DNA from: a phage
Reading direction: 5' to 3' (one strand)
Sequence record: PZ179880.1
Length of the DNA stretch: 64,000 nt
Shown here in pieces: positions 1-64,000 of this stretch (position 1 is its first letter; each line of letters starts with the position of its first letter). The notes beneath the pieces were generated by a model. That model had not been told where the DNA came from and did not search any database. It was given only the letters and a program-made list of their open reading frames with translations. Position numbers and translations under genes: made by a program.

Positions 1-359
1 AAGGCACCGGGAAAAAGAGCATTCAAATTAAATTGACGATTCAACAGAGCGTCAATAGAATCACCCAATGCTGTAACAGCTACAAAATTATAATCTTCCT
101 TTAATTTGTTAATTACACACAGGGCATCTTTATACGGAGACAAGTAACGAATAAAATCTGAACGATTGTATTTTTCAATTAACTTGACGCCAAGTTCTTC
201 GTCACAATTAAAGAGTTTACCTGGAGAAATAAATTTCTCATCTTGGATCATTTTTAAAATATGTTCTAATGGAAGATTATATTTCTGAGCAAAATAAGGA
301 AGGCCTGATTGCCAGCTTAAACATACTCCATCAATATCAGTCAAAATAGTTGGCTTCAT
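1..359 (-). CDS. HAD-superfamily hydrolase-like protein, N-terminal part (3' end outside window)
   Basis: Minus-strand frame from ATG at 357-359 running off the window start; N-terminal LTDIDGV resembles HAD motif I; ATGA overlap with upstream stop. Confidence 0.4.
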   Translation of the reverse strand, partial: MKPTILTDIDGVCLSWQSGLPYFAQKYNLPLEHILKMIQDEKFISPGKLFNCDEELGVKLIEKYNRSDFIRYLSPYKDALCVINKLKEDYNFVAVTALGDSIDALLNRQFNLNALFPGA

Positions 360-820
360 AGAGAGTCTCTTAATAGGTTTAACACATCAATAAATTCAGC
401 TTCGGTTAATATTGTATCATCTTTTGTTAGACCACTAGCCATGCTGTGCTTCAAAACTTTTCCTTTCGAGGCTTGTAATGCATCACGAAAGCCCTTGTTT
501 TGGATCGCTGCTTCAAAGTATGCATTTGTGTATAATTCTTTCCACGCTGGAGAGTATCTTGAAAACGGAACTCCAAGCCAGAAGAGGGTCCCACGGTCTT
601 GAGCTCTAGCATAAGACCTTCCAGCTTGTTGGGCGGCAAGCCCGGATAACCCAAATATACGACGTTGTTGTTCAACATTTTTCACCTTACATCCTTGAAG
701 GAATCCTTCGAGACCTCCAAATTGGATACCATCCATAACGAAAGGCCATTGGGCGAAATTGCTTAATGCACATGATGGCCATCTAAAATTGCTTCTTATC
801 TCTAGCTCAGACATTTTCAA
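356..820 (-). CDS. NADAR (YbiA-like) domain protein
   Basis: 154-aa ORF; segment SNFAQWPFVMDGIQFGGLEGFLQGCKV resembles the NADAR/YbiA signature; by-eye assignment. Confidence 0.45.
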   Translation of the reverse strand: MKMSELEIRSNFRWPSCALSNFAQWPFVMDGIQFGGLEGFLQGCKVKNVEQQRRIFGLSGLAAQQAGRSYARAQDRGTLFWLGVPFSRYSPAWKELYTNAYFEAAIQNKGFRDALQASKGKVLKHSMASGLTKDDTILTEAEFIDVLNLLRDSL

Positions 821-1013
821 TACTTATAATTTCAACATCAGCCCAATGACCATAGCAAGGAAGACGAAATTCAACTGGCCAGTTAGGGTCCTTTTCTAAT
901 ATAATAGACTTAACTTGTGGTTCTTCATGTTCATCGGTATACGGACCTTTATACGTTACTTTATATGTGACCTTAATGTACTGAATTCCAAAAATCTTAT
1001 TAATTATATTCAT
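807..1013 (-). CDS. hypothetical protein (68 aa)
   Basis: ORF in tightly packed minus-strand array, overlaps neighbours by a few nt. Confidence 0.4.
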   Translation of the reverse strand: MNIINKIFGIQYIKVTYKVTYKGPYTDEHEEPQVKSIILEKDPNWPVEFRLPCYGHWADVEIISIENV

Positions 1014-1207
1014 ACTAATTCCTTTAATCCATAGATAGGAGATAATTCATCACCCATACGAAGGTCTTCATTTCCATCTACCCAGGAAACAATATAAGCT
1101 TCTTTTATTTGAACGTCTCTCCATTTAAATGCAGGCAAAACCTTAGAAATTAATCCAGGTATACCGACTCCCTTTAATTCAACAGTTTGACCTAAAAAGA
1201 ATTTCAT
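1010..1207 (-). CDS. hypothetical protein (65 aa)
   Basis: ORF, ATGA-type overlap with upstream gene. Confidence 0.4.
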   Translation of the reverse strand: MKFFLGQTVELKGVGIPGLISKVLPAFKWRDVQIKEAYIVSWVDGNEDLRMGDELSPIYGLKELV

Positions 1208-1545
1208 TAGAACCTCATCTGAAAACCATGCGATTTAACATTACCACCACCAATGTCAGAAATGTTAATTTCACGCGCAATTGAAGGGTCAATGTCAATT
1301 TCACGGTTGAGTTTAGTGATAGCTAGAGTATCACGCCCATTTACAGTACGGAACTCTAAAGGGCAGACTACATTAACGTAGTTTTTAATCGATTCACTGG
1401 TAGGTTGCAAATGAGCAGGAAGGCCTTTAGGCGCCTTTGAGAAAACCACTTCACAGAAATTTTTGCGGGTATCAAAATAAGTAGTCATAAACATAGTATT
1501 TTCCTCAGTAAGGGGCCGAAGCCCCTGTTTTATTTTAAATATCAA
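1207..1545 (-). CDS. hypothetical protein (probable start at internal Met near 1500)
   Basis: ORF; GAGGAAAA Shine-Dalgarno precedes the internal ATG (MFMTTYF...); UUCG hairpin just upstream. Confidence 0.4.
   Translation of the reverse strand: MIFKIKQGLRPLTEENTMFMTTYFDTRKNFCEVVFSKAPKGLPAHLQPTSESIKNYVNVVCPLEFRTVNGRDTLAITKLNREIDIDPSIAREINISDIGGGNVKSHGFQMRF
1512..1525 (-). other. intercistronic UUCG-tetraloop hairpin
   Basis: GGGGC-UUCG-GCCCC 10 nt before SD of next ORF; T-run follows on plus strand. Confidence 0.45.
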
Positions 1546-1900
1546 ATTCGTTAAGAACTACATCAAAGATTGCTTCAAGATGCTCAGGTTTAGCTCTGTT
1601 ACTCAAAATATGACGAATCCAAGTTTTAACTAGAAGCTTACGATTGACGCCATTCCAGCAAGGATGAGTCCCTAAATCACGTTGACGAAAATCATCATCC
1701 AGAGCGATTTTGAAAGAAGAACCTTCTTTCGTGATTGAAACCGTGATGCCATTTTCAAATCGCATATAAACGTAGTTAGGAGTCATATACTGTTCAATTT
1801 CGCATACTGATCCATTTTGATGTTTCCAAAGGCAAATAGTATCAATAGAACCTGCAATACCGTTAGAAACATATTTACGTTCAAAGTTGATGTAGTTCAT
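1535..1900 (-). CDS. hypothetical protein (121 aa)
   Basis: ORF downstream of early promoter at ~1935-1966. Confidence 0.45.
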   Translation of the reverse strand: MNYINFERKYVSNGIAGSIDTICLWKHQNGSVCEIEQYMTPNYVYMRFENGITVSITKEGSSFKIALDDDFRQRDLGTHPCWNGVNRKLLVKTWIRHILSNRAKPEHLEAIFDVVLNEFDI

Positions 1901-1934
1901 TTTTATTCTCCAAGATGTTTAATTGCGGTACAGG

Positions 1935-1966
1935 TATATAATATCATATCCTGTACCAAAGTAAAC
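1935..1966 (-). promoter_or_regulatory. early promoter with stem-loop (PeSL-type)
   Basis: Minus-strand GTTTAC -35, 17-bp spacer, TATTAT; 8-bp inverted repeat GGTACAGG/CCTGTACC spans the -10. Confidence 0.5.
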
Positions 1967-1968
1967 AA

Positions 1969-2301
1969 TTATTTTACTACTTTCCAGTGCTGCATGTCAA
2001 GTTTGCCAACTTTTTTCATCTTCTCAATTAAGCGTTCTGCACGTTGGCGAGCTGTAACATAATACCATTCACCTAATTCATTTTGTTCAATTTTTCCAAC
2101 GATTACTGTATTCAATTCATAAATCCAACCAGTAAAGAAATTATGAACTTGGATTGTAAAGGTGAAATCTGTTCCCATACCTTCTGTTGTTTCTACTTCA
2201 ATAATATCACCTTCAACTGCCATTAAGAACCACATAGTTTCATCATATTTACCATTGAAGCATTTAGTTTTAACTGTAGCGTTCAGATTAATCGTTTTCA
2301 T
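1969..2301 (-). CDS. hypothetical protein (110 aa)
   Basis: ORF downstream of early promoter at ~2322-2358. Confidence 0.45.
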   Translation of the reverse strand: MKTINLNATVKTKCFNGKYDETMWFLMAVEGDIIEVETTEGMGTDFTFTIQVHNFFTGWIYELNTVIVGKIEQNELGEWYYVTARQRAERLIEKMKKVGKLDMQHWKVVK

Positions 2302-2321
2302 TTTATTCTCCTTTGTTTGTG

Positions 2322-2358
2322 TAAGATAATACTATCACAAAGGAACTATACTGTAAAC
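2322..2358 (-). promoter_or_regulatory. early promoter
   Basis: GTTTAC -35 and TAGTAT/TATTAT -10 on minus strand. Confidence 0.45.
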
Positions 2359-2382
2359 AACTTTGTGCAATCTTTGGAAAAT

Positions 2383-2406
2383 AAAAAAGGACTCCCGAAG
2401 GAGTCC
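2383..2406 (-). terminator. intrinsic terminator (UUCG tetraloop hairpin + U-run)
   Basis: mRNA GGACUCC-UUCG-GGAGUCC followed by UUUUUU; identical to 55795-55818. Confidence 0.65.
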
Positions 2407-2411
2407 TCAAC

Positions 2412-2588
2412 TTATGCTTTCTGCTTACCAAAACGAGAAGCATCATCTCGAAGAACCGCACGTGCTCGGCGCATGATCTTCTCAACAGTTTGATTGATAC
2501 GAGAGTTCGACCCACGCTTGTAACCAGCGCGTTTAGAATCACCAACTTTCTTTTCAACTGCTTTCTTTGCTTTAGCTTGTTTTGCCAT
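2412..2588 (-). CDS. small highly basic protein (58 aa from MAKQAK; ORF track extends to 2630)
   Basis: Lys/Arg-rich ORF followed by UUCG-hairpin terminator at 2383-2406. Confidence 0.4.
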   Translation of the reverse strand: MAKQAKAKKAVEKKVGDSKRAGYKRGSNSRINQTVEKIMRRARAVLRDDASRFGKQKA

Positions 2589-2827
2589 TATAAATTCTCT
2601 TTTAAATGAAAATGCAGGACTTATTGGCATTGCCTGCGAAAGCCCTCAAGGGGGTACTTAGGTTTTGAATATTTACCGACAGGATAACCATAAACCTCGT
2701 CAACATTCAAGAGGTACACCGTAAAACTGCCGGGGTCTTAAAACTATAATGATTCGCAAATCATTAATCAGACAGTTCGACGGCTCCTCGATTTTAGCTC
2801 ACACTAAGGCAGTGAATCTCCAATAAA

Positions 2828-3076
2828 TTACTTCAGTGTTACCACAAAGTGACGAACTGCTTTTCGTGCAGCAGAAGCCAGAGGCTTAGCATACTTAAGT
2901 TCATCTTTTTCCTGGAGCTCAGCAGCTAATGCAGTTTGAGCAGGATTCAGATGTTTGAAATAACGCAGGATTTCAAGAGCTTCGGCTTCAACATCAATAG
3001 ATGCGCCATAGTTTTCGTGACCATTATTCCATGCGTTTCGTTGCAGTTCAAGAGCGTGTTGTAATTGTTTAATCAT
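2828..3076 (-). CDS. rIII: lysis-inhibition accessory protein rIII
   Basis: 82 aa, position immediately downstream of gene 31 as in T4. Confidence 0.7.
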   Translation of the reverse strand: MIKQLQHALELQRNAWNNGHENYGASIDVEAEALEILRYFKHLNPAQTALAAELQEKDELKYAKPLASAARKAVRHFVVTLK

Positions 3077-3215
3077 TTAAAAATTCTCGTTAGAGATTAA
3101 AACTCGGTAGTCACGTTCTTCTGAATTTCATCTTCTTTCGACAGATCTCTCAGTTGTAGACTACCACATAGAATTGTTCGGTTAACTTATTATTCCGACA
3201 CCCAATTCATATTAT

Positions 3216-3223
3216 TATTTATA
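3216..3223 (-). promoter_or_regulatory. late promoter-like TATAAATA upstream of rIII
   Basis: Exact TATAAATA on minus strand abutting gene 31 stop. Confidence 0.4.
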
Positions 3224-3559
3224 TCACTTATAAAGACATGGAATAGCTTTATAGTGACAGGTAACGAATTTTTGTTTAATTTCTTTTGGCTGCTTAAGAC
3301 CCAGAGCTACAAAAGGATGCGGAACGTTTCGAATTTGACCAACTGGAAGAGAAGTCAAATCACCAACTTCGCAGAAACCTTCAGGAACATCAGGACCAAC
3401 AGAGTGAATTACACACAGTTCAGGAACTTCACCTTGAACACGTTTACCGATAATAAGTCCTGATTCTGTAACTTCTTCATCACCGGCTTGTGCAGGTTCA
3501 GAAACTAAAATAACATATTCACCGACAGCACGAATTGGTAGCTGTTGTACTTCAGACAT
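3224..3559 (-). CDS. 31: co-chaperonin gp31 (GroES-like) for capsid folding
   Basis: 111 aa; sequence matches remembered T4 gp31; synteny cd-31-rIII. Confidence 0.85.
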
Positions 3560-3589
3560 CGTTTTTCCTTTTTGTTAACAGATGAATTA

Positions 3590-3616
3590 ATAATAACAAA
3601 TAATTCTTAAAGCATT
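3590..3616 (-). promoter_or_regulatory. MotA-dependent middle promoter for gene 31
   Basis: Minus-strand AAATGCTTTA, 12-bp spacer, TATTAT; ~30 nt before ATG. Confidence 0.5.
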
Positions 3617-3924
3617 TATTTACCAATAAATTGAAGCAAATGCTCAACTTTCATACCATTAACGGAAATCAATTTGTCAATAGAAAAACCTCGCCATGCA
3701 CCAAGCTCAACATCAAATACTGGAATCATATCAGTAGATTCTTTCCGAGTAGATTCAGTCAATTTACCAGTTTGCATGGTTGGCATAAAGTCAGCATCAC
3801 GAGTACCTTTCATAGTACGAATAGTACCATCAGACTTTTCAAAAACCACGTTTGAAATACCCATGGACAATTTAGTTTTCAAAATTTCACGAATTGCTAC
3901 TTTTTGTTCAGTCGTCAGTTTCAT
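3616..3924 (-). CDS. hypothetical protein (31.1-like position)
   Basis: 102-aa ORF between cd and 31. Confidence 0.45.
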   Translation of the reverse strand: MKLTTEQKVAIREILKTKLSMGISNVVFEKSDGTIRTMKGTRDADFMPTMQTGKLTESTRKESTDMIPVFDVELGAWRGFSIDKLISVNGMKVEHLLQFIGK

Positions 3925-4161
3925 TTATTTACCTATCACAGTTTTAATATGAGTTGTTCCACGTTCTTTAAGAGTGGAAAGCAATTTTTGGCATTTTTCT
4001 AAATCAGATTTCCAACTATGCGGTCTATCAATACAAACCCAGTTTGACTTATAATACTGCCTCCATTTAGAGAAAAAATACTTCTTATACTCTACAACAA
4101 ATGAAATGTTCTCGTTGGAATAAGAACTAATTGCTGTAAGTTGTACCAAACGAAATTTCAT
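3925..4161 (-). CDS. hypothetical protein (31.2-like position)
   Basis: 78-aa ORF, abuts cd stop. Confidence 0.45.
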   Translation of the reverse strand: MKFRLVQLTAISSYSNENISFVVEYKKYFFSKWRQYYKSNWVCIDRPHSWKSDLEKCQKLLSTLKERGTTHIKTVIGK

Positions 4162-4742
4162 TATTCACCACAGAATTCGTTGATATTTTCCCAGTTTAAC
4201 TTATTCAAGTTTTTCTTAGGAACATTAAACACTTCAATACCCGCATTTCGCAGAATATCATCCCAGCCAGGTTTATTTTTATCGTATGTTTCGCAATAAA
4301 CCAGCTTTTTAATTCCAGATTGAGCTATCGCTTTTGCACAATCTGGGCAAGGAGAAAGTGTTACATACATAGTAGCACCTTCAATTGAAGAACCATTTCG
4401 TGCAGCAAACAAAATCGCATTTAGTTCAGCATGAATTTCATTTTTAGACGACCATTCAGAGTGAGCGCTACGGTGTTCTTTCGCCAAGACAAAACGATCA
4501 GTTGAACCAAATGATACACATTCGGGCTTATGACCTTGAATGATAGTATGTTTAGGCTTATTCAGCAACCAACCTTGCTCGGCAGCATAATCACAGCAGT
4601 TCACACCACCTGCAGGTGAACCATTATATCCAGTAGAAATAATACGTCCATTCTTTTCAATTACTGCTCCTACTTTCCAGGAGCAACATTTTGATTCTTG
4701 TGATACTAAATATGCAATTTGAAGTACTGTACTCGCTTTCAT
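4161..4742 (-). CDS. cd: dCMP deaminase
   Basis: 193 aa; zinc-binding deaminase motifs HAELNAI and SPCPDCAKAI. Confidence 0.9.
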   Translation of the reverse strand: MKASTVLQIAYLVSQESKCCSWKVGAVIEKNGRIISTGYNGSPAGGVNCCDYAAEQGWLLNKPKHTIIQGHKPECVSFGSTDRFVLAKEHRSAHSEWSSKNEIHAELNAILFAARNGSSIEGATMYVTLSPCPDCAKAIAQSGIKKLVYCETYDKNKPGWDDILRNAGIEVFNVPKKNLNKLNWENINEFCGE

Positions 4743-5077
4743 TTCATAATCACCAGATAAGCAGATTTAGCAGTTTCAACACGATAAATTTCGTGACGAA
4801 GTTTAGTTATACTTTTAATAACAGAACTAATTATATTCTGCCCATCTTTAAAGCGGTTTTTCTTATCAATAAAAATTGCGCCAACCATCTTTTTGTGAAG
4901 CTCAACCGGATACTTCGTCACAATAATAGCATCATACACAGAAGGATGAATACTATTCACCAGAGTATCATTCATTAAAGTTATTCTAATGAACTGTGCT
5001 GTTTCAGAATCAAGCGCTCTATGATCGCCAGTATCATTTTCAAGACAATTATCAAATATATCAGTTAAATTCATCAT
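4739..5077 (-). CDS. hypothetical protein (112 aa)
   Basis: ORF, ATGA overlap with cd. Confidence 0.45.
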   Translation of the reverse strand: MMNLTDIFDNCLENDTGDHRALDSETAQFIRITLMNDTLVNSIHPSVYDAIIVTKYPVELHKKMVGAIFIDKKNRFKDGQNIISSVIKSITKLRHEIYRVETAKSAYLVIMK

Positions 5078-5313
5078 AGTACGCCATACACCCTTTGTGC
5101 TTCAACTAATCCATCAAAATCCAATTTGAGATGTGTTATTTGGTCACCATCACCTGGATTCACAATTACTAATGCAGAATCGATTGGAGTTTCGGTAATA
5201 ACACGAACCGACGTTTCAGGAAATCGTTCAGAAACCTTATTTACCAATTCTTGAGCAAATAGTTTAACTTTTTCTTGGAATTCTTTAACAGTAATTGGTT
5301 TTTCGCTTAGCAT
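5074..5313 (-). CDS. hypothetical protein (79 aa)
   Basis: ORF in overlapping array. Confidence 0.45.
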   Translation of the reverse strand: MLSEKPITVKEFQEKVKLFAQELVNKVSERFPETSVRVITETPIDSALVIVNPGDGDQITHLKLDFDGLVEAQRVYGVL

Positions 5314-5834
5314 GTTGATCCTAGCTCCTTACTTTCAACATTTTTAACTAATTTGACAGAAACTAATTCAGCATCTTGGGTAATCATTACCGGACCTTCT
5401 TCATACTCTTCAAGATATTCTAGAGCTTTCTTTTTAGCTTCTTCCTTCGTATCAGTTTGAGCATAGATATAAAACATACAACCAGTAATACCTACTACTT
5501 TCCACTTAATTTCTTTATCAGTTTTAATTTCAAATTTACTTACAGAATCATCTTTTTGAACTTCTTCGAAAAAAGAATATTCTAACATATAAGCAATTGA
5601 AAATAACGGGCTAACTTTATAGGATTCACCCATTACATCAACAGCTTTATACCAACAATCATCAATTTCACGTTTAATGCTAATAACATTTTTCGCAGGA
5701 TCTATTTTTACTTTAAATGAATTTTCCCCAATAAACTGGGCAATTCGTTTATTAGCCCCGCAAGTTTCATTAAAAATATCTTTATACCCAGTTTTAAAGC
5801 GATAAACCTTATCTTCTTCAAACCATTCGCTCAT
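5307..5834 (-). CDS. hypothetical protein (175 aa)
   Basis: ORF downstream of early promoter ~5856-5894. Confidence 0.45.
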   Translation of the reverse strand: MSEWFEEDKVYRFKTGYKDIFNETCGANKRIAQFIGENSFKVKIDPAKNVISIKREIDDCWYKAVDVMGESYKVSPLFSIAYMLEYSFFEEVQKDDSVSKFEIKTDKEIKWKVVGITGCMFYIYAQTDTKEEAKKKALEYLEEYEEGPVMITQDAELVSVKLVKNVESKELGSTC

Positions 5835-5855
5835 TTCAATTTCCTCGTTTGTTTT

Positions 5856-5894
5856 GGTAGAGCTATAATATCACAACTCTACCGTAAAGTAAAC
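5856..5894 (-). promoter_or_regulatory. early promoter
   Basis: GTTTAC, 18 bp, TATTAT. Confidence 0.45.
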
Positions 5895-5895
5895 T

Positions 5896-6201
5896 TTAAA
5901 TTGCTTTGAATTCTGATGTCTGTGATTCAAAGCGAATATCGCCTTTGATGACTAGCTCAGCATCAAGACCGAATACGACAATGATATGCGCGGAACCTGG
6001 ATACAACGTGATGGCAACAGAATCCACCTGGTCTGGAAGCAAAGTGTTCAATACATGAGTCACTTGAGCATGGATTCGAAGCTCAGCTGCGTTATCAAGT
6101 TTTTCAAACATATTATTAGCGATAATTTGGCTAAACACTACTTCTACGATTTTAGAGTAAGTCGGAAACATATTTACCTCACATAATTTTCTTCGAGCCA
6201 A
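5896..6201 (-). CDS. hypothetical protein (101 aa)
   Basis: ORF. Confidence 0.4.
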   Translation of the reverse strand: MARRKLCEVNMFPTYSKIVEVVFSQIIANNMFEKLDNAAELRIHAQVTHVLNTLLPDQVDSVAITLYPGSAHIIVVFGLDAELVIKGDIRFESQTSEFKAI

Positions 6202-6374
6202 TCAATAACATCCAAAGCGTTATCAAAAGTTGCGCCATCTACTTTGTCTTCTGTTTCATAATCAAGAACATCTAGGCCTACTCTTCCGTCAACAATAGGC
6301 CATAGACAAAATAGATATTTCTTTTCTTTTTCAATTTTATCACAAAGACGATAAATCTTTTCTAGGTTATTCAT
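6174..6374 (-). CDS. hypothetical protein (66 aa)
   Basis: ORF. Confidence 0.4.
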   Translation of the reverse strand: MNNLEKIYRLCDKIEKEKKYLFCLWPIVDGRVGLDVLDYETEDKVDGATFDNALDVIDWLEENYVR

Positions 6375-6563
6375 ACGTTTTCCATGGTAAAGGCAGTTTA
6401 GTTTTCTTTACTACTAGTTCAACATCAGGATTCTTTTCTCTTAATTTAAGGCATTCCTCCCATGCTCTATTTTCACTAGTAAATACACAAAATTGCCCAT
6501 TACTAGTACCAACTAAACCGCTATTTACAATAACAATAGCCCAAGTTTCATGATGTAAAGCCA

Positions 6564-6564
<1 letters not shown>
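6367..6564 (-). CDS. hypothetical protein (65 aa)
   Basis: ORF, abuts pseT stop. Confidence 0.4.
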
Positions 6565-7785
<1,221 letters not shown>

Positions 7786-7789
<4 letters not shown>

Positions 7790-8016
7790 TTATTTTTCTC
7801 AACCAATGATTGAATATAATCATGCAGATCTTTAGATGCTTTACCCCACTTATTTTGGTATTCATTTTTAAGATTAGCACGCGATTGAGCTAATAAAACA
7901 TCATTAGTTGGAGGTAAAGATTCTAATCGTTGAATCTGGCGTCCATAAATCATTGCAGCCATCTCGGATTCATAAATCAATCCTTTGAGATGTTCAAATT
8001 GATGCCATGAAATCAT
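7786..8016 (-). CDS. hypothetical protein (76 aa)
   Basis: ORF in overlapping array. Confidence 0.45.
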
Positions 8017-8312
8017 TTACATTTATCCTCTTTTAGCTCTTGACGATAATAACATATCATAGTTTTTTGGTCATGTACATATCGTTTTACATCATTAAGC
8101 CAAATACGAAATTCCTGGGAATCTTCAAATGGCATACCGACCCAAGCTTTACCATCAATAACTTTAACTTGCCAAGATAGTTTAGCTTCATCATATGACT
8201 TTATTTGTACAGGCCAATTAGGATGAACTGTTTCTTTCTTTACTTCTAAAGGCTTTGTCGAACAACCAACTAGAAGACCAATAGATAATATTACTGCCGA
8301 TAGTTTAATCAT
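8013..8312 (-). CDS. outer-membrane lipoprotein, probable o-spanin
   Basis: Signal peptide ending in lipobox LVGC; immediately downstream of TM/coiled-coil protein; matches T4 pseT.2 slot. Confidence 0.55.
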   Translation of the reverse strand: MIKLSAVILSIGLLVGCSTKPLEVKKETVHPNWPVQIKSYDEAKLSWQVKVIDGKAWVGMPFEDSQEFRIWLNDVKRYVHDQKTMICYYRQELKEDKCK

Positions 8313-8662
8313 TTAGAAAGGTCCTGGATGTCTTCTGCGAACTTGTTGAAGGAGTTGTTGATTTGTTTTTCAACCAATCCTGGCTTATGAGCCACCACAT
8401 CCGCCTTCTTTGCATCTTTGCGCAGTTTTTCATTTTCACGCTCAATAGCAGCAATTGCCTCACGATTTTTATTATTCATCGCATCAATATAATTATACTG
8501 AATTCGCAAATTATCTAATGCTAAAGCGTTTTCATTGGCTGTTTTTGTAATTTCAGTAACTGATGTTTCTAATCTTTCTACCTTATTTTTTAAAATAATA
8601 GATGTTCCGCCAAATGCTATTACAAGTAATAGCAATCCAGCTGTAAAATTACTTACATGCAT
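8309..8662 (-). CDS. N-terminally anchored coiled-coil protein, probable i-spanin
   Basis: N-terminal TM helix then charged helical region; paired with lipoprotein; matches T4 pseT.3 slot. Confidence 0.55.
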   Translation of the reverse strand: MHVSNFTAGLLLLVIAFGGTSIILKNKVERLETSVTEITKTANENALALDNLRIQYNYIDAMNNKNREAIAAIERENEKLRKDAKKADVVAHKPGLVEKQINNSFNKFAEDIQDLSK

Positions 8663-9159
8663 AAAGTTTTAATAACCTCTACAATATCGTCTTGAGAAAG
8701 ACCGTTAATTAAAATATGATGTTCAGCTGGAGATTTAGAAATTTTAAAGCATGCCTCAACATCTTCTGCCATATCCGATGCGCTACGATTTGGATTACTA
8801 ATTCCAAGACGATGTTTTCCCGTCAAAGGATTAACGATGATGTAGCATTTACAGCTATTAATGTGAACATTAGGTTGAGTCTGATTAATGAACACATCAC
8901 AATCGTATTTCGCAAGCTGATTTTCTAAAAAGACTTTCATCTCCTCAACCGCATCAGGAAGCATATCACGGGCTTGCTCAAGACGACGATTTCGATATTC
9001 TTTAATGGTCGTTTTCCGTTTGACTTGCTTAGCTAAATCTTTCTTAAGATCGGTGATATATCCAACTCGACGATTTCCTTTAAATACAGAAATCCCATCT
9101 GTAGTATCACCATATGCTTCAACGACCATCTCAGTAGTAATAAGCTGTAAATCCATCAT
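8653..9159 (-). CDS. alc: Alc, inhibitor of host transcription on cytosine DNA
   Basis: 168 aa; position between rnlA and pseT as in T4. Confidence 0.7.
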   Translation of the reverse strand: MMDLQLITTEMVVEAYGDTTDGISVFKGNRRVGYITDLKKDLAKQVKRKTTIKEYRNRRLEQARDMLPDAVEEMKVFLENQLAKYDCDVFINQTQPNVHINSCKCYIIVNPLTGKHRLGISNPNRSASDMAEDVEACFKISKSPAEHHILINGLSQDDIVEVIKTLCM

Positions 9160-9187
9160 AAAGTCCTCATGTTATGTCAGTAAGTCT

Positions 9188-9217
9188 ACTATAACACAAC
9201 ACGAGGGACTTGTAAAC
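9188..9217 (-). promoter_or_regulatory. early promoter upstream of alc
   Basis: GTTTAC, 18 bp, TATAGT. Confidence 0.45.
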
Positions 9218-9220
9218 AGC

Positions 9221-10808
<1,588 letters not shown>

Positions 10809-10816
10809 AATAAAAT

Positions 10817-10830
10817 GGGCCTTGCGGCCC
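10817..10830 (-). promoter_or_regulatory. hairpin between Shine-Dalgarno and start codon of denA (split RBS)
   Basis: mRNA AAGGAG-GU-GGGCC GCAA GGCCC-AUUUUAUU-AUG; hairpin would shorten a 23-nt SD-AUG spacing. Confidence 0.45.
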
Positions 10831-10835
10831 ACTCC

Positions 10836-12005
10836 TTAAAAATATTTTTTAAAACTCATCATAACTTTATCATCAACATCATTATCAATCTGTGCTACAA
10901 GGTAAGATGACAGTTCTACTTCTTGTGGTGCGGATTGAACATTATCAGAATTAAGGTATTCACGAATCCAAGGATATGGATGTTTAACCGGAGCATCGGT
11001 AATTGGGCATGGAAGACCACACTGTTTCATACGAGATACAGTTAAGTAATCAATAAAGCTCCACATGCTATTTGTATTTAATCCAGGAACATCACCATCT
11101 TTAAATAAATGAACCGCCCAGTCTTTTTCTTGGCGGTTAACTTCCATGAAAATATCAACTGCTTCTTGTTCACACTCTTGAGCAATTTTAACCCATTCAT
11201 CACCATCAGTGCCAAGTTGAAGTTGACGAATAATATATTGGGTGCCTTTAAGGTGAAGTTGCTCATCACGAGCAATGAACTTCATAATCTTGGCATTACC
11301 TTCCATGATTTCCATGTTCTTATGGAAGTTAAAGGTACATGCGAAAGATACATAAAAACGAATAGCTTCCAATGCGTTGATTACGTGCAGGCAGAGGTAA
11401 AGAGATTTCATTAGTGCTCGTTTAGTACATTCAACAACTTTGCCTAACTCTTCTTTACGAAATCCTTCTGATAAAATTCCTTCATAATCTTCAACCGCAT
11501 TCTGATATTCACGAGTCTTAACTAGAACGTCATCATAATAACGACCAATAGATTCAGCACGTTTCATGATAGCTTCATCTAGTACAATCTCATCAAATAC
11601 CTTCGATGGATCAGTATAAAGATTTCGCATGATATGGGTATATGAACGGCTATGAATAGTTTCACTAAAAGTCCATGTAGCAACCCATGTATCAAGACTT
11701 GGGTCTGAAATTAATGACATAAGTACTGCAGACGGTGCACGACCCTGAATGCTATCTAGAAGTGATTGATACTTCAGGTTGTTAGTAAAAATATCTTGCT
11801 GATACTGAGGAAGCTTGTTAAATTGTGCAGCATCCATCATTAAGTTTACTTCTTCAGGACGCCAGAAAAATGACAACTGCTTTTCGGTTAAATCTTCAAA
11901 AACTTTATGACGTTGAATATCATAACGCGCAATACCAAGACCTGAACCGAAGAACATAGGTTCTTTTAAAACATCAACTGGGTTTGTATTAAAAACTGTA
12001 GACAT
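10836..12005 (-). CDS. nrdB: ribonucleotide reductase small subunit
   Basis: 389 aa from MSTVFNTNP; di-iron/tyrosyl radical family; contiguous (no intron). Confidence 0.9.
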   Translation of the reverse strand: MSTVFNTNPVDVLKEPMFFGSGLGIARYDIQRHKVFEDLTEKQLSFFWRPEEVNLMMDAAQFNKLPQYQQDIFTNNLKYQSLLDSIQGRAPSAVLMSLISDPSLDTWVATWTFSETIHSRSYTHIMRNLYTDPSKVFDEIVLDEAIMKRAESIGRYYDDVLVKTREYQNAVEDYEGILSEGFRKEELGKVVECTKRALMKSLYLCLHVINALEAIRFYVSFACTFNFHKNMEIMEGNAKIMKFIARDEQLHLKGTQYIIRQLQLGTDGDEWVKIAQECEQEAVDIFMEVNRQEKDWAVHLFKDGDVPGLNTNSMWSFIDYLTVSRMKQCGLPCPITDAPVKHPYPWIREYLNSDNVQSAPQEVELSSYLVAQIDNDVDDKVMMSFKKYF

Positions 12006-12736
12006 TAATTTTTCCTCTTTAAAATTCTGCCGTGTTTCCAACCTGGCGGTATAATATCATCTTTACCTATAAGCGTGCATTCACTTCCATTATTAATCCA
12101 TTTCTTACCGCGGATTCCTTTATAATCTCTTGGTTTTATTTTGTCAAACTTTGCATCAAGTTGATATGACCATCTAAATCCATAAGCATATTGAAATTTA
12201 CCCTCGGCACAATATTTGATATTTGACCCGTTTCCATTAACTGACCGGGACGCTGCCGCAATAGAGTGAAAGGTTTCTATGAAATCCCCATCTAATGAGA
12301 ATTTATGTATTTCTATAGATGGGCATGCATATCTATTCACGTTTGATACATGCTGTTTAGTTTCGCTTTTATGGTGCTTGCCTAACATTCCTTTAGGATG
12401 AGGATTATTTTTCCAATATTTCTTAAAGAACTCAGAATTAGCTTTAGCAAATAATTTTCTGTGTAAGCTGTACAATCTGTTATTAATTCTATTGCCAGCT
12501 TTATCTGTTGCCATTAACGTTAACGCAGAGGCAAGCCCAAAATGGCCTTCATTTATCTTACATAGTAGTAAATGAGCTATAAAATGTTCTCTGGCTGTTA
12601 ATTCAACTAAATTTTCCTTATCATCAGAACCTCCCATACATCTAGGGATTATATGATGTGTCTCTTTATATTCTGATAAAGATTCCCGAGCCTGAGCTCG
12701 GGAAATTAGGTCATTATAGATTTTTTGATAATTCAT
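12005..12736 (-). CDS. HNH homing endonuclease with NUMOD-type DNA-binding modules (MobE-like position)
   Basis: 243 aa; HNH core HHIIPRCMGGSDDKENLVELTAREHFIAH; NUMOD3-like GMLGKHHKSETK; free-standing between nrdA and nrdB. Confidence 0.7.
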   Translation of the reverse strand: MNYQKIYNDLISRAQARESLSEYKETHHIIPRCMGGSDDKENLVELTAREHFIAHLLLCKINEGHFGLASALTLMATDKAGNRINNRLYSLHRKLFAKANSEFFKKYWKNNPHPKGMLGKHHKSETKQHVSNVNRYACPSIEIHKFSLDGDFIETFHSIAAASRSVNGNGSNIKYCAEGKFQYAYGFRWSYQLDAKFDKIKPRDYKGIRGKKWINNGSECTLIGKDDIIPPGWKHGRILKRKN

Positions 12737-15000
12737 TACAATTTACACGCTGCGCAATCATCGGCTTTTGGAGTTTCTATTTCGTAATCATCAGTACCGG
12801 AACCATCACGAGTATTATGATAATAGAAGTTTTTAATGCCATAATACCATCCGTATAGCATGTCATCAATCATTACAGACATTGGAACCTTTCCTTTTGG
12901 AAAAATCTGCGGGTCATAATATGTATTCGCTGAAGCTGATTGACATACCCATTTCAGCATAATAGCTACCTGCGTAAGATAAGGTTTATTGCCTTTCTTA
13001 GCTAATTTCCACGTATAATCATAGAGGTCTATGTTATGCTCAATATTGGGCACGACTTGATTAAAGGAACCCTCTTTTGATTCTTTAACAGAGACTGGTC
13101 CACGTGGAGGCTCGATACCGTTTGTACTGTTAGAAACTTGGGAAGATGACTCACATGGCATAAGTGCTGATAATGTGCTATTACGGATGCCAAAGAGCTT
13201 AAGGTCTTCCCGCAGCGACGACCAGTCACAAACGTATTTTGGAGCTGCGATTTGGTCAATCTTTTTATTGTACCAGTCGATAGGTAATTCGCCTCGAGAC
13301 CAACGAGTGTCTGAATAATATTCGCAAGGTCCTTTTTCTTTGGCGAGCTTAATGGATGCTTTAATGAGCCCATACTGTAATCTCTCAAATAGTTCATGTG
13401 TTAAATCGTTAGCATCTTCATAAGAAGCAAAGTTACTTGCCAGCCAAGCTGCATAGTTCGTAACACCAACACCGAGATTACGACGCTTTTTAGCTTTTAA
13501 AGCTTCTGGAACCGGATAATCTTGATAGTCTAACAGGTTATCAAGTGCACGTACTTGAACTTCTGCTAATTCATTAATTTTATCTTGGTCTTGCCAATCG
13601 AAGTTATCCAACACAAATGCAGATAACGTGCACAATCCAATTTCAGCATCAGGACTATTCACATCATTTGTTGGAATAGCAATTTCACAACACAAGTTAC
13701 TCTGGCGAATAGGCGCCTTTTCACGAATAAACGGAGTATAGTTATTCGTATTATCAATGAACTGCACATAAATCCTTGCTGTTCCTGATCGTTCAGTCAT
13801 GAGTAATTCAAATAGTTCACGGGCTTTAATACGCTTTTTGCGAATATTAGGGTCTTTTTCTGCTGCTTCGTATAATTCGCAGAAACGGTCTTGGTCTTTA
13901 AAATAAGAATAATAAAGCTCACCACCCATTTCATGCGGACTGAACAAAGTAATGTAATCGTTCTTTCCAAAACGTTCCATCATCAAATCATTCAACTGGA
14001 CGCCATAATCCATATGACGGATACGGTTTTCTTCTACACCTTTGTTATTTTTCAAAACGAGAAGATTTTCAACTTCCAAATGCCAAATAGGATAATAAGC
14101 AGTAGCAGCGCCGCCACGAATTCCGCCCTGTGAACATGATTTAACAGCAGTCTGAAAATGTTTCCAAAAAGGAATAACACCAGTATGACGCACTTCACCC
14201 ATGCCAATCTTAGAACCTTCGGCACGAATCATACCAACGTTAATACCAATTCCAGCACGTTTGGAGATATATTCAACAATTGAAGCAGAAGCCTTATTAA
14301 TAGACTTTAATGAATCACCTGCCTCAATAACAACGCATGAACTAAACTGCCGAGTTGGAGTACGGCAACCAGCCATAATAGGAGTTGGTAATGAAATCTG
14401 TCGAGTAGATACTGCTTCATAAAAACGAATAACATGTTTTAATCTATCAACAGGTTCATCTTGATGCAATGCCATTCCAATAGTCATAAATGCAAACTGA
14501 GGAGTTTCATAAATTTGACCAGTGGTTTTATCTTTAACGAGATATTTTTCTTTTAATTGCATCGCCCCGGAATAAGTAAATTCCATATCCCGCTCATGCT
14601 TAATTTTTGATTCTAAAAATGTAATTTCTTCTGCTGAATATTTTGACAACAATTCAGGGTCATATTTACCTTCATTTACGCAGTAAGAAATATGGTCAAT
14701 AAATGAACGTGGTTCATACTGCCCATAAACATGCTTACGAAGAGCGAACATTAAACAGCGCGCAGCTACGTATTGATAATCAGGCTCTTCAACTGAAATA
14801 GAATTCGCAGCAGCCTTAATGACAATAGTCTGAATGTCATCAGTTGTCATTCCATCACGGAGATATGATTTAATATTTTCATATAATTCATAAGGATCTA
14901 CAGATGTTCCTTCAGCTGCCCAAGATAAAACTTTAATAATTTTTTGCGGGTCAAAGCTCTGAGAAACACCACTACTTTTGATAACATTAATTAATTGCAT
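12736..15000 (-). CDS. nrdA: ribonucleotide reductase large subunit
   Basis: 754 aa; ATP-cone N-terminus and class I RNR catalytic motifs. Confidence 0.95.
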   Translation of the reverse strand: MQLINVIKSSGVSQSFDPQKIIKVLSWAAEGTSVDPYELYENIKSYLRDGMTTDDIQTIVIKAAANSISVEEPDYQYVAARCLMFALRKHVYGQYEPRSFIDHISYCVNEGKYDPELLSKYSAEEITFLESKIKHERDMEFTYSGAMQLKEKYLVKDKTTGQIYETPQFAFMTIGMALHQDEPVDRLKHVIRFYEAVSTRQISLPTPIMAGCRTPTRQFSSCVVIEAGDSLKSINKASASIVEYISKRAGIGINVGMIRAEGSKIGMGEVRHTGVIPFWKHFQTAVKSCSQGGIRGGAATAYYPIWHLEVENLLVLKNNKGVEENRIRHMDYGVQLNDLMMERFGKNDYITLFSPHEMGGELYYSYFKDQDRFCELYEAAEKDPNIRKKRIKARELFELLMTERSGTARIYVQFIDNTNNYTPFIREKAPIRQSNLCCEIAIPTNDVNSPDAEIGLCTLSAFVLDNFDWQDQDKINELAEVQVRALDNLLDYQDYPVPEALKAKKRRNLGVGVTNYAAWLASNFASYEDANDLTHELFERLQYGLIKASIKLAKEKGPCEYYSDTRWSRGELPIDWYNKKIDQIAAPKYVCDWSSLREDLKLFGIRNSTLSALMPCESSSQVSNSTNGIEPPRGPVSVKESKEGSFNQVVPNIEHNIDLYDYTWKLAKKGNKPYLTQVAIMLKWVCQSASANTYYDPQIFPKGKVPMSVMIDDMLYGWYYGIKNFYYHNTRDGSGTDDYEIETPKADDCAACKL

Positions 15001-15317
15001 AAGTCCTCAACTTGAAAATCGTCTTTAAACAATCGGTTAACTATATGAGCTATTATATCACCATGACACGGCTTTGGTTTACATGTGCATCCTAGCCTCA
15101 TTCCACGTAAAGGCTCTAAATGTGCTTTAGTTATTTCTCCGGATTTAATTCGACGTATAAAATCTTTTTTGAATAATTCAATGGCAGCCTCCCGGCTGCC
15201 AGCATCTTTACCGACGTAATTTCCCCAAAATGTACCACGGTGAATATTAACATCAAAGTCGGATTTATATTTATTCACTACCTGGCATAGACGGCCCGCG
15301 CGGTGATAATTCGTCAT
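14991..15317 (-). CDS. hypothetical protein (nrdA.1-like position)
   Basis: 108-aa ORF between td and nrdA. Confidence 0.5.
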
Positions 15318-15534
15318 ATTGTTTTTCCGTTAAAACAGTAATATCATAGTAACAATCTGAAGAAGTTTTAACTGTAGAAATTTTATTATCAAAATACTCA
15401 CGAGTCATTTTATGAGTATAATATTTTTTGCCGTAAATGATAATAGGCTGATTTGGTCCTGGAACTTCTAACTCACTTGGATTAGGAAGTGTAAAAAGAA
15501 CTGCACCAGAAGTATCTTTAAATCGTAAAATCAT
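15271..15534 (-). CDS. hypothetical protein (nrdA.2-like position)
   Basis: 87-aa ORF. Confidence 0.45.
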
Positions 15535-15557
15535 ATATCCTCACAATTAATAATTAA

Positions 15558-16418
15558 TTACACCGCCATTTTTCCTTTAATAGGAGGGTGTGATTCGTAA
15601 CCTTTAAGAACGAAATCTTTAGGCCTGAGTTTAAGAACATATTCCAATTGTTCTTTAGTAGAAAGATAGCGGAATTTATAAGGCAATCCGCCTATTACCA
15701 GTTCACAAAGCTCTTTAGGTTCACGACGCAAAATTTCTTTACATTGTTCTACGTGATTCATATAGATATGAGTATTACCGCCAGAAAATATCAAATCTCC
15801 TGGAATAAGATTACACATCTTAGCTACAATATGAACTAATGCAGCATATGATGCAATATTAAATGGAAGACCGAGGAAAACATCTACCGAACGTTGATAC
15901 CACTGCAAATCCAAATAGCCATTACGCACATTAAACTGATAGAACATATGACAAGGCGGTAATGCCATATATTTAAGTTCAGCTGGATTCCACGCCGACA
16001 CAATTTGTCGCCTATCATTTGGTAGTTTTTTAATACGATCAATAACTTCTACAATTTGGTCTACACCGCCAAAATCACGCCATTGTTTTCCGTAAATTGG
16101 ACCAAGTTCACCACTATGATATCCTAAATCTTTTGCTTGGTTTTCGTAATTTTCATCCCAGACTGTTTTGCCTTGAATTAATGAATCGTGTTGAATTAAT
16201 CGTAAATCATTGACATTTGTGCTTCCTGATAAAAACCAAAGTAGCTCAGCAATGCAAGCTTTCCAGGCGAGCTTCTTAGTTGTTACTGCAGGAAAACCTT
16301 TACTTAAATCCCAGCGCAATTTAGTACCGAACAAAGCAATTGTTCCTGTGCCTGTTCGGTCATCAGTTTCATAGCCATTTTCCAGGATATCTTTAATTAA
16401 AAATTGGTATTGTTTCAT
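15558..16418 (-). CDS. td: thymidylate synthase
   Basis: 286 aa, contiguous (no intron); ThyA active-site region ALPPCH. Confidence 0.95.
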   Translation of the reverse strand: MKQYQFLIKDILENGYETDDRTGTGTIALFGTKLRWDLSKGFPAVTTKKLAWKACIAELLWFLSGSTNVNDLRLIQHDSLIQGKTVWDENYENQAKDLGYHSGELGPIYGKQWRDFGGVDQIVEVIDRIKKLPNDRRQIVSAWNPAELKYMALPPCHMFYQFNVRNGYLDLQWYQRSVDVFLGLPFNIASYAALVHIVAKMCNLIPGDLIFSGGNTHIYMNHVEQCKEILRREPKELCELVIGGLPYKFRYLSTKEQLEYVLKLRPKDFVLKGYESHPPIKGKMAV

Positions 16419-16426
16419 TAGTTCAT

Positions 16427-17447
<1,021 letters not shown>

Positions 17448-17455
17448 ATTATCTC

Positions 17456-17791
17456 CTAATATAAAGGATCAGGAACATATCCACTGGCTTTAATCATTTT
17501 AATTAACGTTAACATTCCTTTATTAACTGCTCGTGAAATTTCATCAAAAACTTCATCACTAAAAAGTTCTAACACGCCCTTCTGAACTTTTAATTTACAG
17601 CCAACAATTTCGTCATCGCCTATAGTAAATTCGTTTCCGCCAATTCCGCCGAAAAACTTAATTGCACCAGTCAACTGCCTTCCACGAGAATATGGGTCGT
17701 GTGATAAAGTAATATGAGTCACCCCAGGTACAGTTTTAAATTGGCAGCGAATGTTTACTTGGGAAATTCCAGTTACATGAATGTCAGACAT
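17456..17791 (-). CDS. hypothetical protein (frd.2-like)
   Basis: 111-aa ORF. Confidence 0.45.
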   Translation of the reverse strand: MSDIHVTGISQVNIRCQFKTVPGVTHITLSHDPYSRGRQLTGAIKFFGGIGGNEFTIGDDEIVGCKLKVQKGVLELFSDEVFDEISRAVNKGMLTLIKMIKASGYVPDPLY

Positions 17792-17801
17792 AATATTTTC
17801 C

Positions 17802-18101
17802 TCAGACGGACTTTTTCACAATTTTCCAATCGGCTTTAAACTGTTCAACGTCAGAATGGTAAATCCAGAATCCTGCGCTTTCTCCATCCTCATAAAGAGG
17901 GCATCCATCACATTCATCTTCCCACCCCATGTCACGTAAAAGATGTTCAGCTTTTTCAACAAGTTCAGAATCTTTACCGATGATATTAAAATACCATTTA
18001 CCTTTAACTTCTGAATCTTTGATGCTCTGACGTTGTAATCTCATTTTATTCTCCTTAGTTGATAAGGCTATAGTATCACTACCATAGCCCGTTGTAAACA
18101 A
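17802..18101 (-). CDS. hypothetical protein (frd.3-like)
   Basis: 99-aa ORF downstream of early promoter ~18070-18099. Confidence 0.45.
   Translation of the reverse strand: MFTTGYGSDTIALSTKENKMRLQRQSIKDSEVKGKWYFNIIGKDSELVEKAEHLLRDMGWEDECDGCPLYEDGESAGFWIYHSDVEQFKADWKIVKKSV
18070..18099 (-). promoter_or_regulatory. early promoter with stem-loop
   Basis: GTTTAC, 18 bp, TACTAT; imperfect inverted repeat across the -10. Confidence 0.45.
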
Positions 18102-18404
18102 TTATTTTTGAATTTTATCGAGCCACTTACCAAGCTTAATCATTTCTTTAGTAGCCTTTTCCATACTTCTGAACTTAACCAATAGAGGATAGGTATCGAC
18201 ACCCATAACTAAACTGGTTACAAGACTGTGTTCACCCACAAGCCATAACGAATACGTTTGAATATCGAGTCCGTAATTTCTGTCTTTATGGACCCGTACA
18301 CCCATCACTTCAAATTTCTCACTAGCTTTTTCTACCGCATCCAGGAAATCATCTTTAGTCATATTAGGCCTTAAAAGTTTTTCGCAAAAGTTCAATGATT
18401 TCAT
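18102..18404 (-). CDS. hypothetical protein (100 aa)
   Basis: ORF. Confidence 0.4.
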   Translation of the reverse strand: MKSLNFCEKLLRPNMTKDDFLDAVEKASEKFEVMGVRVHKDRNYGLDIQTYSLWLVGEHSLVTSLVMGVDTYPLLVKFRSMEKATKEMIKLGKWLDKIQK

Positions 18405-18765
18405 CTACATTGTTTTCGTCTACAATGCAGTGAATTTTTGTTACGCCAGAAACCTTGTCTTCGACTTCATCTTCTTCAGAAGTCGGTTCTTTATACTCGC
18501 GGAAACAATAAAACTCTTCTTCACTAAGTTCAAAATAATCATCACCTATGCCATCATTATAATAGATTTCGCCATTAGCACAAATGATTTCGGTTACATA
18601 ATCAAAGCCATCTAAACTTGATATTGATTTAACTTCAAACCAACCGCCATTTTCTTGAATGATGCTGACCATATTAGCATTTGATGAACTAATATCAATG
18701 AAAGATTTAATACGGTGTGGATTTAACTCATATTTTTTGCCGATTTCCATTTTGATTTTCCTCAT
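18364..18765 (-). CDS. hypothetical acidic protein (start may be internal Met)
   Basis: 133-aa ORF. Confidence 0.4.
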   Translation of the reverse strand: MRKIKMEIGKKYELNPHRIKSFIDISSSNANMVSIIQENGGWFEVKSISSLDGFDYVTEIICANGEIYYNDGIGDDYFELSEEEFYCFREYKEPTSEEDEVEDKVSGVTKIHCIVDENNVDEIIELLRKTFKA

Positions 18766-18795
18766 TTTAACGGGACTGTAATAGCCCCTTGATAA

Positions 18796-19023
18796 TTATT
18801 GTTCAATCAGTCCCATATAAAATTCTGCGTCTTCAGAATCCATGCCATCACAGTATTCATTAGCCATAAAGCGGGTGAGGTCTTCAAGAGGACCTTCAAT
18901 AACGATTTGAATACTCCAAAACTTAGAATCTTGCACATTTGTGATTCTAAGTTCAGGATAACGATTACGAATAATTTCTTCAATATATTCAAAATCAACG
19001 ATGTCAATATCAACTTTAGCCAT
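18796..19023 (-). CDS. hypothetical protein (75 aa from MAKVDID)
   Basis: AGAGGAAA SD precedes ATG at 19021-19023. Confidence 0.4.
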
Positions 19024-19057
19024 GTTATTTTCCTCTTTAATCATCAGCAGTATTGCC

Positions 19058-19096
19058 GATAGTTGTATAGTACCATAGAAGAGCAAGGATGTAAAC
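19058..19096 (-). promoter_or_regulatory. early promoter cassette (PeSL-type), copy A
   Basis: GTTTAC -35, TGGTACTAT -10, conserved leader CAACTATC; ~80 bp near-identical to 35380-35448. Confidence 0.55.
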
Positions 19097-19120
19097 CATT
19101 TTGTGAAAAAATTTTGAAAT

Positions 19121-19149
19121 AAAAAAAAAGGGGGACCTCTAGGGTCCCC
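19121..19149 (-). terminator. intrinsic terminator downstream of gene 32
   Basis: GGGGACC/GGUCCCC stem followed by U9. Confidence 0.7.
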
Positions 19150-19171
19150 AATTAATTAGTAATATAATCTA

Positions 19172-20080
19172 TTAAAGGTCATTCAAAAGGTCATCCAGGT
19201 CCGTGTCATCAGCACTAGATGAACTGTCAGAGCTTGAGCTCATAAAATCATCTTCAGTTTTTGTTTTGAAGTCATCAACATTGAATGCATCCAAATCATC
19301 AGCAACTTTATCAGCTTTCTTAGCGGCAGTTGCTGCGGCACCACCCATAGCAGCAGTTCCCATAACTTGACTGAACTTAGTGCTCAGTTCTTCAAACGAT
19401 TTGAATTTATCTTTAGAAGTCATTTCAGAAAGGTCAACCATTTGTTCGAACAGTTCTTTCTGGAAAGATTCATCATCAATGTTTGGAATCGCAGATTGAT
19501 TCAGGAATTTAGATTCGTCGTAGTTACTAAAACCAGAAACTTGTTTAACTTTCAGTACAAAGTTAGCACCTTCCCACGGACAAGTTACATCAACCGGAGT
19601 TTCACCCATTTCAACATCAACTGCAATCATTGCATTGATTTTATCCCAAATTTTCTTACCGAAACGGTATTTAAATACTTTACCTTCATTTTCTGGAGCA
19701 GCTGGGTCTTTTACTACAAGAATGTTAGCCCAGTAAGAAGTTTTACGTTTAACAAGACCATACTCTTTATTGTCAGTGTTGTACAAATCATTTTTACTGA
19801 TGTACTGACATACTGGACAAGAATCGTAATCACCGTGGGTAGATGAACAGTTTTCAATATACCATTTACCATTTTTCTTGAAACCGTGATTTACAAGAAT
19901 TGCGAATGGTGCTTGTTCATCATTTTTAGACGGAAGAAAACGAATTACTGCTTGACCGTTACCCGCATTATCGAGTTTCAGTTTCCACTCGCCTTTATCT
20001 TCAGAAGAAAAACCACCTTTATTTCCAGCCAGTTTAGCCATTTGTGCAGCGAGTTCAGCAGTAGATTTACGTTTAAACAT
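19172..20080 (-). CDS. 32: single-stranded DNA-binding protein gp32
   Basis: 302 aa; acidic C-terminal tail ending LDDLLNDL; UUAAA-repeat operator in leader; strong terminator downstream. Confidence 0.95.
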
Positions 20081-20112
20081 TTTTATTTCCTTTTTAATTT
20101 AATTAACAGTTG
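20081..20112 (-). promoter_or_regulatory. gene 32 translational operator (autoregulatory leader)
   Basis: mRNA leader ...UUAAUUAAAUUAAAAAGGAAAUAAAAAUG with reiterated UUAAA elements. Confidence 0.6.
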
Positions 20113-20154
20113 GTGCTATGACGATGTATGACCTCATAGCTGGTCAGTGAGATA

Positions 20155-20181
20155 ATTATAATCTATTTATAATAAGCAATT
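20155..20181 (-). promoter_or_regulatory. MotA-dependent middle promoter for gene 32
   Basis: Minus-strand AATTGCTTAT (MotA box), 12-bp spacer, TATAAT. Confidence 0.55.
20164..20171 (-). promoter_or_regulatory. late promoter-like TATAAATA upstream of gene 32
   Basis: Exact TATAAATA on minus strand inside the gene 32 middle-promoter spacer. Confidence 0.45.
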
Positions 20182-20833
20182 AATACTTACAAGATTTCAC
20201 AGTTTCAATGAAAACACTTTTGGCTTTCTGCGAATCAATATTTAAAATTTTTCTATAAGCCTTTAACTTTATAGAATAATTATTCCAGACTAAATTATCA
20301 GTCTGTTCATCATGTTTATCAATTATATTTAAAAACGAATCAAGCAAGATAAACGTCTCAAACGAAATTATATTCGATTGAAGTAGTTTAAAAATATAAC
20401 TTGATTGAACTTTTGGATTATACTCAAAGATTTCTTTAAAAGCAGAAACTTCAACTTTTTTACTAAAATAGTAAATATTGCGAATATCTTCTTCAAACTT
20501 AAATTTAATTTGCTTTAAGCGTCCGATATATTCACGATAAAACACAAGTGCATCAGCGTCAGAGATGTCACCAATCCAAGCATCTTGGTTAGCAACAAGA
20601 TTGCTTATAAAGATTAAAGCAAGTTCCTTTAATTTATATTTTTCTGATAACTTCTGGAAAAAATACTTATCCCTTCGCTTTTGATAAGCGGCATCAGACA
20701 CCCGCATGCACCAATTATACTTAATTACGTCATACTTTCCATTCATATGTTGTTTTATCATTAAGTATAATTTATAAACTGATTTACCATCAATATATCT
20801 TTCACCACCAGCAGGCATGCGGAGTTTAATCAT
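20180..20833 (-). CDS. 59: helicase loader gp59
   Basis: 217 aa, synteny 33-59-32. Confidence 0.85.
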   Translation of the reverse strand: MIKLRMPAGGERYIDGKSVYKLYLMIKQHMNGKYDVIKYNWCMRVSDAAYQKRRDKYFFQKLSEKYKLKELALIFISNLVANQDAWIGDISDADALVFYREYIGRLKQIKFKFEEDIRNIYYFSKKVEVSAFKEIFEYNPKVQSSYIFKLLQSNIISFETFILLDSFLNIIDKHDEQTDNLVWNNYSIKLKAYRKILNIDSQKAKSVFIETVKSCKY

Positions 20834-21168
20834 AGCAGAAAATCTAAGGTATTAGTTTTTTCACAACGAACAACAGAAGGACGTAAAAGATTTTCGTCAA
20901 TAGCTTCTGACTGAATTTTTTCAATTATACCCGAAGGAATAAATTTAGCAAATTGAGTTTCAGGAATAGAATTTTCTTCCAAGAATGCTGTTGTAGCTTC
21001 AAGATAACTCATTCCAAACTCTTCTACCATTTTTTCAATAATAAATCCATTTTCTTGACGGTCAAGAAGCTTTGCAATTTCATCCTTTTCTTTCTTAATT
21101 GAAAGTTCTTTTTCTGAAAGACCGGTCTCATCGACCGGACGAATATCATTTAGAGAAAACTGTGTCAT
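20830..21168 (-). CDS. 33: late transcription accessory protein gp33
   Basis: 112 aa from MTQFSLN; ATGA overlap with gene 59. Confidence 0.8.
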   Translation of the reverse strand: MTQFSLNDIRPVDETGLSEKELSIKKEKDEIAKLLDRQENGFIIEKMVEEFGMSYLEATTAFLEENSIPETQFAKFIPSGIIEKIQSEAIDENLLRPSVVRCEKTNTLDFLL

Positions 21169-21415
21169 AAAGTTCAACTACCTCTTCGGTTTCAGCTTCA
21201 AACACATCACGGTTATCTTTATGATACAAAGCTAATAGACGATTAAACATCTTACCATCAACACCAAGTTCATCTTTGGCACGAATTCGAATGTCTTTAA
21301 TCAATTCATTATAACCAGAAATTTTCAGTTTATGATCAGATGCTTCTTTGATAAATTTGGCCAAGTCTTCGCTATGAATAGCTTCGTCAAATTCAACCAT
21401 TTCTTTTTTAGCCAT
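21146..21415 (-). CDS. dsbA: dsDNA-binding protein DsbA
   Basis: 89 aa; synteny rnh-dsbA-33. Confidence 0.75.
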   Translation of the reverse strand: MAKKEMVEFDEAIHSEDLAKFIKEASDHKLKISGYNELIKDIRIRAKDELGVDGKMFNRLLALYHKDNRDVFEAETEEVVELYDTVFSK

Positions 21416-21423
21416 TATTCACC

Positions 21424-22341
21424 TCAAAATTCATTAATGCTATTAGTTAATTTAGAAAGACCCGCTTTTACAAAATATGAATAAATTTTGCCACGCGGTG
21501 GTAATTTATATGAATTATAGTAATTCACAATGTTTGAAGCAATATTATCAGGAATATAATCAAAGTCAATTAGAACTAAATTTTCTTTATATCGATTATA
21601 TTCAGATTCAGTGAGAAGCACCTTAGCTTGCTCACGGTCATTAGCAATAGCTTCAACAATAGATGTTTTCATTGAAGGAGTTCGTTCACCTTCAACTCTG
21701 GTAAACCAAAAGTCAGATCGTACTTTAACTGAAGCAACGTTATCCTTTTTGTCGCCTTTAAGGATTTTAGTCATGCAATCAATTTCAGCAGAACCGCTTT
21801 TAATTTTAACCCATTTCTTATGCATCGGTGACCATTGCTTAACATTTGGATACTTGTGAAGTTGAGTAAAGTCACCATCCGATGAAATGATTAAAATTTT
21901 ATGTCCTTCTAAAGAGAACTTTTTAACAAGCACAGCAATGTGGTCATCTGCTTCATACTTATCAATATCCATAACAATGTATGGCATATAAGCTTTCAAT
22001 TCATCTATAACTTTATGACTGGATTCAAAATAACCTTCCCAGTCCCAAGTAGATTCTTCTCGTGCTTTTCCACGGTTTTTCTTATAATAATAAGCAAAAT
22101 CACGACGCCAGTATCCGGATTTTGCGTTATCGATACACAATACAATTTTAGTGTATCCAAGAGTTTTTGCTTTTTTGACATTAAACTTAATTGAGTTCAA
22201 TATCAAATGACGAACCATTGATAAGTTAATTTTTTCTTTATCTGGAAAGTTTACTAAAGCAGTTGAAAGCGCAATTTGACTAAAGTCAATTAAGCAAATT
22301 CCTTCTTTGTAATCTTCATCCAGCATCATTTCTAAATCCAT
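21424..22341 (-). CDS. rnh: RNase H / 5'-3' exonuclease (FEN family)
   Basis: 305 aa from MDLEMMLDEDYK; divergent from gene 34. Confidence 0.9.
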   Translation of the reverse strand: MDLEMMLDEDYKEGICLIDFSQIALSTALVNFPDKEKINLSMVRHLILNSIKFNVKKAKTLGYTKIVLCIDNAKSGYWRRDFAYYYKKNRGKAREESTWDWEGYFESSHKVIDELKAYMPYIVMDIDKYEADDHIAVLVKKFSLEGHKILIISSDGDFTQLHKYPNVKQWSPMHKKWVKIKSGSAEIDCMTKILKGDKKDNVASVKVRSDFWFTRVEGERTPSMKTSIVEAIANDREQAKVLLTESEYNRYKENLVLIDFDYIPDNIASNIVNYYNSYKLPPRGKIYSYFVKAGLSKLTNSINEF

Positions 22342-22370
22342 ATGAACCTCGTTCAATTAGTGAGATTTCT

Positions 22371-22400
22371 ATTATATACTATCCAAATCTTAAAGTAAAC
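22371..22400 (-). promoter_or_regulatory. early promoter for rnh operon
   Basis: GTTTAC, 16 bp, TATATAAT. Confidence 0.5.
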
Positions 22401-22403
22401 AAG

Positions 22404-22411
22404 TATAAATA
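22404..22411 (+). promoter_or_regulatory. late promoter TATAAATA for gene 34
   Basis: Exact TATAAATA ~35 nt upstream of gene 34 ATG. Confidence 0.7.
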
Positions 22412-22445
22412 CTTATTATTGAAAACACAATAGGAGCCCGGGAGA

Positions 22446-25400
22446 ATGGCCGAGATTAAAAGAAAGTTCAGAGCAGAAGACGGTCTGGACGCAGGTGGCG
22501 ATAAAATAATCAATGTAGCTTTAGCTGATCGTACCGTAGGAACTGACGGTGTTAACGTTGATTACTTAATTCAAGAAAACACAGTTCAACAATATGATCC
22601 AACTCGTGGATATTTAAAAGATTTTGTAATCATTTATAATAATCGTTTTTGGGCAGCAACGGATAATATTCCAAAACCTGCTGGAAGTTTTAATAGAATT
22701 CGTTGGAAAGCATTACGTACTGATGCCGTATATACAACCGTATCATCTGGACCATATCAATTAAAATCCGGAGAAGCAATTTCAGTAGATACATCAGTTG
22801 GTAATGACATTGAGTTTAATTTACCGCCTTCTCCGCTTGATGGAGAAACCGTAATAATTCAAGATATTGGTGGAAAACCTGGTATAAATCAGGTTAAAAT
22901 AAATTCTTCAAATCAGAGTATTGTTAATTTTAGAGGTGAACAAGTACGTTCAGTTCTAATGACTCATCCAAAGTCACAGATGATATTCATTTTTAATAAT
23001 CGTTTGTGGCAAATGTATGTTGCTGATTATAGCAGAGAAGCTGCGATTGTTACTCCATCGACTGCATATCAAGCACAATCTAATGATTTTATCGTGCGTA
23101 GATTTACTTCCGCTGCGCCGATTAATATTAAACTTCCGAGATTTGCTAATCATGGCGATATTATTAATTTCGTTGATTTAGATAAATTAAATCCACTTTA
23201 TCATACAATTGTCACGACATATGATGAAACAACTTCAGTACAAGAAGTTGGAACTCATTCTATTGAAGGCCGTACATCGATTGACGGTTTCTTGATGTTT
23301 GATGATAATGAAAAATTATGGAGATTGTTTGACGGGGATAGTAAAGCGCGTTTACGCATTATAACAACTAATTCTAATATTCGTCCAAATGAAGAAGTTA
23401 TGGTATTTGGAGCGAATAACGGAACAACCCAAACAATTGAACTTCAGCTTCCAACTGATATTTCCATTGGTGATACTGTTAAAATTTCCATGAATTACAT
23501 GAGAAAAGGACAAACAGTTAAAATCAAAGCTGCTGGTGAAGATAAAATTGCTTCTTCAGTTCAATTGCTGCAATTCCCAAAACGCTCAGAATATCCACCT
23601 GAAGCTGAATGGGTGACTGTCCAAGAATTAGTTTTCAATGGTGAAACTAATTATGTTCCGGTTTTACAACTTGCTTATATAGAAGATTCTGACGGAAAAT
23701 ACTGGGTTGTACAACAAAACGTTCCAACGGTTGAAAGAGTCGATTCTTTAAATAATTCTACTAGAGCAAGATTAGGCGTAATTGCTTTAGCTACACAAGC
23801 TCAAGCAAATGCTGATTTAGAAAATTCTCCGCAAAAAGAATTAGCAATTACACCAGAAACATTAGCTAACCGTACTGCTACAGAAACTCGTAGAGGTATC
23901 GCAAGAATAGCAACTACTGCTCAAGTAAATCAGAACACTACATTCTCTTTTGCTGATGACCTTATCATCACTCCTAAAAAGCTGAATGAAAGAACTGCTA
24001 CAGAAACTCGTAGAGGCGTTGCTGAAATTGCCACGCAACAAGAAACTAATACAGGTACTGATGATACTACAATCATCACTCCTAAAAAGCTTCAAGCTCG
24101 TCAAGGTTCTGAATCATTATCTGGTATTGTAACCTTTGTATCTACTGCAGGAGCTACTCCAGCTTCTAGTCGTGAATTAAATGGTACAAATGTTTATAAT
24201 AAAAACACTAATAATTTAGTTGTTTCGCCTAAAGCTTTGGATCAGTATAAAGCTACTCCAACGCAACAAGGTGCAGTAATTTTAGCAGTTGAAAGTGAAG
24301 TAATTGCTGGACAAAGCCAAGAAGGATGGGCAAATGCGGTTGTAACGCCAGAAACGTTACATAAAAAGACATCAACTGATGCAAGAATTGGTTTAATTGA
24401 AATTGCTACGCAAAGTGAAGTTAATACAGGAACTGATTATACTCGTGCAGTCACTCCTAAAACTTTAAATGACCGTAAAGCAACTGAAAGTTTAAGTGGT
24501 ATAGCTGAAATTGCTACACAAGTTGAATTCGACGCAGGCGTCGACGATACTCGTATCTCTACACCATTAAAAATTAAAACCAGATTTAATAGTACTGATC
24601 GTACTTCTGTTGTTGCTCTATCTGGATTAGTTGAATCAGGAACTCTCTGGGACCATTATACCCTTAATATTCTTGAAGCAAATGAGACACAGCGTGGTAC
24701 ACTTCGTGTGGCTACGCAAGTTGAAGCTGCTGCAGGAACATTGGATAATGTTCTAATAACTCCTAAAAAGCTTTTAGGTACTAAATCTACTGAAGCGCAG
24801 GAAGGCGTTATTAAAGTTGCAACTCGGTCTGAAACTGTAGCTGGAACGTCAGCAAATACTGCTGTATCTCCAAAAAATTTAAAATGGATTGTGCAGAGTG
24901 AACCTACTTGGGCAGCTACTACTGCGATAAGAGGTTTTGTTAAAACCTCATCTGGTTCAATTACGTTCGTTGGTAATGATACAGCTGGTTCTACGCAGGA
25001 CTTAGAACTATATGAGAAAAATAACTATGCAGTATCACCATATGAATTAAACCGCGTATTAGCAAATTATTTGCCGTTAAAAGCAAAAGCTGTAGATAGT
25101 AATTTATTAGATGGTTTAGATTCACTCCAGTTCATTCGTAGGGATATTGCGCAGACGGTTAATGGTTCACTAACCTTAACACAGCAAACGAATCTGAGTG
25201 CCCCTCTTGTATCATCTAGTACTGCTACATTTGGTGGATCAGTTTCAGCAAATAGTACATTAACTATTTCTAATACTGGAACGGCAACTCGTCTGATTTT
25301 TGAGAAAGGACCTCAAACTGGAACAAACCCGGCTCAAACGATGACAGTCAGAGTGTGGGGAAATCAATTTAGTGGGGAGTCAGACACAACACGTTCTACT

Positions 25401-26315
25401 GTATTTGAAGTTAGTGATGAAACTTCTAGTCATTTTTATTCTCAGCGTAATAAAGCTGGTAATATAACATTTAATATCAACGGTACAGTAACACCGATAA
25501 ATGTGAATGCTTCAGGAACATTGAATGCGAATGGCGTTGCAACATTTGGTAATTCAGTCACTGCAACTGGTGAAATTATTTCTCGAAGCGCAAATGCTTT
25601 CCGTGCTATTAATGGAAATTACGGTTTCATTATTCGTAATGACGGGTCAGTAACGAATTTTATGCTTACTGCATCAGGCAATCAAACTGGTGGATTTAAT
25701 GGATTGCGTCCATTGTCCATTAATAATCAATCTGGGCAGGTCACAATTGGTGAAAGCTTGATCATTGCTAAAGGTGCTACTATAAATTCAGGTGGTTTAA
25801 CTGTTAACTCGAGAATTCGTTCTCAAGGTGTTAAAACATCTGATTTATATACCCGCGCTCCGACATCTGATACCGTAGGATTCTGGTCAATCGATATTAA
25901 TGATTCAGCCACTTATAACCAGTTCCCGGGTTATTTTAAAATGGTTGAAAAAACTAATGAAGTTACTGGACTTCCATACTTAGAACGTGGCGAAGAAGTT
26001 AAATCTCCTGGTACATTGACTCAGTTTGGTAACACACTTGATTCACTTTACCAAGATTGGATTACTTATCCAACGACTCCAGAAGCACGTACCACTCGCT
26101 GGACACGTACATGGCAAAAAACTAAAAACTCTTGGTCAAGTTTTGTTCAGGTATTTGACGGAGGTAACCCTCCTCAACCTTCAGATATAGGAGCGATCCC
26201 ATCTGATAATGGAATAATAGGTAATCTTACTATTCGTGATTTCTTACGAATTGGTAATGTTCGCATTATTCCTGACCCAGTGAATAAAACTGTTAAATTT
26301 GAATGGGTTGAATAA
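22446..26315 (+). CDS. 34: long tail fibre proximal subunit gp34
   Basis: 1289 aa; repeated tail-fibre motifs (ITPKKL..TATETRRG..IAT); late promoter TATAAATA upstream. Confidence 0.95.
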   Translation: MAEIKRKFRAEDGLDAGGDKIINVALADRTVGTDGVNVDYLIQENTVQQYDPTRGYLKDFVIIYNNRFWAATDNIPKPAGSFNRIRWKALRTDAVYTTVSSGPYQLKSGEAISVDTSVGNDIEFNLPPSPLDGETVIIQDIGGKPGINQVKINSSNQSIVNFRGEQVRSVLMTHPKSQMIFIFNNRLWQMYVADYSREAAIVTPSTAYQAQSNDFIVRRFTSAAPINIKLPRFANHGDIINFVDLDKLNPLYHTIVTTYDETTSVQEVGTHSIEGRTSIDGFLMFDDNEKLWRLFDGDSKARLRIITTNSNIRPNEEVMVFGANNGTTQTIELQLPTDISIGDTVKISMNYMRKGQTVKIKAAGEDKIASSVQLLQFPKRSEYPPEAEWVTVQELVFNGETNYVPVLQLAYIEDSDGKYWVVQQNVPTVERVDSLNNSTRARLGVIALATQAQANADLENSPQKELAITPETLANRTATETRRGIARIATTAQVNQNTTFSFADDLIITPKKLNERTATETRRGVAEIATQQETNTGTDDTTIITPKKLQARQGSESLSGIVTFVSTAGATPASSRELNGTNVYNKNTNNLVVSPKALDQYKATPTQQGAVILAVESEVIAGQSQEGWANAVVTPETLHKKTSTDARIGLIEIATQSEVNTGTDYTRAVTPKTLNDRKATESLSGIAEIATQVEFDAGVDDTRISTPLKIKTRFNSTDRTSVVALSGLVESGTLWDHYTLNILEANETQRGTLRVATQVEAAAGTLDNVLITPKKLLGTKSTEAQEGVIKVATRSETVAGTSANTAVSPKNLKWIVQSEPTWAATTAIRGFVKTSSGSITFVGNDTAGSTQDLELYEKNNYAVSPYELNRVLANYLPLKAKAVDSNLLDGLDSLQFIRRDIAQTVNGSLTLTQQTNLSAPLVSSSTATFGGSVSANSTLTISNTGTATRLIFEKGPQTGTNPAQTMTVRVWGNQFSGESDTTRSTVFEVSDETSSHFYSQRNKAGNITFNINGTVTPINVNASGTLNANGVATFGNSVTATGEIISRSANAFRAINGNYGFIIRNDGSVTNFMLTASGNQTGGFNGLRPLSINNQSGQVTIGESLIIAKGATINSGGLTVNSRIRSQGVKTSDLYTRAPTSDTVGFWSIDINDSATYNQFPGYFKMVEKTNEVTGLPYLERGEEVKSPGTLTQFGNTLDSLYQDWITYPTTPEARTTRWTRTWQKTKNSWSSFVQVFDGGNPPQPSDIGAIPSDNGIIGNLTIRDFLRIGNVRIIPDPVNKTVKFEWVE
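23860..24110 (+). repeat. ~120-bp tandem repeat units within gene 34
   Basis: actgctacagaaactcgtagagg at ~23875 and ~23995; atcatcactcctaaaaagct at ~23960 and ~24075. Confidence 0.6.
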
Positions 26316-26323
26316 GAGGTATT

Positions 26324-27439
26324 ATGGAAAAATTTATGGCAGAGTTTGGACAAGGATATGTCCAAACGCCATTTTTATCGGAAAGCAATTCAGTAAGATA
26401 TAAAATAAGCATAGCGGGCTCTTGCCCGCTTTCTACTGCAGGGCCATATGTTAAATTTCAGGATAATCCCGTTGGAAATCAAACATTTAGTGCAGGTCTT
26501 CATTTAAGAGTTTTTGACCCTTCTACGGGAGCATTAGTTGATAGTAAGTCATATGCTTTTTCTGCTTCAAACAATACAACATCTGCCGCTTTTGTCAGTT
26601 TTATGAATTCTTTGTCAAACAATAGACTTGTTGCTATATTAACTAGCGGAAAGGTTAATTTTCCTCCTGAAGTGGTATCTTGGTTAAGGGGAGCAGGAAC
26701 TTCAGTTTTTCCATCAGATTCAGTATTGTCAAGATTTGACGTATCATATGCTGCTTTTTATACTTCTTCTAAAAGAGCTATTGCATTAGAGCATGTTAAA
26801 CTAAGTAATAGAAAAAGCACAGATGATTATCAAACTATTTTAGATGTTGTATTTGATAGTTTAGAAGACGTCGGAGCTACGGGATTTCCTAAAAGAACAT
26901 ATGAAAGTGTCGAGCAATTTATGTCAGCGGTTGGTGGAACTAACAACGAAATTGCGCGATTGCCAACTTCAGCTGCTATAAGTAAACTATCTGATTATAA
27001 TTTAATTCCTGGTGATGTTCTTTATCTTAAAGCACAGTTATATGCTGATGCTGATTTACTTGATCTTGGAACTACAAATATATCTATCCGTTTTTATAAT
27101 GCATCAAATGGATATATTTCTTCAACACAGGCTGAGTTTACTGGGCAAGCTGGGTCATGGGAATTAAAGGAAGATTATGTAGTTGTTCCTGAAAATGCAG
27201 TCGGATTTACTATATATGCGCAGAGAACTGCTCAAGCTGGTCAAGGCGGAATGAGGAATTTAAGCTTTTCTGAAGTATCAAGAAATGGCGGCATTTCAAA
27301 ACCTGCCGAATTTGGCGTCAACGGTATTCGTGTTAATTATGTCTGTGAATCGGCTTCACCTCCAGATATAATGGTACTTCCTACACAAGCCTCTTCTAAA
27401 ACTGGCAAAGTGTTTGGGCAAGAATTTAGAGAAGTTTAA
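26324..27439 (+). CDS. 35: long tail fibre hinge/connector gp35
   Basis: 371 aa; follows gene 34 by 8 nt; terminator downstream. Confidence 0.9.
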   Translation: MEKFMAEFGQGYVQTPFLSESNSVRYKISIAGSCPLSTAGPYVKFQDNPVGNQTFSAGLHLRVFDPSTGALVDSKSYAFSASNNTTSAAFVSFMNSLSNNRLVAILTSGKVNFPPEVVSWLRGAGTSVFPSDSVLSRFDVSYAAFYTSSKRAIALEHVKLSNRKSTDDYQTILDVVFDSLEDVGATGFPKRTYESVEQFMSAVGGTNNEIARLPTSAAISKLSDYNLIPGDVLYLKAQLYADADLLDLGTTNISIRFYNASNGYISSTQAEFTGQAGSWELKEDYVVVPENAVGFTIYAQRTAQAGQGGMRNLSFSEVSRNGGISKPAEFGVNGIRVNYVCESASPPDIMVLPTQASSKTGKVFGQEFREV

Positions 27440-27444
27440 ACTGA

Positions 27445-27470
27445 GGGAGCCTTCGGGTTCCCTTTTTCTT
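27445..27470 (+). terminator. intrinsic terminator downstream of gene 35
   Basis: GGGAGCC-UUCG-GGUUCCC followed by UUUUUCUUU. Confidence 0.65.
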
Positions 27471-27478
27471 TATAAATA
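27471..27478 (+). promoter_or_regulatory. late promoter TATAAATA for gene 36
   Basis: Exact TATAAATA directly after gene 35 terminator. Confidence 0.65.
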
Positions 27479-27501
27479 ATATTAAAATAAAGGGGCATAT
27501 A

Positions 27502-28152
27502 ATGGCTGATTTAAAAGTAGGTTCAACTGTGGGTGGATCTGTCATTTGGCATCAAGGAAATTTTCCATTGAATTCAGCCGGTGACGATGTACTCTACAAA
27601 TCATTTAAAATATATTCAGAATATAATAAACCACAGGCAGCTGATAACGATTTCGTTTCTAAAGCTAATGGTGGTACTTACACCGGTCCAATTACTATTA
27701 ATTACGGGGTAAATAGTTATCTTCAATTAAGTAATAATGAAACCCCTATCCGAATTCGTTCTGGTGGCGGCACCGGTAATACTCTTGTAATCGGTGGCTC
27801 TTCTGGTGGTATTAGTTTTAGACCTGCAGGTAGTGAAATCACTACTGGACAAATTACTATTACGCCAGAAGGTTTGACAACATTCACTAAAGCTGTAAAG
27901 GCTCCATCTGTAACTGTTACATCTACTCCTTCCGCAGCATCAGATGCTACTCGTAAAGATTATGTTGATGGAGCAATAAATACTGTTACAGCAAATGCAA
28001 ACTCTAGAGTGTTACGATCTGGTGACACCATGACAGGAAATTTAACTGCGCCAAACCTTTTTTCACAGAATCCTGCATCTCAACCTTCACACGTTCCACG
28101 ATTTGACCAAATCGTAATTAAGGATTCTGTTCAAGATTTCGGCTATTATTAA
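27502..28152 (+). CDS. 36: long tail fibre distal connector gp36
   Basis: 216 aa; late promoter TATAAATA at 27471-27478. Confidence 0.9.
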   Translation: MADLKVGSTVGGSVIWHQGNFPLNSAGDDVLYKSFKIYSEYNKPQAADNDFVSKANGGTYTGPITINYGVNSYLQLSNNETPIRIRSGGGTGNTLVIGGSSGGISFRPAGSEITTGQITITPEGLTTFTKAVKAPSVTVTSTPSAASDATRKDYVDGAINTVTANANSRVLRSGDTMTGNLTAPNLFSQNPASQPSHVPRFDQIVIKDSVQDFGYY

Positions 28153-28160
28153 GAGGACTT

Positions 28161-31112
28161 ATGGCTACTTTAAAACAAATACAATTTAAAAGAAGCAAAA
28201 CCGCAGGTCAACTTCCTGCTGCTTCAGTATTAGCCGAAGGTGAATTGGCTATTAATTTAAAAGATAAAACAATTTTCACAAAAGATGACTCAGGCAATGT
28301 TATAGAATTAGGTTTAAAATATGGAGGAACAATTGATGGTTCTTTAACTGTTAATGGAAATATAATTGGAAATTTAACAGGTAACGCTGCAACTGCAACG
28401 AAATTAAAAACAGCACGAAAAATTAATGGTATATCCTTTGATGGGTCAAAAGATATCACGCTAACTCCATCTGACATAAATGTCAATAGCACAACATTTA
28501 TAAAAAATAACGGCGAATTACCTGTTGATGCTAATTTAGATGAGTACGGGCCTGTTGAAGAATATCTTGGAGTTTGGTCGAAAGCAACTTCAACCAACGC
28601 TCAACCAGCAAATAAATTTCCAGAAGAAAATGCTGTAGGTGTGCTAGAAGTATTTGTAGCCGGTCAATTTGCTGGTACTCAGAGATATACAACTAGATAC
28701 GGAAATGTTTATATTCGTTCCTTGACTGCTACATGGAACGGAGTAAATGGTCCGTGGAGTGTGTGGCGAAATATTCAATCCGGTACTCGTCCACTGTCAA
28801 CAACAATTGATCTTAATGATCTAGGAGGCGCTGAACACTTTGGTTTGTGGCGAAATAGTTCAAATTCCATTGCTACCTTTGACAGAAATTTCCCAGAAGA
28901 GGGGTCGTCAGCTAAAGGTCTTTTGGAAGTATATGAAGGGGGAAGCTATTCTCGTACACAAAGATATACAACCATGTTTGGTGTTGTTTATACTCGCTGT
29001 CTTACTGCTGCGTGGGATGCTTCTGCGCCTAAATGGGGACCGTGGCAACAAGTCGGTAATGTCACACCAGCGACTTTTTATGATGGAGATCTGAATGATT
29101 TTAAAACTCCTGGGTTATATAATATTTTAGGCACTGATGCCGTTATTAATTGTCCTACAGGCGAAGGTTTACCAGCCGTTATTGTTGGTTTGCTGGAAGT
29201 TAAACAGCGTGCTTCTGGCGGTGCTATTTTCCAAAAATTTACTACTGCCGGAACAGGTGCAACTACTCGCGATCGTATTTTTGAGCGTGCATATACTGGT
29301 GGTGCGTGGGGTGCATGGAACGAAGTATATACATCTTATTCTCTGCCAATTACTTTGGGTATGGGTGGCATTAAAGCTCAATTAGCGGAGTTAGATTGGC
29401 AAACCTTTGATTTTGTCCCTGGTAGTATGTTTAGCGTTCCTTTGAATAAAATAAAGAACATGCCAGCAAATATGAATTGGGGGACGATTGATGGAAACTT
29501 GGTTATGTTTTCTGTCGGTCCTAGCGAGCATACTGGCACAGGGCGTACTGTTCAGGTTTGGCGTGGTACTGTATCCCAGACAAACTACCGTTATTTTGTC
29601 GTTCGTGTATTCGGTAATTCAGGAAATAGAACTTGCACAGTTCGTCGTGTTGTTCTTGAAGACGGATCACATACTTGGACTGCTCAACAAAACTTTAGAG
29701 GATTGTTGAATATCACTGCTGTTGTTAATCTTGGCGCTAATCAGAAAATTTCACTTGCTCCAGGAGCATATATTCAAGCCCCTGCTAGCGGTTCTGGTTC
29801 TAATACTTACGCAAATCAGAATACTACTATTGCGCCATTATATCAGGCCATTGACGATTCAAATAAAAACCAGTTTGCTCCTATTGTAAAACAGAAAAAC
29901 ACTGTAACAAATATTACTATGGCTTCTGGTATGGATATTGCTAGTTCAGAATATCGTATCATTGCTCAAGGTGATTTATCCGCTACTGGAACTACAGCTA
30001 ATGAATTAGCTACATGGCGTTTCTTGCCGTCTGGCCGATTCATGTCACAAAGCCGAGTTTATGCTGGCGCAGCATTCTTGAACACTGATGGTAACATTGC
30101 TGGTTCAATCTGGAAGAAATACAACAATGCAACCAACTTAGACGCTGCTTTGAATACTCGCGTAGGTAAAAGCGGTGATACGATGACAGGTCGGTTAACA
30201 ATCAATGCACCTAATGATGTTATTGTATTATCAACAACTGCTAGTAATTCTTTGTATATTCGCGGTGATATAGACGGGACTGGTAACTGGTATATTGGTA
30301 GGGGTGGTGGTGATGATAATGGATTAGCGTTCCATAGTTATGCTAATAATGCTGGTGTATACATTACAAACAATGGTGAGATTGCGTTAAACCCGCAAAA
30401 TACCGCAATGGTTAACGTTAACCGTGACCGTGTACGCATTAACGGTTCTGGATGGATTGCTAGACAACCGGGTGATTGGGGCAACCAATGGCGAGTAGAA
30501 GCTCCATTATTCGTTGATCATGGTTATGTTTCACCGGATTGTTATTATCCAATTATTAAAGGAAGAAGTGTAATCACCAATCAAGGATATAGCACCGCTG
30601 TTGACTTTGGTATGCGTCGTATTCCATCACAGTGGGGGCAAGCAATCATTCGTGTCGGATCCACGGAGGCTTCTCCTGATGCTGGACACCCACAAGCTGT
30701 GTTTGAATTCCATCATGATGGATTCTTTTATACACCAGGAAATGGTAGCTTTAGCGATGTGTATATTCGTTCTGACTCCCGTCTCAAGATTAATAAAGAA
30801 GAATTAGAATATGGAGCAGTCGAAAAAGTTTGCCGACTGAAAGTTTATATTTACGATAAAGTTAAGTCTATTAAAGACCGTAGTGTTATTAAACGTGAAG
30901 TTGGTATTATTGCTCAGGACCTTGAAAAGGAATTACCGGAAGCTGTATCTAAGGTTGAAGTTGATGGATCTGATGTTCTGACAATTTCTAACTCTGCTGT
31001 GAATGCTCTTTTAATTAAGGCTATTCAGGAAATGAATGAAGAAATTAAAGAATTGAAAACGCCTCTCTTTACTAAAATTGCTCGCAAAATTAGTAAATAT
31101 TTTAAATTCTAA
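28161..31112 (+). CDS. 37: long tail fibre distal subunit gp37 with C-terminal intramolecular-chaperone (S74-like) domain
   Basis: 983 aa; three internal ~60-aa repeats; C-terminus SDSRLKINKEELEY... typical of auto-cleaving chaperone domains. Confidence 0.9.
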   Translation: MATLKQIQFKRSKTAGQLPAASVLAEGELAINLKDKTIFTKDDSGNVIELGLKYGGTIDGSLTVNGNIIGNLTGNAATATKLKTARKINGISFDGSKDITLTPSDINVNSTTFIKNNGELPVDANLDEYGPVEEYLGVWSKATSTNAQPANKFPEENAVGVLEVFVAGQFAGTQRYTTRYGNVYIRSLTATWNGVNGPWSVWRNIQSGTRPLSTTIDLNDLGGAEHFGLWRNSSNSIATFDRNFPEEGSSAKGLLEVYEGGSYSRTQRYTTMFGVVYTRCLTAAWDASAPKWGPWQQVGNVTPATFYDGDLNDFKTPGLYNILGTDAVINCPTGEGLPAVIVGLLEVKQRASGGAIFQKFTTAGTGATTRDRIFERAYTGGAWGAWNEVYTSYSLPITLGMGGIKAQLAELDWQTFDFVPGSMFSVPLNKIKNMPANMNWGTIDGNLVMFSVGPSEHTGTGRTVQVWRGTVSQTNYRYFVVRVFGNSGNRTCTVRRVVLEDGSHTWTAQQNFRGLLNITAVVNLGANQKISLAPGAYIQAPASGSGSNTYANQNTTIAPLYQAIDDSNKNQFAPIVKQKNTVTNITMASGMDIASSEYRIIAQGDLSATGTTANELATWRFLPSGRFMSQSRVYAGAAFLNTDGNIAGSIWKKYNNATNLDAALNTRVGKSGDTMTGRLTINAPNDVIVLSTTASNSLYIRGDIDGTGNWYIGRGGGDDNGLAFHSYANNAGVYITNNGEIALNPQNTAMVNVNRDRVRINGSGWIARQPGDWGNQWRVEAPLFVDHGYVSPDCYYPIIKGRSVITNQGYSTAVDFGMRRIPSQWGQAIIRVGSTEASPDAGHPQAVFEFHHDGFFYTPGNGSFSDVYIRSDSRLKINKEELEYGAVEKVCRLKVYIYDKVKSIKDRSVIKREVGIIAQDLEKELPEAVSKVEVDGSDVLTISNSAVNALLIKAIQEMNEEIKELKTPLFTKIARKISKYFKF

Positions 31113-31116
31113 CAGC

Positions 31117-31137
31117 AAGGGGGAAATTTCCCCCTTT
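31117..31137 (+). terminator. stem-loop downstream of gene 37 (weak terminator)
   Basis: GGGGGAAAUUUCCCCC palindrome followed by UUUGG. Confidence 0.4.
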
Positions 31138-31149
31138 GGAGTATAAATT

Positions 31150-31932
31150 ATGGCAGTAGTTGGAGTTCCTGGCTGGATTGGAAGTTCAGCCGTAAATGAA
31201 ACGGGACAGCGCTGGATGAGTCAAGCGGCTGGTCAATTAAGATTGGGTGTTCCTTGCTGGATGAGTCAATTTGCAGGTCGCTCACGAGAAATTATTCACA
31301 CGCTTGGAGCAGACCATAACTTCAATGGTCAATGGTTCCGAGATAGATGTTTTGAGGCAGGTAGTGCACCTATAGTGTTTAATATCACTGGAGATTTAGT
31401 ATCATATTCTAAAGATGTTCCTTTATTCTTCATGTACGGAGATACACCGAATGAATATGTTCAGTTGAACATACATGGTGTAACGATGTATGGCCGTGGC
31501 GGGAATGGCGGTAGCAATAGTCCTGGCTCAGCTGGGGGTCATTGTATTCAAAATGATATTGGTGGGAGACTAAGAATTAATAATGGCGGAGCTATTGCTG
31601 GCGGCGGTGGCGGTGGCGGCGGCGGGTATTATTCTCCTTTTTCACAAATGAGATTGACCTTTGGCGGTGGCGGCGGTCGTCCGTTTGGCGCACCGGGCGG
31701 ATCTATTGATATGCAATCAGGAGCAACTGCTGGTACTATTTCTTCGCCAGGCGCAGGGTCTGTGAACGGTATCTACAACGGCGGGTCTGGTGGTGAAGTT
31801 GGCTCCGCAGGAGGTAGATGTAATATTCGTGGTCAAGGATATGAATACGATGGCGGAGCTGCTGGTTATGCCGTCATAGGGTCTACACCGACATGGCAAA
31901 ACGTTGGAGCAATATATGGTCCAAGAGTATAA
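31150..31932 (+). CDS. 38: T2-type tail-fibre adhesin gp38 (glycine-rich motifs)
   Basis: 260 aa; poly-Gly blocks [10 protein letters not shown] and [13 protein letters not shown] separated by variable segments. Confidence 0.85.
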
Positions 31933-31962
31933 TTTGAATAAATATCCTTAAAAGGAGGGTCT

Positions 31963-32619
31963 ATGGCAGCACCTAGAATATCATTTTCGCCCTCTGATAT
32001 TCTGTTTGGTGTTCTAGATCGCTTGTTCAAAGATAATGCTACCGGGAAAGTTCTTGCTTCCCGGGTAGCTGTCGTAATTCTTTTGTTTATAATGGCGATT
32101 GTTTGGTATAGGGGAGATAGTTTCTTTGAGTACTATAAGCAATCAAAGTATGAAACATACAGTGAAATTATTGAAAAGGAAAGAAATGCACGCTTTGAAT
32201 CTGTCGCCCTGGAACAACTCCAGATAGTTCATATATCATCTGAGGCAGACTTTAGTGCGGTGTATTCTTTCCGCCCTAAAAACTTAAACTATTTTGTTGA
32301 TATTATAGCATATGAAGGAAAATTACCTTCAACAATAAGCGAAAAATCACTTGGAGGATATCCTGTTGATAAAACTATGGATGAATATACAGTTCATTTA
32401 AATGGACGTCATTATTATTCCGACTCAAAATTTGCTTTTTTACCAACTAAAAAGCCTACTCCCGAAATAAATTACATGTACAGTTGTCCATATTTCAATT
32501 TGGATAATATCTATGCTGGAACAATAACCATGTACTGGTATAGAAATGATCATATAAGTAATGACCGCCTTGAATCAATATGTTCTCAGGCGGCCAGAAT
32601 ATTAGGAAGGGCTAAATAA
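31963..32619 (+). CDS. t: holin T
   Basis: 218 aa; single N-terminal TM (VAVVILLFIMAIVW) plus large periplasmic domain. Confidence 0.9.
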   Translation: MAAPRISFSPSDILFGVLDRLFKDNATGKVLASRVAVVILLFIMAIVWYRGDSFFEYYKQSKYETYSEIIEKERNARFESVALEQLQIVHISSEADFSAVYSFRPKNLNYFVDIIAYEGKLPSTISEKSLGGYPVDKTMDEYTVHLNGRHYYSDSKFAFLPTKKPTPEINYMYSCPYFNLDNIYAGTITMYWYRNDHISNDRLESICSQAARILGRAK

Positions 32620-32892
32620 TTATTTGTTTGTATACATCTCTAGATATCGATATACACCCTCAAAACCCTCGTTGAATTCGTCGATGAGGGTTTTCTTATC
32701 TTCTTGAGTTAATTCAGAAACAATTTTACGGAATGAATTCTGATTTAACTTTCTACCTTCATGCGTTACTCCAATCTCATTCAGAAATGCGATAAAATTA
32801 GCACGATTCTCAACAATATCTTCTCTGGAAAATTTAATCAAAATAGACGCAACAGTAATAATTTCACGAACTGTATCAATGTTTTTATTCAT
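32620..32892 (-). CDS. asiA: anti-sigma-70 factor AsiA
   Basis: 90 aa; sequence matches remembered T4 AsiA (MNKNIDTVREIITVASILIKF...). Confidence 0.9.
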   Translation of the reverse strand: MNKNIDTVREIITVASILIKFSREDIVENRANFIAFLNEIGVTHEGRKLNQNSFRKIVSELTQEDKKTLIDEFNEGFEGVYRYLEMYTNK

Positions 32893-32920
32893 TAACTATA
32901 CCACTCAATTAGTTGACTTT

Positions 32921-32953
32921 ATTATAATATCATCAGACACTTGATTTGTAAAC
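32921..32953 (-). promoter_or_regulatory. early promoter for asiA
   Basis: GTTTAC, 18 bp, TATTATAAT. Confidence 0.5.
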
Positions 32954-33053
32954 TGGTCTGTGTTATTTTCTTCAAAAATTTTTTCTACGAATTCCTTGAA
33001 CGACTCACGTTCCTGAGCTACATTATGCTCGATTACCTTTTCAAGATTATGAC

Positions 33054-33332
33054 TCATTCAAAATAATCTTCAATTTCGTAATCATGGACATAAATCATTA
33101 TAGTTTTTAATACATCATCAATACTTTTTCCTGGAGCTGGAATTACGTAAAAATATCCTGCTTTTGAGAGGTCTTTATAAGTTCCAACCAAGAAATCATT
33201 ATTCTCGAGATGTAGTTCTTCAACTAATTCATTAACAATTGAGTGGTATAAATTTGGTAGAAGCTTATATAGCTTTTCTAGAATATCAATTTTGATTGTA
33301 TATTGAACCACAGATTGAGAATCAATAATCAT
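33054..33332 (-). CDS. arn: anti-restriction nuclease Arn (McrBC inhibitor)
   Basis: 92 aa, acidic; position between asiA and motA. Confidence 0.7.
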   Translation of the reverse strand: MIIDSQSVVQYTIKIDILEKLYKLLPNLYHSIVNELVEELHLENNDFLVGTYKDLSKAGYFYVIPAPGKSIDDVLKTIMIYVHDYEIEDYFE

Positions 33333-33415
33333 AGACCTTCCCCTTATGTTTCTGTTTGCGATTAGATTCTTTAAACGCTTTCTTCTTATCCTTATGGACA
33401 GAAGCTTTATTAAAA

Positions 33416-33634
33416 TTATGTTTTGCGACTAAATTGTTCATAGTGCTGAATTACCTCTCTTAAACATTTGCATGTGAATGAAAACTTTTTAGCTACACCA
33501 CATTCAAATATATGTTCTCTTAAATCACGCGTGTCAGTATATCCCATCTCAACAATAAAATGCCGTATTAGATTTTTATCTTTATCGTTGAGGGAATTAA
33601 AATAATCGGATTTTGAATTAATTTCCCTGGCCAA
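33416..33634 (-). CDS. hypothetical Cys-containing small protein (72 aa)
   Basis: ORF (arn.x slot). Confidence 0.4.
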   Translation of the reverse strand: MAREINSKSDYFNSLNDKDKNLIRHFIVEMGYTDTRDLREHIFECGVAKKFSFTCKCLREVIQHYEQFSRKT

Positions 33635-33914
33635 ATTGAATCACCTTCAGTTGACGTTTTAGTTCTTTTATCATTTCTTCGTTCATCGCAATATAAAGAT
33701 CACGTAAAGCAGGTTTTAGCATTCCATTTATTGGGGAACTAAATGGACATACATAATCTTTTCCTACGAGCTTTTTAGTTAATTCCATATCGCAAAACTG
33801 AAATGCAGGTTCATTAGCATAAATTCCCCAATTAGTTGACATCATTTTATTGGCATATTCCAACGCCTGGATTTGATTAGTAATTCCATCAATTTGAAAC
33901 TTTTTAATATTCAT
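33618..33914 (-). CDS. hypothetical protein (98 aa)
   Basis: ORF. Confidence 0.4.
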   Translation of the reverse strand: MNIKKFQIDGITNQIQALEYANKMMSTNWGIYANEPAFQFCDMELTKKLVGKDYVCPFSSPINGMLKPALRDLYIAMNEEMIKELKRQLKVIQFGQGN

Positions 33915-34375
33915 TAGTAAAGGTCCTCAGAGTAAAGTTCTTTTTCACTACCACCACGTTCAATACGTACTTGTCCAGCGTAAGTTGCAATAATCATTGC
34001 TTCTTCACGTGTCCAATAATTACTATATTGGTCAATAAACCCTTGATCATCATCACAAACTTGCTGAGTAACTAATTGAGGTTTAACTACATCTAAAACT
34101 TCTGCCATATCTTTAGAATAATGACGAGCACCCGGAATAATAAGAGTTCGTCCATCTTTTAATTTAAAACGGTTGGCTGCGCAAACAATTCGTCGTTGAT
34201 ACTTTTGGTTTTCGTCCCAATATGCGGTCTGCCAACAGATTTCAGGAACTTCTTTTAGAATATCTTCTTCTGTGCATTTATAACCATGTGCTTTAAATTT
34301 TTCAACAAGACTTTCTGGAGTTTCACGAGATAAAGGAACATTCAACATTTTTAAACGATTAATAAATGGATTCAT
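33914..34375 (-). CDS. hypothetical protein (153 aa)
   Basis: ORF. Confidence 0.45.
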
Positions 34376-34701
34376 TTAAACCATCCTTTAATACGCTGCC
34401 ACAAAGTTTTCTGCTGAGCTTTGTTAACACCAATTGAGCGAATAACTGGTTGAGATTCCTGGAATTCTTTATAATCAGCAAGGTAAATTTCGTAAGCTGA
34501 ATCTGTAAAGGAACTTATAGCTGCCATGAAATTATTGCGAATACCTACTGGAGCATCTTTACTTTCACGAATAATCATGTATTTACCAGTCTTAATCTTT
34601 ACAATAGTTCCAAGATAAGCTCCGTGGTACCAGATGTCCCATCCCTCTTGAGTGGGTTCTGCACAACGACGAAGTTCATTGATAATTTCTAACTTGTTCA
34701 T
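34372..34701 (-). CDS. hypothetical protein (109 aa)
   Basis: ORF, ATGA overlap. Confidence 0.45.
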
Positions 34702-34711
34702 TATTTATTCC

Positions 34712-35347
34712 TCATAGTTCAGATGCTACGGTGATTACAGCTTCAATGTTTTCTGCTGAGCGTTTAATGTCAAGATACACATTACCGTTTTTAGCGATTT
34801 TACATGACATTCCGATATCAATAAATTTCTGAATATGATGTTCCATCATTTTGTATCCAAAAATTCGCATATTTCCATTGTTGTTAATTTCAAAATTACG
34901 AATTCCGTGAGTGCGTTTTTCTAAAATAGCGAGATAGTTACTACGATAAGTTTCAACCTTTTTAAGAACAAATCCATTTTCATCTAAAAGTTTTAACATA
35001 AAGTCTTTATCTTCTTCCATATCAGAAGTAATCTCGCGAGCTTTACGAGTTGCTCGTTTTTTCAGCAGTTCAGGAGCGTTTTCCTGTGCGTATAAAGTTG
35101 CTGCATTTGAAATAATATCCTGAGCTTCACCAGTAATGATTAATCCATCACCAGATTTCTCTACTAGGCCTTTTTTAATCAATACCCCAATATTACTATT
35201 AACTACTGCATTACCTAAATCTGGATGCACCTCACGAACTTCTGCAGCTGCAATGAAATCTTTCTTAGCAATGGTAATTAAAATCGCAGCAGTTTTTTCA
35301 TTCAGAACATCGTTAGAAGCTTTGATGATGTAAGTTACTTTAGACAT
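34712..35347 (-). CDS. motA: middle-transcription activator MotA
   Basis: 211 aa; sequence matches remembered T4 MotA N-terminus; early promoter and terminator upstream. Confidence 0.9.
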   Translation of the reverse strand: MSKVTYIIKASNDVLNEKTAAILITIAKKDFIAAAEVREVHPDLGNAVVNSNIGVLIKKGLVEKSGDGLIITGEAQDIISNAATLYAQENAPELLKKRATRKAREITSDMEEDKDFMLKLLDENGFVLKKVETYRSNYLAILEKRTHGIRNFEINNNGNMRIFGYKMMEHHIQKFIDIGMSCKIAKNGNVYLDIKRSAENIEAVITVASEL

Positions 35348-35379
35348 TTTCTAATCTCCGTAATTCTGTATCAGTAGTT

Positions 35380-35418
35380 GATAGTTGTATAGTACCACAG
35401 TATGCTTTGGTTGTAAAC
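35380..35418 (-). promoter_or_regulatory. early promoter cassette (PeSL-type), copy B, for motA
   Basis: GTTTAC -35, TGGTACTAT -10, conserved leader; A/T-rich UP region and terminator immediately upstream. Confidence 0.55.
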
Positions 35419-35442
35419 CGTTTTGTGAAAAAAATTTTGAAA

Positions 35443-35469
35443 TAAAAAAGGGAGAGCCGAGGCTCTCCC
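35443..35469 (-). terminator. intrinsic terminator downstream of gene 52 / small membrane ORF
   Basis: 9-bp stem GGGAGAGCC/GGCUCUCCC followed by UUUUUUAUUU. Confidence 0.7.
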
Positions 35470-35477
35470 TAAAATTA

Positions 35478-35624
35478 CTACATGACTGTGATAACTGTCA
35501 TGATAACACGTTGAATTCCGAACGCAAGAAGACCTCCTGCTACGGCAGGAACAACACCTAAACCCGCCAGTAAAATGCTACCGGATACTAATGCAGCGCT
35601 TGTAATACCTATGAATGGACTCAT
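35478..35624 (-). CDS. small hydrophobic membrane peptide (48 aa)
   Basis: Not in ORF track (<60 aa); ATGA overlap with gene 52 stop; Gly/Ala/Val-rich TM sequence; terminator directly downstream. Confidence 0.45.
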   Translation of the reverse strand: MSPFIGITSAALVSGSILLAGLGVVPAVAGGLLAFGIQRVIMTVITVM

Positions 35625-36949
35625 TTGATTTCCTCTAAATCTTTGGTGTATTCTGTAACTACATCAGTAGTTTTCCAATATTCGTTTTCTTCTTTTTTAG
35701 CTTTAGCTTCTTCAGCAAGTTTCTTTGCTTCGTCGGAAGTCATATGAAAAATGTTCATTCCAACTAGTTTATCAACATAAGAAGAATACATCTCAATTTT
35801 AGAAAGTTCTTCGGTCAGTTCTTTACGAGTTTTACCCTGCACCACAATTTCACCTGAAATTACTTTCTTAATGAAATGTGCCTTGGCAAAGGCTAGACGA
35901 AATGCTGATTCAGTTTCTTTGATTTTGTTATCAATTCGTTTTTGGACATAAGTTTTACGAACTTCAACGAAGTCTTTGATTAAATCAACTACGTTGTCGT
36001 AAACTTGCAGCTTTCCTTTCTCATTAATAACGGTAATATTCTGGGAACGACGCTCAATCAACCCGAAGTCTTTCATAATTTTCGCGTGACGTTCTTCTTC
36101 GTTATCGCTCAAAGAGTATTCTTTGCGGAATTTAACTTTAAAGCCAAAGCCATGCTCACCACAAGCATCATCCCATGTAATGAAGCCTTTATCTTCAAGC
36201 GGGTCTAAGATTTTACTCACATAAGTTTCACGATCATACTTATATGGAATCTCAGTGATATGCATTTGGGTTCGTGAAGTAAACTTGTACGTTCCACGAA
36301 TTTCATATTGGCCATCAATTTCAACGACTTCACCACGAAATTCTGGGAATTCTACCTTCGGTTTAGTTACTTTCTTTCCTTGAAGAGCTTGTAGTACAGC
36401 TTTCTTGACAGAAGAAACACTATGAGGAAGAATGTAAGTTGCATAACCAGTTGCAATACCGGAAACACCATTAAGAAGAACAGTAGGAATAATAGGCAAA
36501 TAGAAAGCAGGAGGAATGTGTTCTTTATCTTGATGTACCGGAGCATATTCAGTATCTTTATATACGTTATAGAAATTTTTACTTACACGAGCAAAAATAT
36601 AACGACTTGCCGCTGCTTTTTGAACAGTACGAGAACCAAAGTTTCCTTGACCATCTAACAAAGGAAAGTTATTATTCCAAGTGTTAGCCATCAAAGCCCC
36701 CGCATCTTGTGCGGAGTTTTCGCCATGATGATATCCAAGGTCAGCTACACCACCTGCAATAGAAGCGAGTTTGTGAAACTTATCTTTATTTCCCCGTGCC
36801 AAATCAAGAGCTCGAGCGATAACAAATCGTTGAACTGGCTTAAATCCATCAATCATATTTGGAATAGCACGATTTTCAACCGTGTACATAGCATAAGCCA
36901 ATGCTTCATTATCAATGATACTTTTTAAATCACGATTATTCAGTTGCAT
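35621..36949 (-). CDS. 52: DNA topoisomerase II medium subunit gp52
   Basis: 442 aa; GyrA/ParC-like N-terminus with DNA-breakage region. Confidence 0.95.
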   Translation of the reverse strand: MQLNNRDLKSIIDNEALAYAMYTVENRAIPNMIDGFKPVQRFVIARALDLARGNKDKFHKLASIAGGVADLGYHHGENSAQDAGALMANTWNNNFPLLDGQGNFGSRTVQKAAASRYIFARVSKNFYNVYKDTEYAPVHQDKEHIPPAFYLPIIPTVLLNGVSGIATGYATYILPHSVSSVKKAVLQALQGKKVTKPKVEFPEFRGEVVEIDGQYEIRGTYKFTSRTQMHITEIPYKYDRETYVSKILDPLEDKGFITWDDACGEHGFGFKVKFRKEYSLSDNEEERHAKIMKDFGLIERRSQNITVINEKGKLQVYDNVVDLIKDFVEVRKTYVQKRIDNKIKETESAFRLAFAKAHFIKKVISGEIVVQGKTRKELTEELSKIEMYSSYVDKLVGMNIFHMTSDEAKKLAEEAKAKKEENEYWKTTDVVTEYTKDLEEIK

Positions 36950-36953
36950 AAAT

Positions 36954-37094
36954 TTACCATACTAGTGAATGTAGTGCCATAATAACATCAGAAATGAAAA
37001 GCACGACTTGAATTAATCCGAACATTACTCCATAATATAGCGCTATCAATAAAATAGCAAGGGCTACCGAGTAGCCCAAGATTTTCTTAATCAT
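36954..37094 (-). CDS. small hydrophobic peptide (46 aa, 52.1 slot)
   Basis: Hand-translated MIKKILGYSVALAILLIALYYGVMFGLIQVVLFISDVIMALHSLVW. Confidence 0.45.
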   Translation of the reverse strand: MIKKILGYSVALAILLIALYYGVMFGLIQVVLFISDVIMALHSLVW

Positions 37095-37245
37095 TAGTAG
37101 ATAACAACACAAATGTTAAATATGCACACATACCCTGGGCTAAAGCTTGTGAAAACACACTGCTAGCATCGATACAGATAGTTAAAACACATGCTACTAT
37201 CCAACAAATAAATGAAATAACTCCTAATAATTTTGCAATATTCAT
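37087..37245 (-). CDS. ac: small membrane protein Ac (acriflavine sensitivity)
   Basis: 52-aa hydrophobic ORF between stp and gene 52, as in T4. Confidence 0.55.
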   Translation of the reverse strand: MNIAKLLGVISFICWIVACVLTICIDASSVFSQALAQGMCAYLTFVLLSTND

Positions 37246-37252
37246 ATTTTCC

Positions 37253-37333
37253 TCACTGGCGTCCGAAGACGCCTTTAGTTTTAAGATTGTTACGATAGAA
37301 CTGCATCACGTGTTCGTTATGGAAATTACTCAT
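37253..37333 (-). CDS. stp: Stp peptide (activator of host PrrC anticodon nuclease / restriction alleviation)
   Basis: Hand-translated 26 aa [26 protein letters not shown], matching remembered T4 Stp. Confidence 0.8.
37262..37277 (-). other. UUCG-tetraloop hairpin within stp 3' coding region
   Basis: GGCGUC-UUCG-GACGCC encoding GVFGR, 6 nt before ac SD. Confidence 0.45.
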
Positions 37334-37788
37334 TAATATGCCTGCAAAACAAATTTAAAGTTATCAGCCAACATACGGTTCATTTCTTCAAGTGTTTGAT
37401 ACTCAGAATGATGATTACGAGTAAACGCTAAAGCTAACTGACCTTTTCCAAATCCCGTCGTCAGAGGTTTCATCTTAGAAGCAGGTAGATAAAATACTGT
37501 GTATGGAACATTGTTATTTGCAATAGTACGCGCGAGCTGGGACCGACGCTGACGAATATGACTTAGAACTGCACTGAATCCTTGCTTAGAACGCTGATTA
37601 CCTACATAAAATCGCGCAGATACACACGGACTATCAAATGGACCACCAAATTTACTCACTAAAAAGTAAAATCCAGGGTTAGATAAAATATCTTTATGCG
37701 GAGTTCCCAAAAACCACTCACCACCCTTGATTGTACCAATAACAGTAGCGCCTGCATTATTCAGATCAGTAACAGTCATGTATTTCAT
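37333..37788 (-). CDS. ndd: nucleoid disruption protein Ndd
   Basis: 151 aa from MKYMTVTDL (ORF track adds 16 codons); position upstream of stp. Confidence 0.7.
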
Positions 37789-37848
37789 ATTAATTTCCTC
37801 TAAATTATTTTCTACTCCAAGGCCACATGAATACACGCGGCCATTAAA

Positions 37849-38064
37849 TTAATCGTCGCAGTCGACGCTCAATTCCCAAAACTCTTCTACGGTATAAGTT
37901 TCAGTATCATTTTCAATACAGAAACGTTCATTACTGTTATTTGCTAAAGTAGCATTAACTGTCATTTTTTCGCTAGTGCTCTTAAGAGGTGAAATACGAA
38001 TTAACTGATCACCATTATCTAAACAGAAAATTTCACCAACTTTTACATCTTTAAAAATTTTCAT
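37849..38064 (-). CDS. hypothetical protein (71 aa)
   Basis: ORF. Confidence 0.4.
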   Translation of the reverse strand: MKIFKDVKVGEIFCLDNGDQLIRISPLKSTSEKMTVNATLANNSNERFCIENDTETYTVEEFWELSVDCDD

Positions 38065-38072
38065 AATTCACC

Positions 38073-38180
38073 TCAGGGAGTATAAAATCCAAATGCAGTT
38101 GTTGACCATCCCATCCAATATGGGATATTTGCGCCAATGTAAAATACAAGAATATAAAACCAAATGCTTAGTAAATTCAT
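38073..38180 (-). CDS. small hydrophobic peptide (35 aa)
   Basis: Hand-translated MNLLSIWFYILVFYIGANIPYWMGWSTTAFGFYTP; TAATG overlap. Confidence 0.35.
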   Translation of the reverse strand: MNLLSIWFYILVFYIGANIPYWMGWSTTAFGFYTP

Positions 38181-38398
38181 TATTTTACACCATTCCAAAT
38201 TGTTTCAACCACAGATTTCAAACCATTTTGGTGAATATCCATTCCGACAACTGCCATCAAATAGATTCCAACCACAACTGAAACCAAGGCGAAAATCAGC
38301 ATGAAAATGAATAAAGCTGGAAAAATATTATCGAAAAACCATTCCATAAATGTAAAAGCACTGCGTTTACGCTTCATATTTTCCTCACATAAATCCAA
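38180..38398 (-). CDS. small membrane protein (72 aa)
   Basis: Two hydrophobic helices. Confidence 0.45.
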   Translation of the reverse strand: MDLCEENMKRKRSAFTFMEWFFDNIFPALFIFMLIFALVSVVVGIYLMAVVGMDIHQNGLKSVVETIWNGVK

Positions 38399-38498
38399 AG
38401 TAAGCGTTTAATACATCAATCATTAAAACAATTGGGAATATACTCAAAACTACTAGTATTATAACTACATTCCATATAGCTTTAACAATCTTTTTCAT
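38385..38498 (-). CDS. small hydrophobic peptide (37 aa)
   Basis: GGAGGAA SD before ATG at 38496-38498; MKKIVKAIWNVVIILVVLSIF... Confidence 0.35.
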   Translation of the reverse strand: MKKIVKAIWNVVIILVVLSIFPIVLMIDVLNAYFGFM

Positions 38499-38524
38499 TT
38501 TCTGTTCCTCCGTAGTTGATAGGG

Positions 38525-38556
38525 TAATAATACCACAGAGGAACAGTCTTGTAAAC
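38525..38556 (-). promoter_or_regulatory. early promoter
   Basis: GTTTAC, 18 bp, TATTAT preceded by TGG. Confidence 0.45.
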
Positions 38557-38563
38557 AACTTTT

Positions 38564-38662
38564 TTAAAAATATTCGTAATAAATGTGAATGCCAATCACT
38601 ACTGCCGAAACTTGCGCAACCCACCATGCACAAGCAATAAGTACAGAATTCAAAATTTTCAT
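38564..38662 (-). CDS. small hydrophobic peptide (32 aa)
   Basis: Hand-translated MKILNSVLIACAWWVAQVSAVVIGIHIYYEYF. Confidence 0.35.
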   Translation of the reverse strand: MKILNSVLIACAWWVAQVSAVVIGIHIYYEYF

Positions 38663-38741
38663 AATAACCTCATCACAAAAGTAAATGTTAAACAAATTAA
38701 TGGAATACTAATTAACCAAATAAAACACCACCATAATGAAC

Positions 38742-39014
38742 TCATAGTTCAATCTCAGCGATTTTCATTTCATTACTATTAATAGCCGCTTTAAGACTAT
38801 CTGAAAGAATTACATTCCAGTGGTCATTCATATGACCATTAACCAAGCGTGTAATTTCTTCGGGAGTTGAAAAATAAGGCGTATCAGACTCCCAATGCGA
38901 TAGTCCCAAGCGAGTATAAATCATACCTTCATCATCGCTAGAATATTCAACTGACACAAACTCATCAGTTATTTTATGTTTAGCGTAATAAAATTTAAAT
39001 TTCATTTTACTCAA
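38742..39014 (-). CDS. hypothetical protein (90 aa)
   Basis: ORF. Confidence 0.45.
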   Translation of the reverse strand: MSKMKFKFYYAKHKITDEFVSVEYSSDDEGMIYTRLGLSHWESDTPYFSTPEEITRLVNGHMNDHWNVILSDSLKAAINSNEMKIAEIEL

Positions 39015-39217
39015 TAATCCGCTAAAAGATCGACGATTGCATCACGAAGACACTTATTCGCAATACGCTTAAGAGCAATTTCAGTTTCTGGAGCATTTTG
39101 AATAATCATTGAATTCAATTCAGCCTCAGCAAACTGAAGTTCTTTAACTAATTCAGCTTTATATTTTCCTTGCCCTTTCTTAGCTTTTGCTCGTTTTAAT
39201 TCAGCTGTAGTAAACAT
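39011..39217 (-). CDS. hypothetical basic protein (68 aa from MFTTAELKRAK)
   Basis: Early promoter at 39252-39291 lies inside the longer ORF-track version, so the internal start is preferred. Confidence 0.4.
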   Translation of the reverse strand: MFTTAELKRAKAKKGQGKYKAELVKELQFAEAELNSMIIQNAPETEIALKRIANKCLRDAIVDLLADY

Positions 39218-39242
39218 TTTATTCTCCAAATCCGTATCAGTT

Positions 39243-39291
39243 GATAGTTGTATAGTACCACAGTCCTTGTGGTATGTAAACTGTTTTGTGA
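39243..39291 (-). promoter_or_regulatory. early promoter cassette (PeSL-type), copy C
   Basis: GTTTAC, TGGTACTAT, conserved leader CAACTATCAACTGATAC; 7-bp hairpin TACCACA/TGTGGTA. Confidence 0.5.
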
Positions 39292-39297
39292 AAATTT

Positions 39298-39855
39298 TTA
39301 AATGGAAAGATACCATCCGTTGTAGTTGCTTTTTCTTACAACCTTACGAAGGTCTTCTCTATCACCGATGAACTTCGGAGTGTACTGGATGACACCTGGA
39401 TGAATTTCTTTAGTGTTGAATATAATTATACAGTCAGCGACTTGATGATTTAGAATGGGCCCTAGATTTATTCCAGAACCGTATGGATACTCTCCGCTGC
39501 ATCCGGTTGTTACCGAAATCCAACGTGAGTCAGTTTGATGTGTTTTGACTTCTACACGAAGCCCGCAGTATTTTGGATGCGCCAGTACATCCCACGCATA
39601 TGTATACGGGTCATTAACATCCTCTTGGCCTTTGTTAACGTACCCGCTTAGCCAATCTGCTACAAAAAATTCTGCGTACACAGCGATACGACATCTTTCA
39701 ATAACTTCTGCTTTATCCTGATTAGGATTTTGTTTTAAAGAGTATCTTGCTGTATCAGCAATTTTGACCTTCATTTCACTAGTCAAATCATTGTTCGATA
39801 GGGTAAATGTCGGAATCTGAAATAGTCTCTGTAAACCCGGATTCGTTTTCTGCAT
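39298..39855 (-). CDS. denB: endonuclease IV (cytosine-DNA specific)
   Basis: 185 aa; synteny rIIB-denB-ndd. Confidence 0.75.
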   Translation of the reverse strand: MQKTNPGLQRLFQIPTFTLSNNDLTSEMKVKIADTARYSLKQNPNQDKAEVIERCRIAVYAEFFVADWLSGYVNKGQEDVNDPYTYAWDVLAHPKYCGLRVEVKTHQTDSRWISVTTGCSGEYPYGSGINLGPILNHQVADCIIIFNTKEIHPGVIQYTPKFIGDREDLRKVVRKSNYNGWYLSI

Positions 39856-40117
39856 TTAGACTTTCCTTTTTACCGCTGAGATAAGCGTTATATACTTTAA
39901 GAGTACCATAATAAATTCTGTCATTTTCATCTAAAGACTCACGGTCGAGTTCATCGAGTTCCTTTTTATCCATGACTATAACATCATTACAGTAAAGAAA
40001 CCCAAGTTTTTCGTGACCAAACTCAAATTTATTGCAGTACACAATATTAGCGTGATGATTTCCGTGTAGATTAATCTCTTTTATGTCGGAATCACCGATA
40101 TTCATACAATAAATCAT
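39788..40117 (-). CDS. hypothetical acidic protein (109 aa)
   Basis: ORF, overlaps denB start. Confidence 0.4.
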   Translation of the reverse strand: MIYCMNIGDSDIKEINLHGNHHANIVYCNKFEFGHEKLGFLYCNDVIVMDKKELDELDRESLDENDRIYYGTLKVYNAYLSGKKESLNAENESGFTETISDSDIYPIEQ

Positions 40118-40127
40118 AATTTCCCTT

Positions 40128-40150
40128 AAAACAAAAGGGCCGAAGCCCTT
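40128..40150 (-). terminator. UUCG hairpin flanked by U-runs on both strands
   Basis: AAGGGC-UUCG-GCCCUU then UUUGUUUU on mRNA. Confidence 0.45.
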
Positions 40151-40153
40151 ATT

Positions 40154-40348
40154 TTATTTGAATTGTGCAATTCTTTTCTCTAAACAATCTGCGTAAGATT
40201 TCATTGAGATAAATTGTGAAAGCAACAGTTCTTGTTCAACTTCATTAATCGTTAGAAACTTTGTGCTTTCTAAAAATTTGCTCAGTGCATTAATTTTGAG
40301 CATTAATTGATCGTATTCTTCTTTTACTCGTGCTTGATAACCTAACAT
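40154..40348 (-). CDS. hypothetical protein (64 aa)
   Basis: ORF flanked by two UUCG hairpins. Confidence 0.45.
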   Translation of the reverse strand: MLGYQARVKEEYDQLMLKINALSKFLESTKFLTINEVEQELLLSQFISMKSYADCLEKRIAQFK

Positions 40349-40361
40349 AATTTTCCTTAGT

Positions 40362-40379
40362 TAAGGGCCGAAGCCCTTA
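40362..40379 (-). other. intercistronic UUCG-tetraloop hairpin at rIIB 3' end
   Basis: UAAGGGC-UUCG-GCCCUUA immediately before next gene's SD. Confidence 0.45.
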
Positions 40380-41315
40380 TTTAAATTGTTCAGTAACGTC
40401 TTCAACTACTTCGTATTGACAGGTACGCATTTTAGCATCGTTATAATCAATCGGAATTGATACTACATCACGCGGATGTACTTTAACTTTTACAACTCGA
40501 CTGGTTGAACTGCCAAAGTGACGAATATAAGATTTAGAACACACATGCAGACCACGAGAACAAGTTTGTGTATCATCGTCATTCACACGAGTACGTGGCA
40601 TTTTAACTACTTTACCAGGACTGTTATCAAAGGTATTTGAGTGACAGTCAAAGTAATTGCTGCGAACTACTTTCCAAGCATAGAAGTAACCGTCTTCTGT
40701 AATTTCAATATCGTTTGCTACCAAGAAATCAAAGAGTCGAGATACCGCTTTTTGGCTCGGGTTTTCCAGCAGATTTTCCAAGAACGGAAAATAAAATTCA
40801 AAGTTTTCACCTTTTTCCATCGAATCGAGAATACGATCAACTAAACCAGACCGCAATTCAATATTTTGATAGAACAGGCTTCCACCTTCAATTCGAACAT
40901 CACCGGAAATATATTTTTCAACTGCGCGACGAACATTAATTTTTTGTGCCGCTTCTTCCAATTTATCTGCAACAAGCAGATTAAGAATTTCCTGGAAGTT
41001 TGAATGAGTATTAGGAGTTGCGTTGTAAGTTACGCCATCAACAGTAATTGAAATGAATTTTTTAGATGCATTCCAAATAATGTCAGATTTAGCAACTGAA
41101 GCAATAGCTACATCACTCTTAACTTCAACTGTAATGTCACCGCTAATGGTAACTTTGGAACGCTCAGCTTCTTCAGCATTTTTCAAAACACGACGGATTG
41201 TGTCAACCGATACACCTTGCCAATCAGCCAATTCCTGTTGGGTATAATTACCACTTGAATACAGTTTAACAATTTCAGCTTGTTCGTTTTTGGTCAGGCA
41301 TTTAATATTGTACAT
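40377..41315 (-). CDS. rIIB: rIIB protein
   Basis: 312 aa; immediately downstream of rIIA. Confidence 0.9.
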   Translation of the reverse strand: MYNIKCLTKNEQAEIVKLYSSGNYTQQELADWQGVSVDTIRRVLKNAEEAERSKVTISGDITVEVKSDVAIASVAKSDIIWNASKKFISITVDGVTYNATPNTHSNFQEILNLLVADKLEEAAQKINVRRAVEKYISGDVRIEGGSLFYQNIELRSGLVDRILDSMEKGENFEFYFPFLENLLENPSQKAVSRLFDFLVANDIEITEDGYFYAWKVVRSNYFDCHSNTFDNSPGKVVKMPRTRVNDDDTQTCSRGLHVCSKSYIRHFGSSTSRVVKVKVHPRDVVSIPIDYNDAKMRTCQYEVVEDVTEQFK

Positions 41316-41320
41316 AATTT

Positions 41321-41335
41321 TCCTTATTAGGCCGC
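41321..41335 (-). other. stem-loop at rIIA/rIIB junction
   Basis: GGCC-GCAA-GGGCC palindrome in the 11-nt intergenic space. Confidence 0.35.
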
Positions 41336-43504
41336 AAGGGCCTTCATAGTTTTAGCGATTTGGGAAACTTCATCATCACTTAAAGAGTTGCGATAACCGA
41401 TGAAGTCGGAAACAATACGGAATTTCTTGGTAAACTCAGCAACCATTTTATCACTGTTTTTTGAAGCATTATTTGATAATACATCAAAAAGATTAGTTAC
41501 TGTCCAGATGTCATGACCGATGGTATCTTTTCCACCGTTGAAATATACACCCTGTAATGAACTAACCATATTAGCGAGTCGTGTATATTCTTCAGAAACT
41601 TCATCTACACTGAAGTACTTCATCATAAAATCTAGTTCAGGATACTTGATAATTTTATCAATATATCGTTTAGCTGAACTTGAATAACCTACATACTTAT
41701 CATAATCTACATCATCAAAAGCATCTACATATAAATCACGCAAAGTTTCAAAAATACATTGGCACTGACCGAGTTCTTTTACCTTTTTCTGCAAAAGCGG
41801 ACGAATAACATAAAACTCATTAATGCCAATAAGATTAGCCATACGAATCAAAATATTCATAGATGGATGACAAAGAGATGTAGTACCATCCATAGAGAAA
41901 ATATCAGAACGATGCATATACGCTACATACCCAGTAATTTCATCTGCTTCTGATGTGAGCGTAAATAATTCCTCTTTTTCCCAGCGCCCGTCTTTAATTT
42001 CAAACTTAAATGCTGTAGCAGCTTTAGGACGAGGAGCTTTACTTTTAACTACCTTTGGAATATAGCTTTTAACTAAAGCTTCAATTTCTGACAAATAATG
42101 AATGTTAACTTCATCACTTTCAAACATCGCCATAATATCAGGAAGCAAATCAATCTGCGATTCTACTTCTGGATTAATAAACAGAAGGCGTTCGTTGTGA
42201 TGAATATTCAAAGTGTTATTAAATTCACTATCATCTAACGCATGTGCTAATCCACGGACAATATTAACACGATTTTTAATATTATCAATAACGATATTAA
42301 TTTTTGTTGCATTAATACCAAACAGACGATAACTTGATGCAACGGCTGAAGTTTCATGACTTTGCTTAATGCGCTTCAGTCGAGGGTCAAGATTTACTTC
42401 ATACACAACTCCTGCATTGCATAACTTACTATCAGGTTCAAACATGCTTTGCATCTTCTTATATGACAGATTTTTAGTCGTAAATTTGACTGAATTACTA
42501 ATCATATAATCTCGAGCAGAATACCCCATCTTCATCAATTCACGATATGTATGACGGGGAGATGTGGATTCTTTAAATCGTTTTACATCTTCATTAAATG
42601 CTTTCTCACTGAGTTCTTTAACTCGTTCAATAATATTTTTACGAGTACGATCATCCAGTGAAAGAGCCTCGCGAGATGGAGCAATATCAAGTGAACCCAT
42701 TGGAAACTTAATGTAATTCACTTCATTGCGGATGCTTAACCAGTTACGGTCTCTAATGACACCATCAATAGGATAAACAATACCACCATAGATAGCATAC
42801 AATCCACCACGATCTGGCCAGTATCTTTCTGGATTTACGCCGTAATAATCATCAAAATCCGGAAAATAATCAATTTCGCGGTCAAGACCATTAATGATAG
42901 CCAAATCTTTGAATGGTCGCATGATATAGGAAACTTCATAAGCAAAGTTTCTAAAGTCTTTTTCTTCAACTGGAACTACGATTTCAATACCAGTTTTATC
43001 GTCTGGACCCATTTCTTTTACGAATGTAGGTTTAATCTGCGGACCGTCACCATCCATATAAGCTACATAACCGCGAATTTCACCTTTATGGTACGAAGTA
43101 ATACTAAACGTATCAGTATAACTAAACGGAGATTTAGAACCTAAACCAAATCCACCAATGAAATCGTTAGATTCAGCCTTAGATGAACTGAAGTATGAAT
43201 TATACAACCCAGGAGAATTATCATCACCCTGAATATCAAAATCGCTCATACCCGGACCAAAATCTCGGCAAACAAATCGCGGATCTAATCGTCCTGGAAC
43301 TTGAATGATAAATTTTTCAGGATTTCCATTGAGAGCATGGGCATCAATCATGTTGGTAATCAATTCACGTACTACTGCGCGAATCTTGTTTGTGTACAAA
43401 TCAGATGATAGAATTTTAAATACTTTAGGAGATGCTGTGATGCTAAATGCTTTTGATTTAGAACCATTACCAAGAATTGTTTCTTTTTCAGTGGTGATAA
43501 TCAT
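41327..43504 (-). CDS. rIIA: rIIA protein
   Basis: 725 aa; ATPase-like N-terminal region. Confidence 0.9.
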
Positions 43505-43514
43505 AATTTCCTCA

Positions 43515-43718
43515 TTAATTCATATTGCGTTTAATAACTTCAGCAACTTCTAGTAGTTCATCTTTAGTTGCGGTGTCGGATTGAATTTTATCTCTAATAT
43601 CCTTAAAGCGGTTTTTAAACTCTTCGGCTTCTCCCATATCGAAAAAGCGTTGAATGATTCTATATTCTCGATGAACTGCTTTATCAAAAAGTTCTAAATT
43701 TACTTTATATGATTTCAT
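43515..43718 (-). CDS. hypothetical protein (rIIA.1 slot)
   Basis: 67-aa ORF downstream of early promoter ~43741-43773. Confidence 0.5.
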
Positions 43719-43740
43719 TTCAATATCCTCATTTACCCAA

Positions 43741-43773
43741 TTAATTATACCACATCCTTGTGGTAAAGTAAAC
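43741..43773 (-). promoter_or_regulatory. early promoter between gene 39 and rIIA.1
   Basis: GTTTAC and TATAAT with CCACA/TGTGG hairpin in spacer. Confidence 0.45.
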
Positions 43774-45593
43774 TATTGGCTCATCCATTCTTTACGAAGG
43801 TCAGCGTTATCTCCCATGAGCATTTCAAAAAGCTCTTTCCAGTTCTCAGGAAGTTTAACAACATCATATACTGGGTTTTGAATCATCTCACGATATTCAG
43901 ATTTTTCCAAAGAGCCAAGTCCCTTAATATAACGGATGCTATGTTTAGGTAGAGCATCTTTGGCACTCTCATATTCAGCGACTGTATAAAACCATTCTTG
44001 TTTTTTACCGACCTGAGCGATGATTACAGGAGTTTTGACGAAGCGAATTCTTCCTTGTTCAAACAGTTCTGGCCAATTACTAAAAAATCCGAGCAGAGAA
44101 GGATAAATGCTTCCTAGACCATCATGGTCAGCATCGGTCATAATAGCAATATTATGATAATTCAAGTTTTCGGCTTTTTCACCAAGAACTAATCCAGTGA
44201 TTGCGCAAATATCAAACAGTTCTTTGTTTTTAAGCATATCAGCATATGACATACCCCAACTGTTGAGAACTTTACCACGTAATGGATAACCACCATGAAG
44301 TTCTTTATCACGAACATCAATAAGATATCCGATAGCAGAATCGCCCTCAGTCAAGAAAAGAGTAGTATCAGCATCTTTACCACAAAGATTCGCTTTAATA
44401 TGTTTATGAACCTTAGCTTTAGAAGCCTTTTTAGCTGCTTTAGTTTCTGCTGCTTTTTCTGCCGCCAATTTACGAGCCAAAGCAGCTTCAATAATTGGCA
44501 TTAAAATTGCTTCATTATTTAAAATAGCGCGTGAAATCTTTTTAGCATCAAGCTGAATATGACTACGAATTTCACCAAATGGAGAAGTCAAACGCTCTTT
44601 AGTTTGAGAATCAAATCGCATGTTTTTCATATCACGAACAAACATGACGATAGTCAAACATTCTTTAACACGTGCTTTAGTTACATCAATTTTGAACTTA
44701 CGTTTGATTTGTGGAATAAGGTCTTCACAAATATCATCCATAACACAGTCAATATGATGGCCACCATTCTTAGTATGAATGTTATTGACGTATGTTAATT
44801 GACGAAAACCATCCGGTGAACGACCAACCGCAATAGAACAATTTTCTTGTTCTTGAACGATAGCATGCTCATCATATTGGCGTGCATATTTCTTAAAATT
44901 ACCCTGAACCTTTTTACCATTAAAGGTAAATTGAATATCAGGATAAACTACTGCAAGTGTCTGGAGACGATCCAGTGTAATGTCAAGATAAACCTGAGAC
45001 AGCTCATTAGTTTCAAATGACATAAAATCAGGAATGAAAGTAACACGAGTTCCTTTCCATTTTCCAGGAATATCTTCCCATGATTTATTTTCCATGCCAT
45101 TTGAACAACGAACTACAATATTATTTTGACCGTCGCCAGTTTCACCGACAAACATCACAGAAAAAATGTTAGTTAAACTAGAACCAACACCGTTCATACC
45201 ACCAGTGACGCGTTCTTTGTCATCACCAAAGTTACCACCTGCTTTTGGAATAGTCCAGGCAGCAACAGGACCAGGAATTTCTTCACCAGTAGGTGTTTTA
45301 ACCATTGCCTGTGGAATACCACGACCGTTATCTTCAACTGTTACTTGGTTGTTTTTGATAGTAACATTAATTTTATTTGCGAATTTAAACTTAGTACGAA
45401 TACCTTCATCTACTGAGTTATCGATAATTTCATCAATAAGCTTAACAAGACCAGGTACATACTGAACACTTTCCCATTTACCAAACAGAAAGCGCTCATG
45501 CATTTCATTAGCAGAAGAGCCAATATACATGCCGCTACGCTTTTTGATATGTTCAATATCGCTCAGAATTTTAATTTCATTCTTAATCATCAC
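43773..45593 (-). CDS. 39: DNA topoisomerase II large subunit (fused gp39+gp60 equivalents)
   Basis: 606 aa; GHKL ATPase N-terminus and Toprim (EGDSA, DADHDG) in one continuous frame. Confidence 0.9.
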   Translation of the reverse strand: MMIKNEIKILSDIEHIKKRSGMYIGSSANEMHERFLFGKWESVQYVPGLVKLIDEIIDNSVDEGIRTKFKFANKINVTIKNNQVTVEDNGRGIPQAMVKTPTGEEIPGPVAAWTIPKAGGNFGDDKERVTGGMNGVGSSLTNIFSVMFVGETGDGQNNIVVRCSNGMENKSWEDIPGKWKGTRVTFIPDFMSFETNELSQVYLDITLDRLQTLAVVYPDIQFTFNGKKVQGNFKKYARQYDEHAIVQEQENCSIAVGRSPDGFRQLTYVNNIHTKNGGHHIDCVMDDICEDLIPQIKRKFKIDVTKARVKECLTIVMFVRDMKNMRFDSQTKERLTSPFGEIRSHIQLDAKKISRAILNNEAILMPIIEAALARKLAAEKAAETKAAKKASKAKVHKHIKANLCGKDADTTLFLTEGDSAIGYLIDVRDKELHGGYPLRGKVLNSWGMSYADMLKNKELFDICAITGLVLGEKAENLNYHNIAIMTDADHDGLGSIYPSLLGFFSNWPELFEQGRIRFVKTPVIIAQVGKKQEWFYTVAEYESAKDALPKHSIRYIKGLGSLEKSEYREMIQNPVYDVVKLPENWKELFEMLMGDNADLRKEWMSQ

Positions 45594-45642
45594 TTATCCT
45601 CGTTTGGTTTCGGGAATATTATACTCCGGTAATCATAAAGCT

Positions 45643-45656
45643 AAAGGCCCGAAGGC
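45643..45656 (-). other. UUCG-tetraloop hairpin upstream of gene 39
   Basis: GGCC-UUCG-GGCC overlapping lipoprotein ORF end; T-run on plus strand. Confidence 0.4.
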
Positions 45657-45659
45657 CTT

Positions 45660-45920
45660 TTATTTAAAACGGATAGTCGAATCCTTGAAGAATAGACCAG
45701 AACATACGGTTCCTTCTACTTTCTGCCCAGTAGGTCCAATAGCACGAAATCCAGTATGTTGGAAATCATTTTCAGAGCAACCGAACCAATTGTATCCAGT
45801 GATTTCAATATTAGTAAAACCGCTTGAAGACAAAACTTTGGTTGCGTTATCAGCATCAGTACATCCTACTAAAGATACTGCTAATACTAATGCCGCGATA
45901 GAACGATTAACATATTTCAT
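45660..45920 (-). CDS. putative lipoprotein
   Basis: Signal peptide with lipobox LVGC; start taken at ATG 45918-45920. Confidence 0.5.
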   Translation of the reverse strand: MKYVNRSIAALVLAVSLVGCTDADNATKVLSSSGFTNIEITGYNWFGCSENDFQHTGFRAIGPTGQKVEGTVCSGLFFKDSTIRFK

Positions 45921-45925
45921 AATTT

Positions 45926-46081
45926 TCACTTAAATTTAATGGCTTGAAGAAGACTAATAACTCTCAAACGACTTCTTTCATCTTTAACCGTAAAAGAAAG
46001 AGGGTCACCAGATTTCATAGTGATAGTGCATTCAAAATCAAAATCTTCGCGAATGCGATATTTCTTACTGATTTTAAACAT
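45926..46081 (-). CDS. hypothetical small protein (51 aa)
   Basis: Hand-translated ORF below track threshold. Confidence 0.3.
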   Translation of the reverse strand: MFKISKKYRIREDFDFECTITMKSGDPLSFTVKDERSRLRVISLLQAIKFK

Positions 46082-46083
46082 AA

Positions 46084-46260
46084 TTACCCTTTAAGTAAGT
46101 CGTAAAATCCACCATTCACATGCTTAGGAGCGGAAACTAACCGAATAGCAATCCGATGACAATCAGGACATACATCAGTATCCCTTTCAGAAATTTTCTT
46201 GATTTTTTCGTATTCTTTTGCGCAGTCTTTGGATTGGCATTTATAATCATAAAGCGGCAT
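46084..46260 (-). CDS. zinc-ribbon small protein (58 aa)
   Basis: Hand-translated; two Cys pairs (CQSKDC ... CPDC). Confidence 0.4.
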   Translation of the reverse strand: MPLYDYKCQSKDCAKEYEKIKKISERDTDVCPDCHRIAIRLVSAPKHVNGGFYDLLKG

Positions 46261-46262
46261 AA

Positions 46263-46676
46263 TTATTCCTTAAAGTGAGCTTTCAACATCTGATACAAAG
46301 ACCATGCCTGTTCATTATTTTCAATAGTAACTTTCATTACAGGGAATTCTGTAAAATCTTCTATTTGTTCTTGCTCTTCCTGCTCTTGCTCTTCGGCTGC
46401 CTGGTATGGATTTTCCACTTCATCAAAGAACTTTGCATCGTCCGCTAAAAGACAAATATAATTTTCATCGCAAATATCTTTATATAAAAATAATGTTCTG
46501 CTAGATGTCATAATTTTAATTGGAGTTTGAAGAGAATCAACATCCAAGATTTTAAAAGGTTGCATATCTAAACGTTGTGCATAAATTTTATTCTCAGTAT
46601 GGTCTTCAATAAAAGCTTCTTGAGCTTGTTTATTTTTAAATTGATACCATTTATTAACTTCAAATTTAATAGCCAT
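46263..46676 (-). CDS. hypothetical acidic protein (goF-like position)
   Basis: 137-aa ORF with [10 protein letters not shown] tract. Confidence 0.45.
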
Positions 46677-46891
46677 TAATAAATTTCCTTCCAGTAAGTT
46701 GTACCGCCTTCAGTGATTTCACGGAATACACCGTAAATTGGTTGTTTATCACCGACTTTCTCATACACATAAACCGAAGTTAAGTGAGTAAACTTGCTAG
46801 TATGTTCCTTTTGAACTACTACCAAATCTGGATCGAATAATACATCTTCAAATTCGTTATTAGTGCAGTTCTGAACAATTTTACGTTTCAT
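46676..46891 (-). CDS. hypothetical protein (cef-like position)
   Basis: 71-aa ORF. Confidence 0.4.
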
Positions 46892-46976
46892 TACAATTTC
46901 CTCATTAATTGAACATTGGAGTGATGCGTTTCAGAAGAGTAGTAGCACCTTTGGCAAATTTTCCATTTTATTCTCC

Positions 46977-47063
46977 AAGTTGTTTTCTGTATCAGTAGTT
47001 GATATTGATATAGTACCATAATCAACTACTGATGTATATAGTTTTATGAAAAAATTTTAAACT
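46977..47063 (-). promoter_or_regulatory. promoter-like element with perfect 13-bp inverted repeat flanking the -10
   Basis: ATCAGTAGTTGAT (46981-46993) and ATCAACTACTGAT (47011-47023) flank TGGTACTAT; A/T-rich UP region upstream. Confidence 0.4.
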
Positions 47064-47552
47064 TTATGCATAGAGAGCTTTGCTATAGTGTTTAATCCAG
47101 CTTTCAGGAATGACTTTGTATGTTCCTAAAAATACCACATTATACAGCTTAACACCGTCTTCTACCCACTGATCGGTAATGTATGCGCACATAGCACGAG
47201 TATAAACAGCCGCACCATCATCTTTGATAAATTTAAATTCACAAGGAGCAATGAACTTAATAGCCTGACCGAGTTTCCACTTAAAGTCTACACCTACGTG
47301 CGAAGTATCAATCGTTTCAATTCCTTTAGCAGGAACAGCTTTCAAAAACGCAGACTCAAGAAATTTCGCGCGAACATAGCCAAACTGGGGTTTAGACTTT
47401 CCATCTTTAGGAATGATACGCACTTTTACTTCAGAATCTTCATCTTTAACACCATGTTTAAGCTGAATGCTTACAATTTCAACCAATTTTCCTGCTGCTT
47501 TAGAACGGGATTTATCAGATACACGAGCAATTTCACCAATATTAATAATCAT
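47064..47552 (-). CDS. motB: MotB-like protein
   Basis: 162 aa; position as T4 motB; paralogous to next ORF. Confidence 0.55.
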   Translation of the reverse strand: MIINIGEIARVSDKSRSKAAGKLVEIVSIQLKHGVKDEDSEVKVRIIPKDGKSKPQFGYVRAKFLESAFLKAVPAKGIETIDTSHVGVDFKWKLGQAIKFIAPCEFKFIKDDGAAVYTRAMCAYITDQWVEDGVKLYNVVFLGTYKVIPESWIKHYSKALYA

Positions 47553-47589
47553 AGTTATCTCTCACTTGTTAAAAAGATTTTATACTCCA

Positions 47590-47626
47590 CGGGACCATTA
47601 TACTCTGGTCCCAAGAGTTTGTAAAC
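47590..47626 (-). promoter_or_regulatory. early promoter with -10 in hairpin loop
   Basis: GTTTAC, then GGGACCA-GAGTATAAT-GGTCCC. Confidence 0.45.
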
Positions 47627-47628
47627 TA

Positions 47629-48168
47629 TTAATTCAAAATAGCTACCACTGCACTACGAGGTACTACGCTAAAATCACCTGCATGAACAACGTTCAGAAG
47701 TTCAACACCATCTTCAATCCACTGGTCTGTTACCCAACCACAGACCGAAATAAATGGGGTCTTAATAGCTACTGCACGAGTCAAAAGGTCAGTAGGATCG
47801 CATTCTTGGAAGAGGATAAGCTCTGCTTCAAAAACTATAGTTTTAATTACTTCATCATTATCTAAACGGTGCACTCGAATCACGTAAGCTTTATTCTTAT
47901 CATGCCAATTACTTTTTGAAAAACTTTTAACCACGAACTCGCCTTCACCAAAAACGCTAGTCAATGCTTTATAACCCAAATCTAGTTCAGTAGTTTTAAT
48001 TTCAGTTTCAACCAGTTTGTAGGTTTTGCCGATTTCAATAGCGGTAGTCATAGTAGGTTCCTTAATTTCCAGTGGTTTAACAGGGCATACATAAGTGCTT
48101 ACAACATCAAAATCAATCAGTTTAGCTACCGGATTTGGTGTGTATTCAGGATTATAATTAAATTTCAT
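47629..48168 (-). CDS. MotB-family paralog
   Basis: 179 aa; shares C-terminal motif (TDQW[IV]EDGV.L.NVV) with 47064-47552. Confidence 0.5.
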   Translation of the reverse strand: MKFNYNPEYTPNPVAKLIDFDVVSTYVCPVKPLEIKEPTMTTAIEIGKTYKLVETEIKTTELDLGYKALTSVFGEGEFVVKSFSKSNWHDKNKAYVIRVHRLDNDEVIKTIVFEAELILFQECDPTDLLTRAVAIKTPFISVCGWVTDQWIEDGVELLNVVHAGDFSVVPRSAVVAILN

Positions 48169-48169
48169 A

Positions 48170-48709
48170 TTATCTCATTTCAATAAAATCTACGAGTTCA
48201 GCATGTGATTTGCGGAACATTACTTGGTGCCCGCCAATGATAACTTCATCTTCAGGAACTTCATATACAGCGAGATAAAATCCTTTAGAAGATAATTCTT
48301 CGCGTTCTTCTCGCGTGAACCATCTCATCATATCATATTCGCTAGCGAAAGCAAAATGATAAAGAGCTATAAACCATCCTGGAATATGATATTCTACTCC
48401 AACATAATCTTTCTTGAACTTAGTATTAATTACTATATTAGCGTTTTTAACTAATAGTTTATCTTCGTGTGGTAAAGGAATTCTTTTATTATTATCGCTA
48501 TGATGCATAAAATTAGGTCTATCATAACCTACGTGTAATAACCACTCTTCGCTCCATGAATCTATTATACTCCTGTATGGTGTTATTTGAACACAAAGAT
48601 TTCGACGCATTGTTATAGCATCTTCATAATCAAGAATGCTAAACGATGATTCAACACGATAAATTTTCATTTTATTATCCTCAGTAGCTATGATGTTATA
48701 ATACCACAA
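48170..48709 (-). CDS. hypothetical protein (179 aa)
   Basis: ORF. Confidence 0.45.
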   Translation of the reverse strand: MWYYNIIATEDNKMKIYRVESSFSILDYEDAITMRRNLCVQITPYRSIIDSWSEEWLLHVGYDRPNFMHHSDNNKRIPLPHEDKLLVKNANIVINTKFKKDYVGVEYHIPGWFIALYHFAFASEYDMMRWFTREEREELSSKGFYLAVYEVPEDEVIIGGHQVMFRKSHAELVDFIEMR

Positions 48710-48727
48710 CTAACCGAGGAAGTAAAC
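48695..48727 (-). promoter_or_regulatory. early promoter upstream of motB.2-like ORF
   Basis: GTTTAC and TATTATAAC on minus strand. Confidence 0.4.
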
Positions 48728-48733
48728 AACTTT

Positions 48734-49417
48734 TTATCGTTTTGTTGGAAGAGATAGAGGATCGCACTCTTCCTCTGACGGAGCATCTTCAAGACCCATA
48801 GCATATCGCAAAGCATACTTCATCATCAGGATGTCTTTCGCACAGTCATGAATAGAATCATGTGCAACGAATCCATCCAAAGTTCCCTTTGGAAGAGGAC
48901 ACGTGGTCATATCACGAACAAGCAGAAGTGCTTCAATTCTGGTACGAATATCACGCTGATTCCAGAATTTACAAGGTTCTAACTTAAATGTGTCAAGCTC
49001 ATTCTCGGAAACGCCGTTAAGACGTTGAATATCGCGAATGAGATCAACTAAAATTGGAAAATCAAACGACATTCCACGGCACCAGCCCTGAGATTTCCAA
49101 GGATCGATATTATGCGCATTGATGTAATCATTAAATTTTGCAATACCATCGATAGTGCTTACATCTTCATTTGATGGTGCAATATTTTTTCGAGCTTCAG
49201 GAGACTGATTTTTCCACCATTCGATAGTGCTTTTAGTAAAAAGACGATGTCCTTTTTGGCTTTTTAAATCAAATTTGATTTTAATGCCGCGTGAAACTAA
49301 TTCATCAAATGTTTCAACTACTTCTGGATTAGGGTCAAAGGCAATAACAGCCAAATCAATAACAGCTGCCTTTTCACCGCTTCCCATTGTTTCAAAATCT
49401 ATAATAAAATCAAACAT
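48734..49417 (-). CDS. dexA: exonuclease A (DnaQ-like 3'-5' exonuclease)
   Basis: 227 aa from MFDFIIDFETMG; DEDD exonuclease-like N-terminus. Confidence 0.7.
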   Translation of the reverse strand: MFDFIIDFETMGSGEKAAVIDLAVIAFDPNPEVVETFDELVSRGIKIKFDLKSQKGHRLFTKSTIEWWKNQSPEARKNIAPSNEDVSTIDGIAKFNDYINAHNIDPWKSQGWCRGMSFDFPILVDLIRDIQRLNGVSENELDTFKLEPCKFWNQRDIRTRIEALLLVRDMTTCPLPKGTLDGFVAHDSIHDCAKDILMMKYALRYAMGLEDAPSEEECDPLSLPTKR

Positions 49418-49670
49418 TAATAATCGCCTTATAAAGATGGCTAATTTCACCTAAAATATAATCACTGATTGTGACAGTTTTCACTCTACCACAAAAGAAT
49501 TCTAACGCAGTCAAATCTCGTTCAATTTCTTCCAATTGAAGCATTAACTTACTAGACTCAATTTTTACAGTTTCATAATTTTTACTATAAGATATTTCAT
49601 AAATTTCGCTTACTTTATCTTGAAGAAGATAAAACTGATCTTTAGTTATTTCCACGAATAGCTTCCTCAA
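49410..49670 (-). CDS. hypothetical protein (dexA.1 slot)
   Basis: 86-aa ORF. Confidence 0.45.
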   Translation of the reverse strand: MRKLFVEITKDQFYLLQDKVSEIYEISYSKNYETVKIESSKLMLQLEEIERDLTALEFFCGRVKTVTISDYILGEISHLYKAIINV

Positions 49671-49902
49671 ATTTAATCAGCAGCTTACAGACACTTTCAT
49701 CTAGCGTAATTACCGTGTCTGTATTACTATGATATGATTGTTTTTCAATTCGTTTAATTGCTAGTATAGTATCACTTATAAGATTAAGCTTATAAAGGAG
49801 CTCAGCTCCTGTTATCATAACACTGAGGTTATCTTGCTTGTCAGTATGCTTCTTTATACCATCTATTAGACGATTTAAATATTTTGAATTGATGTTAATC
49901 AT
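49642..49902 (-). CDS. hypothetical protein (dexA.2 slot)
   Basis: 86-aa ORF. Confidence 0.45.
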   Translation of the reverse strand: MININSKYLNRLIDGIKKHTDKQDNLSVMITGAELLYKLNLISDTILAIKRIEKQSYHSNTDTVITLDESVCKLLIKFEEAIRGNN

Positions 49903-49908
49903 ATATCC

Positions 49909-51228
49909 TCACACATAAAACACATCATAACGACCACGAGTGACACCAACATAAAGAAGCTGCTGAGCCAATTCAGCGTCTGCATAATGAATACAAGGCG
50001 TATAGATGAAAGCACGATCTACAGACATGCCCTGAGCTTTGTGGAATGTTGATGCAGGAAGTGCTTTCACTTTACTAAACTGTGATTTAGCATCCCAAAA
50101 ATCACTCCATGGAGCTTTTCCACCTTTATTCCAATTTTTATAAGTTTCTGCCGTTTTACCTAAAAATAAGTTAAACTTATACAGCTCTTCATCAGATGAA
50201 ATTATTTTAATCTTTTCACGATAATATTCATCATCGCCGTAAGTTTCTACTGTTAAATCCCAATGACGAATTAAATATTCTCCAGGAATACCACGAGCTT
50301 TAACAAATGTTGATGTATACTCTGCTTCTATAATACGAACTAATTGTCCGTTATTAAAAATAATTTCTGACACAGGCTTTCCATCAATTTTATATGTTTT
50401 AATTAATGGTTCCTGCATTACAATAATTTCACCGACAATAAAATCTTTATCAGTTTCAAAAATCTTTTTACGAATAATGCTATTTAACTTGTCAACAGAT
50501 TTATTTGTAAATGCCATTACACGATTTTCAAACAAATCATCTAGTGATTTAACGATTGAAAAATAATTTACCATAAAATCGCGTAAAGCGGTATCACCAG
50601 TAAATCCACGTACTCCATGCCCGTCAATAATTTTATCATAAATCCACTTACCGTTACGAACATCAGTAGCTACATCAATAATAGGAGCATTACTGCGTTT
50701 AACTTCGGTGAGTTCACACTGATAAAAATCTTTGTGCGTAAAGAATGGACTGATATAAGCAGTGTTTTCTCCCGGGTCAACAGGTCTAATTTGCTTATTA
50801 TCACCTATTCCAATTATAGTACACCACGGTGGAATAGTTGAAAGCAGAATTTTAAATAGCTTTCTATCATACATTGACACTTCGTCACAGATTAATACTC
50901 TACATTTAGCCAAATCTGGCACTTCTTTTTGCTCAAAAAGAACGTTTTCTTCGTATGTTACTGGGTTAATTTTAAGAATACTGTGAATAGTACTCGCTTC
51001 TTTCCCTGATAGTTTTGAAAGAATCTTTTTAGCTGCATGAGTAGGAGCTGCTAAAATAATGCCAGTTTCGCCTGTAGATATTAAAGCTTCAATGATGAAC
51101 TTAGTAAGAGTAGTCTTACCAGTACCAGCAGGTCCATTAATAGTTACATGATGTTTCTTTTCTTTAATAGCCCTCATAACGATGTTAAAGGCATTTTTCT
51201 GGCCTTCGGTCAAATCATCAAATGTCAT
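49909..51228 (-). CDS. dda: Dda DNA helicase (SF1B)
   Basis: 439 aa; Walker A GPAGTGKTT. Confidence 0.9.
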   Translation of the reverse strand: MTFDDLTEGQKNAFNIVMRAIKEKKHHVTINGPAGTGKTTLTKFIIEALISTGETGIILAAPTHAAKKILSKLSGKEASTIHSILKINPVTYEENVLFEQKEVPDLAKCRVLICDEVSMYDRKLFKILLSTIPPWCTIIGIGDNKQIRPVDPGENTAYISPFFTHKDFYQCELTEVKRSNAPIIDVATDVRNGKWIYDKIIDGHGVRGFTGDTALRDFMVNYFSIVKSLDDLFENRVMAFTNKSVDKLNSIIRKKIFETDKDFIVGEIIVMQEPLIKTYKIDGKPVSEIIFNNGQLVRIIEAEYTSTFVKARGIPGEYLIRHWDLTVETYGDDEYYREKIKIISSDEELYKFNLFLGKTAETYKNWNKGGKAPWSDFWDAKSQFSKVKALPASTFHKAQGMSVDRAFIYTPCIHYADAELAQQLLYVGVTRGRYDVFYV

Positions 51229-51536
51229 CGTAAATTCCCTGCAATTGGTATACTAACAATACGCCCAGTATCTAAAATTCGCCGATATAATCTTTGCGTG
51301 TCTACATCAGGCTTAACATGTTTAACTTCTATTTTATTAAACCAAAACTTACGTGGAGTCTCAACTAATCTCGGAATTCCCATACCTAAAGCTAGTCGAT
51401 ACTGATCTTTAAGAGTGGTAAATACTTTATCAGCAATCTCCCTTTCAAAAAATACAGCAGGGTGGTGTTCATCAAGAGGAACAGGCACTGCAAATCCATC
51501 TTTGTCTCTATACACTATCGCATATACATAAAACAT
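51225..51536 (-). CDS. hypothetical protein (dda.1 slot)
   Basis: 103-aa ORF, ATGA overlap. Confidence 0.5.
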   Translation of the reverse strand: MFYVYAIVYRDKDGFAVPVPLDEHHPAVFFEREIADKVFTTLKDQYRLALGMGIPRLVETPRKFWFNKIEVKHVKPDVDTQRLYRRILDTGRIVSIPIAGNLR

Positions 51537-51537
51537 A

Positions 51538-52284
51538 TTATCCTCGGATAAGTTTAAAAATTGAACAATTTAGCGGGTATCCTCTTTTTAGTTTAAGTTT
51601 ATCAATAAAAGACAAGTTTTGATACCGCTCTACACCTTGAATAATTTTATCACACATATCATATTGCATTTCTGCTTCTGACAACTTTTTCACAGTTTTC
51701 CAATCAGAGCCTTTAAGAAGAACGTTCAATTTAACAACTTCAGTTCCTTCTGCTATACGAGAACCATCAATACGAGCTTTGAGTGCTACAATCGTTAGCT
51801 TAATATCAGAGGTTTGTTTTGATTTAGAAAGCTGAGAAATGTGCTCAATTCGGTTTTCACGTTTTTTCTGTATAGCTTTAATTTGATTATAAGTCTTTTT
51901 GATTTTAGCCCATTTCTTTTCATCTAAATTTAGTTTATGAACTTTTTTCGCAGATGAACGACCAATTCGCAAAGCAAATAAATCACGCTTTTCAATCAAC
52001 TCTTCTAAAGTATAATCAGAACGAAATGTATTGTACTTTTTCTTTACTGCAATAACATTCCCTTTAATGTATCCAACGTTATTATCAAAACGTTCTAATG
52101 ATAATTTCTCTCCTTCAATACGATTATCAAAAGGTTCTCCCGAGTAAGCGCAAACTTTCTGATCTAAAATGTTCTTAATGTAATTGAAGTCTAAGTTAAA
52201 ATCTTTAGAACGTCTTTTAGCGGATGCCTGAGTGTGCTCTAGACGACGTGTAATTTTACGAATTTGATTTTTAGACAGTTTCAT
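51538..52284 (-). CDS. srd: basic protein at srd position (putative anti-sigma/sigma-like Srd)
   Basis: 248 aa, Lys/Arg-rich; synteny modA-srd-dda.1. Confidence 0.5.
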   Translation of the reverse strand: MKLSKNQIRKITRRLEHTQASAKRRSKDFNLDFNYIKNILDQKVCAYSGEPFDNRIEGEKLSLERFDNNVGYIKGNVIAVKKKYNTFRSDYTLEELIEKRDLFALRIGRSSAKKVHKLNLDEKKWAKIKKTYNQIKAIQKKRENRIEHISQLSKSKQTSDIKLTIVALKARIDGSRIAEGTEVVKLNVLLKGSDWKTVKKLSEAEMQYDMCDKIIQGVERYQNLSFIDKLKLKRGYPLNCSIFKLIRG

Positions 52285-52307
52285 ATTTTTCTCACGGACG
52301 GGTTAAC

Positions 52308-52344
52308 TACTTATACTATAACATTTTTACTTCAGCTTGTAAAC
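52308..52344 (-). promoter_or_regulatory. early promoter for srd
   Basis: GTTTAC, 18 bp, TATAGT. Confidence 0.45.
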
Positions 52345-52353
52345 AACTTTATG

Positions 52354-52384
52354 AAAAATGCTTTAAAACTTTCATGGTATAATG
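52354..52384 (+). promoter_or_regulatory. plus-strand MotA-box promoter-like sequence (antisense to modA)
   Basis: AAATGCTTTA, 12 bp, TGGTATAAT on the plus strand; no plus-strand ORF downstream. Confidence 0.3.
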
Positions 52385-52400
52385 AATCTAAGTCCTTCCA

Positions 52401-53003
52401 TTATAGATTAAATCCTTCAAAGTCAAGAGTATAGATAGTGTATGTTGAATACTTTTTATATTCATATCTATCAGCAATTCTAAATACACTTCCAGCTGGT
52501 ATCATTACTTCTTGTTCATCTGAAACTAATTCCATATTACGATAGCGATGGCTATCTGGAAACTTAAAACTCGGACTATATTCTTTACAACGTAGAGCTT
52601 TTATAGCATACTCCTGGAAATTGAATACCATAGGAGCTTTGAATTCAAAAATAACTTGTGTGTTATATTCTAAACCGGAAGCAAAGTGTAGAGCTATATT
52701 TTTATCATATGAAGCTGATACGACTTTATCAAATGTAATAATATCAATTCCTTGATTTAATACTTGTTTAGTCTCAGCTGGAACACCTCTCCAAAGAGGT
52801 TTATCGTTTGGAACCAAACGAGATTTGATTATTTCATTTAACCAAGAGTGGTCATCTGGCTTATTAGTAATACAATGAATTAAAAGTTCAATTTCAGATA
52901 AATTAAATCCTTCAGAAAGTAATTCTTCACGAATAGAAGCACGCACCGATGCATCCATTGATTTTATTTTAAAATCTTTTAATTGCATTGCCGAATATTT
53001 CAT
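52401..53003 (-). CDS. modA: ADP-ribosyltransferase ModA
   Basis: 200 aa; R-S-E type motif (LWRG ... SASYD ... E). Confidence 0.7.
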   Translation of the reverse strand: MKYSAMQLKDFKIKSMDASVRASIREELLSEGFNLSEIELLIHCITNKPDDHSWLNEIIKSRLVPNDKPLWRGVPAETKQVLNQGIDIITFDKVVSASYDKNIALHFASGLEYNTQVIFEFKAPMVFNFQEYAIKALRCKEYSPSFKFPDSHRYRNMELVSDEQEVMIPAGSVFRIADRYEYKKYSTYTIYTLDFEGFNL

Positions 53004-53635
53004 TCAACTACCTCAATATCATACACTTTAAATGTTCCAAATGAATCGTGTAATTTTTCTTTTGAAATAAAAGTTATTTTATACTTTCCAATTGGAATCA
53101 TCCATTCTTGTTCACGTACAATCATCATTAAGTTATCAGTACGTTCTGAATCTAGCCCATCAGTATCTTCATATGTGTACTTGAACTCAGTATTAGGAGA
53201 AGAAAGTATAATATCGCTGATATGGTCAGAATAATTAAAAGCTTTATCAGTTTTTAAGCGAAGTATTATTTTAGTAAAATATTCAGCATAAGAAAAAGAA
53301 CATGCTGTGAGTAAACTAGTAGTAAATGAATCTACCCTGTTCGTTGAAAACACTTCTCCAACTTGTAAATCTTTAATAAGTTCTTTTGTCGATTTTGATA
53401 TACCACGATATAACTGATAAGGCGATTTAGTTAAATGCTTTTTAATGATTTTATTCAATTGCCGATGAAGAGCTTCATTCTTTTTGGCTTCCATACATTG
53501 CCAAAGAATTGACTGTTCAAAGTCAGTAAATTTTTCACAGACCTTTTTATACATATCATATTGAAAATCAACGCTTTCAGCTTTTATAGATAACTGTTCA
53601 ACATCTGCAAGATTAATAATCATGATAGCCTCCAT
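53000..53635 (-). CDS. modB: ADP-ribosyltransferase ModB
   Basis: 211 aa; paralogous ART motifs (LYRG ... FSTNR). Confidence 0.7.
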   Translation of the reverse strand: MEAIMIINLADVEQLSIKAESVDFQYDMYKKVCEKFTDFEQSILWQCMEAKKNEALHRQLNKIIKKHLTKSPYQLYRGISKSTKELIKDLQVGEVFSTNRVDSFTTSLLTACSFSYAEYFTKIILRLKTDKAFNYSDHISDIILSSPNTEFKYTYEDTDGLDSERTDNLMMIVREQEWMIPIGKYKITFISKEKLHDSFGTFKVYDIEVVE

Positions 53636-53644
53636 ATACTTCAG

Positions 53645-53679
53645 AAGCTATCATATCATTGTTAGGAAGGAAAGTAAAC
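53645..53679 (-). promoter_or_regulatory. early promoter for modB
   Basis: GTTTAC, 18 bp, TATGAT. Confidence 0.45.
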
Positions 53680-53690
53680 AACTTTTTGAA

Positions 53691-53873
53691 TTATTTTGCC
53701 CAGGGAGCCCAGGGCGGAGGGTCAAGATGGTATGAAGCTAGTTCTTCTAGAAGAGCATCTGGGGCTTCAATTCCATAATTCTGTAATACTATACGGTACT
53801 CTTTCTTATAATCACTAGAATCATTCTGGATATTCGTAGAATGATTATCTTCTAACATCTCAAATAAATCCAT
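53691..53873 (-). CDS. hypothetical protein (60 aa)
   Basis: ORF. Confidence 0.35.
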   Translation of the reverse strand: MDLFEMLEDNHSTNIQNDSSDYKKEYRIVLQNYGIEAPDALLEELASYHLDPPPWAPWAK

Positions 53874-53881
53874 ATTAATTC

Positions 53882-54352
53882 CTAGCGATAAAAACCAAAA
53901 TAACGATTAGTTTCAATAATCTTTCTTTCTTCTTCGGACATTCTCCAGCGTAGTCCAACATCAAAATGAGCCCAGACCATCTTAACAAATGCATTTATAT
54001 CTTTAATATCTTCAATAATGAATGTTTTACTTTTAGAAGGTTGACTCGCTAATTTAACTTTATCGTCTTCAAATAGGTCAAAAAGACCATATTCATGAGC
54101 TCTTTTATAGCCTTTGATAGTTAAAGCCTCAGAAGAAGAAAATGGTGAATCAGTATGCTGCAAAATATCTTCAGTATGCTTTATAATTAGAATAACATCT
54201 TCTGGATATTTTCTTTCTTTTATATCTTTAATTAAAATATCCGGATTTTCTGCTAAAGGAATAATTAATGAACACTTTTTATCAAGTGTATTTACTGATT
54301 TACCTTCTTTAGACATAAATTCTATTGAATAATGTTTTGCTACTTCAATCAT
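53882..54352 (-). CDS. hypothetical protein (156 aa)
   Basis: ORF in modB-soc accessory cluster. Confidence 0.4.
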
Positions 54353-54505
54353 TCGATTTCCTCTTGCCTACTAATGGACCGTCAGGAATTTTGTTTTCCT
54401 GGATATATTTCTCATTTTCTTCCATCATTTTACTGCCAATTTTAAGAAGCAAATCCAATGCTTCATTTGCTTTAGCCTTGGCCTCTTCTAACGTTATATC
54501 TCTGT

Positions 54506-54709
54506 TCATGATTTATCCCCATAGATGTCTCTCATCAATTTAAGCGCTGAGCGTTCTAATTTCTTTTCTTTCTCAACGCTAATCATTGATTTCATCCATT
54601 CTTCTGATTCGTTCTGCATTTCTTTATTTGCTTGTTCAACCCAACCATCGTCAAGGTACATTGAGTTTGGTCTATTGAACCATTCAAGTATTTTCTTCAG
54701 AACTTTCAT
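54506..54709 (-). CDS. hypothetical protein (67 aa)
   Basis: ORF. Confidence 0.4.
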
Positions 54710-55181
54710 TTGTTTTACCTAAAACAACAGTAGGAGCATCGTCAAATTCATGAATTTTTAGCAAATTTGGATGTAAACTATTCCATACAGAAGAAATAAA
54801 ATATGATAAAGCATCTTCACTCGCAATTATAAATTTGTTTCCTTTATCTATTTTCCAGTTATATAATGAATCGTACGAATAGAAAGATAAAGGTTTATCA
54901 TTATATTGTTCTGCGCTAACATTAATGTATTCGGATTTAGTAAATGCTTCAATTGCTCTAAATGGAATATTTGGTACAGTTTCAATAATTCCGATCTTTT
55001 TAAGTTTTATTTCAGCATCTTCTGGAACTGGCATTGAAACGAAATTTTCTACGAGATACATTGGGTCACAATAACCCTTATCAATCATTACTGCTACGGT
55101 AATTGGAACATCTTTAGCAAATGACATGCTATTACTGCTAATATACATTTCAAACAAAATCGCTTCCATAATTTTCCTCAA
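54684..55181 (-). CDS. hypothetical protein (165 aa)
   Basis: ORF. Confidence 0.45.
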
Positions 55182-55561
55182 TCACAAGATGTAGATGAAC
55201 AACTAGAATCACAAGAACTTCCACATGAATCGCCCGTCCACACATGAACAGGAACATTAGTATCATATGAATCAGAACTAGACTGTGTATTCTGCGTATT
55301 AGATGATGTAGGTGTTGACCAACGCCAAGGATTTTTATAATATTCCTGGGCTTCTTCATAAGTCATAGTAACTGCTTCTACTGTTCCATCTCCCATATAA
55401 ACATATTCAACTACAGTTAAAGGAAGGTAGTCATTTGAAATAGGAACTACACCTTCTCCGGGAGTTGTAGAGAAAAAATCCGTAAAGAAACTTTTAAACC
55501 AATTAAAGATAAACATTACAAAAAGCCTCTTTGAAATTCGACTCTTTGAAATCCACCCCAA
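55178..55561 (-). CDS. hypothetical protein with hydrophobic N-terminus and Ser/Cys-rich C-terminal tail
   Basis: 127 aa; C-terminus ...[20 protein letters not shown]. Confidence 0.45.
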
Positions 55562-55728
55562 TCAGTGTATCGCATTTCAGCATTGAACTCGACTGAACCA
55601 TCTGCATGCATCATGAATGAATGCGTGACGATATCACAATCCCAGCTTTTCATACCCCATTTATCAGAGATAGCTTTATCAAGAACCTTCTGGAGGTCTT
55701 CATTTGGTTTAATCCAGCGATTTAACAT
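55516..55728 (-). CDS. hypothetical protein (70 aa)
   Basis: ORF. Confidence 0.4.
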   Translation of the reverse strand: MLNRWIKPNEDLQKVLDKAISDKWGMKSWDCDIVTHSFMMHADGSVEFNAEMRYTDWGGFQRVEFQRGFL

Positions 55729-55749
55729 AGTGCTCTCCTCTATAAGATA

Positions 55750-55784
55750 ATTTTATTATACCATACTCATTTTGGAAAGTAAAC
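55750..55784 (-). promoter_or_regulatory. early promoter
   Basis: GTTTAC and TGGTATAAT on minus strand, just downstream of soc terminator. Confidence 0.4.
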
Positions 55785-55794
55785 CGGTAAAATG

Positions 55795-55818
55795 AAAAAA
55801 GGACTCCCGAAGGAGTCC
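55795..55818 (-). terminator. intrinsic terminator downstream of soc
   Basis: Same GGACUCC-UUCG-GGAGUCC hairpin + U6. Confidence 0.65.
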
Positions 55819-55824
55819 TTGAAT

Positions 55825-56070
55825 TTATTCACCAGTTACTTTCCACAAATCTTCGTTTGCAGTAATCCATTCAGTACGTTGATTTTCTTCATATACTGTA
55901 GAATATGCTGCTTTTTCTGAAGGGAATATCTGATAATGAGCGCCAGAAATTTTGTGAACGTCAGAATAAAGAGGGAAAGCTACAGAAATTTCCTTTCCTT
56001 CAATTTTCTTATTTCCATCTAATTTTTGCTCAAATGTTTTAATATTAACATAACCGCGAGTACTAGCCAT
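55825..56070 (-). CDS. soc: small outer capsid protein Soc
   Basis: 81 aa; late promoter TATAAATA 30 nt upstream; terminator downstream. Confidence 0.85.
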   Translation of the reverse strand: MASTRGYVNIKTFEQKLDGNKKIEGKEISVAFPLYSDVHKISGAHYQIFPSEKAAYSTVYEENQRTEWITANEDLWKVTGE

Positions 56071-56085
56071 GTAATTCTCCTTTAT

Positions 56086-56295
56086 TTAAATTACATGACT
56101 ATTTATAATAAATTCTTGTGGAACGTTAAAATACCCAATTTTAGTTAATATAACAACATCACCGTTAATAATTACCGGAGAATAATCGGCTGGAGCATTA
56201 AACTTCCAATGAGCTCTAATATTATATCCATCAGAACCAAATGCTCAACTAGCCGGTCTCCCGGCTTTTTGCCATGCATAAAAATCAAATTTCAT
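56086..56295 (-). pseudogene. 70-codon frame interrupted by in-frame TGA (codon 17)
   Basis: ATG at 56293-56295 overlaps upstream stop (ATGA); TGA at 56245-56247; frame continues 52 codons to TAA at 56086-56088. Confidence 0.4.
56100..56107 (-). promoter_or_regulatory. late promoter TATAAATA for soc
   Basis: Reverse complement is TATAAATA, 30 nt upstream of soc ATG. Confidence 0.65.
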
Positions 56296-56492
56296 TTTGA
56301 ATGCTCTATAATTAATTTTAAGGCTTCTTCATGCACCTTACCTAATTGTATATGTCCAGTTTTAATTGTGTAAGCTTTGTGGAGCTGATTAGATAGGAGC
56401 TCGTATGTGAGCTCCTTGTCATAATTTTTAAATAGCTGGTCAATACGTTTCTTGTGGGCTTTCTTAAGTTGACGTTTATTTAAACGAGCCAT
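56292..56492 (-). CDS. hypothetical basic protein (66 aa)
   Basis: ORF abutting gene 56 stop. Confidence 0.45.
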   Translation of the reverse strand: MARLNKRQLKKAHKKRIDQLFKNYDKELTYELLSNQLHKAYTIKTGHIQLGKVHEEALKLIIEHSK

Positions 56493-57010
56493 TAATAACC
56501 TCGGTCTTGACGAGCGAAGTTTTCAGCATTTTTCAGATAATAAAGTTTAAAGATTTCTTCAGCCGTAAGACCGAGACCTTGGAACATGTTCAGAACGAAA
56601 TGAAGAATATCAATCATTTCGAATTTAATTTCCAACTGGTCTTGTGGAGACAAATCAGTAATCAGAGTTTCACGTCGTTCACCATGTTGAGCTTTCCAAG
56701 GCTTCCATACAGCAGATGCATCTTTTTCACCATTGCTCATACCACCAAGAGAAGTCAATAGTTCGCGGAATTCATCATCAATATAATCTTTCTGATTACG
56801 CAGCCAATCAACAACTTCACCCGCAGTAGCCAAATCATCAGGATGACGGTTATATTCAGGTTTATCTTTAGCTAAACGAACCTGTAGAGATTTCTGCATA
56901 TCAAGCATAACCTGCAGCGGGTCTTTTTCATCACCGAGAATATCCCAGTATTCATTTTGAGCTTTATCAGCGCCTTCGATCAGTTGACTACATTCGTTAA
57001 AGTAAGCCAT
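56492..57010 (-). CDS. 56: dCTP pyrophosphatase gp56 (MazG-like)
   Basis: 171 aa from MAYFNECSQ; middle promoter upstream. Confidence 0.85.
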   Translation of the reverse strand: MAYFNECSQLIEGADKAQNEYWDILGDEKDPLQVMLDMQKSLQVRLAKDKPEYNRHPDDLATAGEVVDWLRNQKDYIDDEFRELLTSLGGMSNGEKDASAVWKPWKAQHGERRETLITDLSPQDQLEIKFEMIDILHFVLNMFQGLGLTAEEIFKLYYLKNAENFARQDRGY

Positions 57011-57044
57011 TATTTTTCCTTTCAATTCATTAATAAGTTAAATA

Positions 57045-57070
57045 ATTATATCATTTGAGTATGTAAGCAA

Positions 57071-57071
<1 letters not shown>
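57045..57071 (-). promoter_or_regulatory. MotA-dependent middle promoter for gene 56
   Basis: Minus-strand AATTGCTTAC, 13-bp spacer, TATAAT. Confidence 0.5.
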
Positions 57072-58410
<1,339 letters not shown>

Positions 58411-58435
58411 TATATCATCCTCAGCAATTTATTTT

Positions 58436-58465
58436 ATAATACCATAACAAGCTGAGAAAGTAAAC
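58436..58465 (-). promoter_or_regulatory. early promoter for nuclease-like ORF and dam
   Basis: GTTTAC, 18 bp, TATTATAAAA. Confidence 0.45.
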
Positions 58466-58509
58466 AAATTTATGAAATTTGTGATAAATATTAATTTAAA
58501 GGAGGACAT

Positions 58510-58710
58510 ATGGCACAAAAATTAATGGCACTTGTTAATGCCATCAAAGGTAATAAGAAACGTATAGCTTTTACTATTTCTGCTATGGTAGGAATTTTAC
58601 TCTGGAACTTTATTTTATCACCAATTGCAATTGCGCATGGTGTTAATATTCCAGTAGTTACTCTTGATACATTCGTAGATCTAGCATTTGCTTTAGTTGG
58701 GTTAATTTAA
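58510..58710 (+). CDS. small two-helix membrane protein (66 aa)
   Basis: Plus-strand ORF in a gap with no minus-strand ORF; strong SD AAAGGAGGA 5 nt before ATG; hydrophobic. Confidence 0.4.
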   Translation: MAQKLMALVNAIKGNKKRIAFTISAMVGILLWNFILSPIAIAHGVNIPVVTLDTFVDLAFALVGLI

Positions 58711-59735
58711 ATCTTGGCATATTTAGATAACCGCATTTTAGCCATTAACCCCTGGGCAATATTATTTTTCATATATTCCATAATTTGTTCAGGGGTTGCA
58801 CCTTCCTTTCTAATCATATCATTAACATCTTTTGATTTCCAGGGAGATTTATCCCAAAACATAACCCTTTCTCCTGCATCAACTAATTTAGTCATTCGCT
58901 TGATAGTGTCAGGGTGACGAGGTTCATTATCTAAAACCCACACTCGTCTATCTTTAAATGGAACAACTTCTAGGTCTAATTGACCACCCGTAATAGCTAT
59001 ACCATTTTCAATAAAAAGCGAATCTATAGGTCCTTCTAGAACATATACATCACCATCTTTGACTCGTTCGACTCCATAGATTTTTGTTGCCTCAGGATAA
59101 GCTTTGATGGTGATATATTTTTGAGGAGCATCTTTCTTTAATGCACGTCCTTGAAAAGACTCAGCTTTTCCGTTAGCATTATAAATTGGAATAACAAGAC
59201 GAGGCTCAGGTGTTTCCTTTTTATATGTTCCTGGAGCTATACTATTAACTAATTTAGGCCATTCAGTTGTAAACCAAAGATATTTCCATTTATCCTTTGG
59301 AATACAACGAGCTTTTACATATTTTATAATTGGATGGTCTTCCGCCAATTTATCTAATCTGATGCATGACGGAAGAGATTTAATTATTTTCTTCTCAGGT
59401 TGTTTAGGAAGTTCTTTAGGTTTTTCTACTGGACGACTTTTACCTTTTTCTTTTCTTATTTCAAAGATATACTCACGATATAAATCAGGTTCAAACTCCT
59501 TTAAATATATTCCGATTGGTGCATGATAGTTACAGTTATAACAATGAATATTTCCTTCATTATTATCACCGTAATACCATCCACGGGCTTTATTTTGGTC
59601 GGTTTTTGAATCTCCACAAACAGGGCATCTAAACCTTAATTTAAAAGTTGAACTATTATTTACTTGTGTGAATTTAGGTAAATGAGCTAATGCACGATAT
59701 GCAAACTCATTATCAATCCAAGGTATTGATGACAT
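58707..59735 (-). CDS. 61: DNA primase gp61
   Basis: 342 aa; N-terminal zinc ribbon (CPVCGDS ... CYNCNYH), Toprim-like core. Confidence 0.9.
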   Translation of the reverse strand: MSSIPWIDNEFAYRALAHLPKFTQVNNSSTFKLRFRCPVCGDSKTDQNKARGWYYGDNNEGNIHCYNCNYHAPIGIYLKEFEPDLYREYIFEIRKEKGKSRPVEKPKELPKQPEKKIIKSLPSCIRLDKLAEDHPIIKYVKARCIPKDKWKYLWFTTEWPKLVNSIAPGTYKKETPEPRLVIPIYNANGKAESFQGRALKKDAPQKYITIKAYPEATKIYGVERVKDGDVYVLEGPIDSLFIENGIAITGGQLDLEVVPFKDRRVWVLDNEPRHPDTIKRMTKLVDAGERVMFWDKSPWKSKDVNDMIRKEGATPEQIMEYMKNNIAQGLMAKMRLSKYAKI

Positions 59736-59737
59736 TT

Positions 59738-59902
59738 TTACTCTTCTTTTTCTTTAGATTCCTCTTTTTTCTTTTTAGGAATCTGTTCAGGGCCTTTATT
59801 TACTACAGCACCTGACGTTGTTCCAGTAGAGATATTTTCAGGATTACCACCTGAATCTCCAGCTACCATATCTTCTTTAATAAATTCTTTATATGTTTTC
59901 AT
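59738..59902 (-). CDS. hypothetical small protein with Lys/Glu-rich tail (54 aa)
   Basis: Hand-translated; GAGG SD; fills the 61/61.1 gap. Confidence 0.3.
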   Translation of the reverse strand: MKTYKEFIKEDMVAGDSGGNPENISTGTTSGAVVNKGPEQIPKKKKEESKEKEE

Positions 59903-59903
59903 A

Positions 59904-60260
59904 TTAACCTCTATTCATAAAAGCATTAAAAATTTGGTCATCAATCGATGGAATAGCAATCTTTTCTGCGTCATTTAGCAAATCATTAATTTCATCAGAT
60001 AGCATAACACATGTACCTTTATTTCCTGTAATTGTTACTGCACAATTACGAACGTTTTCTTTATCAAATTTTAGGTTAATATTTTCGTAATGAAAATCCT
60101 TTAATGCCGAATATATTTTTAAAATGAAATTGTCTTTTACTACAATAAAACCGACTTCACTGTTAAAACGCGGCTCATGAAAACTGTAATAAACCTTTTC
60201 ATCTATAAAATCGTATGAAATTTTTTCCATTTTTAAATAAGAAAATTCAGAACTATACAT
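59904..60260 (-). CDS. hypothetical protein (61.1 slot)
   Basis: 118-aa ORF. Confidence 0.45.
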   Translation of the reverse strand: MYSSEFSYLKMEKISYDFIDEKVYYSFHEPRFNSEVGFIVVKDNFILKIYSALKDFHYENINLKFDKENVRNCAVTITGNKGTCVMLSDEINDLLNDAEKIAIPSIDDQIFNAFMNRG

Positions 60261-60272
60261 ATTAACCTCTAA

Positions 60273-60566
60273 TTACTCACCTACCACTTCAGCGATGATA
60301 TTTTTATTATTGAAGTTTTTATCGCAATACAGAACATAATTATACTGCATTACACCACCAGACTTAAGTTGTTTTTGCACTTCAGCTTTCATTTCAGGAC
60401 GATCACGCTCAACGATATTCATAATATCTGCTTCAATCTGAGTTTCAACCTCAGTCTGATCTGCAGTCATAGACCATTCGCACAAATCTTTATCATAACC
60501 TGCCATAGCAGGCTGAGCAGCACAAGAAGCTAAAGCAAAAATTGCAGCAAAAACAAATTTTTTCAT
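60273..60566 (-). CDS. sp: Spackle periplasmic protein (superinfection immunity / lysozyme inhibitor)
   Basis: 97 aa; cleavable signal peptide (ALASCAAQPAMA). Confidence 0.65.
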   Translation of the reverse strand: MKKFVFAAIFALASCAAQPAMAGYDKDLCEWSMTADQTEVETQIEADIMNIVERDRPEMKAEVQKQLKSGGVMQYNYVLYCDKNFNNKNIIAEVVGE

Positions 60567-60626
60567 GATAATCTCCTCAGTAGTTTATGTTTATATAATA
60601 TCTCAATTTTCAATAAAAGTAAACAC

Positions 60627-60929
60627 TTATTTTAAAACTTTTGCATAATCACATGTTACAAACTGTTTCTCTAACTTGACGATTTTACGAAAGTATCTTT
60701 TGCATTGACGAATCTGTCGCTTCGTAGGACGCACAGCAAACTTAATAGATTCCACTCGACCAAATGGAGGACTTTCTTCTGCTGAAATATCTAACACCAA
60801 TTCCCACGTATCCGCAATAAGTGCTTTGAATTGTGTATTTTTCCTGATGTTATACGGAGTAGGTTTAAATAAAACCGTATGCATATTACCCTCGCCAATC
60901 AGATTCAAAAACTTTTTTATCATTAACAA
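60627..60929 (-). CDS. hypothetical basic protein (61.2-61.4 slot; start may be internal MHTVLF)
   Basis: 100-aa ORF overlapping dmd 3' end. Confidence 0.4.
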   Translation of the reverse strand: MLMIKKFLNLIGEGNMHTVLFKPTPYNIRKNTQFKALIADTWELVLDISAEESPPFGRVESIKFAVRPTKRQIRQCKRYFRKIVKLEKQFVTCDYAKVLK

Positions 60930-61068
60930 ATGCTTTAACTAGTGCTTTATTAACTTCAGCATATTGAGTAGTAGCCCATTGAACGTCATCTTTCATCATT
61001 GTGGTCTCTTTAGTAAACATGCTTTCATTCTTAAACCACCCCATAAAAACTACCTTTACCAATTCCAT
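60886..61068 (-). CDS. dmd: Dmd (antitoxin against host RnlA/LsoA RNase toxins)
   Basis: 60 aa; adjacent to gene 41; matches remembered T4 Dmd. Confidence 0.6.
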   Translation of the reverse strand: MELVKVVFMGWFKNESMFTKETTMMKDDVQWATTQYAEVNKALVKAFVNDKKVFESDWRG

Positions 61069-61099
61069 AACAATCTCCTCATTTAACCAACAAGACTAC

Positions 61100-61127
61100 T
61101 ATACCATAGTCTTGTCAGCTTGTAAAC
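61100..61127 (-). promoter_or_regulatory. early promoter with 8-bp inverted repeat across -10
   Basis: GTTTAC; CAAGACTA/TAGTCTTG inverted repeat around TGGTATAG. Confidence 0.45.
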
Positions 61128-62554
61128 TAAAATTTTAATTCATTCGCCAAAGCATCTAACTGAGCTCGAGTGGATTCATTTCTTTGATAGCGATTCTGCT
61201 CAGCTTGTATCTGTTGTGAACCTGCTACCTCACTCACTTCAGTTGGAGTAGAATCTTGTTCAATTTCTACCCATTTCTGATTTCCTTTTTGAACACCCAT
61301 CAAAAACTTATTCCATTTATTCTTATCACCATATCGTGATTTGATTTGCTTAATAAGTTGTTGTTCAGCAGCTGCTAACTCCTCGGTTTCAATGACCGCA
61401 AGCATAAAATCAGCTGTTGCTGGAAGACCGGCAGATTCTGCAATATCGCTCATGTTAACATCAGAAGAATCCCAAGCTTGCTTACCAACCTGTGCTGCGG
61501 TCCAAAGAACAGTTTCGGTTTCAACAGCCAGAGCACGCAATTCCTCTGCGATAGCTTTAACAGTTGTGTAACTATTTTCTGAATACACTCTGATGCGGCA
61601 AGATTTACAAATACCTAGATAGTCGACAATAATGATTGTTGGAACAAAATTCTTCTTGAGTTTCAATTCATTTAAAAGAGATCGAAATGTATTAGCGTCT
61701 GCTCCACCAGTAGGATACTGTTTAACGATTAAACGACCGAGAGTAGATTTCTCACGCCATTTTTCCATTTTTCCTTTATACTCAGCGTAAGAAATATGCC
61801 CATCATCAATGTCATCAAGAGAAACATCAAGCATATTAGCGTCAATACGTTTAGCACAGACTTCTTCTGCCATTTCCATGGAAATGTAAAGAACATTATG
61901 TCCGAGCTGCAAATAATCTGCTGCCAATGAACACAATCCTAATGACTTACCAACGTTAACACCAGCCATTAAAACATTCAGTGTTCCAGTTTCAGCTCCA
62001 CCTTTAGTAATTTTATTTAGAATTTTGAGTTTAAATGGAACCTTACGCGCTTTATTCATATAAGATAGCCAACGTGCTTCATAGTCATCCATCCAATCAT
62101 GACCAACGTAACTATCAAATGAAATTGATAATGCTTGACGCATGATGTCAGGAATAGCACCTACATCTGGCATTTTCTTATTTCGTTTTTCCGGAGGAAG
62201 CTCAGCATTAGTTTGAATTTCAATTATTTTAGATGTGGCATTAAACATCGCCCTTTGCTGAACATATTTTTCTGTTTCTTTTACTAACCAGCTGTGGTCT
62301 TCTGGAGAATCGGCTAGTTTTGAAATAAGTGTTTTTACACCAGAATATTCTGTTTCAGTAAATGAACTATTTTCTAATGCAACATTTAACGCATTAATAG
62401 ATGGAACGCTATGGTACTCATTAACATGAGACTTAATTAATTTGAATGTATTTTTAGCTGGACCACTTTCAAAATATTCTGAATCCATATATGGCCAAAC
62501 TTTTGAAAAATAAGCTTGATCAAATATGAGATGAGAAAGAATAATTTCTACCAC
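61127..62554 (-). CDS. 41: replicative DNA helicase gp41 (DnaB family)
   Basis: 475 aa; Walker A GVNVGKS. Confidence 0.95.
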   Translation of the reverse strand: MVEIILSHLIFDQAYFSKVWPYMDSEYFESGPAKNTFKLIKSHVNEYHSVPSINALNVALENSSFTETEYSGVKTLISKLADSPEDHSWLVKETEKYVQQRAMFNATSKIIEIQTNAELPPEKRNKKMPDVGAIPDIMRQALSISFDSYVGHDWMDDYEARWLSYMNKARKVPFKLKILNKITKGGAETGTLNVLMAGVNVGKSLGLCSLAADYLQLGHNVLYISMEMAEEVCAKRIDANMLDVSLDDIDDGHISYAEYKGKMEKWREKSTLGRLIVKQYPTGGADANTFRSLLNELKLKKNFVPTIIIVDYLGICKSCRIRVYSENSYTTVKAIAEELRALAVETETVLWTAAQVGKQAWDSSDVNMSDIAESAGLPATADFMLAVIETEELAAAEQQLIKQIKSRYGDKNKWNKFLMGVQKGNQKWVEIEQDSTPTEVSEVAGSQQIQAEQNRYQRNESTRAQLDALANELKF

Positions 62555-62563
62555 ACTTACTCC

Positions 62564-62926
62564 TTAAAAGAATTTAAATTTTTTCTTTGACCTTTTATTA
62601 AATGCATCTTGCAGTTGCATTGTAATACATTTTTCTACATGAGGAGCTAACTCAGCTTTTCTTTCTTGGTCAAGAACAGCAAAGTCCATTACGACTTTTC
62701 CATCAACCCAATCTAATTTTGTCACATACACAATGTGTGTAGAACCATCTTCTAGTTTAATGACAATCTCCTGGATAACATTTTCCATAGCAGATTTAAT
62801 TATCTTAAGAGATTCATTAAAAAGACGTTCTTTTCTTTCTTCTTCCCCCTCCGAAGAGGGGGATTCGTCGATAATTTCTAGATCTAAATCTAAATCATCT
62901 TTATTCATTAAATTCTTCCATATCAC
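62564..62926 (-). CDS. 40: gp40 head-assembly accessory protein
   Basis: 120-aa ORF between uvsX and 41. Confidence 0.5.
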   Translation of the reverse strand: MIWKNLMNKDDLDLDLEIIDESPSSEGEEERKERLFNESLKIIKSAMENVIQEIVIKLEDGSTHIVYVTKLDWVDGKVVMDFAVLDQERKAELAPHVEKCITMQLQDAFNKRSKKKFKFF

Positions 62927-64000
62927 TTAACTGATCTAGGTCAGTTTCTAAATCAGCTGCTGATTTGTTTTTACTTTCTGGAGATTTAAATTTTTCAACC
63001 TTTGAGTTAATCAATTCATCAACTTCAGCTTCAACAATTTCATTACTATCAATAGCACCTAACTGATAAGCACGTTTAATAGCATCTCGGAATGGTTGAT
63101 GCTTAAATAAAGGACCCCAGAATGTAGTGCAATTGGTATCTTTTGCACGCCAAGATTTTTCTTCGCGAATCATCTCACCGGTTTCTTCATCAAGAAATTC
63201 ACGGGCATACCAGCCATTTTTAGGTTTTACTACAAATCCTAATTCTAGAGCCATATCTAACAATCCAGAATAAGGATCGATACCACCGTCAAATTTAACA
63301 TCAATAAAGAATTTACTTTTTTCTTTGACGGTACGAGATTTTTCTACATTTAGAACAAATTGATACCCCTGAAGATCAGAACCATCTTTAATTTGACGTT
63401 TACCGATAATGAATACAGTATCAGCCGAATACATTACGCCTGTACCACCTGTCATCACGGTTTTACTAAACATTTCAATTGTTTCAATTGTATGGTTAAC
63501 CGCAACACATGGAATATTTTTAATGCTAAAATAAGGAGTAACAATACGGAATAATGACTTCAGTGATTTAGCACGAGTCATATCTGCCACAGATTTTTCA
63601 TTCAAGGCATCTTCCGTTTCTTTCTTAGAAGCCATATTACCGATTGAGTCGATGAATACAATAACTTTTTCACCGCGCTCAATAGCTTCAAGCTGATTCA
63701 CCATATCAATTTTCAGTTGTTCAACTGACTGAATTGGCGTATGAATTACTCGTTCCGGGTCAACTCCCATGGATCGCAAATAAGCTGGAGTAATACCAAA
63801 TTCGCTATCATAGAATAGACAAACCGCGTCAGGATATTTGTTCAAATATGCCGCAACCATAGTCAAAGACATATTTGATTTAAAGTGTTTAGAAGGCCCT
63901 GCAAAAATAGTTAAACCAGACTGCATACCGCCATCAATCGCACCAGAAATAGCAATATTCAGCATTGGAATTTTTGTACGGATTACATCCTTTTCATTAA
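62901..64000 (-). CDS. uvsX: UvsX recombinase (RecA-like), C-terminal ~370 codons; 5' end outside window
   Basis: Frame stays open to window edge (upstream reads ...NEKDVIRTKIP-MLNIAISG); Walker A GPSKHFKS; acidic C-terminus. Confidence 0.9.
   Translation of the reverse strand, partial: NEKDVIRTKIPMLNIAISGAIDGGMQSGLTIFAGPSKHFKSNMSLTMVAAYLNKYPDAVCLFYDSEFGITPAYLRSMGVDPERVIHTPIQSVEQLKIDMVNQLEAIERGEKVIVFIDSIGNMASKKETEDALNEKSVADMTRAKSLKSLFRIVTPYFSIKNIPCVAVNHTIETIEMFSKTVMTGGTGVMYSADTVFIIGKRQIKDGSDLQGYQFVLNVEKSRTVKEKSKFFIDVKFDGGIDPYSGLLDMALELGFVVKPKNGWYAREFLDEETGEMIREEKSWRAKDTNCTTFWGPLFKHQPFRDAIKRAYQLGAIDSNEIVEAEVDELINSKVEKFKSPESKNKSAADLETDLDQLSDMEEFNE

Follow-up and report, generated by a model that had tools for sequence, protein, structure and literature searches.

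Gene content and order of the locus

The window analysed here is the whole 64,000-nt stretch of the phage sequence record PZ179880.1. Its part from 58.7 to 64 kb is the gene 61-uvsX stretch of a Tequatrovirus, in which all real genes are carried by the minus strand. A megablast search with positions 59700-61200 matched 510 phage records, every one of them T4-like, the best at 96.1% identity; the closest record across 25 kb has about 95.7-96% identity, i.e. the window is approximately 4% diverged from every database record. The genes of this part are:

58707-59735, minus strand: gene 61, primase
59738-59902, minus strand: 61.1, 54 aa (phrog_1823, E 7e-34), at the same position as T4 61.1
59904-60260, minus strand: gene of 118 aa at the 61.2 position, T2-type, distantly homologous only to the C-terminal half of AdfA
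60273-60566, minus strand: sp (spackle, '61.3'), periplasmic protein with a signal peptide, identical to T4 Sp at 94 of 97 residues (Pfam T4_Spackle, 152.5 bits)
60627-60884, minus strand: tifA (61.4), 85 aa, by similarity to T4 gp61.4 a basic protein that binds RNA and inhibits the type III toxin ToxN
60886-61068, minus strand: dmd (61.5), 60 aa, by similarity to T4 Dmd an antitoxin-like protein that directly inhibits RnlA and LsoA, two HEPN RNase toxins
61127-62554, minus strand: gene 41, helicase
62564-62926, minus strand: gene 40
minus strand: uvsX, interrupted by the end of the window

The order 41-dmd-61.4-sp-61.2-61.1-61 is that of the annotated T4 record. An earlier sequence-only reading had stated that the T4 61.2-61.4 interval includes factors acting against DarTG and ToxIN, which agrees with the published work, 61.2 being AdfA (DarTG) and 61.4 being TifA (ToxIN). 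Its further suggestion, that the interval between sp and gene 41 is depleted in the window or holds a replacement, did not stand. According to the T4 annotation, gene 41 and sp are separated only by dmd and 61.4, '61.3' is another name for sp, and 61.2 is found on its far side; the sole extra ORF of the interval is TifA, 93% identical to that of T4. A missing or replaced gene between sp and gene 41 is ruled out by this identical layout. The sp gene flanks the dmd-tifA operon and is not a member of it. The segmental amplification of dmd-tifA known from T4 evolved on toxIN hosts was not found in the window, which carries a single copy, and no Rfam family reached its gathering score across the window.

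Just beyond the 3' end of gene 61, an ORF of 66 hydrophobic residues (58510-58710, plus strand) lies on the strand opposite to its neighbours, with a 4-nt overlap between its 3' end and that of gene 61. The ORF has a match in phrog_2024 (E 1.6e-31), and the annotation of phage LH2 lists it as hypothetical.

A relative represented by the Logan contig SRR26820293 (L006:3185-3745) carries an extra gene of 84 aa between tifA and sp, apparently present in RB3-type phages as well, which matches phrog_2980, 'goF mRNA metabolism modulator' (E 3e-20). The TifA of this contig is an 80-aa form with a differing C-terminus, ...KQLLMLVK. The gap between tifA and sp is therefore a variable slot of the island, empty in the window and in T4.

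Identification of dmd

The ORF at 60886-61068, which the sequence-only reading had assigned to Dmd, is indeed this gene. Its product is identical to T4 Dmd at 54 of 60 residues (90%, BLASTP E 1e-39), matches the Pfam family Dmd (PF17587) over profile positions 1-60 of 60 with 134.8 bits (cut-off 27), and finds phrog_2102 as well as chain B of the solved LsoA-Dmd complex (PDB 5HY3_B, E 6.2e-32). An alignment of 10 diverse Dmd proteins, down to 60% identity, has 26 invariant columns, all of which are retained in the window protein, and the six differences from T4 all fall on columns that vary among natural Dmd proteins. The gene is the first one after gene 41, behind a T4-type early promoter. 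Given its 90% identity to the Dmd of the LsoA-Dmd crystal structure, the protein of the window would be expected to bind and inhibit RnlA and LsoA.

Approximately 500 Tequatrovirus records carry dmd and tifA at 90-99% identity. The best phage match is 93.3% identical to the window Dmd, and the exact Dmd and TifA sequences of the window are both absent from a collection of 15 billion proteins. NCBIfam has no name for either of the two.

Identification and extent of tifA

The 85-aa product of the ORF at 60627-60884 is identical to T4 gp61.4 at 79 of 85 residues (93%, BLASTP E 9e-61), so that in the BLASTP comparison with T4 both ORFs lie far beyond chance. It also matches Pfam DUF7279 (PF23945) with 70.8 bits (cut-off 24.5) and phrog_2375 (E 2.7e-36). 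The neighbour of dmd had been described as small and basic, and the calculated pI of 10.0, with 18 Lys and Arg against 8 Asp and Glu, agrees with that description. The Pro-Thr helix cap (P53-T54) and the basic residues K55, R56 and R59 are kept without exception (five of five). An AF2 model built from a 13-sequence alignment (pLDDT 75.8) predicts strands at residues 2-6, 27-33 and 43-49 and a helix at 55-84, in agreement with the published description of TifA as a three-stranded sheet with a C-terminal helix, which supports the identification. Fold neighbours of the model in BFVD were only TifA-family proteins of T4-like phages, and no solved structure for TifA was found at E <= 1. On the strength of its 93% identity to T4 TifA, the window protein may be expected to bind ToxN and RNA and to relieve ToxIN defence.

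Two other interpretations of this ORF were considered. It might be a housekeeping gene or a chance ORF unconnected with counter-defence, as its family is still named DUF7279 in Pfam and most records annotate a hypothetical protein. What was found instead is 93% identity to T4 gp61.4, an experimentally shown ToxN inhibitor, together with conservation at the same position in approximately 630 phage records, the best of which matches the window protein at 96.5%. The T4 match and the published inhibition of ToxN rule such an identity out, leaving it a negligible probability. The other interpretation concerns the extent of the gene, which had been drawn as 60627-60929. An open frame does exist there on the minus strand, back to a TTG at 60929; as a gene extent it is an over-long reading, of 100 aa from TTG with a 44-nt overlap with the 3' end of dmd, or of 98 aa from an in-frame ATG at 60923. 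Metagenome gene callers do output versions of 86-98 aa, but neither the TTG nor the ATG at 60923 is preceded by a Shine-Dalgarno sequence, whereas GAGG precedes the ATG at 60884. The extension of 13-15 residues is, moreover, unconserved among gene-caller products (MTRKCAKWIAEDN vs MIKKFLNLIGEGN) and wholly different between T4-type and HY01-type dmd tails, as would be expected of an out-of-frame read through the variable tail of dmd. T4 61.4 is annotated as 85 aa, and the functional protein was described with this length (PMC9391042). An N-terminally extended TifA is thus very improbable, and tifA most likely extends over 60627-60884 with an ATG start.

Promoters and operon structure

The following signals were recognised around the two genes:

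61098-61126, minus strand: T4-type early (sigma-70) promoter of dmd-tifA; TTTACA, 17 nt, TG-TATAGT
60595-60623, minus strand: promoter-like site between the end of tifA and the start of sp; TTTACT, 17 nt, TATTAT (promoter scan and T4 alignment)
61085-61120, minus strand: 15-bp perfect inverted repeat (hairpin by RNA folding) in the gap from gene 41 to dmd, with the -10 element inside it

The promoter of dmd was the top promoter-like site of the scan, with 10 of 12 positions matched and an extended TG, and its -35 hexamer adjoins the stop codon of gene 41. The 46 nt upstream of dmd have the same sequence in T4 and LH2, the early promoter being conserved base for base; in T4, an early promoter upstream of dmd drives dmd and 61.4 (eLife 2022, PMC9391042). 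The same paper mentions a promoter downstream of tifA, where the window has the second site.

The ATG of dmd is preceded by GAGGAG, 6 nt upstream. A single base separates the stop codon of dmd from the ATG of tifA (TAA-T-ATG), with GAGG placed within the last codons of dmd, and this spacing is as in T4.

The hairpin has a folding energy of -20.2 kcal/mol (z -3.7), and none of 200 shuffled sequences folded equally well. It is conserved in T4 except for one base immediately 3' of the stem. It lacks a following T-run, and the scan did not call it a terminator; intrinsic terminators were not found anywhere in a scan of 59600-61400. The hairpin could form only in transcripts reading through from gene 41.

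Recombination within dmd

The Dmd of the window is a natural recombinant, in which a T4-type body is joined to a C-terminal tail of HY01/RB27 type. Residues 1-47 are T4-type, and the C-terminal 13 residues, VNDKKVFESDWRG, are the same as in the 63-aa Dmd of HY01/RB27 type; the resulting changes relative to T4 include C54F, V56S and C58W. The HY01-type body differs from that of the window by a 3-residue insertion and approximately 25% divergence in residues 1-47. At the DNA level, the junction is visible as follows:

60874-60975, minus strand: recombination patch and junction inside dmd (mismatch counts and patch identity)

Upstream of about 60975 the DNA is of T4/LH2/G50 type, and from about 60925 through the 5' end of tifA it is of HY01/RB3 type. 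Mismatches per 50 nt amount to 0-2 against T4 and 12-22 against HY01 at 61064-60974, and to 11 and then 2 against T4 and 0 against HY01 at 60923-60824, the window DNA being identical to the HY01/RB27/RB3 type from about 60925 into tifA. The 91-nt patch is 97.8% identical to HY01, RB3, RB5 and RB27. The nearest similar chimera (P0016), from one Logan assembly, is 98% identical.

Allele features of TifA

Relative to T4, the TifA of the window carries I3T, V13I, P34S, F46S, E82K and I83V. Four of these six changes are shared with HY01, T4_ev240, LH2 or G50, while P34S and F46S occur only in the window among the sequences examined. In the AF2 model, the beta2-beta3 loop, which includes residue 41, begins with P34S. 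F46S, a single transition, falls in the predicted beta-3. Each of the 12 aligned homologues has F, L, M or I at this position, so that the window lacks a hydrophobic residue there; this hydrophobicity is a conservation observed in the present alignment and not a published defining feature of TifA. An exact search for the 26-mer containing S46 in IMG/VR and the JGI metagenomes did not find it, while the F46 form is present in IMG/VR. Judging from sequence, F46S could weaken the TifA of the window.

Residue 41 is known to tune the potency of TifA: F41S and F41H strengthen the T4 protein, and RB69 TifA has H41 (PMC9391042, PMC10853763). The RB69 protein, 70 aa long and inhibiting ToxN more potently, has the family, the fold and the basic helix in common with TifA of the window. 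An RB69-like 70-aa representative (P0116) is 53% identical to the window protein and has H41, whereas the latter has F41, the 'weak' allele of T4, T2 and T6, and the full length of 85 aa. From these two features a modest, T4-like potency would be expected. With F41 retained, the phage is predicted to behave like T4, overcoming a single-copy chromosomal toxIN but being restricted when toxIN is plasmid-borne.

It is possible to read the same genes as functionally retuned alleles, in which the chimeric Dmd and TifA with P34S and F46S would have a toxin specificity or potency changed from that of T4, by adaptive re-assortment instead of neutral drift. A recombination junction does lie inside dmd, and both TifA papers argue that homologues are 'tuned' to variants of ToxN, a single change in the loop (F41S or F41H) strongly altering inhibition. 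In the model, P34S would open the residue-41 loop and F46S would sit in beta-3, and the S46 26-mer occurs in neither IMG/VR nor the JGI metagenomes, although IMG/VR contains the F46 form. Against this, the changes in the Dmd tail are at naturally variable positions and the tail already existed in nature as an allele; drift would be expected to produce private substitutions in DNA approximately 4% diverged from all database records across 25 kb; and F46S might just as well be slightly deleterious or reflect an error of sequencing. Functional retuning is, therefore, considered unlikely. A slightly smaller chance still is given to the wider idea that the whole anti-TA island is a set of re-assorted counter-defence alleles, each of which would be matched to its own variant of host toxin. 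The set would comprise the recombinant Dmd, the TifA in which P34S and F46S lie to either side of the specificity-determining residue 41, and the short AdfA-like protein of T2 type described below. An ordinary T4-like dmd-tifA operon is the preferred interpretation.

The 61.2 position

The 118-aa gene at 59904-60260 is located between sp and 61.1, a position that it shares with T4 and RB69 AdfA (gp61.2, anti-DarT1, 208 aa). Its product matches Pfam AdfA (PF23813) with 33 bits (cut-off 27, E 5.2e-8) over profile positions 113-211 of 211, and is 35% identical to residues 109-208 of T4 gp61.2. Approximately 97 C-terminal residues are homologous, with the common ending SIDDQIFNAFMNRG. The full-length AdfA architecture of about 208 aa is not present, the N-terminal half being absent. 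The protein matches phrog_4122 (E 8.6e-73), is 94.9% identical to T2 gp61.2, and occurs in approximately 300 phage records.

Histidine 164 of AdfA is needed for the binding and neutralisation of DarT1 according to the AdfN preprint, in which T2 was counted as lacking adfA; this histidine presumably corresponds to His165 of T4. BLASTP places Cys73 of the window protein opposite T4 His165, in a register that is uncertain at 35% identity. The T2-type 118-aa protein in place of AdfA is the one real structural departure from T4 in this island, situated outside 60627-61068, and it is possible that it acts as a counter-defence factor with a different target.

Proposed role of the dmd-tifA operon

The locus is almost certainly the dmd-tifA bicistronic early operon of a T4-like phage (Tequatrovirus), situated between genes 41 and 61 in the 'anti-TA island', and by its similarity to T4 it is likely to act as it does there. 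The identity and order of the genes, the promoter, the coupling, the retention of functional residues and the fold predicted for TifA are shown here for the window. The operon agrees with T4 dmd-tifA (61.5-61.4) in gene order, in the lengths of 60 and 85 aa, in the promoter, in the one-base spacing and in sequence (90 and 93% identity), and departs from it by six substitutions per protein, including the HY01-type Dmd tail and P34S and F46S of TifA. Nothing contradicting the identification as dmd-tifA was found.

In T4, dmd and tifA form a two-gene operon, of which tifA alone relieves ToxIN defence, and the TifA homologues of T2, T4, T6 and RB69 all inhibit ToxN (Srikant et al., eLife 2022, PMC9391042). 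Together with 61.2 (adfA, anti-DarTG) the region resembles an anti-TA island (PMC9391042). The basic C-terminal helix of TifA, capped by Pro-Thr, binds RNA, and TifA also binds ToxN, resulting in a ribonucleoprotein of high molecular weight that contains ToxN in an inactive state; in the mutants P53A/T54A and K55A/R56A/R59A, RNA is no longer bound and ToxN no longer neutralised (PMC10853763). In the complex with LsoA, Dmd sits in the groove between the N-repeated (TBP2) and HEPN domains, near the catalytic Arg and Glu (PMC8266594).

With the partners and mechanism carried over from these proteins by 90-93% identity, the following course of events may be proposed. Straight after infection, host RNA polymerase would transcribe dmd-tifA from the T4-type early promoter, and tifA is translationally coupled to dmd, its ATG being one base from the dmd stop codon and its Shine-Dalgarno sequence within dmd. 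As infection shuts off host expression, the labile antitoxins RnlB and LsoB would disappear. Dmd, made early, would replace them by binding RnlA and LsoA in the N-repeated (TBP2)/HEPN groove, which would stop the degradation of late phage mRNA. TifA would bind RNA by its basic C-terminal helix together with ToxN, forming an inactive ribonucleoprotein trap and leaving phage transcripts uncut.

Both genes belong to characterised families and occupy their canonical place behind the canonical promoter; the finding as such is thus already known, and only the allele details are new. Its value lies mainly in correct annotation, since the 85-aa 'hypothetical protein' of hundreds of Tequatrovirus records is TifA. 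The alleles also permit a rough prediction of host range, namely that the phage would be sensitive to plasmid-borne toxIN, like T4. The allele details, i.e. the chimeric Dmd, F41 and S46 of TifA and the T2-type short 61.2, could aid work on how antitoxins are tuned to variants of RnlA, LsoA and ToxN. If the idea of re-assorted alleles were true, new toxin specificity could be gained through recombination within an antitoxin gene of 60 codons.
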